The translations under genes were made by a program, and so were the position numbers. A model generated the notes under the pieces. The model saw nothing but the letters and a program-made list of their open reading frames with translations, ran no database searches and had not been told where the DNA came from. This document shows positions 1 through 64,000 of a DNA stretch of 64,000 bases, one piece after another (the stretch's first letter is position 1; each line of letters opens with the position of its first letter). Source of the stretch: Bdellovibrio sp. (GTDB lineage Bacteria; Bdellovibrionota; Bdellovibrionia; Bdellovibrionales; Bdellovibrionaceae); NCBI GenBank assembly GCA_036677065.1, contig JAKFBS010000004.1:576001-640000 (forward strand). Reading direction: 5' to 3'.

Positions 1-441
1 CAAAAAGATCCCTGTTTTACCGAACTTTATGTTTTGGCTGAAACACGGCCTTTCAGCACTCACTACGTTGAACAGCGATTTGGTTCGTACGGGCTTGAGA
101 CTTTAAAACGCATGATCGATCAAAAAGTAATTCGCCCTTTAGGCAATGGTCTTTTTGGCCAGGGCGAAGTGAGCTCTAGCTTTTCTGCTGAGACGATTAA
201 ATCGGTAGGTTTACGTTTAACAGAGCGCTTTTTAAAACCAGCCAACGCTGATTTAGATGATGCCAATTACATGTCGCTTTATTTTGAGTCGGTCAGTGCA
301 GAGACGTACAAAGAATGGGTCATGATCGAAGAGCGCGCTTTTAAAGAGCGCATCAAATTATTAGAAAAACCAAACGCCAAAGGCAGCATTCCTGTTTTTG
401 CATTTACTGTTATTGATACCCTATTGGAGAACGAACAATGA
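1..441 (+). CDS. 5'-truncated gene; C-terminal part of a probable Bdellovibrionota HTH/TIGR02147(DUF4423)-like regulator
   Basis: Frame 1 is open from base 1 (QKDPCFTELYVLAET...). A winged-helix-like segment (FGSYGLETLKRMIDQKVI) and the terminal GSIPVFAF..D strand resemble this family; the family call is from recollection. Confidence 0.5.
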   Translation, partial: QKDPCFTELYVLAETRPFSTHYVEQRFGSYGLETLKRMIDQKVIRPLGNGLFGQGEVSSSFSAETIKSVGLRLTERFLKPANADLDDANYMSLYFESVSAETYKEWVMIEERAFKERIKLLEKPNAKGSIPVFAFTVIDTLLENEQ

Positions 442-575
442 AACTTTTTATCACCTTAAGTTTAACAGCATTACTTTTAATTATCACTGCAGCTTCTGCT
501 AACGCTGGTTCTAAAAACGGCGGTGGTTCAGCAGGTGGTGGCGGAAGAAACAACGTAGTCCCTGTTGGTCGCTAG
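438..575 (+). CDS. Small (45 aa) secreted Gly-rich peptide, not in the ORF track
   Basis: ATG 438 overlaps the upstream TGA (ATGA), with SD GGAGA at 426-430. Translation MKLFITLSLTALLLIITAASANAGSKNGGGSAGGGGRNNVVPVGR* has a Sec signal peptide ending ASA/ANA. Confidence 0.65.
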   Translation: MKLFITLSLTALLLIITAASANAGSKNGGGSAGGGGRNNVVPVGR

Positions 576-1410
576 TATTTCTTTTCAGTTGGTCTTTCTT
601 ACGGCAATCACTATGGTGGCTTTCGCAGCCAACTCTGTTTTTTGCCGCTTAGCTCTTACAGATCCTAATAATAGTCCGGTCAGTTTTACTTTGGTTCGAT
701 TAGTCGCAGGCGCTATCGCCTTGTTATTTTTATTTATTAAATATCGCAAAGAAGAACCTATCACTTTTAGTAAAAACATATTACTGGCTCCGGTGATGCT
801 GTTTTCATATGCGTTGTTTTTTTCGCTAGCCTACGTTCGGATGAGCGCAGGCACCGGAGCTTTGATTCTATTTGCCAGTGTTCAGTTGACGATGATTATC
901 ACAGCCTTGGTCAGAGGCCAGACGCTAAATATGAATGAATGGTTTGGCTTTAGCTTAGCAGCGGGTGGTTTGATTTATTTATTATTGCCTAGTCTTGATA
1001 TGCCGCCATTGATTTCGATGTTATCAATGACCATTGCTGGCGTTTCTTGGGGAATTTATTCTTTGCTAGGCCAGAAGTCTAAAAATCCATTTTTATCGAC
1101 GGCAAGAAACTTTTTATTGATCTTACCTGCTGCAGTTATTTATTTAGCCATCGACTCTATTCATTTAACGAACCAGGGTTTGCTTTGGGCGGTGTTATCA
1201 GGAGCCCTTACTTCGGGAATGGGTTATGTGCTTTGGTATGTGGTTTTGCGAAAGCTTGCCACAAGTACGGCTGCGGTTGTGCAATTAAGTGTACCAGCGA
1301 TAGCTGCGTTCGGCGGAGTTTTGTTTCTAGATGAAATCATTCATCTGCGATTAATCATTGCCAGTCTTCTGATTTTTTCTGGGATTACGTTAAAACTTTT
1401 CGGTAAATAA
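565..1410 (+). CDS. DMT/EamA family transporter (start uncertain)
   Basis: About 10 hydrophobic helices in two repeats; AFAANS, SFTLVRL and GYVLWY motifs. Confidence 0.85.
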   Translation: MVASISFQLVFLTAITMVAFAANSVFCRLALTDPNNSPVSFTLVRLVAGAIALLFLFIKYRKEEPITFSKNILLAPVMLFSYALFFSLAYVRMSAGTGALILFASVQLTMIITALVRGQTLNMNEWFGFSLAAGGLIYLLLPSLDMPPLISMLSMTIAGVSWGIYSLLGQKSKNPFLSTARNFLLILPAAVIYLAIDSIHLTNQGLLWAVLSGALTSGMGYVLWYVVLRKLATSTAAVVQLSVPAIAAFGGVLFLDEIIHLRLIIASLLIFSGITLKLFGK

Positions 1411-1413
1411 AGC

Positions 1414-1567
1414 CGGGCGAAACAGGCGGAGCGCGACTTCCGCAAGGTGCCGGATGGCTATTGAAAGCTTTGCTCATGAGGATTGCACCAGTTTTAGCCT
1501 CATGAACTTCCCTCGGTCTTAACCAACTTAAAAAGTTGATTGGCTTTTCCGACTGCTGTTTCGCCCG
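1414..1567. other. Structured intergenic element closed by a 12-bp perfect inverted repeat
   Basis: CGGGCGAAACAG (1414-1425) pairs with CTGTTTCGCCCG (1556-1567), with internal hairpins; lies between convergent genes. Confidence 0.55.
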
Positions 1568-1572
1568 AAAAA

Positions 1573-2487
1573 TTAATGCGGTCTTTTTTCTTTTAATGTT
1601 TGCGGCTTAGGATTATTTTTTTTATAACCGCCGGCAAAAGTATGTTTTAACGATTTAGCTAAACGGCCTTTGGGTTTACGCTTAAGTTTAGATGGAACAT
1701 CTTCAACATCACCCCAGCTTAAGGTAAAGCCTCCGTCGACAGTCACTAGTGACCCCGTCATATATGAAGACAGATCTGAAGCTACAAAAGCCATTGTGTT
1801 GGCGATCTCTTCGACGGTTCCTTTTCGTTTCATCGGAATATTTTCGGCCATTTTTCTTTCTTCGGCCTTTGTAAGCGAAGTGCGGGCAGCGTGAGTCATG
1901 GCTGTATCGATAGCCCCTGGGCAAATGACATTAACCCGAATGCCATGCTGGGCCTGTTCGACCGCCAGACCTTGCATAAAGGTGTGTACGAAACCTTTAC
2001 TGCCGCCATAGACTGTATCATCAGGTTCGCCTTTAAGCCCTGCTACAGAACCGGTGGCGACAATGCAGCCATGAGTTTTTTTTAAATACGGAAGGGCTGC
2101 GCGAGTCACATAGAAAGTGGCAAACACATTGCTTTTCATTGTGCGTTCAAAAACATCGTTACTGGTTTTGTCGGTTGAATCAATTCCTAGATTCACGCCG
2201 GCATTATTAATCAAGACGTCTAATTTTCCGAAGTCTTCGATGGTTTGTAAAATTAAGGCATCGGCTGATGCGGGATCGCCAAGATCGCCTTCAAACGTTG
2301 AAGATTTAACGCCGTATTTTTTTAGGGCTTTGGCCACATCTTTAAGTGGATCACCGGGTAAGCCCGCACACATCACATGCGCGCCATAACTGGCAAAGGC
2401 GTGTGCAGCCGCTTCGCCGATTCCGCTACCGGCTCCTGTAACAATAACTACGCGGTTAGAAAAATCTATTCCTTTAAACGATTTCAT
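1573..2487 (-). CDS. SDR family oxidoreductase with Lys-rich C-terminal tail
   Basis: TGAGSGIG, NNAG and YGGSK motifs. Confidence 0.92.
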   Translation of the reverse strand: MKSFKGIDFSNRVVIVTGAGSGIGEAAAHAFASYGAHVMCAGLPGDPLKDVAKALKKYGVKSSTFEGDLGDPASADALILQTIEDFGKLDVLINNAGVNLGIDSTDKTSNDVFERTMKSNVFATFYVTRAALPYLKKTHGCIVATGSVAGLKGEPDDTVYGGSKGFVHTFMQGLAVEQAQHGIRVNVICPGAIDTAMTHAARTSLTKAEERKMAENIPMKRKGTVEEIANTMAFVASDLSSYMTGSLVTVDGGFTLSWGDVEDVPSKLKRKPKGRLAKSLKHTFAGGYKKNNPKPQTLKEKRPH

Positions 2488-2523
2488 GTTGCGTTCTCCT
2501 TTTTTACCCCTTGAAGAAGTAAA

Positions 2524-2540
2524 AGCAGTTTATATGCCAG
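2524..2540 (-). promoter_or_regulatory. Putative sigma-54 promoter of the SDR gene
   Basis: Minus strand CTGGCATATAAACTGCT gives GG-N10-GC, 37 bp upstream of the ATG. Confidence 0.5.
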
Positions 2541-2555
2541 AAAAATTAAAATTTC

Positions 2556-2594
2556 TTGCTAAAATAGCTATATGTAAATAATATGTAAATTATG
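2556..2594 (+). promoter_or_regulatory. Sigma-70-like promoter (possibly leaderless) overlapped by a GTAA-N7-GTAA direct repeat
   Basis: TTGCTA-N17-TAATAT ends 7 nt before ATG 2592; tandem ATATGTAAAT with 11-bp period. Confidence 0.45.
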
Positions 2595-3695
2595 AATGAA
2601 ATTAAGAAGAAATCTTTAGATCTGATTGTAAAAACAAAAGGCCGCGCGGCCAGCAGTAATGATTCGTCTAGATTCAATCAATTTCAGCGTGTTTACGATA
2701 TCACTGATGCAAATCACTTTGTTGATGACGAAGATATTCCTAGTTTAAAAACAGAATTTTTAGTTGATAACACAAAAACTATTTTAAATCGTTACAGCAG
2801 CCCTGATATGGGCGAAGGCGTAAATCTTAACCCTTACCGCGGTTGTGAGCACGGTTGTATTTATTGTTATGCAAGGCCTACGCATGAATATTTTAATTTG
2901 TCTGCGGGCTTAGATTTTGAATCAAAAATTTTTGTTAAAGAAAAAGCGCCCGGCTTATTACGCTTAGAATTAATGAAACCTAAGTGGCAACCTGAAATCA
3001 TCATGATGAGCGGCATCACGGATTGTTATCAGCCCATTGAAAGAAAATTAGAAATCACCCGCAAATGTTTACAAGTGCTGGCTGAATTTAAAAATCCGGT
3101 GGTGATCATTACAAAAAATTTTCTCGTCACTCGTGATATAGATATTTTAGCTGAAATGGCTAAAGACCGTTTGGTTTCAGTTTGTTTGTCGGTGACTTCA
3201 CTGGATGAAAAATTAGCGCGCACGATGGAGCCGCGCACTTCATCACCGCAAAAACGCCTTGAGGCGATTAGACTTTTAACTGAAGCCGGTGTTCCAGTTT
3301 CGGTGAATGTAGGGCCAATTGTGCCAGGGCTTACTGATCACGAAGTGCCGCGTATTTTAGAAGCTGCCGCCAATGCCGGGGCACGTTCGGCTAACTTTGT
3401 CGTGGTTCGGCTGCCTCACTCGGTCAAAGATTTATTTGTTGAATGGCTTGATGAAAACTTTCCCGAAAAGAAATCTAAAGTGGTCGGAGCCATTCGGGAT
3501 ATTCGTGATGGTAAATTATATGACTCAAGTTTTGAATCGCGCATGACAGGCACAGGCGCCAGGGCAGATCATATCGCCGAAATGTTTCATATTTTTCGCC
3601 GCAAGTATTTTGCTGAAAGAAAATCATTAGGTCTGCGTACGGATTTATTTCAAAGACCCAAAGTTGCGGGTGATCAGTACAGTTTTGATTTATAA
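2592..3695 (+). CDS. Radical SAM protein, PA0069/spore-photoproduct-lyase-like family
   Basis: NPYRGCEHGCIYCYARPTHEY (CxxxCxxC) and TDCYQPIE motifs. Confidence 0.9.
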   Translation: MNEIKKKSLDLIVKTKGRAASSNDSSRFNQFQRVYDITDANHFVDDEDIPSLKTEFLVDNTKTILNRYSSPDMGEGVNLNPYRGCEHGCIYCYARPTHEYFNLSAGLDFESKIFVKEKAPGLLRLELMKPKWQPEIIMMSGITDCYQPIERKLEITRKCLQVLAEFKNPVVIITKNFLVTRDIDILAEMAKDRLVSVCLSVTSLDEKLARTMEPRTSSPQKRLEAIRLLTEAGVPVSVNVGPIVPGLTDHEVPRILEAAANAGARSANFVVVRLPHSVKDLFVEWLDENFPEKKSKVVGAIRDIRDGKLYDSSFESRMTGTGARADHIAEMFHIFRRKYFAERKSLGLRTDLFQRPKVAGDQYSFDL

Positions 3696-3702
3696 CATTT
3701 CT

Positions 3703-4788
3703 TTAATATTCTAACTGTGTAAACTCTCGGGTGCTGTTTGCCTCAGTGGGTATGACTTCAAAATAATATCTAGAAATTTCTGATCCGATGCTGGTTTCTA
3801 CGGTGATCATCCATTCGCCGGGCTGAAAATTAGCCTTGGTGGCAAAGCCACGAAAGCCTTCTTTGCGTCCGCCTTGAATGTTTAACGGCACTTTATCAGT
3901 TGTAGTCCAGTCGCCATTTTTATTTTTCATATGCCAGTGTAAAATAATTTGATCAGCGATGCGTGCCGGAGAATAAATCTGGGCGTAAAAATAAATTTTA
4001 TCACCCGGAGCGGCTTTAAACTCTTTGTCAGAGTCTTGCCAGAACTTCCAGGTTTTTTCGTAAGATAAAATAAATTTTCCGTCGCGCTTTTCTAAATTAT
4101 GGTAAACACCTTGCGCCTTAACACTTAAAGGCACTGGCGGAATCCAACCTAAAAAGTAAAATAAGCCAAACACCGCAAGAACCGCCACACACGGGGCGGT
4201 GATAGCTTTTTTTAATATGTTGGCATCGATCTGGGCGCGTTCTAGCATTTGCACTTGCGCGATTAATATTAATACAGTGCTAAGTGCTGAAAGCAGAAAC
4301 GGCGTCCAGCCGACAAACCCCAGAATGATCGGGTAGAGCACCGAGAAAAACGAAAATAAACAAATCGCAAAAAAACCTACTTTAAGGCTAACCTTCGCGG
4401 ATTTTACGAAAGAGAGTTCGTTGATTAAAATTAATGCGACCAGCAGAATTAGAAAAATAAAACTACTTAAGATTGAAGCGCTCTTAATATAAAAAAGCGA
4501 ATACACACTTAAAAGTGATCCTAATAAAAAGTGCAAAGCAAAATCACGGTAAGACCAGAGTTTTTGTAAAGAGTCTTTCGGCCGCCATTTGTGAAGACGA
4601 AACAACAATTCGTAATGAATAAGGGCTGCGATAATAAATAAATAGACTGCCTGTTGAGCGATTGAAAATAAATCATCAGGGTCTGCGATAAACAAAATAT
4701 CAAATAAGAAGCCGCCGATGAAGAAGGCGATTTCAAGTTTGGTGTCATGTTTTCTGATAAATTCTGCTGATTTTTGTTTAATATTCAT
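3703..4788 (-). CDS. Membrane protein with C-terminal DUF2914-like Ig domain
   Basis: About 8 TM helices, then IPPVPLS and GGRKEGFRG...PGEW motifs; start taken at MNIKQK. Confidence 0.7.
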   Translation of the reverse strand: MNIKQKSAEFIRKHDTKLEIAFFIGGFLFDILFIADPDDLFSIAQQAVYLFIIAALIHYELLFRLHKWRPKDSLQKLWSYRDFALHFLLGSLLSVYSLFYIKSASILSSFIFLILLVALILINELSFVKSAKVSLKVGFFAICLFSFFSVLYPIILGFVGWTPFLLSALSTVLILIAQVQMLERAQIDANILKKAITAPCVAVLAVFGLFYFLGWIPPVPLSVKAQGVYHNLEKRDGKFILSYEKTWKFWQDSDKEFKAAPGDKIYFYAQIYSPARIADQIILHWHMKNKNGDWTTTDKVPLNIQGGRKEGFRGFATKANFQPGEWMITVETSIGSEISRYYFEVIPTEANSTREFTQLEY

Positions 4789-4899
4789 TACCGACGAGCC
4801 TACCATAGGCACTAGCTTTGAGCTAGCAATGGATCAGAGGCTAGTTTTTGGGTTTTTTGTTTGCTCAATTAAAAATACATTTTATAAATAATATAATAT

Positions 4900-5445
4900 T
4901 TGATATTGTTAAGTCTCATGAGACACAAAGACGATATGAACTTAGATCAATGGATTCAGTCCACCAGTGAAGACGTTTTAGCCGGATTATTGGTCGATAT
5001 GTTGTTGTCTGACGGAACAACTTACTGTGGTTATATTAATACCATGGTTAATACAGGCGATCCAGAAAGCATTTTGTTAACAAGCCGAACACCCCAAGCG
5101 GGAATTTTTGAAGGCAAAAAAATTAAAAAAACTGATATCATAGGATTTAATTTTTCGACATCGCCCCGGGCAAATTTTGGTGTGCATCATATTTATATCA
5201 CCGAAAAAGGTGCAAATTTTCAATTTCAACATGCCATTCATGATCAGCAAAAACAGGTATTCACTAACATTGAAAAATCAGTCGATGCTTTTAAAGTTGA
5301 ATGTTTGGCGTATATCAAAAGACTAAGTCTGGATATGCTGCCTAATGAAAAGCTAGTACTGACGTTAACTAAAGAGTTAACTGTTAAGTACAGCTTAGAC
5401 ATAACTAAAGTAGATCAAAAAATCAGAGATTTTCTAGGTCTGTAA
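4900..5445 (+). CDS. Hypothetical protein (start uncertain)
   Basis: 181-codon ORF filling the gap; no recognised motif. Confidence 0.55.
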   Translation: MILLSLMRHKDDMNLDQWIQSTSEDVLAGLLVDMLLSDGTTYCGYINTMVNTGDPESILLTSRTPQAGIFEGKKIKKTDIIGFNFSTSPRANFGVHHIYITEKGANFQFQHAIHDQQKQVFTNIEKSVDAFKVECLAYIKRLSLDMLPNEKLVLTLTKELTVKYSLDITKVDQKIRDFLGL

Positions 5446-5490
5446 AAATGTCTCAGGCGGATTCCGCCCAAGACAAATCTTTATCCAAAA

Positions 5491-5970
5491 TTAATAGGTG
5501 ACTAATTTTTTCTCTGGAACTGTATCCCATTTGCCGCGGGCATCCACGAAAATAATACATTCACTACCTGCTGCACACATCGTTGCATGGGGTTGTTTTT
5601 TCTTAAACGAAAAAAATGACCCAGGCGATAAACGACGTTCTACGCCGTCAACAGTTAATACAAAGTCTCCTTTGATCACTGTGACAAAATTATCTGCAGT
5701 GTGATGATGCAGAGGTGCTGAAAAGCCAGCGTCAAATTTCATAAATGAATGATGCGCCCCTTTAGTAGAATCACCTTCAACAACAGCCATCTGTAAGCCC
5801 GGAAACTCTGCCACAGCCTGCCATTTGATGTCTTTGGCTTCCATAAAGACCGCATTCGCCGTCGACTTGGGTTGATTCATTTTGCTGGTCTCTATTTTAG
5901 CCGCATCTTTAGCTGCCGCAGTGAATGAAAACATTGTTAATAAAATTGTAATTAAAGAAATACGTTTCAT
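5491..5970 (-). CDS. Exported cupin-domain protein (DUF4437-like)
   Basis: Signal peptide; PLHHH...VIKG and PGSFF...PH cupin motifs. Confidence 0.8.
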   Translation of the reverse strand: MKRISLITILLTMFSFTAAAKDAAKIETSKMNQPKSTANAVFMEAKDIKWQAVAEFPGLQMAVVEGDSTKGAHHSFMKFDAGFSAPLHHHTADNFVTVIKGDFVLTVDGVERRLSPGSFFSFKKKQPHATMCAAGSECIIFVDARGKWDTVPEKKLVTY

Positions 5971-6017
5971 TGTTAAAATCCTTTCAAAGTTTGGTTGTAA
6001 TTAACCGACCTAAACAT

Positions 6018-6033
6018 AGCAATATCGTGACCG
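6018..6033 (-). promoter_or_regulatory. Putative sigma-54 promoter of the cupin gene
   Basis: Minus strand CGGTCACGATATTGCT gives GG-N10-GC with TTGC. Confidence 0.45.
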
Positions 6034-6103
6034 CGTTGTTTGGGTCAGAAGAGTACATAGATAGAAGCCTGCTTTTTGCTAGTAGCTCAAGACGGAGGAA
6101 AGT

Positions 6104-6403
6104 ATGAAAGACAGAATTAAATTTCCAGGTTTTGTTTCATTTATTTCTAGCCCTGCAGGCCGGCTTTTGCGAATAGCCGTGGGTGTAACTTTGATTGTTA
6201 TCGGATTTAATGCCGTCACGACGGCTGGCAAGATGGTGGGGGTGTTAGGGTTATTGCCACTGATGGCGGGCGGTTTAGATGTCTGTATACTTGGGCCACT
6301 TTTGGGCGGATACTTTAGCGGCGCTAAAATGCGCAAAGCTTTGCACGAGCAAGAGGGTAAAACGCAGCTGGGCGCAAGCTCAGAATCTTTTTCACGAGCT
6401 TAG
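6104..6403 (+). CDS. YgaP/DUF2892-like small membrane protein
   Basis: SD GGAGG; RLLRIAVG...GLLPL..G..D.C pattern; two TM helices. Confidence 0.7.
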   Translation: MKDRIKFPGFVSFISSPAGRLLRIAVGVTLIVIGFNAVTTAGKMVGVLGLLPLMAGGLDVCILGPLLGGYFSGAKMRKALHEQEGKTQLGASSESFSRA

Positions 6404-6405
6404 CT

Positions 6406-6795
6406 ATGAGTTTAGCTATGAGCACACAACCCAGTGTAGAAATTTTGAAAGCGTTTCTTGAAGCCTTTAACCGTCATGACCTTGATGCGATCATGGATTT
6501 TTTCTGTGAAGATTGTATTTTCGATATGCCCCGTGGGCCTGAACCCCAAGGCCGCAGGTATTCTGGTAAAAAAGAAGTGCGCGCAGGTCTTGCGACTCGC
6601 TTTGCCGGCTTACCAGATGTTCACTATGCAAACGACCGTCATTTTGTCAGTGGTCAGCGTGGATGTTCGCAGTGGCTTTTAACCGGAACGCGCCCAAGCG
6701 GCGAACGGGTTACGGTGCAGGGCTGCGATTTACTTGAATTTAAGGGCGATAAGATTTTTCATAAAGACTCGTACTGGAAGCTTGTTGAAAAATAA
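6406..6795 (+). CDS. SnoaL/NTF2-like fold protein
   Basis: AFNRHDLDAIM, GCDLLEF and KDSYW motifs. Confidence 0.85.
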   Translation: MSLAMSTQPSVEILKAFLEAFNRHDLDAIMDFFCEDCIFDMPRGPEPQGRRYSGKKEVRAGLATRFAGLPDVHYANDRHFVSGQRGCSQWLLTGTRPSGERVTVQGCDLLEFKGDKIFHKDSYWKLVEK

Positions 6796-6796
6796 T

Positions 6797-7153
6797 TTAA
6801 TCAACAACAGTCGCGCAAACGCCTAAAGCATTTTTTTCGACGTTAGAAATTTCATCGATAATAAAATTTCTCATGTGCGTGATTTGGTTTTCAAGTTCGG
6901 TATGAGTTCTGAAAATATCGCCATTTGTGCAAAGAGTTTTATTTAAATAGCGCAAGTACGAAAAAAGAAATTGTTTCACCTGATCATTATTTTTATTTTG
7001 ATAAGTGTCGACGACGGTACTGATAGATTCAAAGATTTGTTTAACATCTTGTTTTTTTAAAGAAATAGTTTCGCTATTTTTATAGCGGTCAATAAGACCG
7101 TTAATTTGCGTGTAAGCTTTCATTATTTTTTCTGTAACATTTAGTGCTTCCAT
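6797..7153 (-). CDS. Hypothetical helical protein
   Basis: 118-codon ATG ORF filling the gap. Confidence 0.55.
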   Translation of the reverse strand: MEALNVTEKIMKAYTQINGLIDRYKNSETISLKKQDVKQIFESISTVVDTYQNKNNDQVKQFLFSYLRYLNKTLCTNGDIFRTHTELENQITHMRNFIIDEISNVEKNALGVCATVVD

Positions 7154-7210
7154 AGGGTTATGTTAGCAACTTGTGTGCAGAGTTCAACTTCATAAGGTCT
7201 AGAAATTAAG

Positions 7211-7579
7211 TTATTTAGTATTCATCAATTTAAGAACGTTGCCGTCTAAATCTTCGAATGCAAGCATGTGACCCCAGTCCTGTTTCGCTTCGCCAAGAAC
7301 TTTTCCACCAGCAAGTTCAATTTTCTTTCTATCAGCAGCAATGTCATCAGAATTAAAAGTAAGAGTTCCGCCACAGTTTTGGCCGTGCGAATCACGAGGA
7401 GTAGTAGGGATGGCTTCGCCTTCAGTCCAGTGTAAACCTAAATTTAGATTTCCAATTGTCATTGTTGACCAGTATTCATGACCATAAGTTTTAGTCATGC
7501 CAAGAGCTTCAGTGTAGAACTTAACGGCGCGGTTCATATCGGTCACGTTGTAATAAAAATCTTTATATCCTGTGATCAT
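7211..7579 (-). CDS. VOC/glyoxalase family protein
   Basis: VTDMNRAVKFY...LG and WG...FEDLDGN motifs. Confidence 0.88.
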   Translation of the reverse strand: MITGYKDFYYNVTDMNRAVKFYTEALGMTKTYGHEYWSTMTIGNLNLGLHWTEGEAIPTTPRDSHGQNCGGTLTFNSDDIAADRKKIELAGGKVLGEAKQDWGHMLAFEDLDGNVLKLMNTK

Positions 7580-7581
7580 GG

Positions 7582-8058
7582 TTACTCCTTAAGTTCTACT
7601 TCGTAAATTCCGCGGGCGGCGATTACTTTTTCAAGACTATTAATAGGTCGAACGTCAGTCAATTCCCAAGCGTAATAGCCTGGCTCCCATTTTGTAGCAC
7701 AGGCTGCTGTAATATCAGATTCTTCAAAGGGCCTGACGTTTTTAATTTTAACGAGGGCCACAGGTGTTCCGTCAGGGTCAGTTTCGCCTTCTTGGCGCAG
7801 AAAATTTTTATTCTCGATGATCAGTAAGTCATCAACGAAGCCTTCGGGCGGTAACCAAGACCTGACTTCGATTGTTTTTTCGCCGCGGGCGATTTTGGTT
7901 CCGCTAGGGTAGACGATAGATAGGGCTTTGAACTTTATAACGGGCTTAGGATTGAAGAATTTAAGAAACACATACCAGTAGGCGAAAATGAATAGCGCAA
8001 AGACTGCGACAAAAGCCAGAAAGAAAAATAACATCCACGGTTCAAAGCTTTTCATCAT
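7582..8058 (-). CDS. ASCH-domain protein with N-terminal TM segment
   Basis: KALSI.YP...IARGEKTIEVRSW (GxKxxExR) motif; hydrophobic residues ~8-33. Confidence 0.8.
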   Translation of the reverse strand: MMKSFEPWMLFFFLAFVAVFALFIFAYWYVFLKFFNPKPVIKFKALSIVYPSGTKIARGEKTIEVRSWLPPEGFVDDLLIIENKNFLRQEGETDPDGTPVALVKIKNVRPFEESDITAACATKWEPGYYAWELTDVRPINSLEKVIAARGIYEVELKE

Positions 8059-8511
8059 TTAGGGTAAAATTTCTGATTCAGCAGAGATGTCACACTTTGA
8101 GCAAAAGCCATAAAACAACATAGATAGATTTGCCTTTGAAAAATCGTGAATGTCTTTGAGGGCTTTTTCAACTTTTTCAAAAAGTTCAGCATTTCCCTTA
8201 TTCATTTTGCCGCAGGATTTACAGATGTAGTAATGGTGCATTTTTTTGCCAAAAACGTACTGATAGACTTTTCCGACTTTGGGTAAGTCTAGTTCCTGAA
8301 TTAAGCCTAATGAAATAAATTTTTCGATGTTTCTATAAATAGTCGTTCGATCAACATCTTCAATGTGTTTACTTAAATAATCGTACAATTCTTTAATGGG
8401 AACATGGCGACTTTTATTATCTAAAAAAAATTGAATGAGTATTTCTTTAGATGGGGTCATGCGAAGCCCCTTTGACTTTAAGTAAGTGATAAGTTCAGCA
8501 TGTTTTTTCAT
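8059..8511 (-). CDS. Fur-family transcriptional regulator (Fur/Zur/PerR)
   Basis: GLRMTP, TTIYRN, HHYYICKSC and YGFCSKC motifs. Confidence 0.9.
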   Translation of the reverse strand: MKKHAELITYLKSKGLRMTPSKEILIQFFLDNKSRHVPIKELYDYLSKHIEDVDRTTIYRNIEKFISLGLIQELDLPKVGKVYQYVFGKKMHHYYICKSCGKMNKGNAELFEKVEKALKDIHDFSKANLSMLFYGFCSKCDISAESEILP

Positions 8512-8523
8512 AATACACCGTGA

Positions 8524-8545
8524 TTATTGCCTAATGATGCAATAA
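8524..8545. promoter_or_regulatory. Palindromic operator TTATTGC-N8-GCAATAA
   Basis: Perfect 7-bp arms in the 43-bp divergent gap between the Fur-family gene and the YoaK gene. Confidence 0.6.
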
Positions 8546-8554
8546 CATTTAAGT

Positions 8555-9289
8555 ATGTTTCAACATAAGATAAACGATACAGCAAGCCTTAAAACTTACT
8601 TTGATTGGTTTGTGTTAAGCTTTCTTGCTGGAAGTATTAATACGGGTGGATACCTGGCTTGTCACCGTTTTGTGTCTCATATAACTGGTTTTGCAACGCT
8701 TGCAGGCATCTCGTTTGAGAGGTTAAACCTGCTTGAAGCTTTCGGAACTTTATTAATACCTTTGTTTTTTGTGGCCGGTGTTATGGTATCGGCTTATTTA
8801 ACTGAACGAAAACATGTTCACAAATTGCGGGCGCAAAAATATTCGCCGGTGATGGGATTGGTAGCTCTTTTGCTGGGAGTCGTGGCCTTAGGCGGAAGCC
8901 TTGACTGGTTTGGCCAGTTTGGTGACCCGGCACAAATCAAACATGACTTTACATTACTGGCTTGTCTTTGCGGGGCTTGTGGATTGTTAAACGGGGCAAT
9001 TACTTCGGCTTCTGGTTTTACCATCAGAACGACTCATTTAACCGGGCTTGCTACAGATCTTGGTTTGGGATTAGTGCGTACTAAATTGCACGGTTTAACA
9101 GGTGAAGATAAAGCTCGTGAGACTAAGGCCAATTTATTGCGTATGGGAACAATCATTTCATTTATTGTAGGGTCACTTGCGGGTGCTTTTGTATTTATGC
9201 GCTTTCAATATAAAGGATTTTTATTTCCGATGCTGCTTTCAATTTATTTTTCTTATGTCGCTTATAAGGCTCAAGCGCAAAAGGTTTAA
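8555..9289 (+). CDS. YoaK/DUF1275 family membrane protein
   Basis: LSFLAGSIN...FVSHITG and RTTHLTGLATDLG motifs. Confidence 0.88.
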   Translation: MFQHKINDTASLKTYFDWFVLSFLAGSINTGGYLACHRFVSHITGFATLAGISFERLNLLEAFGTLLIPLFFVAGVMVSAYLTERKHVHKLRAQKYSPVMGLVALLLGVVALGGSLDWFGQFGDPAQIKHDFTLLACLCGACGLLNGAITSASGFTIRTTHLTGLATDLGLGLVRTKLHGLTGEDKARETKANLLRMGTIISFIVGSLAGAFVFMRFQYKGFLFPMLLSIYFSYVAYKAQAQKV

Positions 9290-9294
9290 ATTTA

Positions 9295-9747
9295 TTAAGA
9301 CTTTTCAGCGATGCGTGCTTTAACTTTTAACAGCGCCAATGACAGCGATATTGACATAAAATCAGAAAATACCGAGTAAATTTTATTGTTATTTTTTATG
9401 TTTGGTAATTTTTGATAAGCCCATTTTTTTTGTTCTTCAGACTCAAAAATATTGATAATAAGCACGTTTTTTCTGGCCTTAGCTTCGGCCAAACATTTTA
9501 AAATTGACCCATACTTATCTTGCAAACACCAATCCAGAATTAGAATATCGAAAATCAGTGCAGACTTGAATATGAGCTTTCCATCCGGAGCCGAGCGTGA
9601 AGTTTGACAAGAGACAAGATCACCAAGAATAAACCGGATCACCGCTTTGATTGATTTATTAGGTGAAATAATTAATGCTTTGGCTCGTTTCTCGGATTTA
9701 CTTATTGGCATATGTTGTATCTGTGCAAAAATTTGATTCAAGCTCAT
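9295..9747 (-). CDS. Degenerate receiver-like domain protein
   Basis: ALIISPN...FDILILDW resembles REC beta1-beta3 but lacks the acidic pair. Confidence 0.45.
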   Translation of the reverse strand: MSLNQIFAQIQHMPISKSEKRAKALIISPNKSIKAVIRFILGDLVSCQTSRSAPDGKLIFKSALIFDILILDWCLQDKYGSILKCLAEAKARKNVLIINIFESEEQKKWAYQKLPNIKNNNKIYSVFSDFMSISLSLALLKVKARIAEKS

Positions 9748-10156
9748 TTAATTTTTGCATTACTAAACGGTCAATGTCTGTGCTTTTCAGATTTTCAGAC
9801 GCAGCTATGACTCGCGATACTGTTTTAATAATATCGTGAAGTTGAACAGAGATACTTTTTTTATGTTTTTTTAACGCAATTTTTTTCTTTTCAACTGCAG
9901 ATAGGTTTTGCATTTCTTTAATTCTATCAGGCTGTATGTAAGGATTGTCTGTGTAAGCGCTGCTAGAGACGGATTTTTTTTGCGCAAGCAGGTTTAATTT
10001 ATTCTCGATGGCCTTAAGCTCTTCCAGACGGGTGAAGAGTATTCGATTGAGAGTTTGAATTCGTTCATTCTTTACCGGAGCCAGTGCGTCACAAACATGC
10101 AACATGTTCAAATAAAGATTTAAATTTCGTAATTGTTCGGTCGTTTCCATTCTCAT
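9698..10156 (-). CDS. Hypothetical coiled-coil protein
   Basis: 152-codon ORF, helical and heptad-rich. Confidence 0.55.
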   Translation of the reverse strand: MRMETTEQLRNLNLYLNMLHVCDALAPVKNERIQTLNRILFTRLEELKAIENKLNLLAQKKSVSSSAYTDNPYIQPDRIKEMQNLSAVEKKKIALKKHKKSISVQLHDIIKTVSRVIAASENLKSTDIDRLVMQKLNELESNFCTDTTYANK

Positions 10157-10165
10157 ATATCATTA

Positions 10166-10187
10166 TTATTGCAATATGTTGCAATAG
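10166..10187. promoter_or_regulatory. Second TATTGC-N8-GCAATA palindrome
   Basis: TTATTGCAATATGTTGCAATAG in the divergent gap 10157-10230. Confidence 0.6.
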
Positions 10188-10230
10188 TAAAGACTTGCCA
10201 TGACACGATATTATGGCCTATGAATGAGGA

Positions 10231-10659
10231 GTGAATTATCAATCCAAGTCATTACAAATACCTGTTGAGCTTTTTTATACTAAAAACCATGAGTGGTTAG
10301 CTGTAGATGAGAATGTCGTTACCTTTGGAATTACCGAGCGGGCATCACAAATCTTGGGAGAGATTTTATACGTAGATCTTCCAGATGAAGGCAGCCGTAT
10401 CAATATCGGGTCTCAGGTTGCATCACTTGAAGGTGTTCGCGACATCATGGATTTAATCGCACCGTTCAGTGGTACTGTGCTTGAGATCAATCCGCGGCTT
10501 CTGGAAGACCCGGCTTTAATATCTGATGATGCTTACGGCGAAGGCTGGCTTTTTACGGCTGAATTAGATCATGAAAAAGATCTGGCTCAACTTGTTAGGC
10601 ATTCAGAATACAAACAGCAGTTATTATCGCAAGACAACACTTCTGATGCCACAAAATAG
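10231..10659 (+). CDS. Glycine cleavage H-like protein lacking the lipoyl lysine
   Basis: YTKNHEW, GITE.A...LGEI.YV.LP, APFSG.V.EIN and DAYGEGW motifs; the canonical ESVK reads EGVR. Confidence 0.85.
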   Translation: MNYQSKSLQIPVELFYTKNHEWLAVDENVVTFGITERASQILGEILYVDLPDEGSRINIGSQVASLEGVRDIMDLIAPFSGTVLEINPRLLEDPALISDDAYGEGWLFTAELDHEKDLAQLVRHSEYKQQLLSQDNTSDATK

Positions 10660-11014
10660 TGAAAAGCTAAAAATCTATATTCTTAGCTTTAAACCAGATT
10701 TGATAGCGGATGCAATTTCTTATCTAAGCAAAAAAAAATTTGATGTTTTGGTCTTTGAATCGGCAGTAAAACTTATTGAAGCCATGAAAACAATAAAACC
10801 AAAATGTGTGATGTTAAGTTCTGATGCGATAGAAAATTTAGAAGATATTCCTAAAAAGTTAGCCCTTCATTTTAAGGTTCCGGTCGTTGGTTATGTCGAG
10901 CAAGAGAACATGTTATCTCTTATGCGGCTTCATAAAATGCAAACAGAATATAAAATTCGCCCACCGATAACAGGCGCAGCCAGCTATCGGGTGATTCAAA
11001 AAATCATTTCTTAA
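10646..11014 (+). CDS. Pseudo-receiver-like protein
   Basis: In-frame ATG 10646 overlaps the end of the GcvH-like gene; REC-like alpha/beta pattern without the phospho-acceptor Asp. Confidence 0.5.
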   Translation: MPQNSEKLKIYILSFKPDLIADAISYLSKKKFDVLVFESAVKLIEAMKTIKPKCVMLSSDAIENLEDIPKKLALHFKVPVVGYVEQENMLSLMRLHKMQTEYKIRPPITGAASYRVIQKIIS

Positions 11015-11232
11015 ACTATTTTAACTGAATGATTACCAAAAACCACAACCTGGCCGGCAGTTAACTTTAAGGCTTTTCTAGTTTCGACTTTGCCATTCAC
11101 GCGAACCTGGCCAGCTTCGATAACAGACTTAGCCTGGCCACCAGTTTCACACAGATTGGCGACTTTTAATAAATTTTTTAGTTCGATATGTTCGTGGCCA
11201 TCTAGATCAAATTCGATTTCTTGAAGTTTCAT
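11011..11232 (-). CDS. S4-domain RNA-binding protein (YbcJ/YaaA-like)
   Basis: IELKNLLK...GGQAK..I..G.V.VNG.VETRK motif. Confidence 0.88.
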   Translation of the reverse strand: MKLQEIEFDLDGHEHIELKNLLKVANLCETGGQAKSVIEAGQVRVNGKVETRKALKLTAGQVVVFGNHSVKIV

Positions 11233-11244
11233 AATATATTATTT

Positions 11245-11952
11245 CTATGTCATTATCTGAACATCTGGAAGTGTACTTATGTGGGTGCGCATTTTCTTAA
11301 GCTGATCTTCACGAGTTTTATTTTCGTCATCAGTAGACAGGGGTGCTAATGCTTTTGCCAAACGTTCGCCTTCGGCCATAGGGCTAGTGTGGTGGCTGAA
11401 AACGTGTTTTAGCTTCATAACATGCGCATAAGCAGTTTCAAATTTTTCAGCTAATATTTTTTTAGCTTCTTGTTTTTGACCCATTTGATAACTGATCCAG
11501 GCCCATGAATAAGAAGACTCGTGTAAGGTATTTTTTAACAGGTCGCGGTTGTCTTTAATTTTTTCAAGGTTGGAATTTGAAAGGGGTTCATCCCAGTTTG
11601 ATTTTTTTTCAATAGCCTGTTGAATGACTGTTGTAACATGATTCAAGGTAATAGCTTTTTCTTTTTCAGCTTTTAAATAGGCAGGAATTTTAAAATCTTT
11701 AACTTCGAAAACGTCTTGCGCTAATAACGATAATTTTAGAATGTTAGTTTCGTTTTCGCTAAGCTTTTCGGTGTTTTGTTTTTTAGTGTAAAAGCTGATA
11801 ACTTCAGAGACCGCAAAAGCTTGCTGCTGCATCGGTGGAGCCAAAGCCATGTCAGCGGCCATTTTAGCGAAAATCGTTTCGCTTGCGAACAACACGACCA
11901 GTAATAATGGTAAAAAAGTTTTTAAGTTCAGCTTATTCTGTGTATAATTCAT
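11245..11952 (-). CDS. Exported helical hypothetical protein
   Basis: Signal peptide (LLLVVLFASETIFA); all-alpha body. Confidence 0.65.
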   Translation of the reverse strand: MNYTQNKLNLKTFLPLLLVVLFASETIFAKMAADMALAPPMQQQAFAVSEVISFYTKKQNTEKLSENETNILKLSLLAQDVFEVKDFKIPAYLKAEKEKAITLNHVTTVIQQAIEKKSNWDEPLSNSNLEKIKDNRDLLKNTLHESSYSWAWISYQMGQKQEAKKILAEKFETAYAHVMKLKHVFSHHTSPMAEGERLAKALAPLSTDDENKTREDQLKKMRTHISTLPDVQIMT

Positions 11953-12067
11953 GCTGTATCCCCGAGTGTTATAACTTAAATGCTAACTTTACTTGAGCAG
12001 GTTTGTAAACATGATAAATATTGCGACACAGCTAGATCATTTTCGCGCGATCGTGTTGCGCCTGACT

Positions 12068-13108
12068 ATGAAGAGCAGCTATTTGCGTGAAATTTACTGT
12101 GACCGTTCATATCGCCTTAGCTTAAGTTATATTTTATTAAGCGCCATTTACCTGTTCTTAAGTTTGAAATACTCGGTCGTTCTTTTGGTCTTAGGGCCTC
12201 TGCTGCTAGGATACCCGCACTTAGTGGCAAGCTATCGCTTCGTGCAAAAATCAGCTTCTGGATTGTCTGTGCGCTTACAAACAACGGCCGTTTTTCGTTT
12301 TTTTATTTTTTTAACGGCAAGTTCTTTGTTTATTCGGTTTGCGTTACCAAAGTTTATAAACTTACCGCAACTACCTTATGGCGCTTGGGAAATCTTGTTA
12401 TCATTATCGGTGTTAGCTATCGTAAAAATAAAGCTAACTTCAGTTTTTGATGTGTTGGTCGCAACAATGACCTTATTGCTAACAGCAGGGGTTTTAAGTT
12501 TAGCCTGGCATGACCCGCTGGCTTTTGTAGGCATTGCTTTAATTTTTCATAATTGGGTGGCGTTCGGGCATTGGTTTTTTGCCGCAAAAGATTATAAAAA
12601 TAGGGCCGTGGCATTTTCGGCGCTCTTGATCTTTGCGCTGATTCATTTTGTGGTGCTATTAGGTTATTTCGATACCGCAATTTCATTTCCCGAAATTAGT
12701 TTTCTTTCTGAACAGTCATTTGGCGTACGCGGTTGGGTCTTAGCACCCTGGACATCCGATGAAATGATATGGAACCGAATCATCGTTTTATATACCTTCG
12801 GTTTGTCAGTGCATTATTTTATCTGGCTTCGGGCGATTCCGCAGTGTTTAGATGAAAAATCTGTGCCGAATTCATTTCGCAATAGTTTGCGACAGCTGCG
12901 TAAAGACTGTGGGCCGAAAACGACAAGTGCTCTTTTGCTGGTGGGGGCAGTGGTTGGTTTAGCTATGTGGTTTCACACGGCCCTTGCCGGCCGAATCTAT
13001 TTCGGGATCGCGATGTTGCATGGTTGGGTCGAGATGGTGTTTTTGATGATCGCATTGAGCTCATATTTTTTGAAATTATCACTTCGTACTGCGCCACGAA
13101 CGAATTGA
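12068..13108 (+). CDS. Polytopic membrane protein with four His motifs (start uncertain)
   Basis: About 9-10 TM helices; GYPH, FHNW, VHY and LHGW motifs. Confidence 0.7.
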   Translation: MKSSYLREIYCDRSYRLSLSYILLSAIYLFLSLKYSVVLLVLGPLLLGYPHLVASYRFVQKSASGLSVRLQTTAVFRFFIFLTASSLFIRFALPKFINLPQLPYGAWEILLSLSVLAIVKIKLTSVFDVLVATMTLLLTAGVLSLAWHDPLAFVGIALIFHNWVAFGHWFFAAKDYKNRAVAFSALLIFALIHFVVLLGYFDTAISFPEISFLSEQSFGVRGWVLAPWTSDEMIWNRIIVLYTFGLSVHYFIWLRAIPQCLDEKSVPNSFRNSLRQLRKDCGPKTTSALLLVGAVVGLAMWFHTALAGRIYFGIAMLHGWVEMVFLMIALSSYFLKLSLRTAPRTN

Positions 13109-13173
13109 GCTTGTTTACGCAGACCTTTGGCTCTGGATCTTGTATATGTCACACATAAGGCTACCATAAAGAG

Positions 13174-13410
13174 ATGAAAGTCTTTAAATCGCTGATCGAA
13201 AACACCTCTATTTTTTTAGTCTGCGAAGACTCTTCTGGTAACGTCTATCAATCAAAAATTCTGATTAGTAGTGAAGCCGATTATTCGGCCATGTTGGGTC
13301 GTTTAAAAATGCGTCGCGATGAAAAAGTTATGCTCGATAATAACCTTACAACGGCAGATATGGTTTATGTTTCGCTTTCGCGCCGAATCGCCAATCGTAT
13401 TAAGAAATAA
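13174..13410 (+). CDS. Hypothetical protein
   Basis: 78-codon ATG ORF in an intergenic-sized gap. Confidence 0.5.
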   Translation: MKVFKSLIENTSIFLVCEDSSGNVYQSKILISSEADYSAMLGRLKMRRDEKVMLDNNLTTADMVYVSLSRRIANRIKK

Positions 13411-13461
13411 AAATTAATATATAAGTTTACGCATATAGATGCGGGGCTTTAGCAATAACTA

Positions 13462-14256
13462 CTAAGGCACGGGCTGTTGACATAGGTTTGTAAATTGGTG
13501 CATGAACTTTTCATGAAAAGCTTCTTCGATCGAGTACATTCCTGACTTTTTGTTCGCTAGCCATTTTGCAGCGTAAATTCCACCTGCACCGAATGCGCCC
13601 CTGTCGGTTGACTCATGAACTAGGGTTATTGTTTGGTTTTTTAATCCAAAAATGACTTCGTGTTTTCCGACAAGGCTACCAACTCTAATAGAATTAACTT
13701 TTTTCGAAGAATCAAGATTTAACTGTTGTGCAATTTTCAGCGCAGTACCTGAAACTTCTTTTTTTTCTCTGAAATGCTGTTCGATAATTTCTATATCAGC
13801 TTCGGGGATGATTTTTTTTAATACTTTAGAAGCAATAATCAACCAGTTAATGCCTAAAGTAATATTCGGAGAATGTAGCAGTGCTGTTTTTTTTGCTGCT
13901 TGTGTTAGTAAATCAAATTCTTTTTCGCTATACTTTGAAATCGCGCTTACAATTTTAATTCCATTTGAGGCTATCAGATCGTAACATTCAACAGCTGTGC
14001 TTGATGAAAAATCAATAAGTACATCGATTGGATTTGCTGCTAAAAAGTCTTTAGTTAGCTCTTCATGCATGATGAACGGTGCAAACTCTGATTTATGCCC
14101 GAGAGCTTGGCTTGCAAATTTAATTTCTTCTGAGCGTCGCTTTCTGCAAACCCATTTTAAGTTGAGTGTGCTGTCTTGAATGATTTCTTTAGCAACAAGG
14201 CTACCGGTGCGCCCAAAGCCTAACAATCCAATATTGATTGATGGAACAGATTTCAT
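13462..14256 (-). CDS. dapB: 4-hydroxy-tetrahydrodipicolinate reductase (divergent)
   Basis: GFGRTG, IDFS, SPNITLG, E.HF.EK...SGTA, VGKHEV.F and R.AFGAG motifs. Confidence 0.85.
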   Translation of the reverse strand: MKSVPSINIGLLGFGRTGSLVAKEIIQDSTLNLKWVCRKRRSEEIKFASQALGHKSEFAPFIMHEELTKDFLAANPIDVLIDFSSSTAVECYDLIASNGIKIVSAISKYSEKEFDLLTQAAKKTALLHSPNITLGINWLIIASKVLKKIIPEADIEIIEQHFREKKEVSGTALKIAQQLNLDSSKKVNSIRVGSLVGKHEVIFGLKNQTITLVHESTDRGAFGAGGIYAAKWLANKKSGMYSIEEAFHEKFMHQFTNLCQQPVP

Positions 14257-14267
14257 ATTTTATTAAC

Positions 14268-14684
14268 TTACTTTGTTGGTTTGCTGGTATCTTTAGGCGT
14301 GCAGGCATAGCCAGCATTTTCTAAATTGTGACGTATGTTTTGATTCACTTTTTCACAATATGTTAGTCCGTGTTTTGACCATGCGATTGGTTCAGATTTG
14401 CTGTGATTTGAGTACCACAGTTTGCAACCTGCCGGCGCCGTCAATTCAATATGGATATTGCGAACTTCATTGTTAGCTTTGCAATCGTAGGCATCAACTT
14501 TGGGCCAGTTCTGCATAGATTTAGTTGAACTCTGTTGAGCTGAATCTGATTTAGTTGCTTCAACGGCAGGGGGAGGGGTTGATGTCGCTGTTTTACCAGT
14601 TCCGTCATTCGTGTTCGACAGTGTCTTACCGGCACAACTAGAAAGAACAACCACAAAAAACAAAGTCAATACCGAATGAAACAT
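14268..14684 (-). CDS. Lipoprotein with four-Cys C-terminal domain
   Basis: Lipobox LSSC; SD GGAGG; ends NLENAGYAC. Confidence 0.75.
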   Translation of the reverse strand: MFHSVLTLFFVVVLSSCAGKTLSNTNDGTGKTATSTPPPAVEATKSDSAQQSSTKSMQNWPKVDAYDCKANNEVRNIHIELTAPAGCKLWYSNHSKSEPIAWSKHGLTYCEKVNQNIRHNLENAGYACTPKDTSKPTK

Positions 14685-14935
14685 TTATCCTCCAATTTTT
14701 AGAATTATTAATTCACCTTGTATTGCTTCGATAAACTAAGCAACTCCGACTGACTAGCCGCAACAGTTGTCTATGATGATTTAAATTAGCAATGATTTCA
14801 GTTGGTTACCGCAACAAAAAATTTTTCACCTATCTAAAGATAAACTATAATTTATCTTTAGAATTAAAAAATAATATCTTTGTCTAGAGTGTGATTATAG
14901 TTGTTCTTCCGAAAAAAAAAGGACAATTTTAGTTT

Positions 14936-15607
14936 ATGAGTATCGTGAATGTATTGGTTGTTGAGGATGAGGTTAGGTTATTAGACTATCTTGCCGAAAT
15001 AATTTCAGCTGAAGGTTTTAATGTTACTAAATGTAACTCGTTCGATGATTTGCAGCTGCAAATCACTGGTGTTTCACAAAAACCTGATGTCATTATACTA
15101 GATCGATTACTTGGCGGAAAAGACTCAGCATCGCTTGTGCCGCTAATTATTGATAAATGTCCGAATTCAAAAGTTTTAGTTCTGTCGGCAATAAATTCAT
15201 CGGCTGAAAAAGCCGCCCTGTTAGATCAAGGTGTCGAAGATTATCTCGCAAAGCCATTTGAAGCCGCTGAGTTAACTGCAAGAATTAGAGTATTGCTGCG
15301 TAGAAATTCAAATGAGTTAGCATTTAGCAATGTTGTGCTTGATTTAGAAAAACGAGTTGCAAAAGTTGACGGGCAAGAAGTTAATCTTCAGAACAGAGAG
15401 TTTTTACTATTAAAGACTTTAGTTAAAATACCCGGAAAAATTTATAATAAAAAATATTTATATGAGCATGTTTGGGAAGTAAGTTCTGATGTTGACAGTA
15501 ACGTCGTTGAGACGACAGTAAATAAGCTAAGACGCAGAATGGAAGAAGCTGGCGCAAGACTTAAAATAAATTGTATTCGGTACAAGGGGTATTGGGTTGA
15601 GGACTAG
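14936..15607 (+). CDS. OmpR-family response regulator
   Basis: VVEDE, IILD, KPF and C-terminal wHTH (LRRR...IRYKGY). Confidence 0.92.
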   Translation: MSIVNVLVVEDEVRLLDYLAEIISAEGFNVTKCNSFDDLQLQITGVSQKPDVIILDRLLGGKDSASLVPLIIDKCPNSKVLVLSAINSSAEKAALLDQGVEDYLAKPFEAAELTARIRVLLRRNSNELAFSNVVLDLEKRVAKVDGQEVNLQNREFLLLKTLVKIPGKIYNKKYLYEHVWEVSSDVDSNVVETTVNKLRRRMEEAGARLKINCIRYKGYWVED

Positions 15608-16961
15608 ATTTTTTATTATTATAATTTTTTCTTTGATCCTTGCGGCCGTGGGCATAAATCTTGTTCAGAACCATTTTTTTAAAAATCAGCGGCTAAGATT
15701 GATAGATAGACAAATTGAAGAAAGCTCTTCTGTTTTGCTTAAGTCCAACGATTTTTTAAAAACCTTAAGTCGCCCAGAGAGTATTGAAGAAAATATTACC
15801 AAAGTTCTAGCGAGCGCAAGAATAGGAAAAGTATTTGTACTAAGAGATGAAAAAGGAAACATTTTATATCAAAGTTTTAATGTCGGTTTGCTTAAGGCAG
15901 ATTTACCGACGACGCCAGATTGGATAATGGTCGAATCAGAAGACATGTTTACCCGAATAAAAAATGTGCCAGTTCCCGGAAAAAGTAAACATGTGTTGCA
16001 AGTCGGATTGGTTTTAAATCAAAATTTCTTAGATTGGGAAATAGTCGATTCTAAAGTTGTCATGTATGTCACTGGAATTGTACTGACATTGTTCTTAATC
16101 GCTGCAATTTTAACGCTCGTGTTGCTTTCTCCGCTTCGCAATTTAAATGCACATTTAAAAGGTGCCACATCAAATTTAACTAATATGAAAGATGTTAAAT
16201 CTTTGCCGCAGAGATTGCTCAGGTATAAAAGAACATATTGGGTAGCTGCTGATGAGTTTTCAAGTTTGTTAAGTACGATACAAAAATTGATTGATCGTAT
16301 TAATTTAAATTATAAATTAACTAGGTCGTGGACTTCGCAAATGGCGCACGAGCTTAAAACGCCTCTTGCGATAATCAAGATAGAAGTAGATTCTGTTAAA
16401 AATAAATCAGATTTTGGCGAGAAATTAAAAGAGGGTATACTTGCTGAAGTTACACACATGTCTGAAATTATCAGTCAATTTTTAGATTGGGCTGAGTTAG
16501 AAAGTTCGCACAGGCAAAAGGATTTGCATGCGATCAGAATAAAGTCTTCCATTTTAAATGTAGCCGCCCGGTTGGAAAAAATTTTTCCGAAAAGAATTCA
16601 GATGAGCTTAGAGAGTGATTTTTCGGTTGTTGCAAATCCAAACCATCTGGATCAGGTCATAACTAATTTATTATCAAATGCATTAAAGTTTTCACCTCAT
16701 ACGATGAAAGTTCGTATTGATTTAGCAGGTAATAGTCTTGTGATTAGAGACTACGGGCCAGGGTTTCCGAATGAGGTGTTAGAGCGATTGGGACAACCTT
16801 TTAATTTGGGAACAAGTAAAGCATCTGGTAACGGCTTGGGGCTGGCTTTGGTGTCGACAGTTGTAAAAACTTATCAATGGCAAATGAAAATTGACACTAA
16901 CGAGTCAGGTTCGGTTGTGAGCATTGTTTTTCCAACCGAAGAACTAAGCGATGATTTTTAA
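15597..16961 (+). CDS. Membrane sensor histidine kinase
   Basis: Two TM helices; AHELKTPL, NLLSNALKF, DYGPG and GNGLGL boxes. Confidence 0.92.
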   Translation: MRTRFFIIIIFSLILAAVGINLVQNHFFKNQRLRLIDRQIEESSSVLLKSNDFLKTLSRPESIEENITKVLASARIGKVFVLRDEKGNILYQSFNVGLLKADLPTTPDWIMVESEDMFTRIKNVPVPGKSKHVLQVGLVLNQNFLDWEIVDSKVVMYVTGIVLTLFLIAAILTLVLLSPLRNLNAHLKGATSNLTNMKDVKSLPQRLLRYKRTYWVAADEFSSLLSTIQKLIDRINLNYKLTRSWTSQMAHELKTPLAIIKIEVDSVKNKSDFGEKLKEGILAEVTHMSEIISQFLDWAELESSHRQKDLHAIRIKSSILNVAARLEKIFPKRIQMSLESDFSVVANPNHLDQVITNLLSNALKFSPHTMKVRIDLAGNSLVIRDYGPGFPNEVLERLGQPFNLGTSKASGNGLGLALVSTVVKTYQWQMKIDTNESGSVVSIVFPTEELSDDF

Positions 16962-16974
16962 AAAGTCTTTCAAA

Positions 16975-18786
16975 TTAAAGCCGATCCGGTAACAACTTTT
17001 TTAGTCGATCTAAGAAAGTAAACTTTTCTTTACCCAAGCCAGGTGATGGATGGCCATCGACACGTAATTGAAAAAGAAAATAGGGCGGGATACATGATCC
17101 CTTGCCACTAGAAGTGCTGGCGCAGATATAGTCATCACGGCAGAATTTATCAGAATCGCACTCTTGCATAGAGGCCGGTCTAACGTTTTCACTAAGACAT
17201 TTAGCAAATGGTATTTTGCCGGTGGCTAAACAGCTATTAAATTCGTGTAGGACGGCGATAGATCCACAAGTTTCACCGGCTTTTAAGTTTGTACAAGAGC
17301 CAGCGCACATGCCATTCGGAAAGCCCACAGATGTGTCTTCACAGACTGAATTGCTGCCGCAGAAAGAATCGGCTGATAATTTAAGACCATCTTTTTTGGG
17401 ATTAGTATTGTGAACCATACGCGCGGCTGTACACGGTGATCCTGAAATTCTATTTATCGGAACGCAAATTCCAGTAGGGCTTATAACTTTATCCGCTGTT
17501 AAAGACTGGCACTCATAACCTTCGCTGCAGGTCCAAGCTGCAAAAGATGGATCACCTAAACCACAATGACTGCCCATTTTACCTTCGCCAGCAACAGCGT
17601 GCACTGAAAGCGGGCGGCTATGAGGAAGGTTTTCTTTTTTCTGGATGGCTTCAATAAAAAGACCGCGGCGTTTTTGATCCAACAAAAAATGCGGAGAAGA
17701 AGATGTGAAAATAGAATTTACGGCATCGGTCGCAGCTTTATCTTTTCCTAAGAAGTGAAATCCCGCAACTGTTCGCCCTTGGTGGCAGCCGACACAAGAC
17801 ATATCATTTAATCGTCGCAGTAATCCCATCGATGTTTTAAATGAACTATAATCTTTTAATTCTGTTTCAGAAAAATCCTGGGCTTTAAAAAGTTGTGAAA
17901 AATTGGCGTTATGAGTGCGGTGAGTTCCATGCAGGGCTACTGATGTTGCTCGCGTTGCCAAAAATTTTTCAGGAATTACAACAATACCGTCATCAATGTT
18001 TTTAAGATTTTTTTTCTCGGTTAGCCATGCAAGTAGTTCTTGGCGAAGTTTTTTGTCGGCTAAAAGTTTTTTTATATCCGGCGTGTTTTCAAGTGTACCT
18101 AAAGTAATTTTTCCATTTTTAGGCGTAAAAACTCGTAACATGTATTCAGCGTATCCTGCCATATCAGGGCGAATAGTTGATGGCCAGCGCACTGACTGCA
18201 TATTCACTTCAATTGATTTTAGTTCGCCTAAAATAAGTCCTTTTTCATTTTGCGCAACGAACTCTGTCCATTTCTGAAGTGGGGTGCGACAGTTATCCGA
18301 ACCCTTCGGAATCCAAAAAACCGCATTGATCGTCATAGGTAGCCTTGAATAAGTCGAAGGTTGCGTCGTTGTTTTATAAGATAGGCGATAGATAAAACGA
18401 ATCTCACCACAGCTTTCAGGATGAAACGACAACCGATCCATGCGATTAACGATTCCCACAAGTTCATACGATGCATAATTTGAAATTAACCACTGAGAAT
18501 CAAATAGGCGGTGTGAACCTTTCATCGAAATGAAGAGTTTCGGGTCTTCTTTTTTAAGGTCTTCAATTTCAGTCCCTAAACTTTTTGCGATAAAGGCGTA
18601 AGAAGGGTTTTTTAAGAGAAGTTCGTTGTTGGCGCGAGGAACAGGTTCGTTAAATACAAGACGGGCGATATCAAAGCCCTGCGACTCTAATTGGATCAGA
18701 GTTTGCGGGTTGTCGATAAAGAGTGTGGCTGCCCGAGCTTGGCAGAAACCGAACAAAAATAAAATAAGAGTCAGACAGGTTTGCAT
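16975..18786 (-). CDS. Exported protein with one CxxCH heme motif and a Cys-rich C-terminal third
   Basis: Signal peptide ending ARA; SCVGCHQ; many Cys in the last ~190 aa. Confidence 0.75.
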   Translation of the reverse strand: MQTCLTLILFLFGFCQARAATLFIDNPQTLIQLESQGFDIARLVFNEPVPRANNELLLKNPSYAFIAKSLGTEIEDLKKEDPKLFISMKGSHRLFDSQWLISNYASYELVGIVNRMDRLSFHPESCGEIRFIYRLSYKTTTQPSTYSRLPMTINAVFWIPKGSDNCRTPLQKWTEFVAQNEKGLILGELKSIEVNMQSVRWPSTIRPDMAGYAEYMLRVFTPKNGKITLGTLENTPDIKKLLADKKLRQELLAWLTEKKNLKNIDDGIVVIPEKFLATRATSVALHGTHRTHNANFSQLFKAQDFSETELKDYSSFKTSMGLLRRLNDMSCVGCHQGRTVAGFHFLGKDKAATDAVNSIFTSSSPHFLLDQKRRGLFIEAIQKKENLPHSRPLSVHAVAGEGKMGSHCGLGDPSFAAWTCSEGYECQSLTADKVISPTGICVPINRISGSPCTAARMVHNTNPKKDGLKLSADSFCGSNSVCEDTSVGFPNGMCAGSCTNLKAGETCGSIAVLHEFNSCLATGKIPFAKCLSENVRPASMQECDSDKFCRDDYICASTSSGKGSCIPPYFLFQLRVDGHPSPGLGKEKFTFLDRLKKLLPDRL

Positions 18787-18793
18787 AACTCAA

Positions 18794-19372
18794 TTAAATT
18801 TTAGAACGTTCTTCGGCTGTCAAAACTTTCGGTGCTACTAGGGCTTCAGCATTTTCAAAAAAAGGTGAAGGTTTAGCTTTTCCTAAAAATTTGCCTTTGA
18901 GAATGAATGGTAAGACTGTGACCATACCTTTAAAATCAAATGTTTGGGGTGTGCCAATCGGCGGAGTACCTTTGGCGTACTTTCCCATAATGCTGCATTT
19001 GACTGGGCCAAGTTCTCGATCAAGCCTTGTTGAATCTTTGGTTATATACATGCGGCGAATAATTCCTGCCCAGGCCCGCTTTGGGTCAGTGTTTGCGATA
19101 GGTGTAAGGCAGCATGACGTGTAAAATCGAAACATTCCATTAGCGTGCAAGCGAACACATTTTACAACGTCTTTGCCAGCGATAATTTTTATGTCTGCTG
19201 GATATGCCGGAATAATTTCAGTTCCACCATTTTCATTTAATAAGTCAGTGCGCTTTAAATATTTTAAATAAGCTTGGCAGTCGTCACAATAGCAGATCAA
19301 TCGGCCAGGAGTATTTTTTGGGAACTGAGTCAGCTCGGCGCGGAAACTTCCGCAGTCACATTGTATTTCCAT
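18794..19372 (-). CDS. DUF6151/GFA-like Zn-binding protein
   Basis: CDCG, CYCDDCQA and CC.TP..NT motifs. Confidence 0.8.
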   Translation of the reverse strand: MEIQCDCGSFRAELTQFPKNTPGRLICYCDDCQAYLKYLKRTDLLNENGGTEIIPAYPADIKIIAGKDVVKCVRLHANGMFRFYTSCCLTPIANTDPKRAWAGIIRRMYITKDSTRLDRELGPVKCSIMGKYAKGTPPIGTPQTFDFKGMVTVLPFILKGKFLGKAKPSPFFENAEALVAPKVLTAEERSKI

Positions 19373-19439
19373 ATTTAAATTTTAGTGCAGAGATTCGAAG
19401 AGTGCAAAACTTGATTGGTATCAGCGACCAGCTAGAAAT

Positions 19440-19469
19440 AAAAAAACCCGATTATTTCTAATCGGGTTT
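19440..19469 (-). terminator. Rho-independent terminator of the tRNA operon
   Basis: AAACCCGATTA-TTTC-TAATCGGGTTT hairpin with a T-run on the minus strand. Confidence 0.75.
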
Positions 19470-19485
19470 AAAAAAAAAGAAAATT

Positions 19486-19561
19486 TGGCGTTCCCAAGGG
19501 GATTTGAACCCCTGTATCCTCCGTGAAAGGGAGGTGTCCTAGGCCACTAGACGATGGGAAC
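19486..19561 (-). tRNA. tRNA-Glu (TTC)
   Basis: GTTCCCATCGTCTAGTGGCCTAGGACACCTCCCTTTCACGGAGG...GGTTCAAATCC...GGGAACGCCA; 76 nt with encoded CCA. Confidence 0.97.
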
Positions 19562-19593
19562 CCGTTGGACTTCGAAAAAAACTACCATAAAAA

Positions 19594-19669
19594 TGGTGGC
19601 TCGCGATGGATTCGAACCATCGACCCCTTCATTAAAAGTGAAGTGCTCTACCAGCTGAGCTAGCGAACC
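19594..19669 (-). tRNA. tRNA-Lys (TTT)
   Basis: GGTTCGCTAGCTCAGCTGGTAGAGCACTTCACTTTTAATGAAG...GGTTCGAATCC...GAGCCACCA; 76 nt. Confidence 0.97.
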
Positions 19670-19758
19670 GTTTAATCGAGTCGTCAATTTCATATAACTT
19701 CTCGGGGCAGTCAAACTTTTTTTATAAAAAGTTTTTGATGCCCAATTCAAGGTCAGAA

Positions 19759-21057
19759 TTAGTCTTTATAGAGTGGTTTTACCCATAAAGTTTGCTCTCT
19801 ATCTGGGCCAACTGAAATAATATCGATCGGAGTGCCCAATTGGCTCTGTACGTAATTGATATAAGCAGTCGCTTTGACCGGTAAATCCTGAAGGGTTTTT
19901 ACCTTTGTAAGATCTTCCTTCCAACCTGGGATGTATTCGATCACAGGCTCAAGCTGAGCAACTAATTCAGTCGATGTTGGGAACTCGTGAATCACTTCGC
20001 CGTTAAGCTTGTAGGCTGTTACAACGCCGACTTTATCAAGGCATGAAAGAACATCTAATTTCATCATAGCTAAGCTATTAATGCCGTTTAAACGGATCGC
20101 ATACTTAAGAGCTACTAGATCTAACCAACCGCAACGACGCGCGCGTCCTGTAGTTGAGCCGAATTCGTGACCTTCTTTTTGAATTAATGCCCCAATGTCG
20201 TCTTTTAATTCAGACGGGAAAGGGCCGCTGCCTACGCGAGTGCAATAAGCTTTAAACACACCTACGATTTTAGATAAGTGATGAGGGCCAAGGCCCGCAG
20301 ATACTGAACCAGAACCAGCTAGAGTGCTAGAGCTTGTCACATACGGGTATGTGCCGTGGTTGATATCTAAAAGAGTGCCTTGGGCGCCTTCGAATAATAA
20401 TTTTTTATTCAATTTTAGCTTTTGTGAAACGAATAATGACACATCTGTTAAGCGGTAAGGGCGTAATTCTTCGATCACTGGCTTAATTTGCTCTAAGATC
20501 TCTTTTGCAGATAATTCTGGAGCATCATAAAGATTTTTAAGAAGAACGTTTTTTTCTTTGATCGCGAATTCGATTTTTTCTAAGAGGTCTTTAGAATCAA
20601 AAAGATCAGACATAATCAATGCTCTGCGAGACGCACGGTCTTCGTAAGCTGGGCCAATGCCTTTGCCAGTTGTTCCGATTTTACCTGCTTCTAAGGCTTT
20701 TTCGCGCGCTTGATCTAAAGCTTTGTGATACGGCAGTAACACCGTCGCATTATCCGCAATTAATAACTGCGCGTTGGTAAGCGGCATGCCCGTTAATTTT
20801 AGTTTTCTGATTTCTTCAGCTAAACCTAAAATATCGATCACAACACCAGAGGCGATCACGCAAGTTTTATCTGAATGTAGAATTCCTGATGGAATTAAAT
20901 GTAGAACTGTTTTTTGGCCATTCACCACTAAGGTGTGACCGGCGTTTGATCCGCCTTGAAAACGTACAACTGTATCTGCATGTGATGCAAACACGTCGAC
21001 TAATTTACCTTTACCTTCATCGCCCCACTGAGCCCCAATAACAACAACTGCTGACAT
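19759..21057 (-). CDS. purA: Adenylosuccinate synthetase
   Basis: GAQWGDEGKGK, GSNAGHT, GIGPAY and TTGR.RRCGW motifs. Confidence 0.98.
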   Translation of the reverse strand: MSAVVVIGAQWGDEGKGKLVDVFASHADTVVRFQGGSNAGHTLVVNGQKTVLHLIPSGILHSDKTCVIASGVVIDILGLAEEIRKLKLTGMPLTNAQLLIADNATVLLPYHKALDQAREKALEAGKIGTTGKGIGPAYEDRASRRALIMSDLFDSKDLLEKIEFAIKEKNVLLKNLYDAPELSAKEILEQIKPVIEELRPYRLTDVSLFVSQKLKLNKKLLFEGAQGTLLDINHGTYPYVTSSSTLAGSGSVSAGLGPHHLSKIVGVFKAYCTRVGSGPFPSELKDDIGALIQKEGHEFGSTTGRARRCGWLDLVALKYAIRLNGINSLAMMKLDVLSCLDKVGVVTAYKLNGEVIHEFPTSTELVAQLEPVIEYIPGWKEDLTKVKTLQDLPVKATAYINYVQSQLGTPIDIISVGPDREQTLWVKPLYKD

Positions 21058-21072
21058 ACTTTTGTTTTTCCT

Positions 21073-22071
21073 TTAGTCATTAAACATCATACTGCCCCAA
21101 TTGTTCTGAAACGGGAGAGTATTTTGAGTTTTATTCGTTTTTAAAAAATCTATACATAAATTTGTAGCTTCTAGCGAAGCTTTCGCGAAAGCCTGTTCAG
21201 TCATAGCACCAATATGCTGGGTTAAAACCACTTTTGCTGATTTTAGTAATTTTGACTCACGTGAAAGTGGTTCTTTGGCAAACACATCAAGGCCGCACAT
21301 GCGAACAACACCTTCATCAAGGGCATCAATCAGATCATCTTCGTTAATCACTGAACCCCGAGACGTGTTAATCAACACCACATCTTTATTGGTGTATTCA
21401 AAATGTGATCTATTCATCATGTTTTTAGTCTCTTTAGTCAGAGGCACATGAAAAGAAATAATATCTGATTGTTTTAATAATTCTTCATAAGATGAGCGCT
21501 CTAATTTTAAAGTCTCAAACACTTCATCTTCTTGGTACGGGTCAAAAGCCACAACATTCATAGAAAAAGCTTTGGCAAAGCCTGCCACTTTTTGCCCGAT
21601 ACGGCCAAGACCAACAATGCCGATGGTTTTACCGGCTAATTCAAAGCCAGCAGGTAATTTTTCGCGATCCCAAAGGCCTGCTTTGATTTGTTTGTGTGAT
21701 TCTTGGATCGGGCGGTGAGTGTTTAGTATTAAACCCCAAGTAAGTTCGGCCGCAGATTGGGCGTTCGCGTTTGGCGTGTACATCACTTGAATATTTTTTT
21801 CTTGGGTAGCTTGAAGGTCAATATGATCAAAACCACTTGTGCAGGTGATGACTAATTTTAAATTCGGAGCTGCGGCTATAAGTTCGCGGGTAATTTTTGT
21901 TTTACTGCGAATGATCAGGCCTGTGGCTTTGGCTAAGTGGTCAGCTAATTCATCTGTATTGGTTAGTTTAACAACATCAGCAAGGTTTGAAGTTTTTAAA
22001 GTCACTAAAGCTTCAGTCGAAAATTTTTCGCTGATCACGATGTATGGTTTCACGGATTTTCCTTTAACCAT
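21073..22071 (-). CDS. serA: D-3-phosphoglycerate dehydrogenase-like 2-hydroxyacid dehydrogenase (no ACT domain)
   Basis: GLGRIG, INTSRG, LDVF..EP and HIGAMT motifs; lies in an operon with a class V aminotransferase. Confidence 0.8.
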   Translation of the reverse strand: MVKGKSVKPYIVISEKFSTEALVTLKTSNLADVVKLTNTDELADHLAKATGLIIRSKTKITRELIAAAPNLKLVITCTSGFDHIDLQATQEKNIQVMYTPNANAQSAAELTWGLILNTHRPIQESHKQIKAGLWDREKLPAGFELAGKTIGIVGLGRIGQKVAGFAKAFSMNVVAFDPYQEDEVFETLKLERSSYEELLKQSDIISFHVPLTKETKNMMNRSHFEYTNKDVVLINTSRGSVINEDDLIDALDEGVVRMCGLDVFAKEPLSRESKLLKSAKVVLTQHIGAMTEQAFAKASLEATNLCIDFLKTNKTQNTLPFQNNWGSMMFND

Positions 22072-23201
22072 AATAGCGAAGCATCGCGTACAGTTTGTAA
22101 ATCTAAGCTCATGCCGAAATCATTTAACCCGGCGGCTAAACGTTCAGTGGTCTGATGCAGATCTTGGTCAGTGATGTAACCCATGTGGCCTAGGCGAATG
22201 ATTTTACCTTTTAATTGGTCTTGTCCACCCATTACGGTCACATTGTATGATTTTTCTAAATGCTCACGAAATTTTGCACCATCAAAATTAGCGGGTAGTG
22301 CAAGGGCGGTCACTGAATCACTTGGAGCTTTTGAATACACTTCAAGGTTTAAAGTTTTAGCCATCGTGCGTGTGTAGTCGGCGCGACGCTTAATAGTTTT
22401 ATATAAAGTTTCTAAGCCTTGGGTTTTGATATCTTTTAACACGAACGCAAGCGCTCTGATTAACGTAACATTAGAAGAGAAAAAAGTTTCACCTTTGTCG
22501 TTGGCTGCTAACTCGCGGCGAACATCAAAATAATATCTGGGTGTAGGATTGGTTTTAATTTTTTCCCACGCTTTTTGTGAGAATGAAATTAAGCTTAAGC
22601 CTGTGGGTAACATAATCGCTTTTTGGCTGCCAGCCACTAAACCATCAATCTGCCATTGATCCATCGGTAGCGGCATCGCACCAAGGGCTGTGATTGCATC
22701 CACTAAAAACAATGCTTTTGTTTTTGCAACGATTGCAGATAGTTCCTGAATCGGGTGAACAGTTGCAGTACTAGTTTCACAAGCTTGGGTCATCACGATT
22801 TCAGTATCAGGATTTTCATCTAAGAATTTTTTAACATCACTTGGATTAACGGCAGAACCCCAGGGCACATTTAGTTTGTGAACTTTGGCGCCAAACACTT
22901 CAGCCATCTCGGCCCAGCGTTCGCCGAATTTTCCCGAGATAATCGCTAAGACTTTACTTTGTGGTTTAATCACATTGATCAGTAAAGCTTCCATGCCGCC
23001 AGAACCTGTGCTTGTTAAAATAAAAACTTTTTCGTTGGTGACAAATAAGGTTTTCAAATCAGCCAAAACAGATTTTAAAATTTGATCGAACTCAGGTGTG
23101 CGGTGATGGATCATCGGTAAAGATAATATTTTTTGAACTTCCGGATGCAGTTGTACGGGACCCGGTGCTAAAAGTAAGGATTTCGATGTATCAATTGACA
23201 T
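22050..23201 (-). CDS. Class V PLP aminotransferase (serine-pyruvate/alanine-glyoxylate family)
   Basis: PGPV, HHRT.EF, ETST, VDAIT, GSQKA and RLGHMG motifs; start taken at MSIDTSK. Confidence 0.92.
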   Translation of the reverse strand: MSIDTSKSLLLAPGPVQLHPEVQKILSLPMIHHRTPEFDQILKSVLADLKTLFVTNEKVFILTSTGSGGMEALLINVIKPQSKVLAIISGKFGERWAEMAEVFGAKVHKLNVPWGSAVNPSDVKKFLDENPDTEIVMTQACETSTATVHPIQELSAIVAKTKALFLVDAITALGAMPLPMDQWQIDGLVAGSQKAIMLPTGLSLISFSQKAWEKIKTNPTPRYYFDVRRELAANDKGETFFSSNVTLIRALAFVLKDIKTQGLETLYKTIKRRADYTRTMAKTLNLEVYSKAPSDSVTALALPANFDGAKFREHLEKSYNVTVMGGQDQLKGKIIRLGHMGYITDQDLHQTTERLAAGLNDFGMSLDLQTVRDASLLWLKENP

Positions 23202-23219
23202 TTTCGACCTTTCCGCGGT

Positions 23220-23804
23220 TTGATTACAGCAATGAAAACACACTTTGTCATAATCTTTGTTTTATCCTGCTGCATAAGCTCTTGCGCTTATAAACTTAGC
23301 AGTAAGGTTGATACACTTCCGCAGAATGTGCGAGTGATTTATGCGCCGTTGTTTAAAAACGTCTCTACCGAACCTGGTTTAGAGGTTTACTTTACCAATT
23401 CAATGAAACGCGAGCTTTTAAACTCGAAAGTAGTTAAACTTGTTGATTCTGAATTAGATTCAGATGCTGTTTTGTACGGAAGAGTCTTTAGCGTTGAGAT
23501 CGTTTCTGAAGAAGGGGCGATTGAGGCCAAAGACACGCAGTTTTTGCCTAAAAATACGATCTTAAGTACGACCACAAAAATTACGGTGACTGTGGATTTA
23601 CGACTTCAGCGCAAGAATTCTTCAGAAGTGTTGTGGAGCAGTCAATTTAAGCAGAGCAGAAACTACACACCGCCGCAGCTGACTTTGCCAGTCATTAATT
23701 CGGCGAACAATCTTTACAATCTATCGGCTCGCAGGCAGACTTTAGAAACTTTATCAGAAGAGATGATGCAGCTCGCATTTGACCGTCTGGTAGATAACTT
23801 TTAA
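23220..23804 (+). CDS. lptE: LPS assembly lipoprotein LptE-like
   Basis: Lipobox ISSC-AY; F.N.S.EPG motif; directly upstream of holA. Confidence 0.75.
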   Translation: MITAMKTHFVIIFVLSCCISSCAYKLSSKVDTLPQNVRVIYAPLFKNVSTEPGLEVYFTNSMKRELLNSKVVKLVDSELDSDAVLYGRVFSVEIVSEEGAIEAKDTQFLPKNTILSTTTKITVTVDLRLQRKNSSEVLWSSQFKQSRNYTPPQLTLPVINSANNLYNLSARRQTLETLSEEMMQLAFDRLVDNF

Positions 23805-23828
23805 TACGTATATTTTTTAAAGTAGCTG

Positions 23829-24830
23829 ATGGCGATAATTGATCAAAATAAATTTTATAAAGATTTAGAAACAGGAAATGTTGCTCCTGTTTATTTTATT
23901 TTTGGTGATGAACCATTTCTGATCGACCAATGTGTAAACCGTTTTAAATACGGTTTGTTAGACGAAAATTCACTAGATTTTAATTATTCATTATTTTACG
24001 CAGGCGATGCCGATATCTTTGCCATTAAAGACACGGTTGAAACCTTACCTGTGTTTGCGCAACGTCGTGTGGTGATTTTAAAAAATTCACACGAATTAAA
24101 AGACTCTGAATGGAACGAATTAGAATCTGTTTTTAAAAACCCCGTTGATTCAACTTGTTTTGTTTTATTTGCCGATAAAATTGATAAACGCAAAAAACAT
24201 TTTAAAAATGTTATGGATATCGCCTCATCTATAGAATTTAAAAAAACCTACGATAATGAAATTCCCCGCTGGATTAATTACTATGCCTCTCAGTATGAAT
24301 TAAAACTTACTCAAGCCGCAGTCCACAGGTTGCACCGTTTGGTGGGTAATAATTTATCTGAAATCTATGCGCAGTTAGAAAAAATCAAAGTTTATCTAGA
24401 CGGGGCAACTAACGTTGAAGCCGAACATGTAAACGCTGTTGTGTCTAACAGCCGTGAAGAAAACGTTTTTGATTTTACTAAAGCTGTCGGGCAAAAAGAT
24501 CGCGTTCGCGCGTTAGAGCAAATCGTAAATTTATTAGACCAGGGCCAAAGTGAAATTGGGATCGTGAATTTACTGGCTCGGCATATGCGAATTTTATTAA
24601 CTGTGCGCACAGGCTTAGATCAGGGTATCGGCGGCGCAAAACTAGCCAATCTGGCTAATGTTTCGCCTTATTTTGTGGATGAATATGCAGCCCAAGCTAA
24701 GGGGTGGCCGGTGCGCAAACTTGAAGATTCATTGGTTCTTCTTGGCGAAACAGATAAGGCCTTAAAATCATCGCCTTTATCAAGTCACATCTGGCTTGAA
24801 AACCTAGTTCTTAAATCATGTTCTATGTAA
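23829..24830 (+). CDS. holA: DNA polymerase III delta subunit
   Basis: VYFIFGDEPF, TLPVFA.RRVV and LEKI motifs. Confidence 0.93.
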   Translation: MAIIDQNKFYKDLETGNVAPVYFIFGDEPFLIDQCVNRFKYGLLDENSLDFNYSLFYAGDADIFAIKDTVETLPVFAQRRVVILKNSHELKDSEWNELESVFKNPVDSTCFVLFADKIDKRKKHFKNVMDIASSIEFKKTYDNEIPRWINYYASQYELKLTQAAVHRLHRLVGNNLSEIYAQLEKIKVYLDGATNVEAEHVNAVVSNSREENVFDFTKAVGQKDRVRALEQIVNLLDQGQSEIGIVNLLARHMRILLTVRTGLDQGIGGAKLANLANVSPYFVDEYAAQAKGWPVRKLEDSLVLLGETDKALKSSPLSSHIWLENLVLKSCSM

Positions 24831-24901
24831 GCAAAAACTGTCTTACTGTATATCTCTTGAATAGTTTTTAACCGCCAAACCCCATATATTGCTTAATGCG
24901 A

Positions 24902-24917
24902 TGGAATCGTTCTCGCT
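24902..24917 (+). promoter_or_regulatory. Putative sigma-54 promoter of the L,D-transpeptidase operon
   Basis: TGGAATCGTTCTCGCT gives GG-N10-GC; SD GAGG follows before ATG 24943. Confidence 0.45.
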
Positions 24918-24942
24918 ATGAAACATCTCGAAGAGGTGTTTT

Positions 24943-25221
24943 ATGAAGATGACCCATATCCTTACGGCTTTAACATTATTATTAGCTACGCTGACTTTTC
25001 ACGTTGAAGCTTCTGCCACTTACTCTAAAAAAACCTTTAAAGGCCAGGTCATTGATGTAAATCAAGACGAAGAAGGCGCTTCGATCGTTGTAAAAGCAGC
25101 TAATGGACTTACGCAATCTATATATGCGCCTCGTTCACGCGCTAATGATCAAATTGTTGAACGCGCCATTAAAGCTCGTGATACCAAAACTAATTTTACA
25201 ATTTCAACTCAGAATTTATAA
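24943..25221 (+). CDS. Small exported beta-rich (OB-fold-like) protein
   Basis: Signal peptide ending ASA; SD GAGGTG. Confidence 0.7.
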   Translation: MKMTHILTALTLLLATLTFHVEASATYSKKTFKGQVIDVNQDEEGASIVVKAANGLTQSIYAPRSRANDQIVERAIKARDTKTNFTISTQNL

Positions 25222-25233
25222 GAAGGCGCATTC

Positions 25234-27105
25234 ATGAAAACAATTAAATTAGCCCCGTTTATTTTAGGTATGGTTTTCTCGGCTCAGGCATTTTCTCAGG
25301 TTGTTCCAGCCGGAGTTGCCGCTGCACCAGTAAATGTTATCACTCCGGTGGTATCTACAGTTGCTGTTCCGCTAACTAGTGAAACACTGGTTCTGCGCAG
25401 CCAAGGTGCTTTACTGCAGCATGTGTATTTAAATAAAGTAAACGAACTACTTATGTTAGCAGATGCCGAGGGTATGCAACGTGACTGGTTTGTTGATGAC
25501 CAAGTTGCAAATTTATTAAATTCTTATGCGCAGGCAAATAATGCAAATGAACTGCGTAAAGCGGCTTATAATGTTGTTTACAAAATGATGACGATTTTAA
25601 ATCGTGGGTATGTTCAGCCAGAGCAATTAGGCGACAAAACTCTGATTAGCGTTGCTAAAATTAAAGGGTCGGCTAAAGGGCTACCGGCCTTGATCCAAAA
25701 AGAATTATTTCGTTTTGAAAAAGGTGAAATCTCGGCAGAACAATTGTTTGCAACGTTTCGCCCAAAAAATGCCAGTTATTCAAGATTATTATCAATGTAT
25801 CAAAAAATTTCGACAATGTATAAAAACGGTCAGGTATCAGACGCAGAAATTCCTGCAACACTGACTGTAATTAAAAAAGGTTCAAAAGATGCAGCTACGA
25901 TTAAATTTGCCCGTAACCGTTTAGCTTTATTGGGTTATCCGAATAACGAACTTGATTCCACTTACACAGATGATTTAAAACTTGCGATTGAACAGTTACA
26001 AGAAAATAATCTTTTATCTATCGATGGAGTTATCGGTAAAAACAGCTATGGTTTAATCACTACGCCAATCGCGCAGATTATTACGCGTTTAAAAATTAAC
26101 TTAGACCGTTCTCGTTGGTTACCAGATGATTTAACTTCTGAATTTGTTCACGTTAACTTAGCAGCTCAGCGTTTTTTCTATTATAAAGATAACGCTATTG
26201 CTTTAACATTCAGAACCATTAACGGAGCGAAAGATCGTCCAACACCGATTTTAACAAGTAAAATCACAACGATGATTTTAAACCCAACTTGGACAGTTGC
26301 ACCGACTCCATATTTTAAAGATAAAACCAAAATGTTTTCAGGCTGGGGCGGCCTTGATGATGTAAATGAAAAGCGTTACACATTCTTGGTTGAAAATCTA
26401 AAAATCATCGAAGAGTACAACCAGCAATATAAAATGGCCACTGGCGAAGAATATCCTTTCATCGATGTGATCAGAAGATCTACGAATCCAATGGATAACA
26501 CAATTAATGCCACGACAGAAAACTGGCCAGCTTTTATGAAGCTATTTCAAGACGAAAAAGCAAGATTTGAAGCAACTGGTTTAAGACCAGATAAAACAGC
26601 CCGCGCTTTACGTATCGTGCAAAGACCAGGTGGCGAACAAAATGCATTAGGTTGGATTAAGTTTCCTCTGAATGGAACAAACAGCATTTACATGCATGAT
26701 ACCAATGATAGAAAGTTATTTGGTAATACTGACCGCATGTTGAGTTCTGGTTGTGTTCGTATGGAAAAACCTTGGGATTTAGCGATCATGTTGCTTGGTG
26801 GTACTCGTGACCCATTAACTGGAGAATATCTTGGTGCGACGATTGATCCTTTAACTGGAATGTCTCATACAGTTGAGTCTTTACACGCCAGAACTATTAC
26901 GCGTTTTCCGATTGCGGATAGACCAGATCCAAATTTAGATCTAGGTCGCTCAGTGCCAGTTTACTTTCTTTACGATACAGCACACATCAATGACATTGGT
27001 CAGATGACATTAGTTAAAGATAATTACGGTATTGATTTAGACATGTACAAGTTAATGATGGGAATTCCGTTAGTGAGCACTACAGCAGGACCAGCAGGAG
27101 AATAG
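25234..27105 (+). CDS. YcbB/LdtD-type L,D-transpeptidase with peptidoglycan-binding domain
   Basis: Signal peptide; L.IDGVIG PG-binding motif; NLDRSRWLP, NPTW.V, NALG.IKF and IYMHDT...SSGCVR catalytic motifs. Confidence 0.92.
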   Translation: MKTIKLAPFILGMVFSAQAFSQVVPAGVAAAPVNVITPVVSTVAVPLTSETLVLRSQGALLQHVYLNKVNELLMLADAEGMQRDWFVDDQVANLLNSYAQANNANELRKAAYNVVYKMMTILNRGYVQPEQLGDKTLISVAKIKGSAKGLPALIQKELFRFEKGEISAEQLFATFRPKNASYSRLLSMYQKISTMYKNGQVSDAEIPATLTVIKKGSKDAATIKFARNRLALLGYPNNELDSTYTDDLKLAIEQLQENNLLSIDGVIGKNSYGLITTPIAQIITRLKINLDRSRWLPDDLTSEFVHVNLAAQRFFYYKDNAIALTFRTINGAKDRPTPILTSKITTMILNPTWTVAPTPYFKDKTKMFSGWGGLDDVNEKRYTFLVENLKIIEEYNQQYKMATGEEYPFIDVIRRSTNPMDNTINATTENWPAFMKLFQDEKARFEATGLRPDKTARALRIVQRPGGEQNALGWIKFPLNGTNSIYMHDTNDRKLFGNTDRMLSSGCVRMEKPWDLAIMLLGGTRDPLTGEYLGATIDPLTGMSHTVESLHARTITRFPIADRPDPNLDLGRSVPVYFLYDTAHINDIGQMTLVKDNYGIDLDMYKLMMGIPLVSTTAGPAGE

Positions 27106-27112
27106 TCATTTC

Positions 27113-27577
27113 ATGAAAAATATTTTAATCAGTTTCTTCTTAGTCAGTAGTTCGTTAATTGCAAACGCCAACGACATCGCACAGAACGTAAATTCTGAGT
27201 TGGCCAAAGTAGAAACCGAAATGAATGCTTGTGGTGCTGTAATGCCAGTTAACAAGCTGATCGCCCAAGGAAAAAACGATCGCTCAGGTGCGATCGTTGA
27301 TTCTTTAATTGCCGCTTTGAAAAATGATCACCTAGGCACTTATTCTAAATCGGGTGCCGCAATGGCTTTACGTCAAATCGGCGACGAGCGCGCAATAGCT
27401 GGTTTACAAAAGTCTGCGGATACCGCTACTGATGCGATGTTAAAATCTATTTCTCAGGACGCTATTTCTTTAATTAAAGGTGAATTCAAAAGCGAAGGTA
27501 AAATCTATGTTTATTCATTCGCCATCAAAAAACTAAAAACGGATTGTGAAGCAGGACTTTCAGAAATCGTAAAATAA
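27113..27577 (+). CDS. Exported HEAT-repeat protein
   Basis: Signal peptide ending ANA; LIAALKND...AAMALRQIGDERAI..L HEAT/PBS-lyase pattern. Confidence 0.7.
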   Translation: MKNILISFFLVSSSLIANANDIAQNVNSELAKVETEMNACGAVMPVNKLIAQGKNDRSGAIVDSLIAALKNDHLGTYSKSGAAMALRQIGDERAIAGLQKSADTATDAMLKSISQDAISLIKGEFKSEGKIYVYSFAIKKLKTDCEAGLSEIVK

Positions 27578-27592
27578 TTGCTTAATTTTCAA

Positions 27593-27638
27593 CGCTCGTG
27601 TTTTCGGTTTACACTTTTTGTAAACCGAAATACAGAGT
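27593..27638. repeat. Long hairpin, possibly a diverged member of the 48-bp palindrome family
   Basis: CTC.TGTTTTCGGTTTACA-CTTTT-TGTAAACCGAAATACAGAG. Confidence 0.4.
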
Positions 27639-27675
27639 AAAAAAAAAGCCAAGGTCTTATCCTTGGCTTTTTTTT
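27639..27675. terminator. Bidirectional Rho-independent terminator
   Basis: A9-GCCAAGG-TCTTAT-CCTTGGC-T8 between convergent operons. Confidence 0.88.
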
Positions 27676-27743
27676 AATGAGATTTTTTTTATTAAGTACG
27701 CTGTGCCGACGGTAAAGATCCGGCACAAGAGTGCCGCGCGAAA

Positions 27744-28907
27744 TTATCTTTCAGAGATCGGTTTCACATTTCTTTGAGGCGCGCCGATGTACTCAGATAA
27801 CGGGCGGATGATTCTGTTATTCGCCGCTTGTTCCATAATGTGGGCTGACCAACCAGTAGTGCGCGCCATTACGAAAATCGGAGTGAAGAAATCGATTTCA
27901 AAGCCCATCATGTAGTAAGCAGGACCTGCTGGGAAATCTAAGTTAGGGTAGATTTTCTTTTTCTCGACCATTACTTTTTCTAGAGATGAATACATTTGCA
28001 TCCATTTTTGTTCGCCAGTGACATCAGCCATAACTTGCGCGTATTTTTTCATTGTCGGAACACGTGAATCACCTGATTTGTAAACGCGGTGGCCAAAGCC
28101 CATAACTTTACGTTTGTTCGCTAATGCGTCTAACATCCATTGCTCAGCTTTTTCTGCATCTGCAATTTCGATCATCATGTGCATAACCATTTCATTGGCT
28201 CCGCCATGTAAAGGCCCTTTTAAAGCGCCGATACCAGCAGTCGTTGCAGAATAAATGTCAGATTGAGTTGATGTTACAACGCGCGCAGTGAAAGTCGAAG
28301 CGTTGAAAGAATGTTCAGCGTAAAGAATTAAAGAGACATCAAATGCTTTAACCACTTTTGCGTCTGGTACTTTGCCAAAACACATGTGAAAGAAGTTTTC
28401 TGCGATTGATAAATTTGGGTTTGGAGCAATAAAGTCTAAACCTTTTTTAAAACGGTAATCAGCGGCAACCATTGTAGGGATTTTTGCTAGTAAGCGGATG
28501 GCTTTATCCATGTTTACAGCCGGAGATGCATCCCAGATTCTTTCGTCTTCACAACCTAAAAATGATACACCAGTGCGGATTGAATCCATCGGGTGACACT
28601 TTTTAGGTAGAGCTTTGATTACATTTAAATTGTCTTTAGAAATATCACGTAATGATTTTTCTTTTGCAGAGAATTCAGCAAGTTGAGCTTTATTCGGAAG
28701 TTCGCCGTTATACATTAAAAATGCGACTTCTTCGAATGTACAGTTTTCAGCTAAATCTTGAACAGGGTAACCACGGTAAACTAATGAATTAGTCTCGGCA
28801 TTTACTTTAGATACAGATGATGTATCCATAACAACGCCTTCAAGACCTTTTTTAACGTTCATTTTTTCTGGTTCAGCTACGTAATCCGGATTGATATATT
28901 CAGCCAT
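27744..28907 (-). CDS. prpC: 2-methylcitrate synthase
   Basis: YAEHSFNAST, GPLHGGAN, MGFGHRVY and PNLDF motifs; in an operon with prpB/prpD. Confidence 0.92.
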   Translation of the reverse strand: MAEYINPDYVAEPEKMNVKKGLEGVVMDTSSVSKVNAETNSLVYRGYPVQDLAENCTFEEVAFLMYNGELPNKAQLAEFSAKEKSLRDISKDNLNVIKALPKKCHPMDSIRTGVSFLGCEDERIWDASPAVNMDKAIRLLAKIPTMVAADYRFKKGLDFIAPNPNLSIAENFFHMCFGKVPDAKVVKAFDVSLILYAEHSFNASTFTARVVTSTQSDIYSATTAGIGALKGPLHGGANEMVMHMMIEIADAEKAEQWMLDALANKRKVMGFGHRVYKSGDSRVPTMKKYAQVMADVTGEQKWMQMYSSLEKVMVEKKKIYPNLDFPAGPAYYMMGFEIDFFTPIFVMARTTGWSAHIMEQAANNRIIRPLSEYIGAPQRNVKPISER

Positions 28908-28916
28908 GGTATTCTC

Positions 28917-29819
28917 CTATGTGTTTAATTTAAAGTTAAAAATCGATTGGTCAAACGAGTTGTACGCTTCGTAATTTGTTAGATCGTACAATTGTTGACG
29001 AGTTTGCATCATTGGAATCGCTTCTTCTTGTGAACCAGTCTTTTTGATAATATCAAGACCCGCAGAAGTTGCACCCATGGCTAAACGTAAAGTTGTCACC
29101 GGGTAGATCACCATGTTGTAACCAAGGTTTTCTAATTCAGTTTTAGAGTAAAGTTTGCCTTTACCGAATTCAGTCATGTTTGCTAAAAGTGGAACTGAAA
29201 TCGCTTTTCTCATCGCTTCGAATTCTTTTTCGTTTTGCATAGCTTCGGGAAAAATCATTTCAGCACCAGCATCAACGTAAGCTTTGGCGCGGTCGATGGC
29301 TTTATCTAAACCTTCTGAAGCGCGAGAATCTGTGCGTGCGATAATTAAGAAATTTGCATCTAATTTTTTACCATTAACTGCGGCTCTGATTTTTTTAGTC
29401 ATTTGTGATGTTTCAACCACAGATTTATTATCAAGGTGACCGCAGCGTTTTGGATTTTCTTGATCTTCAAGATGGCAACCCGCTAAACCCATTTCGATAA
29501 ATTCTTGGATCGTGCGGGTTACATTCATTGGTTCGCCCCAGCCAGTGTCAGCGTCGATAATTGCTGGAAGCTTTGTAGTGCGCGCGATTTGACGACCGCG
29601 GTTTGCAACTTCTGTTAAAGTTGTCAAACCGATGTCTGGATAGCCTAGATCATTTGATAGAACAGATCCCGAGATGTAAACACCGTCAAAACCTTTTTGT
29701 TCAATCATCATACTCGCCAGCGGAGAAAACGATCCGGGAAACTGTAAAAGTTTTCCCGTTTTTAATTGATCACGAAAATTCTTTCTTTTTTCAGCCGCTG
29801 TAAGAGTAGGAAACATCAT
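28917..29819 (-). CDS. prpB: Methylisocitrate lyase
   Basis: EDQ..PKRCGH and LANMTEFG motifs. Confidence 0.95.
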   Translation of the reverse strand: MMFPTLTAAEKRKNFRDQLKTGKLLQFPGSFSPLASMMIEQKGFDGVYISGSVLSNDLGYPDIGLTTLTEVANRGRQIARTTKLPAIIDADTGWGEPMNVTRTIQEFIEMGLAGCHLEDQENPKRCGHLDNKSVVETSQMTKKIRAAVNGKKLDANFLIIARTDSRASEGLDKAIDRAKAYVDAGAEMIFPEAMQNEKEFEAMRKAISVPLLANMTEFGKGKLYSKTELENLGYNMVIYPVTTLRLAMGATSAGLDIIKKTGSQEEAIPMMQTRQQLYDLTNYEAYNSFDQSIFNFKLNT

Positions 29820-31328
29820 CTAGAAGATACCTTTTTGGTCGCGTTTGTTGTTGATTAATTTGTCGATTGGAATTTGAACGTTCAACTGCTGAACTTCAGC
29901 AGCTGTTAATTCTGGTAAGCGCTCACATAAAGAAATAAAACGGTTACGTTCTTCTTTTGTGATCACTTCAGAAGTTAATGTATCAAACTTGCGGATGTAA
30001 TCTGCGCGTTTGAATGGTTTTGCTCCTGCAGGATGCGCGTTAGCCACACCTAATTCATCAACGATTTTATCACCGTTGTTCATGGTGATTTCAACACGGC
30101 CACCGAACATTTTTTTGTTTGGGTCTTGGTCGTGGTAAGCTTCAGTCCATTTTGCTTCTTCAGTCGTTGTGATTTTATTCCATAAACGTACTGTATCAGG
30201 GCGGTTAGCGCGCTCTGGAGAATATGAGTCTACATGGTGCCAAGTGCCATCTTGTAAAGCTACAGCGAAGATGTACATGATTGAGTGATCTAATGTTTCG
30301 CGAGACGCTTTAGGGTCCATTTTTTGTGGATCATTCGCGCCAGTACCGATCACGTAATGTGTATGGTGAGACGTGTGGATCACAACTGATTTAATATCAT
30401 CGAAGTTAGTGATTTTAGTTTTCATACGCGAAGCTAAATCGATTAACGCTTGTGATTGGTATTCAGCAGAATGTTCTTTAGTGTAAGTTTCAAGGATGGC
30501 GCGTTTTTCTTCGCCAACTTCTGGAAGTGGTACAACGTATTTACCATCTTTTCCATCAAGGCAGTAAGCAATAACTGAATCTTCACCTTCATAAATCGGA
30601 GACGGGGCGCCTTCGCCGCGCATAGTTCTATCAACTGCTTCGATAGCTAATTTACCCGCGTGAGCAGGAGCATAAGCTTTCCAAGAAGAAATTTCACCTT
30701 TACGTGATTGGCGAGTTGTAAATGATACGTGAACCGCTTGTTGAATCGCTTGGAACACAGTTTCAGTTGGTAAACCTAAAAGCGTACCGATGCCGCCTGC
30801 AGAAGCTGGGCATAAATGCGCAATGTGATCTTTTTTATGTTTGTGTAAGCAAATTCCTTTTACTAGATCTACGTGTAATTCGTAACCAGCAACGATAGCT
30901 TTTAATAACTCTTTACCGTTTTTACCAGTTTGTTGAGCCACAGCTAAGATTGGTGGAATGTTATCACCTGGGTGAGAGTAATCTGCCGCTAAGAAAGTAT
31001 CATGGTAATCTAATTCTCGAACCGCAGTTCCATTAGCCCAAGCTGCCCATTCACAAGAAAACTTTTGATCATTCGGCATTCCAAAAACAGTAGCACCACC
31101 AGCACGTGGGTGAGCTAATGCCATGGCGCGAGCTGAAGCTACTGGATGACGGTTAGCAGCTGCGATAGCCACAGAAGCATTATCGATAATGCGGTTAATA
31201 ACCATGTCGATAACGTCTTCTTTGATGGGAGCGTTATCAGTACAGATTTCAGCCATTTTCCAAGCTAGTTGGTCACGGCGTTCTAATTTTTCTTTAGATG
31301 GGTAAACGCGAACGGTATGTTGACGCAT
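29820..31328 (-). CDS. prpD: 2-methylcitrate dehydratase (MmgE/PrpD)
   Basis: [20 protein letters not shown] and ISSWK motifs. Confidence 0.93.
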
Positions 31329-31385
31329 ATGGGATCTCCTTTTGAAGCTTAGCGCGCGAGGGCGCGCGAATCTTCAAAAATTATC

Positions 31386-34190
31386 CTAGAAGATGCCGAC
31401 TGACAAATGAAAAGCCCCTTCTGACTCGTAGCTCTTTCTGTCGAGCTTTCGGGCATATTCTAAATTAAGCGGACCAACTGGCGTATTGTAGCGTAAGCCT
31501 ACTCCGGCAGCATCGCGGTAGCGGTCGTCGAATGAAATATGATCCACAATCACTTCGCCGCCGTCATAAAATACAGCACCCGCTAAGTTTTCAGAGCCAA
31601 ACAGCGGAAACCTGAATTCTGATTTGATTAATTGGTAAACTGAATAATTGTCTAGTTTGTAGTTCGCCGGAAGTTGCAGGTTTGTGGTCGGGAAAAATTC
31701 GCTCGACTCAAAACCACGTATTGTAGATCTTCCGCCTAAAATAAAACCTTTTTTATCAAAGGGAACACCAAATTCGTGGGTGCCCAGAGTTTTAACATAA
31801 CCTGCACGGTAAGAGTTGACCCAGATCAAACCTTTTTCTTCCCAAATGGGCTTGTAAAGCGTGAACTGGCCGGTGGCGCGGTAAAAATCATCGACATTGT
31901 GATTACCCTCAGATGAATATTCTAAAGTCAGGCGTGTCCAGTGGCCGTCAGTCGGATTTAAAATATTATCACGGTAATCAATATCAATGGTTGGTCCAAG
32001 CGTTACAATCACCAGGTCTTGGCGGGTGTAACCAAATTGAATTTCATCGTCTTTATCAATGCCTTCATCGACGTAATTAGAAATGTTTGGCAATTCAAAA
32101 ATTCCGGTAATGTGCGAAGTAAAATCCTGTTCAAACGAAAAAACAGTTTGATTGGTGAGCGTTGATTTACGAATGCTGATATCTGAAATTTCGCGGGCTG
32201 TGGTGTAGTTCACGCGAAAACGCGCGCGGGTATCAAATAAATACGGCTCAAGGTATCCGGCGGTGGCTTTATATTCGACAAAGTTAATAATCTCGGGATT
32301 GTATTTGGCTTCACCTCTTAATGAAGCCCCACGGCCCCAGCCACCGATATTGCGATAAGCGATTCCGGCAAAACCATGCAGAGTTAAATTATTTTCGTTG
32401 GTTACCCCGGCCCCTGCAGTAAAAACGCCGGGCTTACGTTCGTTGACGCGCACAACAACCGTGCGTTCTTGTGTGCTGGTGTTGGCTTCAAGTGTGTAAA
32501 TTTCAATGGTCGAAAAATGGCCCGTGCGTTGTAAGCGCGTTGTTGATTCATCAAGTTTAGTCGGCGTTAAAAGTTCACCGACTTTAAAATCAAGCTCAGT
32601 TAAGATCAGCTTAGCGTGAGTCATGTCGTTACCTTCGATTAAAATCGAACCAACGCGAATTTGTGGACCTTCGAAAATGTCTACACGAATCGAAGCTTCA
32701 GTTAAACTGTCAGAGTACTGAATTAAATTTTTATTTTCAGAAAGTAATTTTGATTCGATAAACCCATTATCAGCGTAAAATACTTTTAAATTATTTAAGG
32801 CTGTTTCAAGTTCGATAAGGCTTAGTTTTTGCCCTGTTTGAAGAGCTAAAATTTCGTTAATTTTATCTGTCGAAAAAAACTTATTACCAGTGATAGTGAT
32901 CTTTTCAATTGTTGCTTGCGGGCCTTCTTCGATTTGTAAAACCACGAGCGCTTTGTTTGACCTGCGGTTTTCTGAGCCGACCTGAATACGAGAAAGTTTG
33001 GCATTTACAAACCCTTCGTTCTGAAGATAAGTGATCAGGTTTTTTGCGGCCTGTTCGACATCAGCCTGGATTAAAACGTGTTCTTGGGTTTTAGATGAAG
33101 ATAATTTTTCGAATAAATTAACATAATACTTTTCAGGACGCGAAATGTTGCCGATGATTGAAATTTTATTAATTTTAACCAGTGGGCCTTCATTGACGTT
33201 TAAGGTGATAATATTTAATTCACCTTCTTTACGTTCGAAATGTAAAACTTCGCAGAAAGCGTAACCTTCAGCCAGATAGCGTAATCTGATTTTTTCGGCC
33301 AGATCTGAACCAAAGTTTTGATCGCTGGTAAAATACTCATCAAGTTTTAAAACTTCGTTAAACAACACCGGTTTATTAATTGAAAGTTCATTGGCATCTT
33401 TATGCTGAAACCGCTGGCCAATGATTTCAATTTTATACTTAGGCTGCGGTGTTAACTTAAAATTTAAACGTGTGCGCTGTTCATCGGCACTGAACGTGAT
33501 CGACGGCGAAGGAATATTTACTAAATAATAGCCTTCTGCATTTAAAGATTTTCTTAAACTTTTGCTGACAATCTTAAGATTGGTGTCAGATAAGATTTTG
33601 CCTTTACCGTTCCAGGTAAAATCGCGCTCAATTTCGAGGGTTTCATCGGCGGGTAAACCATCGACTTTAATCTCAGAAATTTCAGTTTTTTCGCCTGAGT
33701 TAACCTCAATAAATACTTCACGGGTGGTAGTGCTTTTATTGACGATGCGCGAACTAATCTGAACCTTGCGGTAACCGATATTTTTAAAATAATTTTGCAA
33801 ACGTTCAACCGCCGCAGCAGTTTTATTTTCGTCTTGGGCGTCGGCTAAGTTTAAAGCTAAGATTTCTAAAGCCTCTTCTTCATCGATTTCATTAAGATTT
33901 GTGAAATTAATAGCTTCAACTTTTGAGCTTAAGGTGCCGACTAAATAAAGTTCATCGTCTTTTTCGACGACTTTAAGCTGGGTAAAGTTAAGGTCGCGGT
34001 GAATATCTTTGATTAAGACTGAAATTTCTTCAGCGGTAAAACTTTTCTGCAGCAACGCCGGGTGCTTTTTTGCCAGCGGCGCAATGATATCTGCCGGCCA
34101 GTCTTTTAGATTGAATGCAGGGTATGTCTGCGCCAACGCCGGGGCAGTTATAAGTATAAATAAAAAAGAGCAAAGCAGGCTTTTTAGCAC
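31386..34190 (-). CDS. tamA: Omp85 family (TamA/BamA-like) protein with multiple POTRA domains
   Basis: Signal peptide, POTRA repeats, GG..TIRGF loop, C-terminal F; directly after tamB. Confidence 0.8.
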   Translation of the reverse strand: MLKSLLCSFLFILITAPALAQTYPAFNLKDWPADIIAPLAKKHPALLQKSFTAEEISVLIKDIHRDLNFTQLKVVEKDDELYLVGTLSSKVEAINFTNLNEIDEEEALEILALNLADAQDENKTAAAVERLQNYFKNIGYRKVQISSRIVNKSTTTREVFIEVNSGEKTEISEIKVDGLPADETLEIERDFTWNGKGKILSDTNLKIVSKSLRKSLNAEGYYLVNIPSPSITFSADEQRTRLNFKLTPQPKYKIEIIGQRFQHKDANELSINKPVLFNEVLKLDEYFTSDQNFGSDLAEKIRLRYLAEGYAFCEVLHFERKEGELNIITLNVNEGPLVKINKISIIGNISRPEKYYVNLFEKLSSSKTQEHVLIQADVEQAAKNLITYLQNEGFVNAKLSRIQVGSENRRSNKALVVLQIEEGPQATIEKITITGNKFFSTDKINEILALQTGQKLSLIELETALNNLKVFYADNGFIESKLLSENKNLIQYSDSLTEASIRVDIFEGPQIRVGSILIEGNDMTHAKLILTELDFKVGELLTPTKLDESTTRLQRTGHFSTIEIYTLEANTSTQERTVVVRVNERKPGVFTAGAGVTNENNLTLHGFAGIAYRNIGGWGRGASLRGEAKYNPEIINFVEYKATAGYLEPYLFDTRARFRVNYTTAREISDISIRKSTLTNQTVFSFEQDFTSHITGIFELPNISNYVDEGIDKDDEIQFGYTRQDLVIVTLGPTIDIDYRDNILNPTDGHWTRLTLEYSSEGNHNVDDFYRATGQFTLYKPIWEEKGLIWVNSYRAGYVKTLGTHEFGVPFDKKGFILGGRSTIRGFESSEFFPTTNLQLPANYKLDNYSVYQLIKSEFRFPLFGSENLAGAVFYDGGEVIVDHISFDDRYRDAAGVGLRYNTPVGPLNLEYARKLDRKSYESEGAFHLSVGIF

Positions 34191-37100
34191 TATTTAAATT
34201 CCTTTTTATATTCTAGATCCACGCCGTAGTTACCTTTATCATTTTCATTATTTTGAATAATGCTTGTTTCATTCGTATCTGACTGATTTTGATAATTTAA
34301 ATTCAGCGAGTAATCCGGGTGAAACAGCCACTGTAATTTCACTTCATTACTTTGTTGTGAGCCGGTCAAGGGCTTAGAAAACGAAGCATTGATTTTTTTG
34401 CTGATTTTTTTACTAACAACAACTTTCGGTACGGCAATATTCTTAGTTGAGTCCACCGACGGAGCAATTTGTACGTTTAAACCCAGTTTTTCTTGAATTT
34501 GTTTATTAAATTTAGATTGGTTAGAAATCGCCGCAATCACTTCAAGGCCTGTTTGTCTCTGTTGGGTATCTGAAGTTAAGTTCTGATCTTGTTTCGCCGA
34601 CGTAAATCCTAAGGCAAGTAATGAAAAAATATCATTTTCACTTAACGGGGGTTGTGAAGTCGGTTTAATCGACAAATTTTTAGCTTGGCCCGAGATCAAT
34701 AAACTGATGTCGTAATCACTAACCCGTGAACTGGCGTTTAGAAAGATCTCGGGATTTATATCAGCCGTTTTTTGGTCGCCGGGGTTGAAAATCACAAAAC
34801 CTGTTAAAATATCAAAGGGCTTATCTTTAAAGATAAGCTTACTGCCTTGGGCGATATCAACACGGCCGGTGATAATCGGAATTTCAGGCGAACCGGTAAT
34901 GCGTAATTCGCCAGTGGCTGTGCCTTCTAAGATCGAATTTTTAATAATAATCCCTTTAGGAAATTTAGGATTCACATCCAGTAACAGGGTAGGGCTTTGT
35001 TGGTTTAACTGCTGTGGGGGCAGATAACGGCTTGGCGCCAGCGTCAGCTTCATATCCTCGTCGCCGCCAGAAAATTCTTTAGTCACTAAGCCTTGGTCAA
35101 TATTGTAATCAATTTTTAATGTGTACGGCATCCATGACCCGAAGATCTTAACTTTGACTAAACCCGAAGTTTGCATTTGCGGCGGAAACTCTAAATCAAC
35201 GCGCGAGCTTTCAGCCTGAATATTAATATCAATATTTTGGGTGCCTAAAAAATTAATAAATCCAAATCCTGTGATAGGTGATTGGTTTAATTGCGCTTGT
35301 ACATTTGAAATAATTAATTTCGACTGTGAAAAATCAAGAGCCGCATTGATTTCTTTAATCGGGTACGGAAACCCTTTGAATTGCACAACCCCGTTTTTAA
35401 GAGCTCCGTCACCTGCTAAAGATAATTTATGCGAATTTAAATTTAAACCGAAATCAAATTCAAGCTGGCCATTTAAATTTTCTAAAAACGGCACTAGAAA
35501 CTGTAATGGGCGCAGTAAAATTTTGCCGTTAAAATTAATCACCGAGTTATGCTGGCTAATATCAAGACTTTGATCGGCGCCACGTAAGCTAATCGGCGTC
35601 AGTGTTTTTAACCCAGAGGCAAAAACAATTTCACTGGGGCGTTGTAATTTTAAAGTCTGGTTGCTTCGCTGTAATAAAAAATTATTCAGCTTAATAAAAC
35701 CTTTTAAATTAGTTAAATCGATCTTACGAGAGCGCAAATCAATTTCGGCAGTAACCAGCGCCGTTGTATCGACCGAAGGCGGCGGGATTTTGATCAGTGG
35801 CAAAAACGTCAGGGGATTTAAATCACGTAACTGCGCTTTAATAATAAAATCATGGTTATCATTAAATGGCAGTTGCAGTGCCGTCTGGGCTTGGCGCCCA
35901 AACACCTGGCCATTAAAGCTTAAGAAGTTTCTATTAATAACCACATCGCCCTGGCTTGATAATAGCGATTGGCCTTCGATGGTGAAGTCACGCAATGAAG
36001 TTTGACCAGAGATCTGAATGCGATCAATCGTGTCTGTGACTTTGCCATTCAGAGATATTAAGCCCGTTGATTTAGGTAAAAGTTTAACAAAGTGATCCAC
36101 TTCTTCGGCGCGTAAATTTTGCGAAGTAATATCTAAATTGAAGCGGGGATCGTTTTGTTGGGTGTTGATGTGCCCGCCAACGATAATTTGGCCTGAAGGC
36201 TTAGTAAGGATCACGCGATCAAAATTTATTTTTTCGCCAGTGGCGTTAAGATTTGCAATCAATTGATTAAAAGACTCTTCAGCCACAGCACCGCGATTAA
36301 GTTCTGCTTGCAAGCTGTATTTCATTTTCCAGAAGTCTAACGGGCCAGAAAAAGCCATGGCTCCCTGGCCTTGGCCGGTCAGAGTAAAAGGCAGGTAAAA
36401 GCGATCTTTTAAAATCGAGATGACGCTTTTTCCGTAAAGTCTTGGAAGTTTAACATCACCATTAATAGAAGAATCTTGAAAATTTATTTCAAGCCCCCCG
36501 TTATAAAGACTTTTTTCGATTTCGCCCGAGATATTATGCAATGTTAATTCAGAGGCTTTATAACCTAAATCACCAGAGAGTTGACCTAAGTGAAATTTGT
36601 CGATATCAAAGTTTTTAGCATTAAGTTTTGCACTGATAACGCCCCAGTCTGTGGCGCCATTGGTGTTCAGTTCGCCCGAGATAAGACCTTTTAAATTAAG
36701 ATGAGCTAAATTGTCGATATGGGCTAATTCAAAGTTAGTCGCTTTAAACTTCATATCAAAGCCATCATCGAACCCAACTTTACCGGTTGAGGTAAACTCA
36801 GACGTGGCAAGTTTTGCCTGCGCTTCGTAAGCTACACCCTTCAAATTTAAGTTAACTTTGCCGCCGACCAGGGCTTTTTTAACCTGCACGATGTATTTAT
36901 CATTTTTAAGACTGGATTTGACCCAGATATTTTCAGCGATGATTTTGGTGTCGCAATTAGAATCAAAGGGTAAAAGCTGGCCTGTGCAATTTGCTAAAAC
37001 CGAGGCATTCAAATCAGCAGGAATATTTTTTAGTTCAAGCGAGTTAAATAATTTTTGTAAGTTAAATTGGCTAACCTGAACTTTGCTTTTAAATTTAAAC

Positions 37101-38182
37101 GGCTTTTCTTGGCTAAATTGCACATCAGTTAAATGCGCCTGGCCCGCGGGGTGATCAAGGTTGATTTCGTCAAAGGCCACGTTATTGTCTTTGAAATTCA
37201 TTTTAATTTCGGCATTACCGAACTTGATAAAATTGAATTTCAGATTTTCGGTTTGTAATAAGAAGTTTCCAGAATTTTTTGTAAAGCCTGCGCCTTGCAA
37301 TTGGCCAGAAAATTTTAATTGGCCTAAGATCTGTGGCAGGCGTCTGTTTGTCGTATCGAAAAAATAATAAAACGGTTTTAAATTTTCAAATATAAGGGTG
37401 CCGTTTGTTTTGACAGCGAATTCAGGCTTAATCATCGCCATTCTAAAGTTATTTAAAGTGCCGCTGGCATTAATAAATGAGTTTTCAACTTTTGAAGTTA
37501 ATTTATGTAATTCAAGTTTGTTTTCGCTTAATGACGCCTGCCCGGATAGACGTATTGTCGCCCCGGTGATTTTAGAAATATTTTTTGTAACCAGTTCATG
37601 TTCAGAATCAGATAAGGCGATGACCAGGCTTTTCTGTTGATTCGCGACAGTGAGTAAATCGATATTTGATTTAAGCTTTGCAGCTTGGCTTTGAATTTCG
37701 AAAGTGAGCTGGGTGTCGTTGATCACGACTTTGTCGACAGGGATTTTAGGTAATAATTTAAATAACGGCTTTAGATCAATTTCTTTATTATCAGTTTTCG
37801 GTGTTAAGTTTAAAATCGTTTCGTTTAAATTAATTTTAGCATCATCTAAGCGTAAGTAAGATATGTTAAGTTGCCCGATTAATAAATTGAACGGATCAAT
37901 TTGTAGACGAACGCTTGGAACCGTTACTGTATTGCTGGTATCTTTATTTAGCGTAACGCTAATATCGTTGGCATAGGCCTGAAGTTTAATTAAAGAAAAA
38001 TCAAGAGTGCCAACTTCTAGTTTAACCAGCTCTTGCATTTGATTCAGTTTAGGAACTTGGTCTTTTACGGTTTTTAAAATCCAGGGTTTGATGGCGGTTA
38101 ACCACAATACACCCAGTAGCGCTAATGAAACAGCCGGCGTTAATGCCAGGCTAATCTTGGTGGAATTCTTCACGATTTCCAC
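34190..38182 (-). CDS. tamB: Translocation/assembly module TamB
   Basis: N-terminal TM anchor, 1330-aa beta-rich body, C-terminal SQPPLSENDIFSLLALG and DLEYKKEF. Confidence 0.88.
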   Translation of the reverse strand: MEIVKNSTKISLALTPAVSLALLGVLWLTAIKPWILKTVKDQVPKLNQMQELVKLEVGTLDFSLIKLQAYANDISVTLNKDTSNTVTVPSVRLQIDPFNLLIGQLNISYLRLDDAKINLNETILNLTPKTDNKEIDLKPLFKLLPKIPVDKVVINDTQLTFEIQSQAAKLKSNIDLLTVANQQKSLVIALSDSEHELVTKNISKITGATIRLSGQASLSENKLELHKLTSKVENSFINASGTLNNFRMAMIKPEFAVKTNGTLIFENLKPFYYFFDTTNRRLPQILGQLKFSGQLQGAGFTKNSGNFLLQTENLKFNFIKFGNAEIKMNFKDNNVAFDEINLDHPAGQAHLTDVQFSQEKPFKFKSKVQVSQFNLQKLFNSLELKNIPADLNASVLANCTGQLLPFDSNCDTKIIAENIWVKSSLKNDKYIVQVKKALVGGKVNLNLKGVAYEAQAKLATSEFTSTGKVGFDDGFDMKFKATNFELAHIDNLAHLNLKGLISGELNTNGATDWGVISAKLNAKNFDIDKFHLGQLSGDLGYKASELTLHNISGEIEKSLYNGGLEINFQDSSINGDVKLPRLYGKSVISILKDRFYLPFTLTGQGQGAMAFSGPLDFWKMKYSLQAELNRGAVAEESFNQLIANLNATGEKINFDRVILTKPSGQIIVGGHINTQQNDPRFNLDITSQNLRAEEVDHFVKLLPKSTGLISLNGKVTDTIDRIQISGQTSLRDFTIEGQSLLSSQGDVVINRNFLSFNGQVFGRQAQTALQLPFNDNHDFIIKAQLRDLNPLTFLPLIKIPPPSVDTTALVTAEIDLRSRKIDLTNLKGFIKLNNFLLQRSNQTLKLQRPSEIVFASGLKTLTPISLRGADQSLDISQHNSVINFNGKILLRPLQFLVPFLENLNGQLEFDFGLNLNSHKLSLAGDGALKNGVVQFKGFPYPIKEINAALDFSQSKLIISNVQAQLNQSPITGFGFINFLGTQNIDINIQAESSRVDLEFPPQMQTSGLVKVKIFGSWMPYTLKIDYNIDQGLVTKEFSGGDEDMKLTLAPSRYLPPQQLNQQSPTLLLDVNPKFPKGIIIKNSILEGTATGELRITGSPEIPIITGRVDIAQGSKLIFKDKPFDILTGFVIFNPGDQKTADINPEIFLNASSRVSDYDISLLISGQAKNLSIKPTSQPPLSENDIFSLLALGFTSAKQDQNLTSDTQQRQTGLEVIAAISNQSKFNKQIQEKLGLNVQIAPSVDSTKNIAVPKVVVSKKISKKINASFSKPLTGSQQSNEVKLQWLFHPDYSLNLNYQNQSDTNETSIIQNNENDKGNYGVDLEYKKEFK

Positions 38183-39234
38183 TCCACTAACAGGGCTTCA
38201 GCAGAGCGGTAAAAAGGAACAACTTGTAAAATGCTTTCCATTAAGCGGATCGCCAGGTCTTTTTTTCCTAAACCGTGGTAAGCAATCGCTTTTAAATAAG
38301 TAGCACCAAAAGCTGTGTCGGTAGACTGGCTTTCCTGGTTTTCAAGATATTCTAAAATATGTAAGAGCTCTAAGTATTTTCCGGCCTCTAAGAGAGCTTC
38401 AGCGCGCAGCCAGTTTCTGGCAGATGTTTCTGGTGCTTTTTCTAAAACGTTTAAACAGGCTTCATATAATTCAAATTGAAAAGCCAAGATCGCTAAATTG
38501 TATAATTGATCAGGCTGATTTTGTTTTAAGTCATCAGCGATTTTCAGGATGTTGGCATGCATTTCAGTTAAAAACTGTTCGTTGCTAGCGCTTTTATCCA
38601 GACTGGTTTTTGGTTTAACGAGTACACGCTTTGAAATGACCCGCTCTAAAATTTCGTCGGCCTTTTTTTCTAAGTGGGCTTGTTTTAATAAACCGATCTC
38701 TAAATCTTGTGGGTACAGTTTAGTTAACTGCTGGATGACGGCTTCTTCTTGGTCTTGCAATTGCGCTGTACGATAGTGATTGAGTTGTTCGATCAATCTG
38801 GTTTTTTGGCGCAGCCGATCTTCGGTATAATTTTTCTGAATCTCTTTTAATTCTTTTGCGACGCTGACAGAAAAAGTTTTTACGAAGGGCTGCTGTAGGG
38901 CAGTGGCTTCGAAAGGTTGTTTTTCGATGATCTCTTCACAGACATTAAAGGCCTGGTCAGTGATCGGTTTGTTTTGCTTAGATAGGGCTTCAATCAAAAA
39001 GCCTGTCGGAAATAATCCGATTTTTCCGCGCTCAACACATTTTACGTAAAGTTTTTTTAATAAATCAAAGCGGCCGCAAGTGATCAAAAAATGCGAAAGC
39101 CCTTCAATCTCTGAAGGGCTTAGGACTTCCATTTTTTCGTATTTAGCGACTAGCTCGCGGCTGACAAACTCGGTCGAGGTGCCCTCTTGAAAGTAATTAT
39201 GAATTTCAATTTCGAGGCTGTTTGTACCTGCCAA
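38170..39234 (-). CDS. TPR protein, probable homologue of B. bacteriovorus Bd2492 (MglA-interacting polar hub)
   Basis: C-terminal TPR-like helices (ATYLKAIAYHGLG); position between efp and tamB-tamA. Orthology is inferred from synteny. Confidence 0.65.
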   Translation of the reverse strand: MAGTNSLEIEIHNYFQEGTSTEFVSRELVAKYEKMEVLSPSEIEGLSHFLITCGRFDLLKKLYVKCVERGKIGLFPTGFLIEALSKQNKPITDQAFNVCEEIIEKQPFEATALQQPFVKTFSVSVAKELKEIQKNYTEDRLRQKTRLIEQLNHYRTAQLQDQEEAVIQQLTKLYPQDLEIGLLKQAHLEKKADEILERVISKRVLVKPKTSLDKSASNEQFLTEMHANILKIADDLKQNQPDQLYNLAILAFQFELYEACLNVLEKAPETSARNWLRAEALLEAGKYLELLHILEYLENQESQSTDTAFGATYLKAIAYHGLGKKDLAIRLMESILQVVPFYRSAEALLVEWKS

Positions 39235-39239
39235 AACTT

Positions 39240-39279
39240 ATCCCTGTATGTGAATGTTCCCACGATCCATCGCGGGAAC
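39240..39279 (-). promoter_or_regulatory. AUGGAU-loop hairpin plus SD GGA: candidate CsrA/RsmA site
   Basis: Minus strand GTTCCCGCG-ATGGAT-CGTGGGAAC, then ACAGGGAT just before the TTG start at 39234. Confidence 0.55.
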
Positions 39280-39305
39280 CAATTTTGATAAATTAAAAAC
39301 TGTAA

Positions 39306-39872
39306 TTACTTTTGACTGACGCGCTCTACGTAAGCGTCTTCAGTAGTATCAATTCTTAAAAGATCGCCTTCATTGATATGAAGAGGAACGTTAACAACTA
39401 ATCCAGTTTCCATCGTAGCTTGCTTAGTAGCACCAGTTACGCGATCACCTTTGATACCAGGTTCAGTTTGCGCAACTCTCATGTTGATGGCTTTCGGGAA
39501 TTCTACGTTCACTGGTTTATCGTTATAGATTGTGATGAACACAGCCAAATTTTCGATTAAATAATTTTTAGCATCGCCTACTTCGTGATCCATCATGCAG
39601 ATTTGTTCGAAAGTAGTTTGATTCATAAAGTTGTAACCGTTGTCATCTTTGTATAAGTAAGTCATCTCGACGTTTTCAACGTTAGGTACTTCAAATTTTT
39701 CGCCAGATTTAAAAGTGCGCTCAAGATTTTGTCCTGTTAACATGTTTCTTAATTTTGTGCGAGAGAACTGATTTCCTTTTCCCGGTTTAACGTGTTGGAA
39801 ATCAACGATCACATAAGGATTGCCTTCAACCATGATCTTTAAATTTTTTCTAAAATCTGCCGTTTCGTACAT
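39306..39872 (-). CDS. efp: Elongation factor P (Lys-type loop)
   Basis: HVKPGKG, PG.KGD...GATK.A.METG motifs. Confidence 0.97.
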   Translation of the reverse strand: MYETADFRKNLKIMVEGNPYVIVDFQHVKPGKGNQFSRTKLRNMLTGQNLERTFKSGEKFEVPNVENVEMTYLYKDDNGYNFMNQTTFEQICMMDHEVGDAKNYLIENLAVFITIYNDKPVNVEFPKAINMRVAQTEPGIKGDRVTGATKQATMETGLVVNVPLHINEGDLLRIDTTEDAYVERVSQK

Positions 39873-39927
39873 ACATACTCCAAAGTATTATTTATTTTAA
39901 TATCTTATGAGTTTAGCTGTTTACGAG

Positions 39928-40788
39928 CTAGTTGTGAACTAATCGCTCATTTTGCATGGCAATTATTCTGCGCAGCAGTAAATCGAGGGCTTTTTGTTTT
40001 TTCTCGATGATAAGTGCTTTTTTAGATTCAGAAATTTTTGATTCTGCTTTAGGGCGTATTTTTTCAGCAGTTTCGTATTGCGAAAGCTTTAGTAAACGCG
40101 ACTCGATTTCAGAATGAGTTCCGAACTCAGATTTGCATTCATAAAGCAATTTAAGCGCTTTAGCGTAATCTTGGCGCATAGAAAAGGCATCAATCAAAGA
40201 TAAAATGCGCTCTAGTTTCGGCGAAATTTGCCCAAACGGTGCCGTGCTTGGTTCGGGCTGGGCAGGTTCTGGAGTTTCGGCCATCTGATTTAAAGATTGG
40301 GCTGAAAAATCCTTATCCGCATCGATGTCCTCATCAGCCGTCAACATTTCTAATTTTGCCACTGCTTTGCGCGCCACTGGGTGCGTTTGATTAAACATTA
40401 ATACTTTTTTAAAATCAGCTAAGGCCTGTTTGTGGCGGCCCATGCGCACATAAAGATCAGCACGCATCAGATAAGCTTGCCAGTTTTGCGGCGCTAGGCG
40501 GATCGATTTTCCGAGCAAGGCTTCAGCTTCTGGAAAATGATTTCTTGTTTTTAAAATGCGAGTTAAAATTAGCATTCCGCTCACAGAGTTTGGATGAAAA
40601 TGTAAGCCCTTTTGAAGAATGTCATAAGCTTCATCAGTCATGTCTTTTTCAAGATATAAATCTGCTAATTGAGGAAAAGATAACGAGCGTGGATTCAGCT
40701 CAAGCTCTGCTTGTAAGCTTTCGATTTTCTTCGTAGATAAATCTTTTTTAGGCATTCCATCTTGTGTCATCTGAATTAATTCTGGCAT
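39928..40788 (-). CDS. Tetratricopeptide repeat protein
   Basis: NPRSLSFPQLAD and successive TPR helices. Confidence 0.8.
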   Translation of the reverse strand: MPELIQMTQDGMPKKDLSTKKIESLQAELELNPRSLSFPQLADLYLEKDMTDEAYDILQKGLHFHPNSVSGMLILTRILKTRNHFPEAEALLGKSIRLAPQNWQAYLMRADLYVRMGRHKQALADFKKVLMFNQTHPVARKAVAKLEMLTADEDIDADKDFSAQSLNQMAETPEPAQPEPSTAPFGQISPKLERILSLIDAFSMRQDYAKALKLLYECKSEFGTHSEIESRLLKLSQYETAEKIRPKAESKISESKKALIIEKKQKALDLLLRRIIAMQNERLVHN

Positions 40789-40810
40789 TATATTGATTAT
40801 GCTGCAAGCG

Positions 40811-40836
40811 TATATGTAACATAGGTGTAGATTATG
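40811..40836 (+). promoter_or_regulatory. GTAA-N7-GTAG motif matching the radical SAM leader
   Basis: TATATGTAACATAGGTGTAGATTATG versus 2569-2594; 20/26 identical, both ending at the start ATG. Confidence 0.45.
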
Positions 40837-41361
40837 ATTATTTTAGGAATTGACCCTGGGTCACGATTTTTAGGTTTTGCAGCGCTTGAAGTAACGAGCG
40901 TGCAACCACTTATCATGAAGCCCCTTGAATACGGCGTTCTTAAATTTAATGCCGAAGAAAACCTAAGCCAAAGATTACTAGAAATCGGTGAAGGAATCGC
41001 TGATCTGATGAAAAGTTATAAACCAGATCATATGAGTTTAGAAAAAATCTTTTTAGGTAAAAATGCAGATAGCGCTTTTAAATTAGGTCACGCTCGCGGC
41101 GTAGTGATTTATGAAGCCTTAAAAGCGGGTGTCGAAGTTCACGAATACGCAACTCGTGTTGTGAAAAAAGGCATTACTGGCAATGGTGGATCAGAAAAAG
41201 AGCATGTGCGCTTAGTTGTGCAAAATCTTTTAAAACTTCCGCCGGTTAAATCTTTAGATGCCTCTGATGCCTTGGCGATGGCTTGTTATCATGCTACACA
41301 ATTACGTTTTACAGCGCTTAAAAAAACTATCGCAAAAACGAAGCGGGAGATCTCAGCATGA
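40834..41361 (+). CDS. ruvC: Holliday junction resolvase
   Basis: ILGIDPG, LGHARG and DASDALA motifs. Confidence 0.97.
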   Translation: MIILGIDPGSRFLGFAALEVTSVQPLIMKPLEYGVLKFNAEENLSQRLLEIGEGIADLMKSYKPDHMSLEKIFLGKNADSAFKLGHARGVVIYEALKAGVEVHEYATRVVKKGITGNGGSEKEHVRLVVQNLLKLPPVKSLDASDALAMACYHATQLRFTALKKTIAKTKREISA

Positions 41362-41951
41362 TCGGATTTTTAGAAGGTACAGTATTTGATGTAACCGCTG
41401 ATAATTTTATTTTAAAAGTAAATGGCGTGGGTTACGAAATCATGGCCACGACGCAAACTTTATCTGATGCCCAGGTTTTAATGGGCCAAACCTTACCGTT
41501 ATGGATTTATTCACACGTACGTGAAGATGCATTTTCACTTTTTGGTTTTTTAACAAAACCAGAAAAAGAATTTTTCATGCAATTATTAAAAGTAAATGGC
41601 ATAGGGCCTAAGATGGCCTTAACGGCGATGTCAGGGGCTCCGATGGCGCAAATCCAAACTTGGATTGAAGCCGGCGATGCAAAAGCTTTATCGGGTTTAC
41701 CTAAGATCGGTAAAAAAACGGCAGAACAAATCGTACTTACGCTTCAGGGTAAGTTAGTTATTATTGAAACTAAAGGTAAAGCGGGCGTTAAAGCCAGACC
41801 TGAAACTCACAGACAAATTGCTTCGGCTTTAGTGAATTTAGGTTTTAAGTCAAATTTAGTAGAGCAATTTGTTGATTCAGTTCCTGTCAGTGCCACTTTA
41901 GAAGATGGTGTTCGCCAAGGATTACAAAAATTGACTGGCCAAACGCTATGA
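41358..41951 (+). CDS. ruvA: Holliday junction branch migration protein A
   Basis: VNGVGY, HVRED, GIGPK and IGKKTA motifs. Confidence 0.97.
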   Translation: MIGFLEGTVFDVTADNFILKVNGVGYEIMATTQTLSDAQVLMGQTLPLWIYSHVREDAFSLFGFLTKPEKEFFMQLLKVNGIGPKMALTAMSGAPMAQIQTWIEAGDAKALSGLPKIGKKTAEQIVLTLQGKLVIIETKGKAGVKARPETHRQIASALVNLGFKSNLVEQFVDSVPVSATLEDGVRQGLQKLTGQTL

Positions 41952-42946
41952 CAAGAATTATTGAATCGGGCCAATTTGAAGCCGAAACAAAATGGGAAAA
42001 CAAACTTCGTCCGCAAAAGTTCGAAGAATTTCCGGGCCAAGATGAAGTTAAAGAAAAACTTAAAGTGTTTTTGCAGGCGGCCAAAAACCGTCAAGAGCCT
42101 TTAGATCACACGTTATTATTTGGCCCTCCGGGATTAGGTAAAACTACTTTAGCGCAAATTATCGCGCATGAATTAGACGTAGAAATTAAAATCACTTCAG
42201 CTCCGGCGATTGATAAAAAAGGTGATTTAGCAGCCATTTTAACAAGTTTAAAACCGTTTTCGATTTTATTTATTGATGAGATTCACAGGCTTCACACTTC
42301 GATTGAAGAGTATTTATATACGGCAATGGAAGACTATTACATTGATATCGTGACCGGCGAAGGCCTGGGTGCTATGTCGATGAAATTTCAATTAGCCCCA
42401 TTTACTTTAATCGGTGCAACGACACGGGCAGGGTTGTTAGATAATCCATTTCGCGATCGCTTCGGTATTCAAGAGCGTTTACAGTTTTATGATAAAGGCT
42501 CGTTACAGCAAATTCTAATCAGATCTGCTAAATTACTAGAATTAGAAATGGAACCTAACGGCGCTGAAGAAATCGCTCGTCGTGCGCGCGGAACTCCGCG
42601 TGTAGCCAATCGGTTACTAAAACGTGTGCGTGATTATGCGCAGGTTAAAGGTAATGGTGTGGTTACAGAAAAAATCGCTTTATATGCTCTTGATCAATTA
42701 GGGGTCGATAAGCATGGCTTAGACGATATGGATCGTCGTATTTTAAAATTAATGGCCGAAAAATATGAAGGCGGCCCCGTGGGAATTGAAACCATGGCAG
42801 CAGCTTTGGGTGAAGACCGCGAAACGTTAGAAGAAGTTTACGAGCCTTTCTTGATTCAAGAAGGTTTAATTCAAAAAACGCCACGCGGAAGAACATTGAC
42901 CCAGTATGCAAAGGACTTAGATGTTTTTTCAAAAAACAATTCGTAA
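41948..42946 (+). CDS. ruvB: Holliday junction DNA helicase B
   Basis: GPPGLGKTT, FIDEIHRL, GATTRAG and TPRGR motifs. Confidence 0.98.
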   Translation: MTRIIESGQFEAETKWENKLRPQKFEEFPGQDEVKEKLKVFLQAAKNRQEPLDHTLLFGPPGLGKTTLAQIIAHELDVEIKITSAPAIDKKGDLAAILTSLKPFSILFIDEIHRLHTSIEEYLYTAMEDYYIDIVTGEGLGAMSMKFQLAPFTLIGATTRAGLLDNPFRDRFGIQERLQFYDKGSLQQILIRSAKLLELEMEPNGAEEIARRARGTPRVANRLLKRVRDYAQVKGNGVVTEKIALYALDQLGVDKHGLDDMDRRILKLMAEKYEGGPVGIETMAAALGEDRETLEEVYEPFLIQEGLIQKTPRGRTLTQYAKDLDVFSKNNS

Positions 42947-43826
42947 AACAGTAGAAGTAAAAGGTGTTGGTATTCACTCAGGCGAACCGTGCACTTTGCG
43001 TTTTAAACCAGCTCCGGCAAACACGGGTGTATATTTCATTCGCGCCGATTTGCCGGGAAAACCATTTTTAAAAGTATCCGCAACAAATGTACAAGCGGTC
43101 AGTTACCAAACCGTTGTTGGCGGTGATATGTTTAAGGTGGCAACGATTGAACACTGTGTTTCATCGTTATCAGCTTTAAGAATTGATAATATTTATATTG
43201 AATTAGACGGCCCAGAAATTCCGATCTGTGACGGCAGTTCGATTTATTTCACACAAGCTTTAATGAACGCAGAACTTATCGAATTAGATGAGCCCAGAAA
43301 ATACTGTTATATCACTGAACCGATCAGTTATTCTGAAGGCGACAAACATGCCTACGTGCTTCCATATTATGGATTACGTATTGCTGTGACTATTGATTTT
43401 CCACACCCTGTCATTGGTAAAGAGACAATTGATCTAGAAATCACCGAGCAATCTTTTGCCCGTGAAATTGCGCCCGCAAGAACTTTCGGCTTTTTAAAAG
43501 ATGTTGAGCAATTAAAAGCTTCTGGTTTAGCCAAAGGGGGCTCATTAGATAATTGCATCGTCTTAGATGATACTAAAGTGATTAACCCAGACGGTTTACG
43601 TTACAAAGATGAATTCGTTCGCCATAAAGTCTTAGATGCCTTAGGCGATTTAGTGACTTTAGAAATGCCATTGATGGGCCATTTAATTTTACACAAAGCC
43701 GGTCATGATATTATGAACAAATTAGTTCGTAAAATCGTATCACAGCCGCAAAGCTATCGTTTTGTTGAATTAGGCGCCGATGTCTCAAGTGAAATGAAAA
43801 AATTTGCACAGTGGAGTGTAGGCTAA
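42921..43826 (+). CDS. lpxC: UDP-3-O-acyl-GlcNAc deacetylase
   Basis: GVGIHSG, TIEH, APARTFGF and RHKVLDALGD motifs. Confidence 0.97.
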   Translation: MFFQKTIRKTVEVKGVGIHSGEPCTLRFKPAPANTGVYFIRADLPGKPFLKVSATNVQAVSYQTVVGGDMFKVATIEHCVSSLSALRIDNIYIELDGPEIPICDGSSIYFTQALMNAELIELDEPRKYCYITEPISYSEGDKHAYVLPYYGLRIAVTIDFPHPVIGKETIDLEITEQSFAREIAPARTFGFLKDVEQLKASGLAKGGSLDNCIVLDDTKVINPDGLRYKDEFVRHKVLDALGDLVTLEMPLMGHLILHKAGHDIMNKLVRKIVSQPQSYRFVELGADVSSEMKKFAQWSVG

Positions 43827-43830
43827 AAAC

Positions 43831-44265
43831 ATGGGGACGAAGTTATCTCCGGCAGCTGATGTTTTTGTTTTAAATTCAGAAAATAAAGTTTTATTAGTGA
43901 AAAGAACCGATAACGGTTTTTGGTGTTTGCCTGGCGGTAAGCAAGACCTTGGCGAAACACCGGCAGAATGCGCCGTTCGCGAATGTTTTGAAGAATCAGG
44001 TTATAAAGTAAAAATCACCGGCTTATTAGGCGTTTACAGTTCGCAATGTTACGAATACAAAAACTACCCCTGGAAAGACAACGAATTCTGCCATGTCTGT
44101 TATCGCGGCGAAGTGATCGGCGGCGAACCGACATTATCACATGAAACCAGCGAAATCGGCTGGTTTGCAGAAAACGAAATTCCCCCTTTATCAGACGGCC
44201 ACGACGTGCGCATTGAATTAGGTTTCAAAATGCGTAATCAAACTTTAAACGGCCATTTCGAATAA
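43831..44265 (+). CDS. NUDIX hydrolase
   Basis: Nudix box GGKQDLGETPAECAVRECFEESG. Confidence 0.92.
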   Translation: MGTKLSPAADVFVLNSENKVLLVKRTDNGFWCLPGGKQDLGETPAECAVRECFEESGYKVKITGLLGVYSSQCYEYKNYPWKDNEFCHVCYRGEVIGGEPTLSHETSEIGWFAENEIPPLSDGHDVRIELGFKMRNQTLNGHFE

Positions 44266-44282
44266 AATAAATGCTTATAAAA

Positions 44283-44330
44283 CGGCGCTCAGGGTTTCAG
44301 TCAACATTGTTGACCTAAACCCCGAGCGAA
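44283..44330. repeat. 48-bp REP-like palindrome, copy 1
   Basis: CGGCGCTCAGGGTTTCAGTCAACATTGTTGACCTAAACCCCGAGCGAA; 46/48 identical to the reverse complement of 55662-55709. Confidence 0.85.
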
Positions 44331-44390
44331 AAAAAATGACACATTATTATTCACTTGTGGAAAGGTTTTAAATCTTTAAAACTGCTCGGC

Positions 44391-44801
44391 ATGGCTTTTA
44401 AGAAAGTGAATGAAAATACGCCGTTTACCAAAGCGGTGATTAAGATGGTCAAAAGAATTCCGAAAGGAAAAGTGGCTAGCTACGGGCAGATCGCAAAGAT
44501 TTCTGGTAATGCCGGTGGTTCACGCGGTGTAGCTTGGATTTTACATGCTTGTTCGAAAAAGTATAAACTGCCATGGCACCGGGTGATTAATTCGCAAGGT
44601 AAGATTTCTTTTGATAAAACCACCAAAGAATTTAGAAATCAGAAAAACTTGTTAGTTAAAGAAGGCGTGATTTTTTCTGATAGCAGTGTCGTGAATTTTA
44701 AAAAATTTCAGTGGAGCAAAAAAAATGCTCCGAAAAGAAAAATTTCTGCGGCTATTTCTGGTGAAGTGCCAGCAAAAAAACAGCCAAAAATGTTTGGTTA
44801 A
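44391..44801 (+). CDS. Alkyltransferase-like (Atl/MGMT family) protein
   Basis: IPKGKVASYGQIA and PWHRV (Trp in place of the catalytic Cys). Confidence 0.88.
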   Translation: MAFKKVNENTPFTKAVIKMVKRIPKGKVASYGQIAKISGNAGGSRGVAWILHACSKKYKLPWHRVINSQGKISFDKTTKEFRNQKNLLVKEGVIFSDSSVVNFKKFQWSKKNAPKRKISAAISGEVPAKKQPKMFG

Positions 44802-44815
44802 TTTAAGGATTATTT

Positions 44816-45154
44816 ATGAAATATAAAATGTATGGCATTCCTAATTGTGACACGGTTAAAAAAGCGCGCATGGCTTTAGAGAAAAAGAAAATTGCTTATG
44901 ACTTTGTTGATTTTAAAAAGACTCCGCCGACGGCCGAAGATTTAAAACGTTGGGGAAAAGTTTTTGGTGAGCTTCCGGCAAATAAAAAAGGGCCCACATT
45001 TCGTAAAATTAAAGAGCTGTTTGATAAGGCTTCACCCAAGCAACAATTGGATTTATTGCTGGAAAATACCTCGGCCATTAAACGGCCTATCTTAGAATCG
45101 GGAGCTAAAGTGTTATGCTTTGGTTACGATGAAGACCTCTATAAGAAGCTATAA
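44816..45154 (+). CDS. ArsC/YffB family protein
   Basis: YGIPNCDTVKKA and IKRP motifs. Confidence 0.9.
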   Translation: MKYKMYGIPNCDTVKKARMALEKKKIAYDFVDFKKTPPTAEDLKRWGKVFGELPANKKGPTFRKIKELFDKASPKQQLDLLLENTSAIKRPILESGAKVLCFGYDEDLYKKL

Positions 45155-45164
45155 CTCGTATAGC

Positions 45165-45363
45165 TAATCTATTGCATTTTCCTGCGTGAAAAATGTGCAC
45201 GAACCTATGGTAAATAGGACATGTGCCTTTGGCTCAGGACCGCCAAAAATTAGATTAATTGCCCTTTTTGAGAGGCGCTGGTAGCTTCGTGGTCTCTCAA
45301 AATTTAACCACGCAAACGCCTTGGGTGTGAGCGGGAAAAAGTCGCGTCGCTGACGCGCAGGAG
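45165..45363 (+). other. Structured leader upstream of ald
   Basis: Candidate four-way junction (45165-45257), TTTGAGAG/CTCTCAAA stem and a GC hairpin abutting the SD. Confidence 0.35.
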
Positions 45364-45369
45364 TACAGT

Positions 45370-46476
45370 ATGATTATCGGAGTTCCAAAAGAAATTAAAA
45401 TCAGTGAAAACCGCGTTGGTATGACTGAAGCGGGTGCTAAACAGTTCACTAAAGAGGGTCACAAAGTGATCATCGAAAAAGATGCTGGTGTTGGCAGCGG
45501 TATTACGAATGAGCAATACGAAAAAGCTGGCGCAACTATCATCGATACTAAAAAAGAAGTTTACGCTAAAGCTGATATGATCATGAAAGTGAAAGAACCA
45601 CTTCCGGCTGAATATGAATTAATGCGTGAAAACCAAATCATGTACACATACCTTCACTTAGCTGCTGAACCTGAATTAACTAAAGTATTATGTCAGAAAA
45701 AAGTTAAAGCTATCGCTTACGAAACTATCCAATTAGAAAACGGTTCTTTACCATTATTAACTCCGATGTCTGAAGTGGCTGGCCGCATGGCGACTCAGGT
45801 TGGTGCTTTCTACTTACAAAAAGATCACGGCGGCAAAGGTATTTTATTAGGTGGTGTAACAGGAGTTATGCCAGGTAAAGTAACTATCATCGGTGGTGGT
45901 GTTGTAGGAACTAACGCAGCTAAAATGGCTGTTGGTTTAGGCGCACAGGTAACTATCTTAGACGTATCAACGGCTCGTTTAGAGTACTTAGATGATATTT
46001 TTCAAGGTCGCGCACAAACTTTATTCTCTAATGCTAAAAATATCGAAGAAGCAGTTCTTGATTCTGACTTAGTTGTTGGTGGCGTTCTTATCACTGGTCA
46101 CAAAGCTCCGACATTAGTTACTAAAGACATGATCTCAGGAATGAGAAAAGGTTCTGTAGTTGTAGACGTTGCCGTTGACCAAGGTGGTTGTATCGAGACT
46201 TGCCGTCCAACTTCACACACGACTCCTACGTACGAAGTTGATGGCGTAATCCATTACTGTGTACCTAATATGCCAGGTGTTGTGCCTCGTACATCAACTT
46301 ACGCTTTAACTAACGTAACGTTAAAATACGGTTCAATGATCGCTGCTATGGGTGTTGAAGATGCTATCGCTAAAAACAAGCCTTTAATGAAAGGTTTAAA
46401 TGTTTACGGCGGCTACGTATGTTACGAGCCAGTAGCTAAAGATTTAGGTATGGAATACCGTCCGTACAAAATCTAG
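45370..46476 (+). CDS. ald: Alanine dehydrogenase
   Basis: [27 protein letters not shown] and VPNMPG motifs. Confidence 0.98.
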
Positions 46477-46491
46477 TGAGCTAAGAATTAG

Positions 46492-47220
46492 CTAGTAGAT
46501 AATCGCCGTGTTGCCCCAGTCTTCAGTTTTGATCAGGGGCACGCGATGATGTTTCAATCGTTTTAAAACCTCTTCATGGGGATGATTAAATTTGGCCATG
46601 CGTGATTGCACGATGGCCATTTTTATTTGTGGCAGGCCCTTTAAGAGTAAATCGCTCGTGCTGGTGCGGCTGCCGTGATGGCCTAACAGTAAATAATCAA
46701 TTTTGTGTGTTTTAAGCCGATTAACCCAGGTTTTTTCCATCTTCTTAGACGAATCGCCGGGGATTAAAATGTTTTTGTATCTGTACACAAAAGAGCTATC
46801 GTTCTTATTTGAAAAATCACTGGGCTTAAAGACACGCTCTTGGTGTAAGTCATTCGACTTTGCACATAAGGCAATCTTGCGGGTTAAACGCTTTGCGGGA
46901 ATCGACGTGTGATCAAGCTCACTCCAGCAGATTTTCGGAATATATTTAACCAGCATCGAATAATAAGCGTAATGATCTAAATCTGGATGCGATAATCTTA
47001 AAGTGTTTTGTTTGTTTTTGCAGAGCTTTAAAAATAAATTCTGATTTTTTCTCCAGGGGCCGAGTTCGCCGCCAAAATCAAAGTGCCTGCATTCATCAGG
47101 CGTGACGGCAGTGATCCATTGCCCTTGGCCAACGTTCCAGAAAATCACGTATAAATACGATGATTTATTTGCACATAAAGTCGAATGCAGAAATAGCCAA
47201 AAAAATATTAGTTTAGACAT
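46492..47220 (-). CDS. ComEC C-terminal metallo-beta-lactamase domain as a stand-alone gene
   Basis: NVGQG, SHPDLDH, GD and HHGS motifs. Confidence 0.85.
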   Translation of the reverse strand: MSKLIFFWLFLHSTLCANKSSYLYVIFWNVGQGQWITAVTPDECRHFDFGGELGPWRKNQNLFLKLCKNKQNTLRLSHPDLDHYAYYSMLVKYIPKICWSELDHTSIPAKRLTRKIALCAKSNDLHQERVFKPSDFSNKNDSSFVYRYKNILIPGDSSKKMEKTWVNRLKTHKIDYLLLGHHGSRTSTSDLLLKGLPQIKMAIVQSRMAKFNHPHEEVLKRLKHHRVPLIKTEDWGNTAIIY

Positions 47221-48104
47221 GTCACTGGCTTTCTTGCGAAATAATTTAAAAATAAGTGAAGCGCGATAATTAACACCCAGTTGATAAAAATCATTTTTTC
47301 GCTATCGTAAGGGCGAAAAATCACGGTGAGTTCAAGTTTAGATAAAATCATATTCAAACTAACTATTAAAAAATCGAATATTGAACCTAAAAATGGAAAT
47401 AGAAATACAGCTAAAGCGAGCGGAAATAAAACGTACTCTAAAAATTTAGTGAAAACGGTGGATACTCCGATTGATGCTGGTTGTGGAATTCCGATGAAAT
47501 TAAATGTCGCCAGATATTGAAAATAGAAAATAGAATTTTTAAAAAATGAATTCGCTTTGGCGAAAAAATAACTGATCACACTTAAAGTCAAAGCTGCAAT
47601 CCAGCTCATTTGCAGCGATAAAGAATTGATCCACGCTGGCGAAAGAATTAAACAAATTAAACCCGACACTAAAACCAGGTTTTCGGTTTTCCATTTTAAA
47701 TTTATTTTTTCAATAACTGCTAAAATGAGCAGCGCTATAAAACTGCGCATGATAGGTGGATTGAAATTGCAAACGCCACAGTACAAAAATAAGAGCGAAA
47801 ATGTAGCTACTTTGTTACATAATAAATATAAAATTATTTTTCGCAAAATCATGAGGTGAGATGCCGACACAACAAATAAATGAATTAACCCCGACGCGAT
47901 TAATAAATTCGACTGCGCAGGGTCAGAAAAGTTTTTTCCGCACACTAAAGCTTGTAAGGATTCAAAAGATCTTACATGGTCGGACGCTGCTTCAACACAA
48001 GCTGAATGGAGTTGTGAACAAAATCCGATCAAAAAATCAATAACCGAAAAGCGGATGGTGTGTGATATTAACACTATGTAGATTAAAATATAGACGAAGT
48101 TCAT
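47208..48104 (-). CDS. comEC: ComEC/Rec2 competence (channel) domain
   Basis: SGLIHLFVVSASH, PPIMRS and SLQMSW motifs. Confidence 0.85.
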   Translation of the reverse strand: MNFVYILIYIVLISHTIRFSVIDFLIGFCSQLHSACVEAASDHVRSFESLQALVCGKNFSDPAQSNLLIASGLIHLFVVSASHLMILRKIILYLLCNKVATFSLLFLYCGVCNFNPPIMRSFIALLILAVIEKINLKWKTENLVLVSGLICLILSPAWINSLSLQMSWIAALTLSVISYFFAKANSFFKNSIFYFQYLATFNFIGIPQPASIGVSTVFTKFLEYVLFPLALAVFLFPFLGSIFDFLIVSLNMILSKLELTVIFRPYDSEKMIFINWVLIIALHLFLNYFARKPVTCLN

Positions 48105-48357
48105 GCGTTCTATGCAATTGCAAAGCGCACAAATTTAAGATTTCTGAAAAATTTTTTAAGATTTATTGGCTTTTTTAGAAATGATTAATTTAATCAAATA
48201 CTTAACTGAGGTTGAATTATAAGCAAATCGCTGAAAACACTGATAATCAACGGGTCCAAAGTCCAGAAACATGAGTTAATAACATTTTATGTGGATAAGT
48301 CGGATAACTTTATTGAATTAGGTTCAAGAGTTGAGTTTAATTATATCAGGGGGCGAC

Positions 48358-48798
48358 ATGAGATTTTCACTTCTTATCACTTTACTATTTTTTTCATTTT
48401 TTAGCTGCCAGTCAATGAGCAGGAATTCTAAGTCAACAATTTCGGCGCCTAAAAAAACTGTGTCTACTAAATCGCCAGCGACAAAAGTTGCAACAAAAGT
48501 AGATACAGTTAAGCAACCTGCTGTAAATCCGGCGTTGGGGCAAAAAAGTATTTACGAAGAGTTAACTGGTAAAAAAGGCGTGTCTGCGAAACAAGCACCA
48601 ACTCGTATTTTAGAAATGGCACGTGATGCGAAATGGAAACGTGATTACGTTACCGCGCTTAAAAGATACAACACGATTATAGTTAAATATCCAAAATCAA
48701 AAGAAGTGCGCCAAGCTTATTTAGATAAAGCAGCCTTGTACCGCGAGATGGGCTTATTGCAACAATCTAAATACAATATGGAGAAGGCTAAAAAATAA
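48358..48798 (+). CDS. Lipoprotein with TPR-like (CpoB/BamD-like) C-terminus
   Basis: Lipobox FFSC; Y..AL..Y..I..KYPKS pattern; SD GGGGG. Confidence 0.7.
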   Translation: MRFSLLITLLFFSFFSCQSMSRNSKSTISAPKKTVSTKSPATKVATKVDTVKQPAVNPALGQKSIYEELTGKKGVSAKQAPTRILEMARDAKWKRDYVTALKRYNTIIVKYPKSKEVRQAYLDKAALYREMGLLQQSKYNMEKAKK

Positions 48799-50357
48799 TG
48801 ATTTGTCGCTTTAGAAAAAGCATCTTTGTAACGGCAGCAGCAATCAGTTTTATTTTTCTTCCAGCCTTGAGCCAGGAAGATCCTGCTGCGCCATCTACGC
48901 CTCCTGCTGCTCCAACAGGTCAAGAGATGCCGGCAAGCCGTCCTAAATATGATATCGAATTAAATAAAGACAGTAGTTCGTTTGTTCCGGATCCAGATTC
49001 GTTAGATCCATTGCCATTAAAAAAAGAATCGTTAAAAGAAGACGATGAACCTGTATTAGATGACATCAAATCGATTCTTAAAACTAAAGCTAAGAAGCCA
49101 AAAGCAGGTGCTGCCAAACCTGGCGATGGTGCGACTGCGGCTCCGGTAAAAAAAGCTAAGAAAAAAGTCGCACGCAAAGCTAAAAAATCTGCGCCGGTTG
49201 TTGATACTTCGAACTTATCGCCAGATGATCCAGATTTGGCTTTAGAGCAAAAATTTAACGATATCTATAATAAGTATAACATCAATCCAACTTCTGACGA
49301 TGTTTGGGGAGCTGCTTCAAGCAAAGCCGCTCAAGTGTACGATGTGCAAAAAGGGGATACGTTATTTACGATCAGCCGTACCCTGTTTGGTGATCCGCAA
49401 TTTTGGCCAAAAATCTGGGCCTTAAACAATGGCGGCATTACAAATCCACATAACATTGCACCCGGAACTAAAATTTATTTCTATCCTGGTGATGGCGGAG
49501 CAGCGCCTTCGATGTCAGTGGGAAGTGAGTCTCCTGAACGTGCGGCATGGGTTGATCCCGATGCGCCAGTTATTCGTGATACGACAACGAAACAAAACAC
49601 CGAATTTAATAAATTAGTTCAAGAAGGTGTTAAGGGTAAAACTGATGTGCAAAATATTCCGCCGAGTTTTCCGCCTTTTTCAGTGAGTGCGAAATATTTT
49701 GCTGCGGCGAAGTCGACAAAATTTTTAATTACTCCAGCCGCTGAAATCGTAGATCGTGATCCGGAAAATCCATTTATTTTGACCTCGTCGATAATCACGA
49801 CTGAATATAAGGTGATGGAAAAAAATGCGAACTCGTTAGTTTGTAAAGATAACCAGTATGTTCCTGCGGTTATTAAAATTGGCAAGAACGCAAAACCAGG
49901 CCGCTACAGTATGTTGGTGCAAGAGAGTTTTAACTTTGGTCAGCTAAAACGCACATACATTTATCGCATTATCGGCGAAGCGGATGTGGGAAGTGATGAA
50001 TCACTTCGTATTTCTCAGTGTATTAAGCCGGTTAATACGGATGTGCTGCTTGTGAGCAGCGAAGATCTTGCTGAAGTAAAACCGCCGAATGAGTTGATTC
50101 CAAATACACGCTCACAAATTATTGAAGGCGTTGAAGTGAATGCCCAACAGTATTATTATGCTCATCAATATGTGATTTTAAACATGAGCCAGTTGCCAGC
50201 GCTTGAAGGTGCTGATTTAAAAGTTTATTCGGCATCAGCTGGTGGCGTTGTCGGAGAAATTCGTATTTTAAAACGCACGGGCACCATGGCTATTGGTTAT
50301 GTGATGAATAACGATGACCTGGTTCAAGTGGGTGATCGCGTGATTATTCCGGAATAG
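48798..50357 (+). CDS. Exported LysM protein (TsaP-like position upstream of dprA)
   Basis: Signal peptide; LysM YDVQKGDTLFTIS...FWPKIWALN...ITNPHNI.PG. Confidence 0.8.
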   Translation: MICRFRKSIFVTAAAISFIFLPALSQEDPAAPSTPPAAPTGQEMPASRPKYDIELNKDSSSFVPDPDSLDPLPLKKESLKEDDEPVLDDIKSILKTKAKKPKAGAAKPGDGATAAPVKKAKKKVARKAKKSAPVVDTSNLSPDDPDLALEQKFNDIYNKYNINPTSDDVWGAASSKAAQVYDVQKGDTLFTISRTLFGDPQFWPKIWALNNGGITNPHNIAPGTKIYFYPGDGGAAPSMSVGSESPERAAWVDPDAPVIRDTTTKQNTEFNKLVQEGVKGKTDVQNIPPSFPPFSVSAKYFAAAKSTKFLITPAAEIVDRDPENPFILTSSIITTEYKVMEKNANSLVCKDNQYVPAVIKIGKNAKPGRYSMLVQESFNFGQLKRTYIYRIIGEADVGSDESLRISQCIKPVNTDVLLVSSEDLAEVKPPNELIPNTRSQIIEGVEVNAQQYYYAHQYVILNMSQLPALEGADLKVYSASAGGVVGEIRILKRTGTMAIGYVMNNDDLVQVGDRVIIPE

Positions 50358-50376
50358 ATATTGTATAAGTACGGTT

Positions 50377-51228
50377 ATGAAAAAAGCCGTACTGTTTAAA
50401 GCCCTGCAAAGACATTTAGGATTCCGCAATCCGGATTCTATCTTACAAATCACACCTGACATTATAAATAAACTGGCGCCGCAAGAATTGATCTTGGCTG
50501 AACGTTATTTGCTAAGTCTAAAAGACAAAGGCATTCAGTTTACTTATCCGGGCGATGTGCTTTATCCGGCAAGTTTTCATCAAATGTTAGAGCCGCCGTT
50601 ATTTTTAGAATACGTCGGTGAGCCCGTGTGGATGCATAAACAAATTCTAGCCATTGTGGGCGCACGAAAAATTCATCCCTTTACTGATCGTTGGCTGCGC
50701 TTTGAGATTCCTTTGTTTTTAGAAGCTAGGCCTGATATAGCCATCGCCAGTGGCGGCGCCATCGGTGTTGATCAGTGTGCGCATACGGTGGCGATTAAAT
50801 CAGATCGCCCGACGATCGTGGTTTTGCCGTGTGGTTTAGAGAATTTGTTTCCGAAAAATTTAAACACATTGAAAAAATTAGTTTTGCAAACGGGTGGATG
50901 TTTTTTATCTGAATTTGAGAGTGATCAGAGTGTGCGAAAACATCTTTTCTTTTTTCGAAACCGTTTAATTACCGCTTTAGCGCAAGTCACGATGGTGGCG
51001 CAGGCTGAAAAAAAGAGTGGAAGTTTTCTTACAGTTCATCATGCACTTCAGAATGGACGCACGATGGTGACGCTTCCCGCGCACCCGATGATGTTTGAGT
51101 TCTCGGGAAACCAGCATTTAATGCGTGAAGGGTGTTTTTATGTGCTTACAAACAAGGATTTGCTTAACTTTTGGGAAGCTGAATGTTGGTCTGGTCGGGG
51201 TTTGACACTAGATATAGACCGCATTTAG
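50377..51228 (+). CDS. dprA: DNA-processing protein DprA
   Basis: AIVGAR, SGGAIGVD..AH and F..RNRLI motifs. Confidence 0.9.
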   Translation: MKKAVLFKALQRHLGFRNPDSILQITPDIINKLAPQELILAERYLLSLKDKGIQFTYPGDVLYPASFHQMLEPPLFLEYVGEPVWMHKQILAIVGARKIHPFTDRWLRFEIPLFLEARPDIAIASGGAIGVDQCAHTVAIKSDRPTIVVLPCGLENLFPKNLNTLKKLVLQTGGCFLSEFESDQSVRKHLFFFRNRLITALAQVTMVAQAEKKSGSFLTVHHALQNGRTMVTLPAHPMMFEFSGNQHLMREGCFYVLTNKDLLNFWEAECWSGRGLTLDIDRI

Positions 51229-51319
51229 TTAAATTGCTTGACCACTGCCACTAGGTCTAGTGATGGCAGTGACTAAGGTCAATATTCGTCAGAAAAGTGA
51301 AATAATCTAAAAAAACCTA

Positions 51320-51349
51320 TTGAGAAAAAAAGAAAGATGCATCTAAAAT
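51320..51349 (+). promoter_or_regulatory. Sigma-70-like promoter for the candidate sRNA
   Basis: TTGAGA-N18-TAAAAT preceded by an A-rich tract. Confidence 0.45.
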
Positions 51350-51355
51350 AATAAT

Positions 51356-51470
51356 AAGGGAGGGGCGATGTGGTCATGGATGACCCTGGTTGTATGGATG
51401 CAGCTACATCGTTCCGTTTTTCTTAAAATTTAAAAATTACAAAGACGAAGTCACTCTTCGTCTTTTTTTT
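51356..51470 (+). ncRNA. Candidate CsrA/RsmA-binding small RNA
   Basis: Two hairpins with AUGGAU loops inside a GGGGCGAUGU/ACAUCGUUCC stem; own promoter and terminator; no ORF. Confidence 0.55.
51441..51470 (+). terminator. Rho-independent terminator
   Basis: AAAGACGAAG-TCACT-CTTCGTCTTT followed by a long T-run; may also stop lptF. Confidence 0.85.
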
Positions 51471-51493
51471 TGTCTTTTTTCTATTCGGGATGC

Positions 51494-52591
51494 TTACGAT
51501 AATTTCTTCTGAATTTGGTTGGCCGACACGACAGCGAAAATAAAATTCGCCACCCATGGGCCCATGTAAGGTGGCAGTCTTTGGCTGCGTGATAAACCTT
51601 CGAAGGCAATATAAACAATAAAGTACCCAACGATAAAAGCCACCGACACCACAAAGCCTGATGATTTGCCTGACCTACGATCGTTGATGACTCCATAACC
51701 AACGCCCACTAACCCGAAAATCAAGCAGGCAGCGGCTAAGGCGAATCTTTTGTGAAACTCAACAGCGAAGCCGACCTTTTCATTATCTTTGAGTGTAGCG
51801 TCGTTTAAGCGTTCTTGTAACTCGTTATAGTTTAATGAGGGCGGAGACTTTTTACGTTCTTCGAATTTAACCGGATCATTTAATAGAACATCGTAAGAAT
51901 CAAATTCAACCACAGTATGAGCTTGGCCGCGACGATGGATCTGGCCTTTGAATAAACGTAATAGCACGCTATGGCCTGGGTTGTCTAAATCAGGAATGAT
52001 ATGACCTTGCGGTGCAATTATAGTTAAAGGCGAACTTGGATTTTTATCATCGTAGATAAATAAATCCTGCAGTAAGCCTTCTTCTGAGTTTACTTTATTG
52101 GCGTAAACCACCATATCAAAAAAGCCTTCTGAGAAAGTGCCCTCTTTGATGCTGGCAGCGGCTTTGGTGTTACCAAGGTGAGTGATTAATAATTCGAATT
52201 GGCGATTTCCCCAAGGTGCAACATAGAATGCAGTTTGCGCTGAGAGGACACTGACCACTAAAGCAAAGGCTACGGCCGGAGCCAGGATTGTGCCGCCGTG
52301 GTAGCCCGCACCTTTAAGGGCGATAATTTCAGAATCAAGAGAAGCGCGGTTGTAAGTCATTAGAATCGCAAAGAGCAGCGACATCGGTAAGATCATGGGT
52401 AAGAATGAAATACTCATATAACCCATGATGTCTAAAATAAATGAAAATTTAATTCCGTGAACGAGCACGAATTCGGTTAGACGAAGGGCTTGAAACATCA
52501 ATAAGATCGATATAAATACCAATACACCTAGGATAAAGGTGGGAACCATTTCAGAGAGTAAATAAAAAAATACGCGGCGTGATTTCCACAT
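51494..52591 (-). CDS. lptF: LPS export ABC permease, LptF/LptG family
   Basis: Six TM helices; DSEIIALK..G, EG.F and EFHKRFAL motifs. Confidence 0.85.
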   Translation of the reverse strand: MWKSRRVFFYLLSEMVPTFILGVLVFISILLMFQALRLTEFVLVHGIKFSFILDIMGYMSISFLPMILPMSLLFAILMTYNRASLDSEIIALKGAGYHGGTILAPAVAFALVVSVLSAQTAFYVAPWGNRQFELLITHLGNTKAAASIKEGTFSEGFFDMVVYANKVNSEEGLLQDLFIYDDKNPSSPLTIIAPQGHIIPDLDNPGHSVLLRLFKGQIHRRGQAHTVVEFDSYDVLLNDPVKFEERKKSPPSLNYNELQERLNDATLKDNEKVGFAVEFHKRFALAAACLIFGLVGVGYGVINDRRSGKSSGFVVSVAFIVGYFIVYIAFEGLSRSQRLPPYMGPWVANFIFAVVSANQIQKKLS

Positions 52592-52652
52592 CTAAAGATA
52601 AGTATAAATAATTTCTTTGCTATCGTCATTGGTTGGATTCTAGAATAGACCT

Positions 52653-53453
52653 ATGGATAGAGTACTTATCGTCACAGAAGAAGCCGTTTTTGCCTCGCAT
52701 GTAGAAAAAACTCTGATCGAGGTTGGTTTTGAGACGGCTTTATTGAATAACGAAAATGGTTTGCAGCACAAAATTTTTGAGTTCAAGCCAGATATTGTTG
52801 TTGTAAAGGGTGGTTCGGCCAAACTTTCTTCGATGCGCATTGGCCAAGTTTTAAAAGAAATCATCAAATACCAAGGTAAAGTCATTCTGATTTTAAATAA
52901 AAATCAAAACATCGATCCCCATGATATTAACCGCGTAAAAATGGATTATTTGTTATTTGAACCAGTTGGTGCAGTTAAAGTAGTTTCTCATGTTTTGAAT
53001 CTAGTCACCGAACATCGTGATGCTATTCGCGGGCGTCTGCAAAAAATCGCTGACAGTGATCCCAACTTTCGCAAACAAGAAGAAAACTTCATGGTTTCTG
53101 GAAAAAATGCGGACCACGAGATGATTCATGTGACCGGTAAGGCTGATAAAACCGCAGTGACCCATGTTAAAAGTAAAGAAGGCCTTGCTCCTGAAGAGAT
53201 GCAGCATATCAAGGCGCAGCTTGAGAAAGAATTGATTGATAATGAGGCGTTACACCACAAGAAAATAGAGGCTTACGATAATGCTATCAGTAATCTCGAT
53301 TCAGACTTGAAGTTGGGCCATAAAAAGAGGCATGCTAATGAGAAGCAAAAGGCATTACGCAAGGAGCTTCTGGTTGATCCTGGCCAAGAAAAGTTGGACA
53401 GTCTAGATCAGGATCGCCGAAAGTTTGCGATCGCTTTAACAAAAAAGAGGTAG
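52653..53453 (+). CDS. Pseudo-receiver domain protein with charged coiled-coil tail
   Basis: RVLIVTEE...KPDIVVVKG...FEP; lacks the phospho-acceptor Asp. Confidence 0.6.
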   Translation: MDRVLIVTEEAVFASHVEKTLIEVGFETALLNNENGLQHKIFEFKPDIVVVKGGSAKLSSMRIGQVLKEIIKYQGKVILILNKNQNIDPHDINRVKMDYLLFEPVGAVKVVSHVLNLVTEHRDAIRGRLQKIADSDPNFRKQEENFMVSGKNADHEMIHVTGKADKTAVTHVKSKEGLAPEEMQHIKAQLEKELIDNEALHHKKIEAYDNAISNLDSDLKLGHKKRHANEKQKALRKELLVDPGQEKLDSLDQDRRKFAIALTKKR

Positions 53454-53482
53454 GTCGCGCCGCAGGCGCGCAAGGGGTAAAC

Positions 53483-53806
53483 GTGGCAAAAACACAACCA
53501 GTAACAGATTCAAGTTTTCAAACTGACGTATTAAATTCTTCAACTCCAGTTCTTGTAGATTTCTGGGCTGAGTGGTGTGCACCATGCCGCGCTTTAGGTC
53601 CAAAACTAGAAGAAGTAGCTACTGAATTAGAAGGTAAAGTTAAAATCGTAAAAATGAACGTTGATGAAAATCCAGCGACACCTGGTCAATTTGGTATCCG
53701 CGGAATTCCAGCAATGCTTTTATTCAAAGACGGAAAACAAGTGGGCGAGTTAGTTGGAAATCATCCCAAAGAACGCATCACTGAATTTTTAACGACGCAC
53801 GCTTAG
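53483..53806 (+). CDS. trxA: Thioredoxin
   Basis: DFWAEWCAPC and IRGIP motifs. Confidence 0.96.
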   Translation: MAKTQPVTDSSFQTDVLNSSTPVLVDFWAEWCAPCRALGPKLEEVATELEGKVKIVKMNVDENPATPGQFGIRGIPAMLLFKDGKQVGELVGNHPKERITEFLTTHA

Positions 53807-53843
53807 TTACACTCAATTTAAAAAATTAGTTTAGGAAAAAGTC

Positions 53844-54110
53844 ATGAGCCAAACAGTAAAAGTAACAATGGTTAAAAAAAATCCGTGTCCTTATTGTGAA
53901 CGGGCTATGACTTTTTTCGATAACCGCGGCATCAAAGTAGACATCATCGACTTAACTGGAAAACCAGACGAGTTAATGGAGTGGAAAACTAAGACCGGAT
54001 GGATGACAGTTCCAATCATCATGATCAATGATCAACTTATCGGTGGATACACTGATCTAAAAGCCTTAGACGAAGAGGGTAAGTTAAATCCTCTTTTAGG
54101 CATCGCCTAA
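53844..54110 (+). CDS. Glutaredoxin
   Basis: CPYC, TVP and IGGYTDL motifs. Confidence 0.93.
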   Translation: MSQTVKVTMVKKNPCPYCERAMTFFDNRGIKVDIIDLTGKPDELMEWKTKTGWMTVPIIMINDQLIGGYTDLKALDEEGKLNPLLGIA

Positions 54111-54148
54111 GTCAGATTATAGGCCTCTAATTTGTAATCTATTTTAGT

Positions 54149-55183
54149 ATGCGCTTTTTGCTCGTACGCCAATGGCTAATATCAGCTATATTCTTTATGG
54201 TTTCCAGCACCTGTCTGGGAAGTATACAACTGTTCGTCGTTCAGCCAACTCCACAGCATGAGAAATTTTTAATCGTTGCCCAGGACGGGGAAAGCCCAGT
54301 GCAGGCGATGGTTCGTTATAAGACACTTTTGGCTGATAGCCCGCATTTGCAGGTTCTAGTCAGCCCTGAACAATTGCGCCAATTTAGCTATGGTCATGGT
54401 GATTACTTTGAGCTTGGAGAAAAACCAGCCGTTTTGATTTTGGCTAACCGCGGATACGATTTATCAAACGAAGAAAAATCTGGTGGCCAGCAGCGCGTAC
54501 AAAAGTTCAAAGAAAAAATCGGGCAAAGTAATGATGTCTATATTCTTCCGGTAGCAGCAGCTCTGGGTTTGACTAAACCCAACCGAGATTTATTTTATAA
54601 GGCCTTAACTGATAAATTTTCAGGAGTTGTGGCCCTTGGTGGGCCCGATGTTAATCCAAGTGTGTACGGCGATGAAAACCGTGAAGCCCGCGAAGTAAAT
54701 CTATTTCGTGACCGTTATGAAATTCATTTTTTACAACATTGGATAAAAGCAAAAAAAGGATTTTTATTCGGCGTTTGCCGCGGTCATCAAATGATTTCTG
54801 CCGCTCTGGGTTTTAAATTAGTTCAACACATCGAAAATCACGGCGACGGCACGTGGGTAGATCACCCGATTAAATTTCTAAAAACGTCGCAAAACTTTTT
54901 AAGCCGTGCAGCTGGCGTGAATGAGATGGTCGTGAACAGTTACCATCATCAGGCCGTACAATATTCACCGCACCCAGATATAGATTTAGCAGCCGTCGCG
55001 CCAGATAACACAGTTGAAGCTTTAGAAAGCAAAGACGGTCGAATTGTATCCACCCAATTTCACGTCGAATTTATGGAAGATATTTTTTCTAAGCGCATTT
55101 TTTCGCGCATCAACGAAAAGTTTCGCTCAGAAAGTGAAAAGTTCCGTTCCGGGAAAGCTGGCATGTGCGCAAGCCTGTTTTAA
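54149..55183 (+). CDS. Peptidase C26/PuuD-like gamma-glutamyl hydrolase with N-terminal export signal
   Basis: GGPDVNP..YG, GVCRGHQ, VNSYHHQ and QFHVE motifs. Confidence 0.85.
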   Translation: MRFLLVRQWLISAIFFMVSSTCLGSIQLFVVQPTPQHEKFLIVAQDGESPVQAMVRYKTLLADSPHLQVLVSPEQLRQFSYGHGDYFELGEKPAVLILANRGYDLSNEEKSGGQQRVQKFKEKIGQSNDVYILPVAAALGLTKPNRDLFYKALTDKFSGVVALGGPDVNPSVYGDENREAREVNLFRDRYEIHFLQHWIKAKKGFLFGVCRGHQMISAALGFKLVQHIENHGDGTWVDHPIKFLKTSQNFLSRAAGVNEMVVNSYHHQAVQYSPHPDIDLAAVAPDNTVEALESKDGRIVSTQFHVEFMEDIFSKRIFSRINEKFRSESEKFRSGKAGMCASLF

Positions 55184-55530
55184 TCAGCTATTCGAAGCTG
55201 AGCCATTAAGTTAAATCTTTTTTGCAGGCCCGAGGCGTTGTTCTTTAATCCCATTTTCGCTAGATTGCGCGCAAATCGCGAGCGAGCACTTACGCTTGAA
55301 ACTTTGAGCAGAAATTCTTGGCGTTGTTGGATGTTAAGATGGCTGAGTTTGCTTGCTACAAACTCAGCCTTTCTACGTGAAAGCCCTCGCAGGTCACTTA
55401 AGATATAACTTAAGTGGGAGTAATTTAAATTTATATCTTTTGCGAATTCGCGCAGAGAATAAGTGTAATTTAATTTACGCCGGTGCTGAAATTCTTGTTT
55501 TAAAATCTGAATATATTTTTGGCGATCCAT
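55180..55530 (-). CDS. Stand-alone TIGR02147-type N-terminal HTH domain protein
   Basis: ILKQEF..R...N..YSLREFAKDI.L..SHLS.IL...RGLS pattern; start taken at MDRQKY. Confidence 0.75.
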   Translation of the reverse strand: MDRQKYIQILKQEFQHRRKLNYTYSLREFAKDINLNYSHLSYILSDLRGLSRRKAEFVASKLSHLNIQQRQEFLLKVSSVSARSRFARNLAKMGLKNNASGLQKRFNLMAQLRIAD

Positions 55531-55661
55531 AATTAATTCACACGCAAAGCGTAGACCTGGTGGATGATGAATTAAGTGCCAGAATAAGTCCGAAATGCGA
55601 AAAAATATCCGAAAAAACGCGACACAAAAAAGCATGTAGTATTCTCTGATGACGCGTTAAA

Positions 55662-55709
55662 TTCGCTCAGGGTTTAGGTCAACAATGTTGACTGAAACCC
55701 TGAGTGCCG
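55662..55709. repeat. 48-bp REP-like palindrome, copy 2 (inverted)
   Basis: TTCGCTCAGGGTTTAGGTCAACAATGTTGACTGAAACCCTGAGTGCCG, flanked by ATGACGC...GCGTCAT. Confidence 0.85.
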
Positions 55710-55777
55710 AAATTGCGTCATAAATTATAGGATTATAGTGCAGGCATTTTGTGTAACCTTGCAATGAGGCTGAAGAA

Positions 55778-56773
55778 TTAACTGAGTAATTTTTCTAAGT
55801 GGGATTTGAATTCGATCGGTTTTTTGTGGATTTTTACCTGGTCGAAAACTTCGCGGGCTTTTGGTGAGGCTAGGCGTAATTGGCTTAACCATTGTTTGGT
55901 GCGTGCTGTGGCGAAGTGATCGTTTACATAGAGCGTGCACGCGTTGAAGAAGGGAACTACTAAATCTAAAGATTCTTCGTTTTTTGCGGAAGTTGCGTTG
56001 CCAGGTATTACTTTAGTTGCTAAGTGAGCTTTGATGTCTCTAAAAATATAGGGATTTCTTAAGGCCCCGCGGCCGATCATGAAATCTTGGCAGTCGGTTT
56101 CAAGTTTACATTTTTCGAAATCACTGATGTTCCAGATTTCTCCGTTGGCGATGATTTTTACTTTTGTGGTTTGTTTGATTTTTGGAATCCATTCCCAGTA
56201 GGCAGGTGGTTTGTAGCCGTCGGTTTTTGTGCGGCAGTGAACTGTCACCCACGTGGCGCCTGCGTCTTCGCAGGCTTTGACGTTATCTAAACTTGCGCTG
56301 GGATCATCGAAGCCTAATCTTACTTTGGCGGTGACTGGTGTTGATAGCGGAACTGCTTTTCTGACTGTCTCTACGATTTTAAAAACTCGGTCGGTGCATT
56401 TTAATAAACTTGCGCCGCCGTCATGGCGATTTACTGTTTTTGCCGGACAACCGAAATTGAGATCGATGCCTAAGGCTCCCATTTCATGGGCGCGCAATGC
56501 GTTTTCGGCTAACGGGCCGGGTTGTCCGCCTAAGAGTTGCACGAATACGGGAGTTCCGCTTCGGGTTTTTGAACCCGTGGCTAATTCTGGGCAATTGCGT
56601 TCGAAAACTTTGTACGGGTGAAGCTTATCGGTGACGCGTAGAAATTCAGTCACGCATTGGTCGATGCCGCCAAGACTTGTTAATAAATCACGCATGGCCC
56701 AGTCAGTGACACCTTCCATCGGAGCGAGAAAAAGTTTTGGGTGAGTGGTGCTCTTTTCGTGACTGGTTGGCAT
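55778..56773 (-). CDS. tRNA-dihydrouridine synthase (DusC-like)
   Basis: LAPMEG, DLNFGCP, H.RT, NGEI and MIGRG motifs. Confidence 0.93.
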   Translation of the reverse strand: MPTSHEKSTTHPKLFLAPMEGVTDWAMRDLLTSLGGIDQCVTEFLRVTDKLHPYKVFERNCPELATGSKTRSGTPVFVQLLGGQPGPLAENALRAHEMGALGIDLNFGCPAKTVNRHDGGASLLKCTDRVFKIVETVRKAVPLSTPVTAKVRLGFDDPSASLDNVKACEDAGATWVTVHCRTKTDGYKPPAYWEWIPKIKQTTKVKIIANGEIWNISDFEKCKLETDCQDFMIGRGALRNPYIFRDIKAHLATKVIPGNATSAKNEESLDLVVPFFNACTLYVNDHFATARTKQWLSQLRLASPKAREVFDQVKIHKKPIEFKSHLEKLLS

Positions 56774-56786
56774 GCCTAGGTAATAG

Positions 56787-57239
56787 CTATTTTTGTCCGA
56801 GTTTGCAAATGTGTTCGAATTCAGCTTTGGTTACAGGGCTTACAGAAAGTCGGCCTTGTTTAAGTAAAACCATCTCTTTTAGCTTAGGGTCGTGTTTAAT
56901 TTGATCTAAGCTTACGAGCTGCTTAAAAGTACTGTGATATTTAATTTCAGTGCAAAACCAGATGGGTTTTTCTTTGGTAGCTTTTTCAGCGTAGTATTCT
57001 GATTTTTTATCAAATTGGAGTTTGTCGGGTTGGGCTAACTGGCTGACTTCGGCAATGCCGATCACTCCAGAAGGCTCTGCATTTGAGTGATAAAACAGAA
57101 CTTGGTCGCCGATTTCCATGGCTTGCATGGAATTACGAGCCGTGTAGTTACGCACGCCTGTCCACCAGGTGGTTTTGTCTTTTTTTAGATGATCAATTGA
57201 GAATACATCAGGTTCAGATTTCATTAGCCAATACTTCAT
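56787..57239 (-). CDS. EVE domain protein
   Basis: YWLMKSEP, GVRNYTARN and RLSVSPV motifs. Confidence 0.93.
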   Translation of the reverse strand: MKYWLMKSEPDVFSIDHLKKDKTTWWTGVRNYTARNSMQAMEIGDQVLFYHSNAEPSGVIGIAEVSQLAQPDKLQFDKKSEYYAEKATKEKPIWFCTEIKYHSTFKQLVSLDQIKHDPKLKEMVLLKQGRLSVSPVTKAEFEHICKLGQK

Positions 57240-57306
57240 AACTTTATTGCTAACACAGCTTATTGAAGATTTGCATCTTTAACTTCTTAGGTTAAGATTT
57301 TGGCTC

Positions 57307-58158
57307 ATGAAAAAAACTACAAAAAAAGCAGATTCCAATGCGAATTATACTTTAGTCACTGGTGCTTCTTCGGGAATTGGTGAACAACTCAGTTACTTAT
57401 TAGCTAAAGAAAATAAATCTTTGGTGCTTGTGGCTCGTCGTTTAGAGCGGCTTAAAAAAGTTCAGGCGCAATGTTTAAAATTGGGCGCTGCTGATGTGCA
57501 GATTTTTACTTGTGATGTTGCTGATAAAAAATCTGTTTTGTTAGCCGCTAAAAAAATTAAATCTACAGTGGTGAATAAAAAGTCTCTTCAGGTGGGTACT
57601 CTGATTAACAATGCTGGTTTAGCTGCGGGCACTGAGTTAGTGCAAGCTGCTAAAACGCGTGATTGGGATCAGATGATTGATACCAATGTGAAAGGCCTTT
57701 TGTGGCTGACGCGTGAATTTTTTGATTCAATAATTTCTGAGCAAGGTCATATTGTGAACATGGGTTCAGTGGCCGGTCGCCTAGTTTATGAAGGTGGAGC
57801 CGTATACTGCGCCAGTAAATTTGCGGTGCGTGCTTTATCTGAAGGCTTTCGTATGGACCTTAAAGGCACGGGTGTGCGAGTGACAAACATCGAACCGGGA
57901 ATGGTGAACAGTGAATTTAGTCTAGTTCGCTTAGGAAATCAGCAAAAAGCCGATGCGATTTACTCTGAAATGTCGCCACTGAGCCCCTTGGACATCGCGC
58001 AAAATATTTTGTGGTGTTTGAGTCAACCTGCGCATGTTAATATTCAAGAGCTTGTTATTTATCCGACCGATCAGGCCAGCGTTGGCCAAGTAGTTCGCGG
58101 TGAGAAAAGTATTAAGAATTTAAGTGCTGCAAAAGCAAAATTAAAAACAAAAAAATAA
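57307..58158 (+). CDS. SDR oxidoreductase, YdfG-like
   Basis: [19 protein letters not shown] and P.HVNI motifs. Confidence 0.9.
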
Positions 58159-58177
58159 ATCCAAAAGGGAAATATTT

Positions 58178-59572
58178 ATGAGCGAATTTCGTATCGAAAA
58201 AGACACTATGGGTGATGTTAAAGTTCCGGCTACGGCTTTGTGGGGAGCGCAAACTCAACGTTCAACTGAAAATTTTAAAATCGGTGGCGATCGTTTTCCA
58301 CGCGAGATGATCAAAGCTTTAGGCGTTTTAAAAAAATGCGCTGCGATGACGAATGCTGATCTTGGTTTGTTAGATAAAGCCAAAGCTGAATTTATTATTA
58401 AAGCGGCTGATGAAGTTATTTCTGGAAAACTTGATGCTCACTTTCCGTTAGTAGTTTGGCAAACCGGTTCAGGCACACAAACAAATATGAACGCGAACGA
58501 AGTGATCGCGAACCGCGCGATGACGATGCAAAATTTAACTTTGCCTAATAAAGCCGTTCATCCCAATGATGATGTGAATAAAGGTCAAAGTTCTAATGAT
58601 ACCTTCCCGACAGCAATGCACATTGCGGTTGCGGATCAATTACATTCTCGTCTTATTCCGATGATGCTTAAACTTCATAAAGCTTTAGAAACAAAGTCTG
58701 CTGAATTTAAAGATATCGTAAAAATTGGTCGTACTCACTTGATGGATGCGACTCCGTTAACGTTAGGCCAAGAATTTTCTGGTTACACGACGCAAATGAA
58801 AAATGGCGTTCAACGTATTAAAAATACTTTACCGCATGTTTATGAATTAGCATTAGGTGGAACTGCCGTAGGCACGGGATTAAATACTCATATTGATTTT
58901 CCGAAAAAAGCTGCGGCAGCTATTGCTGCTGAAACGAATATTCCGTTTGTGACAGCTCCAAATAAATTTGAAGCTTTAGCTTCGCATGATGCATTAGTTG
59001 AACTGCATGGTGCTTTAAAAACTGTGGCTGTGTCGTTAATGAAAATTGCCAACGACATTCGTTTGTTAGGATCTGGTCCGCGTTGTGGTTTTGGCGAATT
59101 AAATTTACCAGAGAATGAACCAGGGTCTTCAATTATGCCGGGTAAAGTGAACCCAACACAATCTGAAGCCATGACGATGGTGTGTGCGCAAGTTCTTGGA
59201 AATGATGTCGCGGTTAATGTTGGTGGGGCTACCGGCCATTTTGAGCTTAACGTATTTAAACCAGTTATTGTGTTTAACTGCTTAAACTCAATTCGCTTGA
59301 TCGCTGATGCCTGCGAAAGTTTCACTGATCACTGCGTTGTTGGTATTACGGCAAACACAGCTCAGATTAAAAAACACTTAGATAACTCTTTAATGTTAGT
59401 GACGGCACTTAATCCGCACATTGGTTATGACAATGCGGCAAAGATCGCCAAGACCGCTCATAAAAACGGAACGACTTTAAAGGAAGAAGCTGTTAAGCTA
59501 GGGTTATTAACTGCCGAAAAATTCGATGAAGTTGTTCGCCCTGAAACAATGATTTCTCCACTCGGCAAATAG
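58178..59572 (+). CDS. fumC: Class II fumarate hydratase
   Basis: [11 protein letters not shown] and WQTGSGT motifs. Confidence 0.98.
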
Positions 59573-59596
59573 AACAGTCAAAAGTTAGGCAAAATA

Positions 59597-60475
59597 TTGA
59601 AGCAACTTAATCCGTTATTAGCAAAGTCGACATGGTTGGAATCTGGTGACATCAGACCTTATGTGTTTGTGCGTCCAGAAAATCAGATTGCTCAACCAGG
59701 GACTCGTCATCATTTGGATTGGTTTATTCATGAACCTATTTATAAAAATCCGTTAAACTTAAATGAGCTTCCTTTTGCCGATGCGATTTATCAAATCGAG
59801 TGGAAGTCATTTGGTAAACAAGATTTAGCGATTCCGCGCTGGGTATTTTATGATTGCGCAGCAATGCCAGGCTTTATTGCCGGTTTTGCTGGTCGCACAT
59901 CTAAATTACCAAAACAATTAGTTAAAGATCTTGGGATTCCGGAAACTGAAGAATGGTGCCCGTTATCTTTATTTATTATTATTCCGACGATGCACAAAGG
60001 GGAGTGGGTTGCCTACGATCTTTGTTCGGTGAATTCATTTTTACCGAAAGAGCAGCAGTACCACGGACTAGGCTTTTTATCTAAGGCCTTTGCTTTGTGG
60101 TATGCCAATGTTGAGCAGTGCTCTGGCATGACCCAGTGGGGATCACCGTCATTAAAATTACATTCACACTACGGCCACTTAGAATTAATTGGTTCGTATG
60201 CTCCGCTACACACGCACGCAAAAACGATGACCTATCGTTGTGATGTGAATACTGATTGTTGGGAAAAGTTTTTTACTAAAGAAGAAGACATGGCGTTTCT
60301 TGAAAAATGCGCCCCTTCTGGAAAAACGATTGATCCAAAAAGTGAACAGTCGATGATTGAAATGCAAAATTTAATACAGCAAAACCTTGGCCCTTATTAT
60401 TTAAGTGCTACCGAAATTGCTAAACAAGAATTATCCGCACCTTTAACAGTCTACCATTTAAAAAAAGAGAGATAA
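59597..60475 (+). CDS. Conserved-looking hypothetical protein, possible GNAT-like fold
   Basis: 292-codon ORF; QYHGLG resembles GNAT motif A. Confidence 0.65.
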   Translation: MKQLNPLLAKSTWLESGDIRPYVFVRPENQIAQPGTRHHLDWFIHEPIYKNPLNLNELPFADAIYQIEWKSFGKQDLAIPRWVFYDCAAMPGFIAGFAGRTSKLPKQLVKDLGIPETEEWCPLSLFIIIPTMHKGEWVAYDLCSVNSFLPKEQQYHGLGFLSKAFALWYANVEQCSGMTQWGSPSLKLHSHYGHLELIGSYAPLHTHAKTMTYRCDVNTDCWEKFFTKEEDMAFLEKCAPSGKTIDPKSEQSMIEMQNLIQQNLGPYYLSATEIAKQELSAPLTVYHLKKER

Positions 60476-60480
60476 AATAC

Positions 60481-60918
60481 ATGGCTGAATTAACGTTACC
60501 CGCAGTTGCTAAATCGTTCCACACTCATTGCAAAAAATGTGAAGGCGATCGTTATCACATCGTTTTAGCTCACACGTCTTCGACAAAAGCGAAAATTGAA
60601 TGTGAAGTTTGTAAATCACGTAAAACGTATACATTACCTAAAACGGGAAGCGCTTCTCCAAGTGCAGTTCGTTTAAGTGCTAAAGGTACAAAAGCAAAAG
60701 CTAATTCGGCAAAATCACACACAGGCCAATACGAAGTTTATAATTCAAACCGTATGGCTGATGAAGCGACTCCTTATTCTATTAAAGGCAGCTTTAAAGA
60801 AACACAAAAATTAAATCATGCTAAATTTGGTATTGGCTTTGTGACTAAAACTTACGATGAAAAAATCGATGTTATTTTTTCTGATGAAGTTCGCACGTTA
60901 ATGCAAAATCGCAAGTAA
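60481..60918 (+). CDS. Zn-ribbon hypothetical protein
   Basis: CKKC...CEVC; C-terminal H.KFG.G.V SH3/Tudor-like motif. Confidence 0.75.
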   Translation: MAELTLPAVAKSFHTHCKKCEGDRYHIVLAHTSSTKAKIECEVCKSRKTYTLPKTGSASPSAVRLSAKGTKAKANSAKSHTGQYEVYNSNRMADEATPYSIKGSFKETQKLNHAKFGIGFVTKTYDEKIDVIFSDEVRTLMQNRK

Positions 60919-60949
60919 TTGCCAAGTAACGCATAAACTACAGATCACC

Positions 60950-62959
60950 GTGAATAAGTGGACCCAAGGACTCAATCCAGAGCAAGGCGATGCCGTGAAC
61001 CATAATCACGGCCCGCTGCTTATTTTAGCCGGAGCCGGCTCGGGTAAAACCACGGTTTTAGTTTCACGCACGGGGCGTTTGATCGACGAAAAAATCGCCA
61101 AAGCCGAAGAGATCTGCGTTTTAACTTTTACGAATAAGGCCGCGCGTGAATTAAAACACCGCGTGCAAGTTAAAGTCGGGATTAAATCAAAAGGCCTATG
61201 GGCTGGAACCTTTCATTCATTTGGATTACAACTTTTGCGTAAAAACCATAAACTTTGTGGTTTGCCGGCACAGTTCGGAATTTTAGATCAGTCAGATTCA
61301 CAAGCGGTCTTAAAAGACTTAGCTAAAAATCTGCGTAACACCACTAAAGATAAATTCGATTTTTCAAAAGTTTTAGATTTAGTGAATCAACTTCGCGCTA
61401 AAAAAACTTTACCTGTTGAATTAGAAGAGTATCACGAAATGGCGATGGCATTAATGCCCGGCTATGAGAAGGAACTTTTACGCCTAGGTGTGGTGGATTT
61501 TGAAGGTTTATTATTAGAACCTTTAAGGTTATTTCAAAAACATCCCGAAGTTCTGGTGAATACGCAAGAGCGTTTCAAACAGATCATGGTGGATGAATTT
61601 CAAGATACCAATCAAGAGCAGATGAAATTAATTCGCGCAATTTCTGAATCGCACACCAATCTTGCCGTTGTAGGTGATGATGACCAGTCGATTTACGGTT
61701 GGCGCGGCGCCGAGATTCAGAATATTTTAAATTTTCCGAAAGAATTTAAAAACTGCCAGGTGATTAAATTAGAGCGTAATTACCGATCGAGCGAAAATAT
61801 TTTAGATTTAGGCAATGCCGTTATCGCCAAAAACGCCAAACGTCATGGTAAAGTTTTACGTTCTGAAAAAGCCAAAAAAATTGAACACCAAAAACCTGAG
61901 GTCTTTGTTTTAGATAACGAAGATGACGAAGCTGACTTTGTTTGTCGTGAAATTCAAACGATCAAAGCTGCCGGTGGTAAAAATCGTGATATCGCGATTT
62001 TATACAGATCTAACACGCAAGGGGCCTTTATCGAGACCAGCTTGCGTAAAGGCCAAATTCCTTACAGCATCACTGGCGGCACTTCGATCTTTGATCGTAA
62101 AGAAGCCAAAGACTGGTTGGCGTATTTAAAACAATCTTTAAATGATGATGAAGTTTCATTTCGTCGTATCGTCAATTTGCCGCCGCGCGGTTTGGGTGAA
62201 AACACTCTAGATAAGCTGATGGCCTACGCAGAAGAAGTTGAACTGAACTTGCCGCAAGCTTCAAAAAAGTGGGATAAAGCAGGGCTTCCTGAAGATAAAG
62301 GTAAAATTTTAGATAACTTTAATGAATGGATGTGGACGTTTCCACAACGTTTATTAGATGACACTTCAATTGGTGAAACCATTTCTAAACGTTTTGAATT
62401 TCTTGTGCGTGAAATTGGTTATCGTGACCACATGATCAAAAACTCTGAAGGCATGGCGTTTGATAAAAAATGGCAAGTCGTTGAGATCGTGGGCCGAATA
62501 TTAGAAAGTTATGTGGGTCGTCGTGAACCTTCAATTGGCACGCTGAAAGATTTCGTTGATAGCATGCAGCTTCGTGATGATGTCGGTAATGAAGAAGTCA
62601 AAGATGAAGTGCAGTTGATGACGTTTCATGCCTCGAAAGGTTTGGAATTTCCGAATGTAATTTTAGTGGGGGTTGAAGAAGATTTGCTTCCGCATAAACG
62701 TTTAGGTGGAGACATCGATGAAGAGCGCAGACTTTTTTATGTGGGTATCACGCGGGCGCAAGAAAAGCTGACTTTAAGTTATTGTCGGCAGCGAAAAAAG
62801 CAGGGCGTGGTTCGTCCGGTGTCACCATCGCGGTTTTTGTTAGAAGTAGATCAAAGTCTTGTTGTGTGTCACGAAATGGGAAATCGTCCCGTTTCGGCCG
62901 ATGAGCGTGAAGATCTTGTTAAAAACTTTTTAGCTAAATTTGATTCTGCAAAAAAATAA
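60950..62959 (+). CDS. UvrD/Rep/PcrA family helicase
   Basis: AGAGSGKT, VDEFQD, GDDDQSIY.WRGA, HASKGLEF and EERRLFYVGITRA motifs. Confidence 0.96.
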   Translation: MNKWTQGLNPEQGDAVNHNHGPLLILAGAGSGKTTVLVSRTGRLIDEKIAKAEEICVLTFTNKAARELKHRVQVKVGIKSKGLWAGTFHSFGLQLLRKNHKLCGLPAQFGILDQSDSQAVLKDLAKNLRNTTKDKFDFSKVLDLVNQLRAKKTLPVELEEYHEMAMALMPGYEKELLRLGVVDFEGLLLEPLRLFQKHPEVLVNTQERFKQIMVDEFQDTNQEQMKLIRAISESHTNLAVVGDDDQSIYGWRGAEIQNILNFPKEFKNCQVIKLERNYRSSENILDLGNAVIAKNAKRHGKVLRSEKAKKIEHQKPEVFVLDNEDDEADFVCREIQTIKAAGGKNRDIAILYRSNTQGAFIETSLRKGQIPYSITGGTSIFDRKEAKDWLAYLKQSLNDDEVSFRRIVNLPPRGLGENTLDKLMAYAEEVELNLPQASKKWDKAGLPEDKGKILDNFNEWMWTFPQRLLDDTSIGETISKRFEFLVREIGYRDHMIKNSEGMAFDKKWQVVEIVGRILESYVGRREPSIGTLKDFVDSMQLRDDVGNEEVKDEVQLMTFHASKGLEFPNVILVGVEEDLLPHKRLGGDIDEERRLFYVGITRAQEKLTLSYCRQRKKQGVVRPVSPSRFLLEVDQSLVVCHEMGNRPVSADEREDLVKNFLAKFDSAKK

Positions 62960-63012
62960 TAAACCATTGTTTCAGGCTGATACAATCCAGTAAACAAAAC
63001 AGATAAAAATCT

Positions 63013-63039
63013 TTAAAAAATCGTCAATTATGCCGACAA
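63013..63039 (+). promoter_or_regulatory. Putative sigma-28 (FliA)-like promoter
   Basis: TTAAA...GCCGACAA compared with consensus TAAA-N15-GCCGATAA. Confidence 0.45.
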
Positions 63040-63049
63040 GTTACCTGTG

Positions 63050-64000
63050 GTGAACGTACGTTGGCAGACTAAAAATCTGAATCTTTTTGTAATCGTTTTT
63101 GTATTCATGTTTATGAATACATCACCGACATTTGCCGGACCAAATCGCACAACCTATCAAGCTAAAATTGTAAAACCAGATGGCTATCCACTTGAATCTT
63201 CGAGCGTTAATTTTAAATTTACAATTTTAGATCCGACCGGAAGTTGTATTTTATATGCTGAAACTTATTCTTCAGTGAATATGTCTTCAACTGGCGGATT
63301 AATTTCTTTCTCGTTAGGATCTGGCGTTAAAACATATCCAGCATCAGCTACAACATTTGAACAGGTTTTTTCTAATATCACTCCGACGTTATCTTGTGAT
63401 GCCGGTGGACCGCCAAGTTATTCTCCGGCAAGCAGCGACGCGCGAAAAATCGTGATGCAGTTTCATGACGGTGCCGGTTGGCAAACTTTGCCTGCGATGA
63501 GCATCAACGCTGTACCATATGCAATGTACGCCAGTGAAGCTTCTAGCTTAAATGGTAAAACTGATGCTGACTTTGTTCAGCTTGCATCGGTGCCAACGTG
63601 TTTAACAACAGAAGCTCTGCATTACAACGGCACTAGTTTTTCGTGTGTGAATACGGCGAGTGTTTCTGCAGCGGCCGTGGTTTCTGCATTAGGTTATACT
63701 CCCGCAGATGCGGTGAGCGTGACAGCGCTGAGCTCTTCGTTATCGACGACAGATTCGGCAGTGTCGGCTGTATCAGCTTCTGTATTTTCAGTAGCCGCTA
63801 ATGTCGCTTCGGTTTCGTCAAGTGTGTTTGCTGTTTCTTCAACGGTTTCATTATTAGCTAATACAGTTTCTGCGATCACGTCATCGCAATGGACATCAAG
63901 CGGAACAACAGTTTTTTACAATGCTGGAAATGTAGGAATCGGCACAGATAATCCGATCACCACATTAGAAGTGAGCGGAGCAATTACTGCGACTAACGGA
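63050..64000 (+). CDS. 3'-truncated Bdellovibrio-type fibre adhesin (tail-fibre/MAT-like), missing from the ORF track
   Basis: Open frame from GTG 63047/63050 to the window end: signal peptide ...SPTFA, TYQAKIVKPDGYPLE, CILY.E, VPYAMYA, ALGYTP, heptad S/A/V stalk and GNVGIGT. Confidence 0.85.
   Translation, partial: MNVRWQTKNLNLFVIVFVFMFMNTSPTFAGPNRTTYQAKIVKPDGYPLESSSVNFKFTILDPTGSCILYAETYSSVNMSSTGGLISFSLGSGVKTYPASATTFEQVFSNITPTLSCDAGGPPSYSPASSDARKIVMQFHDGAGWQTLPAMSINAVPYAMYASEASSLNGKTDADFVQLASVPTCLTTEALHYNGTSFSCVNTASVSAAAVVSALGYTPADAVSVTALSSSLSTTDSAVSAVSASVFSVAANVASVSSSVFAVSSTVSLLANTVSAITSSQWTSSGTTVFYNAGNVGIGTDNPITTLEVSGAITATNG

Follow-up and report, generated by a model that had tools for sequence, protein, structure and literature searches.

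The gap between the convergent genes dprA and lptF of a Bdellovibrio genome lies within a 64,000-nucleotide stretch of DNA (hereafter the window), and an earlier note had proposed that it encodes a minimal CsrA sponge. This raises the question of whether a small RNA gene is present in the gap and, if so, whether its product solely soaks up CsrA or plays a further part in regulation. Judged from its sequence and that of its homologues, the gap holds a stand-alone, single-copy small-RNA gene on the + strand (Table 1). In agreement with the ORF-free unit described before, 51229-51480 is overlapped by no open reading frame of 60 or more amino acids.

Table 1. Features of the RNA locus and of its candidate targets; positions refer to the window unless a contig or locus is named
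Feature	Position	Strand	Remarks
Two phased A-tracts	51293..51315	+	Directly 5' of the -35 box; UP-element-like, putative function
Sigma70-type promoter	51320..51349	+	-35 TTGAGA 51320-25, 18-nt spacer, -10 TAAAAT 51344-49
Predicted small RNA gene	51356..51421	+	~66 nt; three-way junction closed by 5'/3' end pairing, then U-tail
5' seed	51356..51371	+	5-6 unpaired bases (third ANGGAN; predicted toehold) and basal stem 5' strand
Basal (outer) stem	51362-71/51406-15	+	From sequence
Hairpin P2	51372..51385	+	A(N)GGAN loop (here ATGGAT); predicted CsrA site 1
Hairpin P3	51388..51405	+	A(N)GGAN loop (here ATGGAT); predicted CsrA site 2
Basal stem 3' strand and U-tail	51406..51421	+	Outer end G-U rich; likely 3' end
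Terminator-like hairpin	51441..51465	both	Bidirectional; outside the conserved unit
dprA	50377..51228	+	Upstream neighbour; neighbourhood kept only in families f1 and f4
lptF/G permease	51494..52591	-	Convergent downstream neighbour
HTH/coiled-coil gene	G000:C1:90606-91097 (-); L384; L235:62-511 (-)
Seed-complementary sites of the same genome			Inside the HTH/coiled-coil gene, early in lexA, early in an AAA/DUF4143 gene, just after divIVA, inside a SnoaL gene

The promoter named in the earlier note (TTGAGA-N18-TAAAAT) is present, and the pattern TTG-N16-19-TANNNT recurs at the correct distance in 89 of 117 homologues compared to 3 of 570 control windows. The A-tracts upstream of it are kept over 72 distinct homologous promoters, and this site scores best in the whole genome (33.1, with the runner-up at 23.5). 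At the other end, the conserved unit stops at the U-run 51417-21 directly after the outer stem, with a length of ~62-66 nt. The strong + strand terminator described earlier exists as a hairpin, but it reads on both strands and lies outside the conserved unit. Among 59 loci inspected by eye over only ~60 nt downstream, just the genome of the window and its closest relatives (G023, G036 and G162) have it, and it may serve the convergent lptF or catch read-through; a script for second terminators returned 0/114 at a threshold that is unvalidated. A GC-rich hairpin without a T-run lies directly after the dprA stop (51243-51271, +), is found in the closest relatives only and may insulate the RNA promoter. 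The surroundings form a competence-related cluster (46492-51228), with a ComEC-like competence gene and an adjacent hydrolase-like gene on the - strand, and a small lipoprotein-like gene, a LysM protein and dprA on the + strand.

Transcription from the predicted +1 is hinted at by a homologue (L218), at which high-depth RNA contigs from two studies end exactly at this position. The hint is weak, since the data are assembled contigs that carry no strand and transcription of lptF runs toward this position and could end there. Breaks within 35 nt were seen in four other RNA runs (1531, 1553, 1596 and 1600), and a further two continue across the stretch.

The outer stem and the two ATGGAT-loop hairpins fall where they had been placed, and the reported preference for the + strand is borne out by comparison with shuffled sequences (z = -2.8 to -3.0 on the + strand compared to -1.3 on the - strand). 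The stems are supported by covariation. In an alignment of 42 sequences built from sequence only, 98.8% of the cells pair with 12 two-sided changes, and in a second one of 94 sequences 98.4% pair with 23 two-sided changes, levels that were reached by 0 of 500 shuffles in each case. Divergent members have two-sided change in both hairpins, in model-fitted alignments that lean toward the model. Variation in the basal stem is uneven between its strands: the 5' strand hardly changes, whereas C and U interchange freely in the 3' strand with pairing kept.

At the gathering score, Rfam returned only two tRNAs within the window, and a search by E-value with the region and 10 homologous loci gave chance-level matches only; the RNA matches no Rfam family. 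SRP RNA and 6S RNA were both found elsewhere in the genome and were rejected as identities, as was a Y-RNA, for which no TROVE/Ro60 match was obtained in this 95.8% complete genome. The eight published attack-phase sRNAs measure 98-655 nt (PMC3627812); none lies near Bd2472/dprA and the RNA is not among them. The statement that no such sRNA had been described for the lineage also holds for the openly accessible literature that was searched; a 2026 review mentions neither an sRNA nor CsrA. The RNA gene thus defines a real sRNA family that is apparently undescribed.

The distribution of this family extends well beyond the genus. The unit, promoter included, is matched in 34 of 36 same-genus genomes (BLAST, E<1e-10), and a first covariance model made from 42 sequences matched 140 of 150 family genomes, or 139 after removal of G006, whose 21.8-bit match was dropped because it is a seed-complement site in an HTH-gene orthologue and not the RNA. 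With a second model, the RNA was found in 98 of 150 genomes of the order (E<1e-6, three weaker genomes dropped), which comprise the genome of the window and members of the families f1 (35/36), f2 (21/22), f4 (2/2), f6 (28/37) and f12 (11/26); the eight other families of the order gave 0/26. In a class sample, the one further family gave 0/5, and 120 genomes of the phylum outside the order gave no match better than E=0.001. There is one full copy per genome, and three B. bacteriovorus records (L113, L114 and L138) carry the RNA. Its locus is dprA-lptF in f1 and f4, and unrelated in f2, f6 and f12; by eye, a U-tail and a -35/-10 pair accompany the RNA in nearly all cases. This indicates that the RNA is a free-standing gene.

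Several observations lie at the margins of this distribution. In genus g51 (L070, L073 and L236-L238) the RNA is absent at dprA-lptF and genome-wide, with 0/5 convincing matches at a relaxed threshold, and all five keep csrA, representing a natural loss; genus g64 also gave 0/5 convincing matches. A 91-nt variant (L250:858-948, G237) has an additional inserted hairpin and five GGA motifs in its core. Two weak model matches, L313:272-324 (G228) and L306:313-376 (G195), retain the motif of the basal stem but only one GGA loop and are possibly a paralogue or very divergent members. A record titled Streptomyces griseus (L118) has a typical copy and is probably a mis-binned Bdellovibrionales contig. 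Carriage by phages was rejected, as 25 loose pattern matches all scored 19 bits or less and true members score at least 30.

The hexaloop AUGGAU of the earlier note is correct for this sequence but not fixed in the family. In all 94 distinct sequences, both loops have an invariant A and GGA, a second base that may be any or missing and a varying last base, so that the rule is A(N)GGAN; A(N)GGAX is the recognition rule solved for RsmE (PMC4005645). Loop 1 is partly fixed by the search pattern, and loop 2 is free: all 118 loci retrieved by a pattern without loop 2 have its motif. Among 61 distinct divergent members (76 rows, of which 9 weak or truncated ones were dropped and duplicates merged), the core contains at least two GGA in 50 and one GGA in 11. 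From these loops we infer that CsrA binds both of them. Elsewhere in the same genome, paired ANGGAN hairpins occur only in a flagellin leader; control loop patterns give 0-4 such places, so that the count of two says little, and only the identity of both sites is informative. ANGGAN-loop hairpins occur in the leaders of two tandem flagellin genes, L378:1001-1090 (-) and ~L378:2130-2240 (-) (G000:C11), in one case over the ribosome-binding site, and both leaders are, from their sequence, likely ordinary CsrA targets. Five other flagellin-like genes are without such clear hairpins.

The genome does encode CsrA, in a flgL-csrA-fliW cluster, and T5, R6, Q29 and R44 are kept as read from its sequence. 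Of the 150 genomes of the order, 142 gave a csrA match and 132 a fliW match; among the 98 RNA-bearing ones the counts are 97 and 92, respectively. The one RNA-bearing genome without a csrA match (G196) is also missing fliW, possibly due to an assembly gap. Conversely, 45 of the 142 csrA-positive genomes are without detectable RNA. Little weight can be put on the co-occurrence of RNA and csrA, as almost every genome has csrA and g51 has it without the RNA. The earlier note had furthermore taken a loop at 39256-39279, identical to those of the RNA, as a sign of an sRNA-CsrA circuit over predation genes. This hairpin is real (- strand, z -4.2, single copy, between efp and the next gene), but it is kept in only 2 of 30 efp loci of the genus and, being unconserved, gives no evidence of such a circuit. 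The ATG of its loop opens a 10-codon frame, and the second locus has an ACGGAT loop on a compensated stem.

As the 5' strand of the basal stem is invariant while its intramolecular partner varies between C and U, complements of this strand were searched for. The 11-mer complement of the seed occurs five times besides itself in the genome of the window, compared to 0.059 expected under a fifth-order Markov model, and two 14-mer complements occur compared to ~0.003 expected. All five are on the sense strand of genes. The main predicted target is a small HTH/coiled-coil gene, in which the site lies in a variable linker at ~codons 43-64. This gene is found in 146 of 150 genomes of the order and looks unstudied. 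Its product of ~155 amino acids is unannotated, with an N-terminal HTH-like part and a C-terminal coiled coil, and is weakly DUF3972-like; in G153 the gene is convergent with lon.

A cognate test was carried out on 70 orthologues of the HTH gene, of which 30 were the best matches and 40 were picked for family coverage. With the seed of each genome itself (G076 being scored with the seed of the window), a perfect complement of 11-16 nt is present in 18 of 18 f1 and 2 of 2 f4 genomes. Genus g2 of family f2 has a change in one base of the seed and in the target base opposite it, and 11-12 nt are complementary in 6 of 6 genomes; these sites match the f1 seed over only 5-6 nt and are read in a different frame. 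A different seed base has changed together with its partner in f6, giving at least 11 nt in 7 of 11 genomes with an f6 seed and at most 9 with other seeds, while the remaining four have a complement of 7-8 nt only. In 18 of 19 genomes without the RNA, G090 of g51 included, the complement is at most 8 nt with any of four seeds; the exception, G268, has a site matching the f6 seed and a same-genus relative with the RNA. The site is absent from the HTH gene in the RNA-bearing genomes of f12 (0/8) and of f2 outside g2 (0/6). Allowing for the relatedness of the genomes, the number of independent compensation events is about three and not 70. The f1 site uses rare codons, CCC being 9.5% of Pro and TCC 2.2% of Ser.

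Other genes carry candidate sites in a lineage-variable manner. An f1 site lies in parB of G142 and G003, an f2 site in parB of G203 and G223, and the lon 3' region has a site in G142 and G153; parB and lon of the window's genome have none. These exact-motif scans covered five genomes each, with 0-3 and 0-5 reversed-pattern matches per genome as background and 1-2 unrelated matches in cross-family controls. Single sites are for this reason candidates only, and it is the repeated cognate sites in parB and the HTH gene that are informative. A duplex scan of start-codon regions found the real seed no better than shuffled seeds.

Taken together, the RNA likely carries CsrA to chosen mRNAs rather than solely soaking it up, and is likely a guide in the manner of PasE of enteropathogenic Escherichia coli that brings a FliW-type CsrA to cell-cycle mRNAs. 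In its specific form, a CsrA guide whose 5' seed pairs with target mRNAs to repress them, this is the reading towards which we lean, if only somewhat. A CsrA dimer would bind both loops, and the 5-6 unpaired 5' bases would serve as a toehold from which the seed opens the G-U-rich basal stem. As a perfect duplex forms with the mRNA, the G-U-rich 3' strand would be driven out of the stem, and the dimer, still bound, would reach the message and lead to its repression. The HTH/coiled-coil gene would be the near-universal target in f1 and f4, with parB, the lon and divIVA 3' regions and lexA as lineage-variable candidates, and surplus RNA would titrate CsrA as well. What the sequences establish is the gene, its promoter motif, the covarying structure, the loop rule and the cognate seed-target match, whereas transcription, CsrA binding, pairing in the cell and repression are predictions. 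Counting against the guide are the RNA-bearing f12 and f2 genomes that lack the site in the HTH gene, the f6 genomes with only 7-8 nt, the divergent members with one GGA in the core, the csrA-positive genomes without the RNA, and parB and lon of the window's genome, which have no site. Rivals of the guide stay alive, because no GGA stands at a fixed place beside the sites and the sites lie deep in coding regions.

Both features are in line with the best placed of these rivals, a switchable sponge, in which the closed RNA holds CsrA until an abundant mRNA (that of the HTH gene or parB) opens, refolds or destroys it and CsrA is freed, so that the mRNA regulates the RNA. As a raw count uncorrected for background, 28 of 37 targets have an A(N)GGA within 70 nt of the site, its position varying from target to target, and 9 of 37 have none; the sites are in coding linkers and 3' regions, far from ribosome-binding sites. 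The seed is moreover caged, with only ~5-6 nt unpaired in the predicted fold and the remainder forming the basal stem, and in one co-fold of seed and target the core refolds over loop 1, burying it upon pairing. However, a single minimum-energy co-fold is weak evidence, and several different genes with lineage-variable sites fit a regulator with a target set. This rival is considered unlikely.

It is followed by a conventional antisense sRNA, also unlikely, in which pairing alone causes decay or a translation stall and CsrA stabilises the RNA or speeds annealing in place of the absent Hfq, as for SR1-ahrC in Bacillus (PMC6546359). The long perfect complements of 11-16 nt and this precedent speak for it, as does the result that neither Hfq nor ProQ was found in the genome of the window. 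Against it, two loops of the high-affinity type are kept order-wide, which appears to be more than a chaperone contact would need.

A plain minimal sponge with a purely structural 5' strand, as put forward in the earlier note, is improbable. A stand-alone + strand RNA with two CsrA-type loops is what remains of that proposal; the loop rule agrees with it, and the GGA motifs are 15 nt apart, inside the CsrA bridging range of 10-63 nt given in PMC7652899. Likewise, four small f6 genomes (L379/G230, L380/G242, L382/G233 and G270) keep csrA and the RNA with no match for flagellin or fliW. Two sites, however, offer little capacity, and the invariant 5' strand is left unexplained: its complementary mRNA sites change with the seed across families, which leaves the plain sponge unsupported. 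In three of the four small genomes one RNA loop is worn, and in G242 and G233 csrA has by eye been relocated beside prmA-like and stomatin-like genes, its product keeping R44 and lacking N55, a residue linked to FliW binding. Finally, a small peptide gene, suggested by the resemblance of the 5' strand to a ribosome-binding site plus AUG and by GUG as the sole variant at the AUG position, or a DNA-level element is largely refuted and very improbable, as the frame stops at codon 2 in L063, is shifted by one-base deletions in L077, L118, L125 and L188 and ranges from fewer than 10 to more than 60 codons, and G-U-tolerant covariation with a portable promoter points to RNA.

If the CsrA guide is the correct reading, it would represent an independent, deeply conserved case of RNA-guided CsrA with natural seed-target compensation; within the sources cited here, RNA-guided CsrA is described only in a 2026 E. 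coli preprint (bioRxiv 10.64898/2026.08.12.744399). Reviews treat sRNA antagonists and FliW as separate controls of CsrA and, as far as their accounts go, leave open whether they coexist in one species (PMC7652899; PMC7366521; PMC4682653). With fliW present in 92 of the 98 genomes that have this CsrA-type RNA, and the RNA itself present in records of B. bacteriovorus, this question becomes testable in a tractable organism. The RNA is also a candidate explanation for the levels of ParA and ParB in B. bacteriovorus, which are described as differing from one transcript without an explained cause (PMC10547168), and the finding directs attention to the HTH/coiled-coil gene. CsrA itself has been implicated in predation according to PMC13443453. 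A wider and more doubtful proposal is that, through an order-wide caged-seed guide RNA, the CsrA-FliW switch of the flagellum also acts as a regulator of the cell cycle. CsrA would be directed to the messages of the unstudied DNA-binding regulator and of parB, divIVA, lon and lexA, linking flagellum assembly with chromosome segregation in the attack/growth cycle of the predator and doing the job of Hfq-bound sRNAs in Hfq-less bacteria; we put this forward tentatively, as possible rather than probable.

Among known systems, the fold resembles TwoAYGGAY (RF01731), a proposed CsrA binder that also has two GGA-loop hairpins on a common basal stem (PMC2864571; PMC4333381; bioRxiv 10.64898/2026.09.22.753630). 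In contrast to TwoAYGGAY, loop position 2 is mostly A and not a pyrimidine (58 of 94 in loop 1, 54 of 94 in loop 2), and the RNA has 66 nt compared to a model of 168 positions. The RF01731 covariance model has no match at E<=10 in the genome of the window and none for the region or 10 homologous loci. TwoAYGGAY of Pseudomonadota is described in these sources as multi-copy and repeat-flanked, whereas the RNA is single copy with its own promoter, and a trans seed is not among the features they report.

Like CsrB/CsrC and RsmX/Y/Z, the RNA comes from an sRNA gene of its own and has A(N)GGAN loops on short stems. The CsrB/CsrC and RsmX/Y/Z sponges are described as RNAs of 100-400 nt that contain many sites and whose expression BarA-UvrY drives in Gammaproteobacteria without fliW (PMC7652899; PMC7366521; PMC4682653). 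The Bdellovibrio RNA differs from them in its 2-3 sites, closed ends, seed and co-occurrence with fliW, and none of the Rfam families of the Csr/Rsm sponge kind matches it. SR1 of Bacillus subtilis is a larger, peptide-coding RNA, which shares no structure with the Bdellovibrio RNA. The likeness of the SR1-ahrC-CsrA system is that of a base-pairing, CsrA-binding sRNA in a FliW-containing organism, in which CsrA is reported to promote annealing (PMC6546359).

PasE, as presented in its preprint, measures 56 nt and combines two CsrA sites with a seed at its 5' end (bioRxiv 10.64898/2026.08.12.744399). The Bdellovibrio RNA is similar in size (~66 nt), in its two CsrA-type GGA sites and in a 5' seed complementary to several mRNAs. 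However, the PasE seed is described as single-stranded, whereas that of the Bdellovibrio RNA is mostly caged in the basal stem, and GGA stands at no fixed distance from the target sites, unlike in the PasE-perB model of that preprint. The host has a FliW-type CsrA and Hfq was not found in it, cell-cycle genes are the candidate targets, seed and target show natural compensation, and the family spans five families of the Bdellovibrionales, compared to the E. coli and Shigella from which PasE is reported. Compared by description, PasE would nonetheless be the closest working likeness of the RNA.
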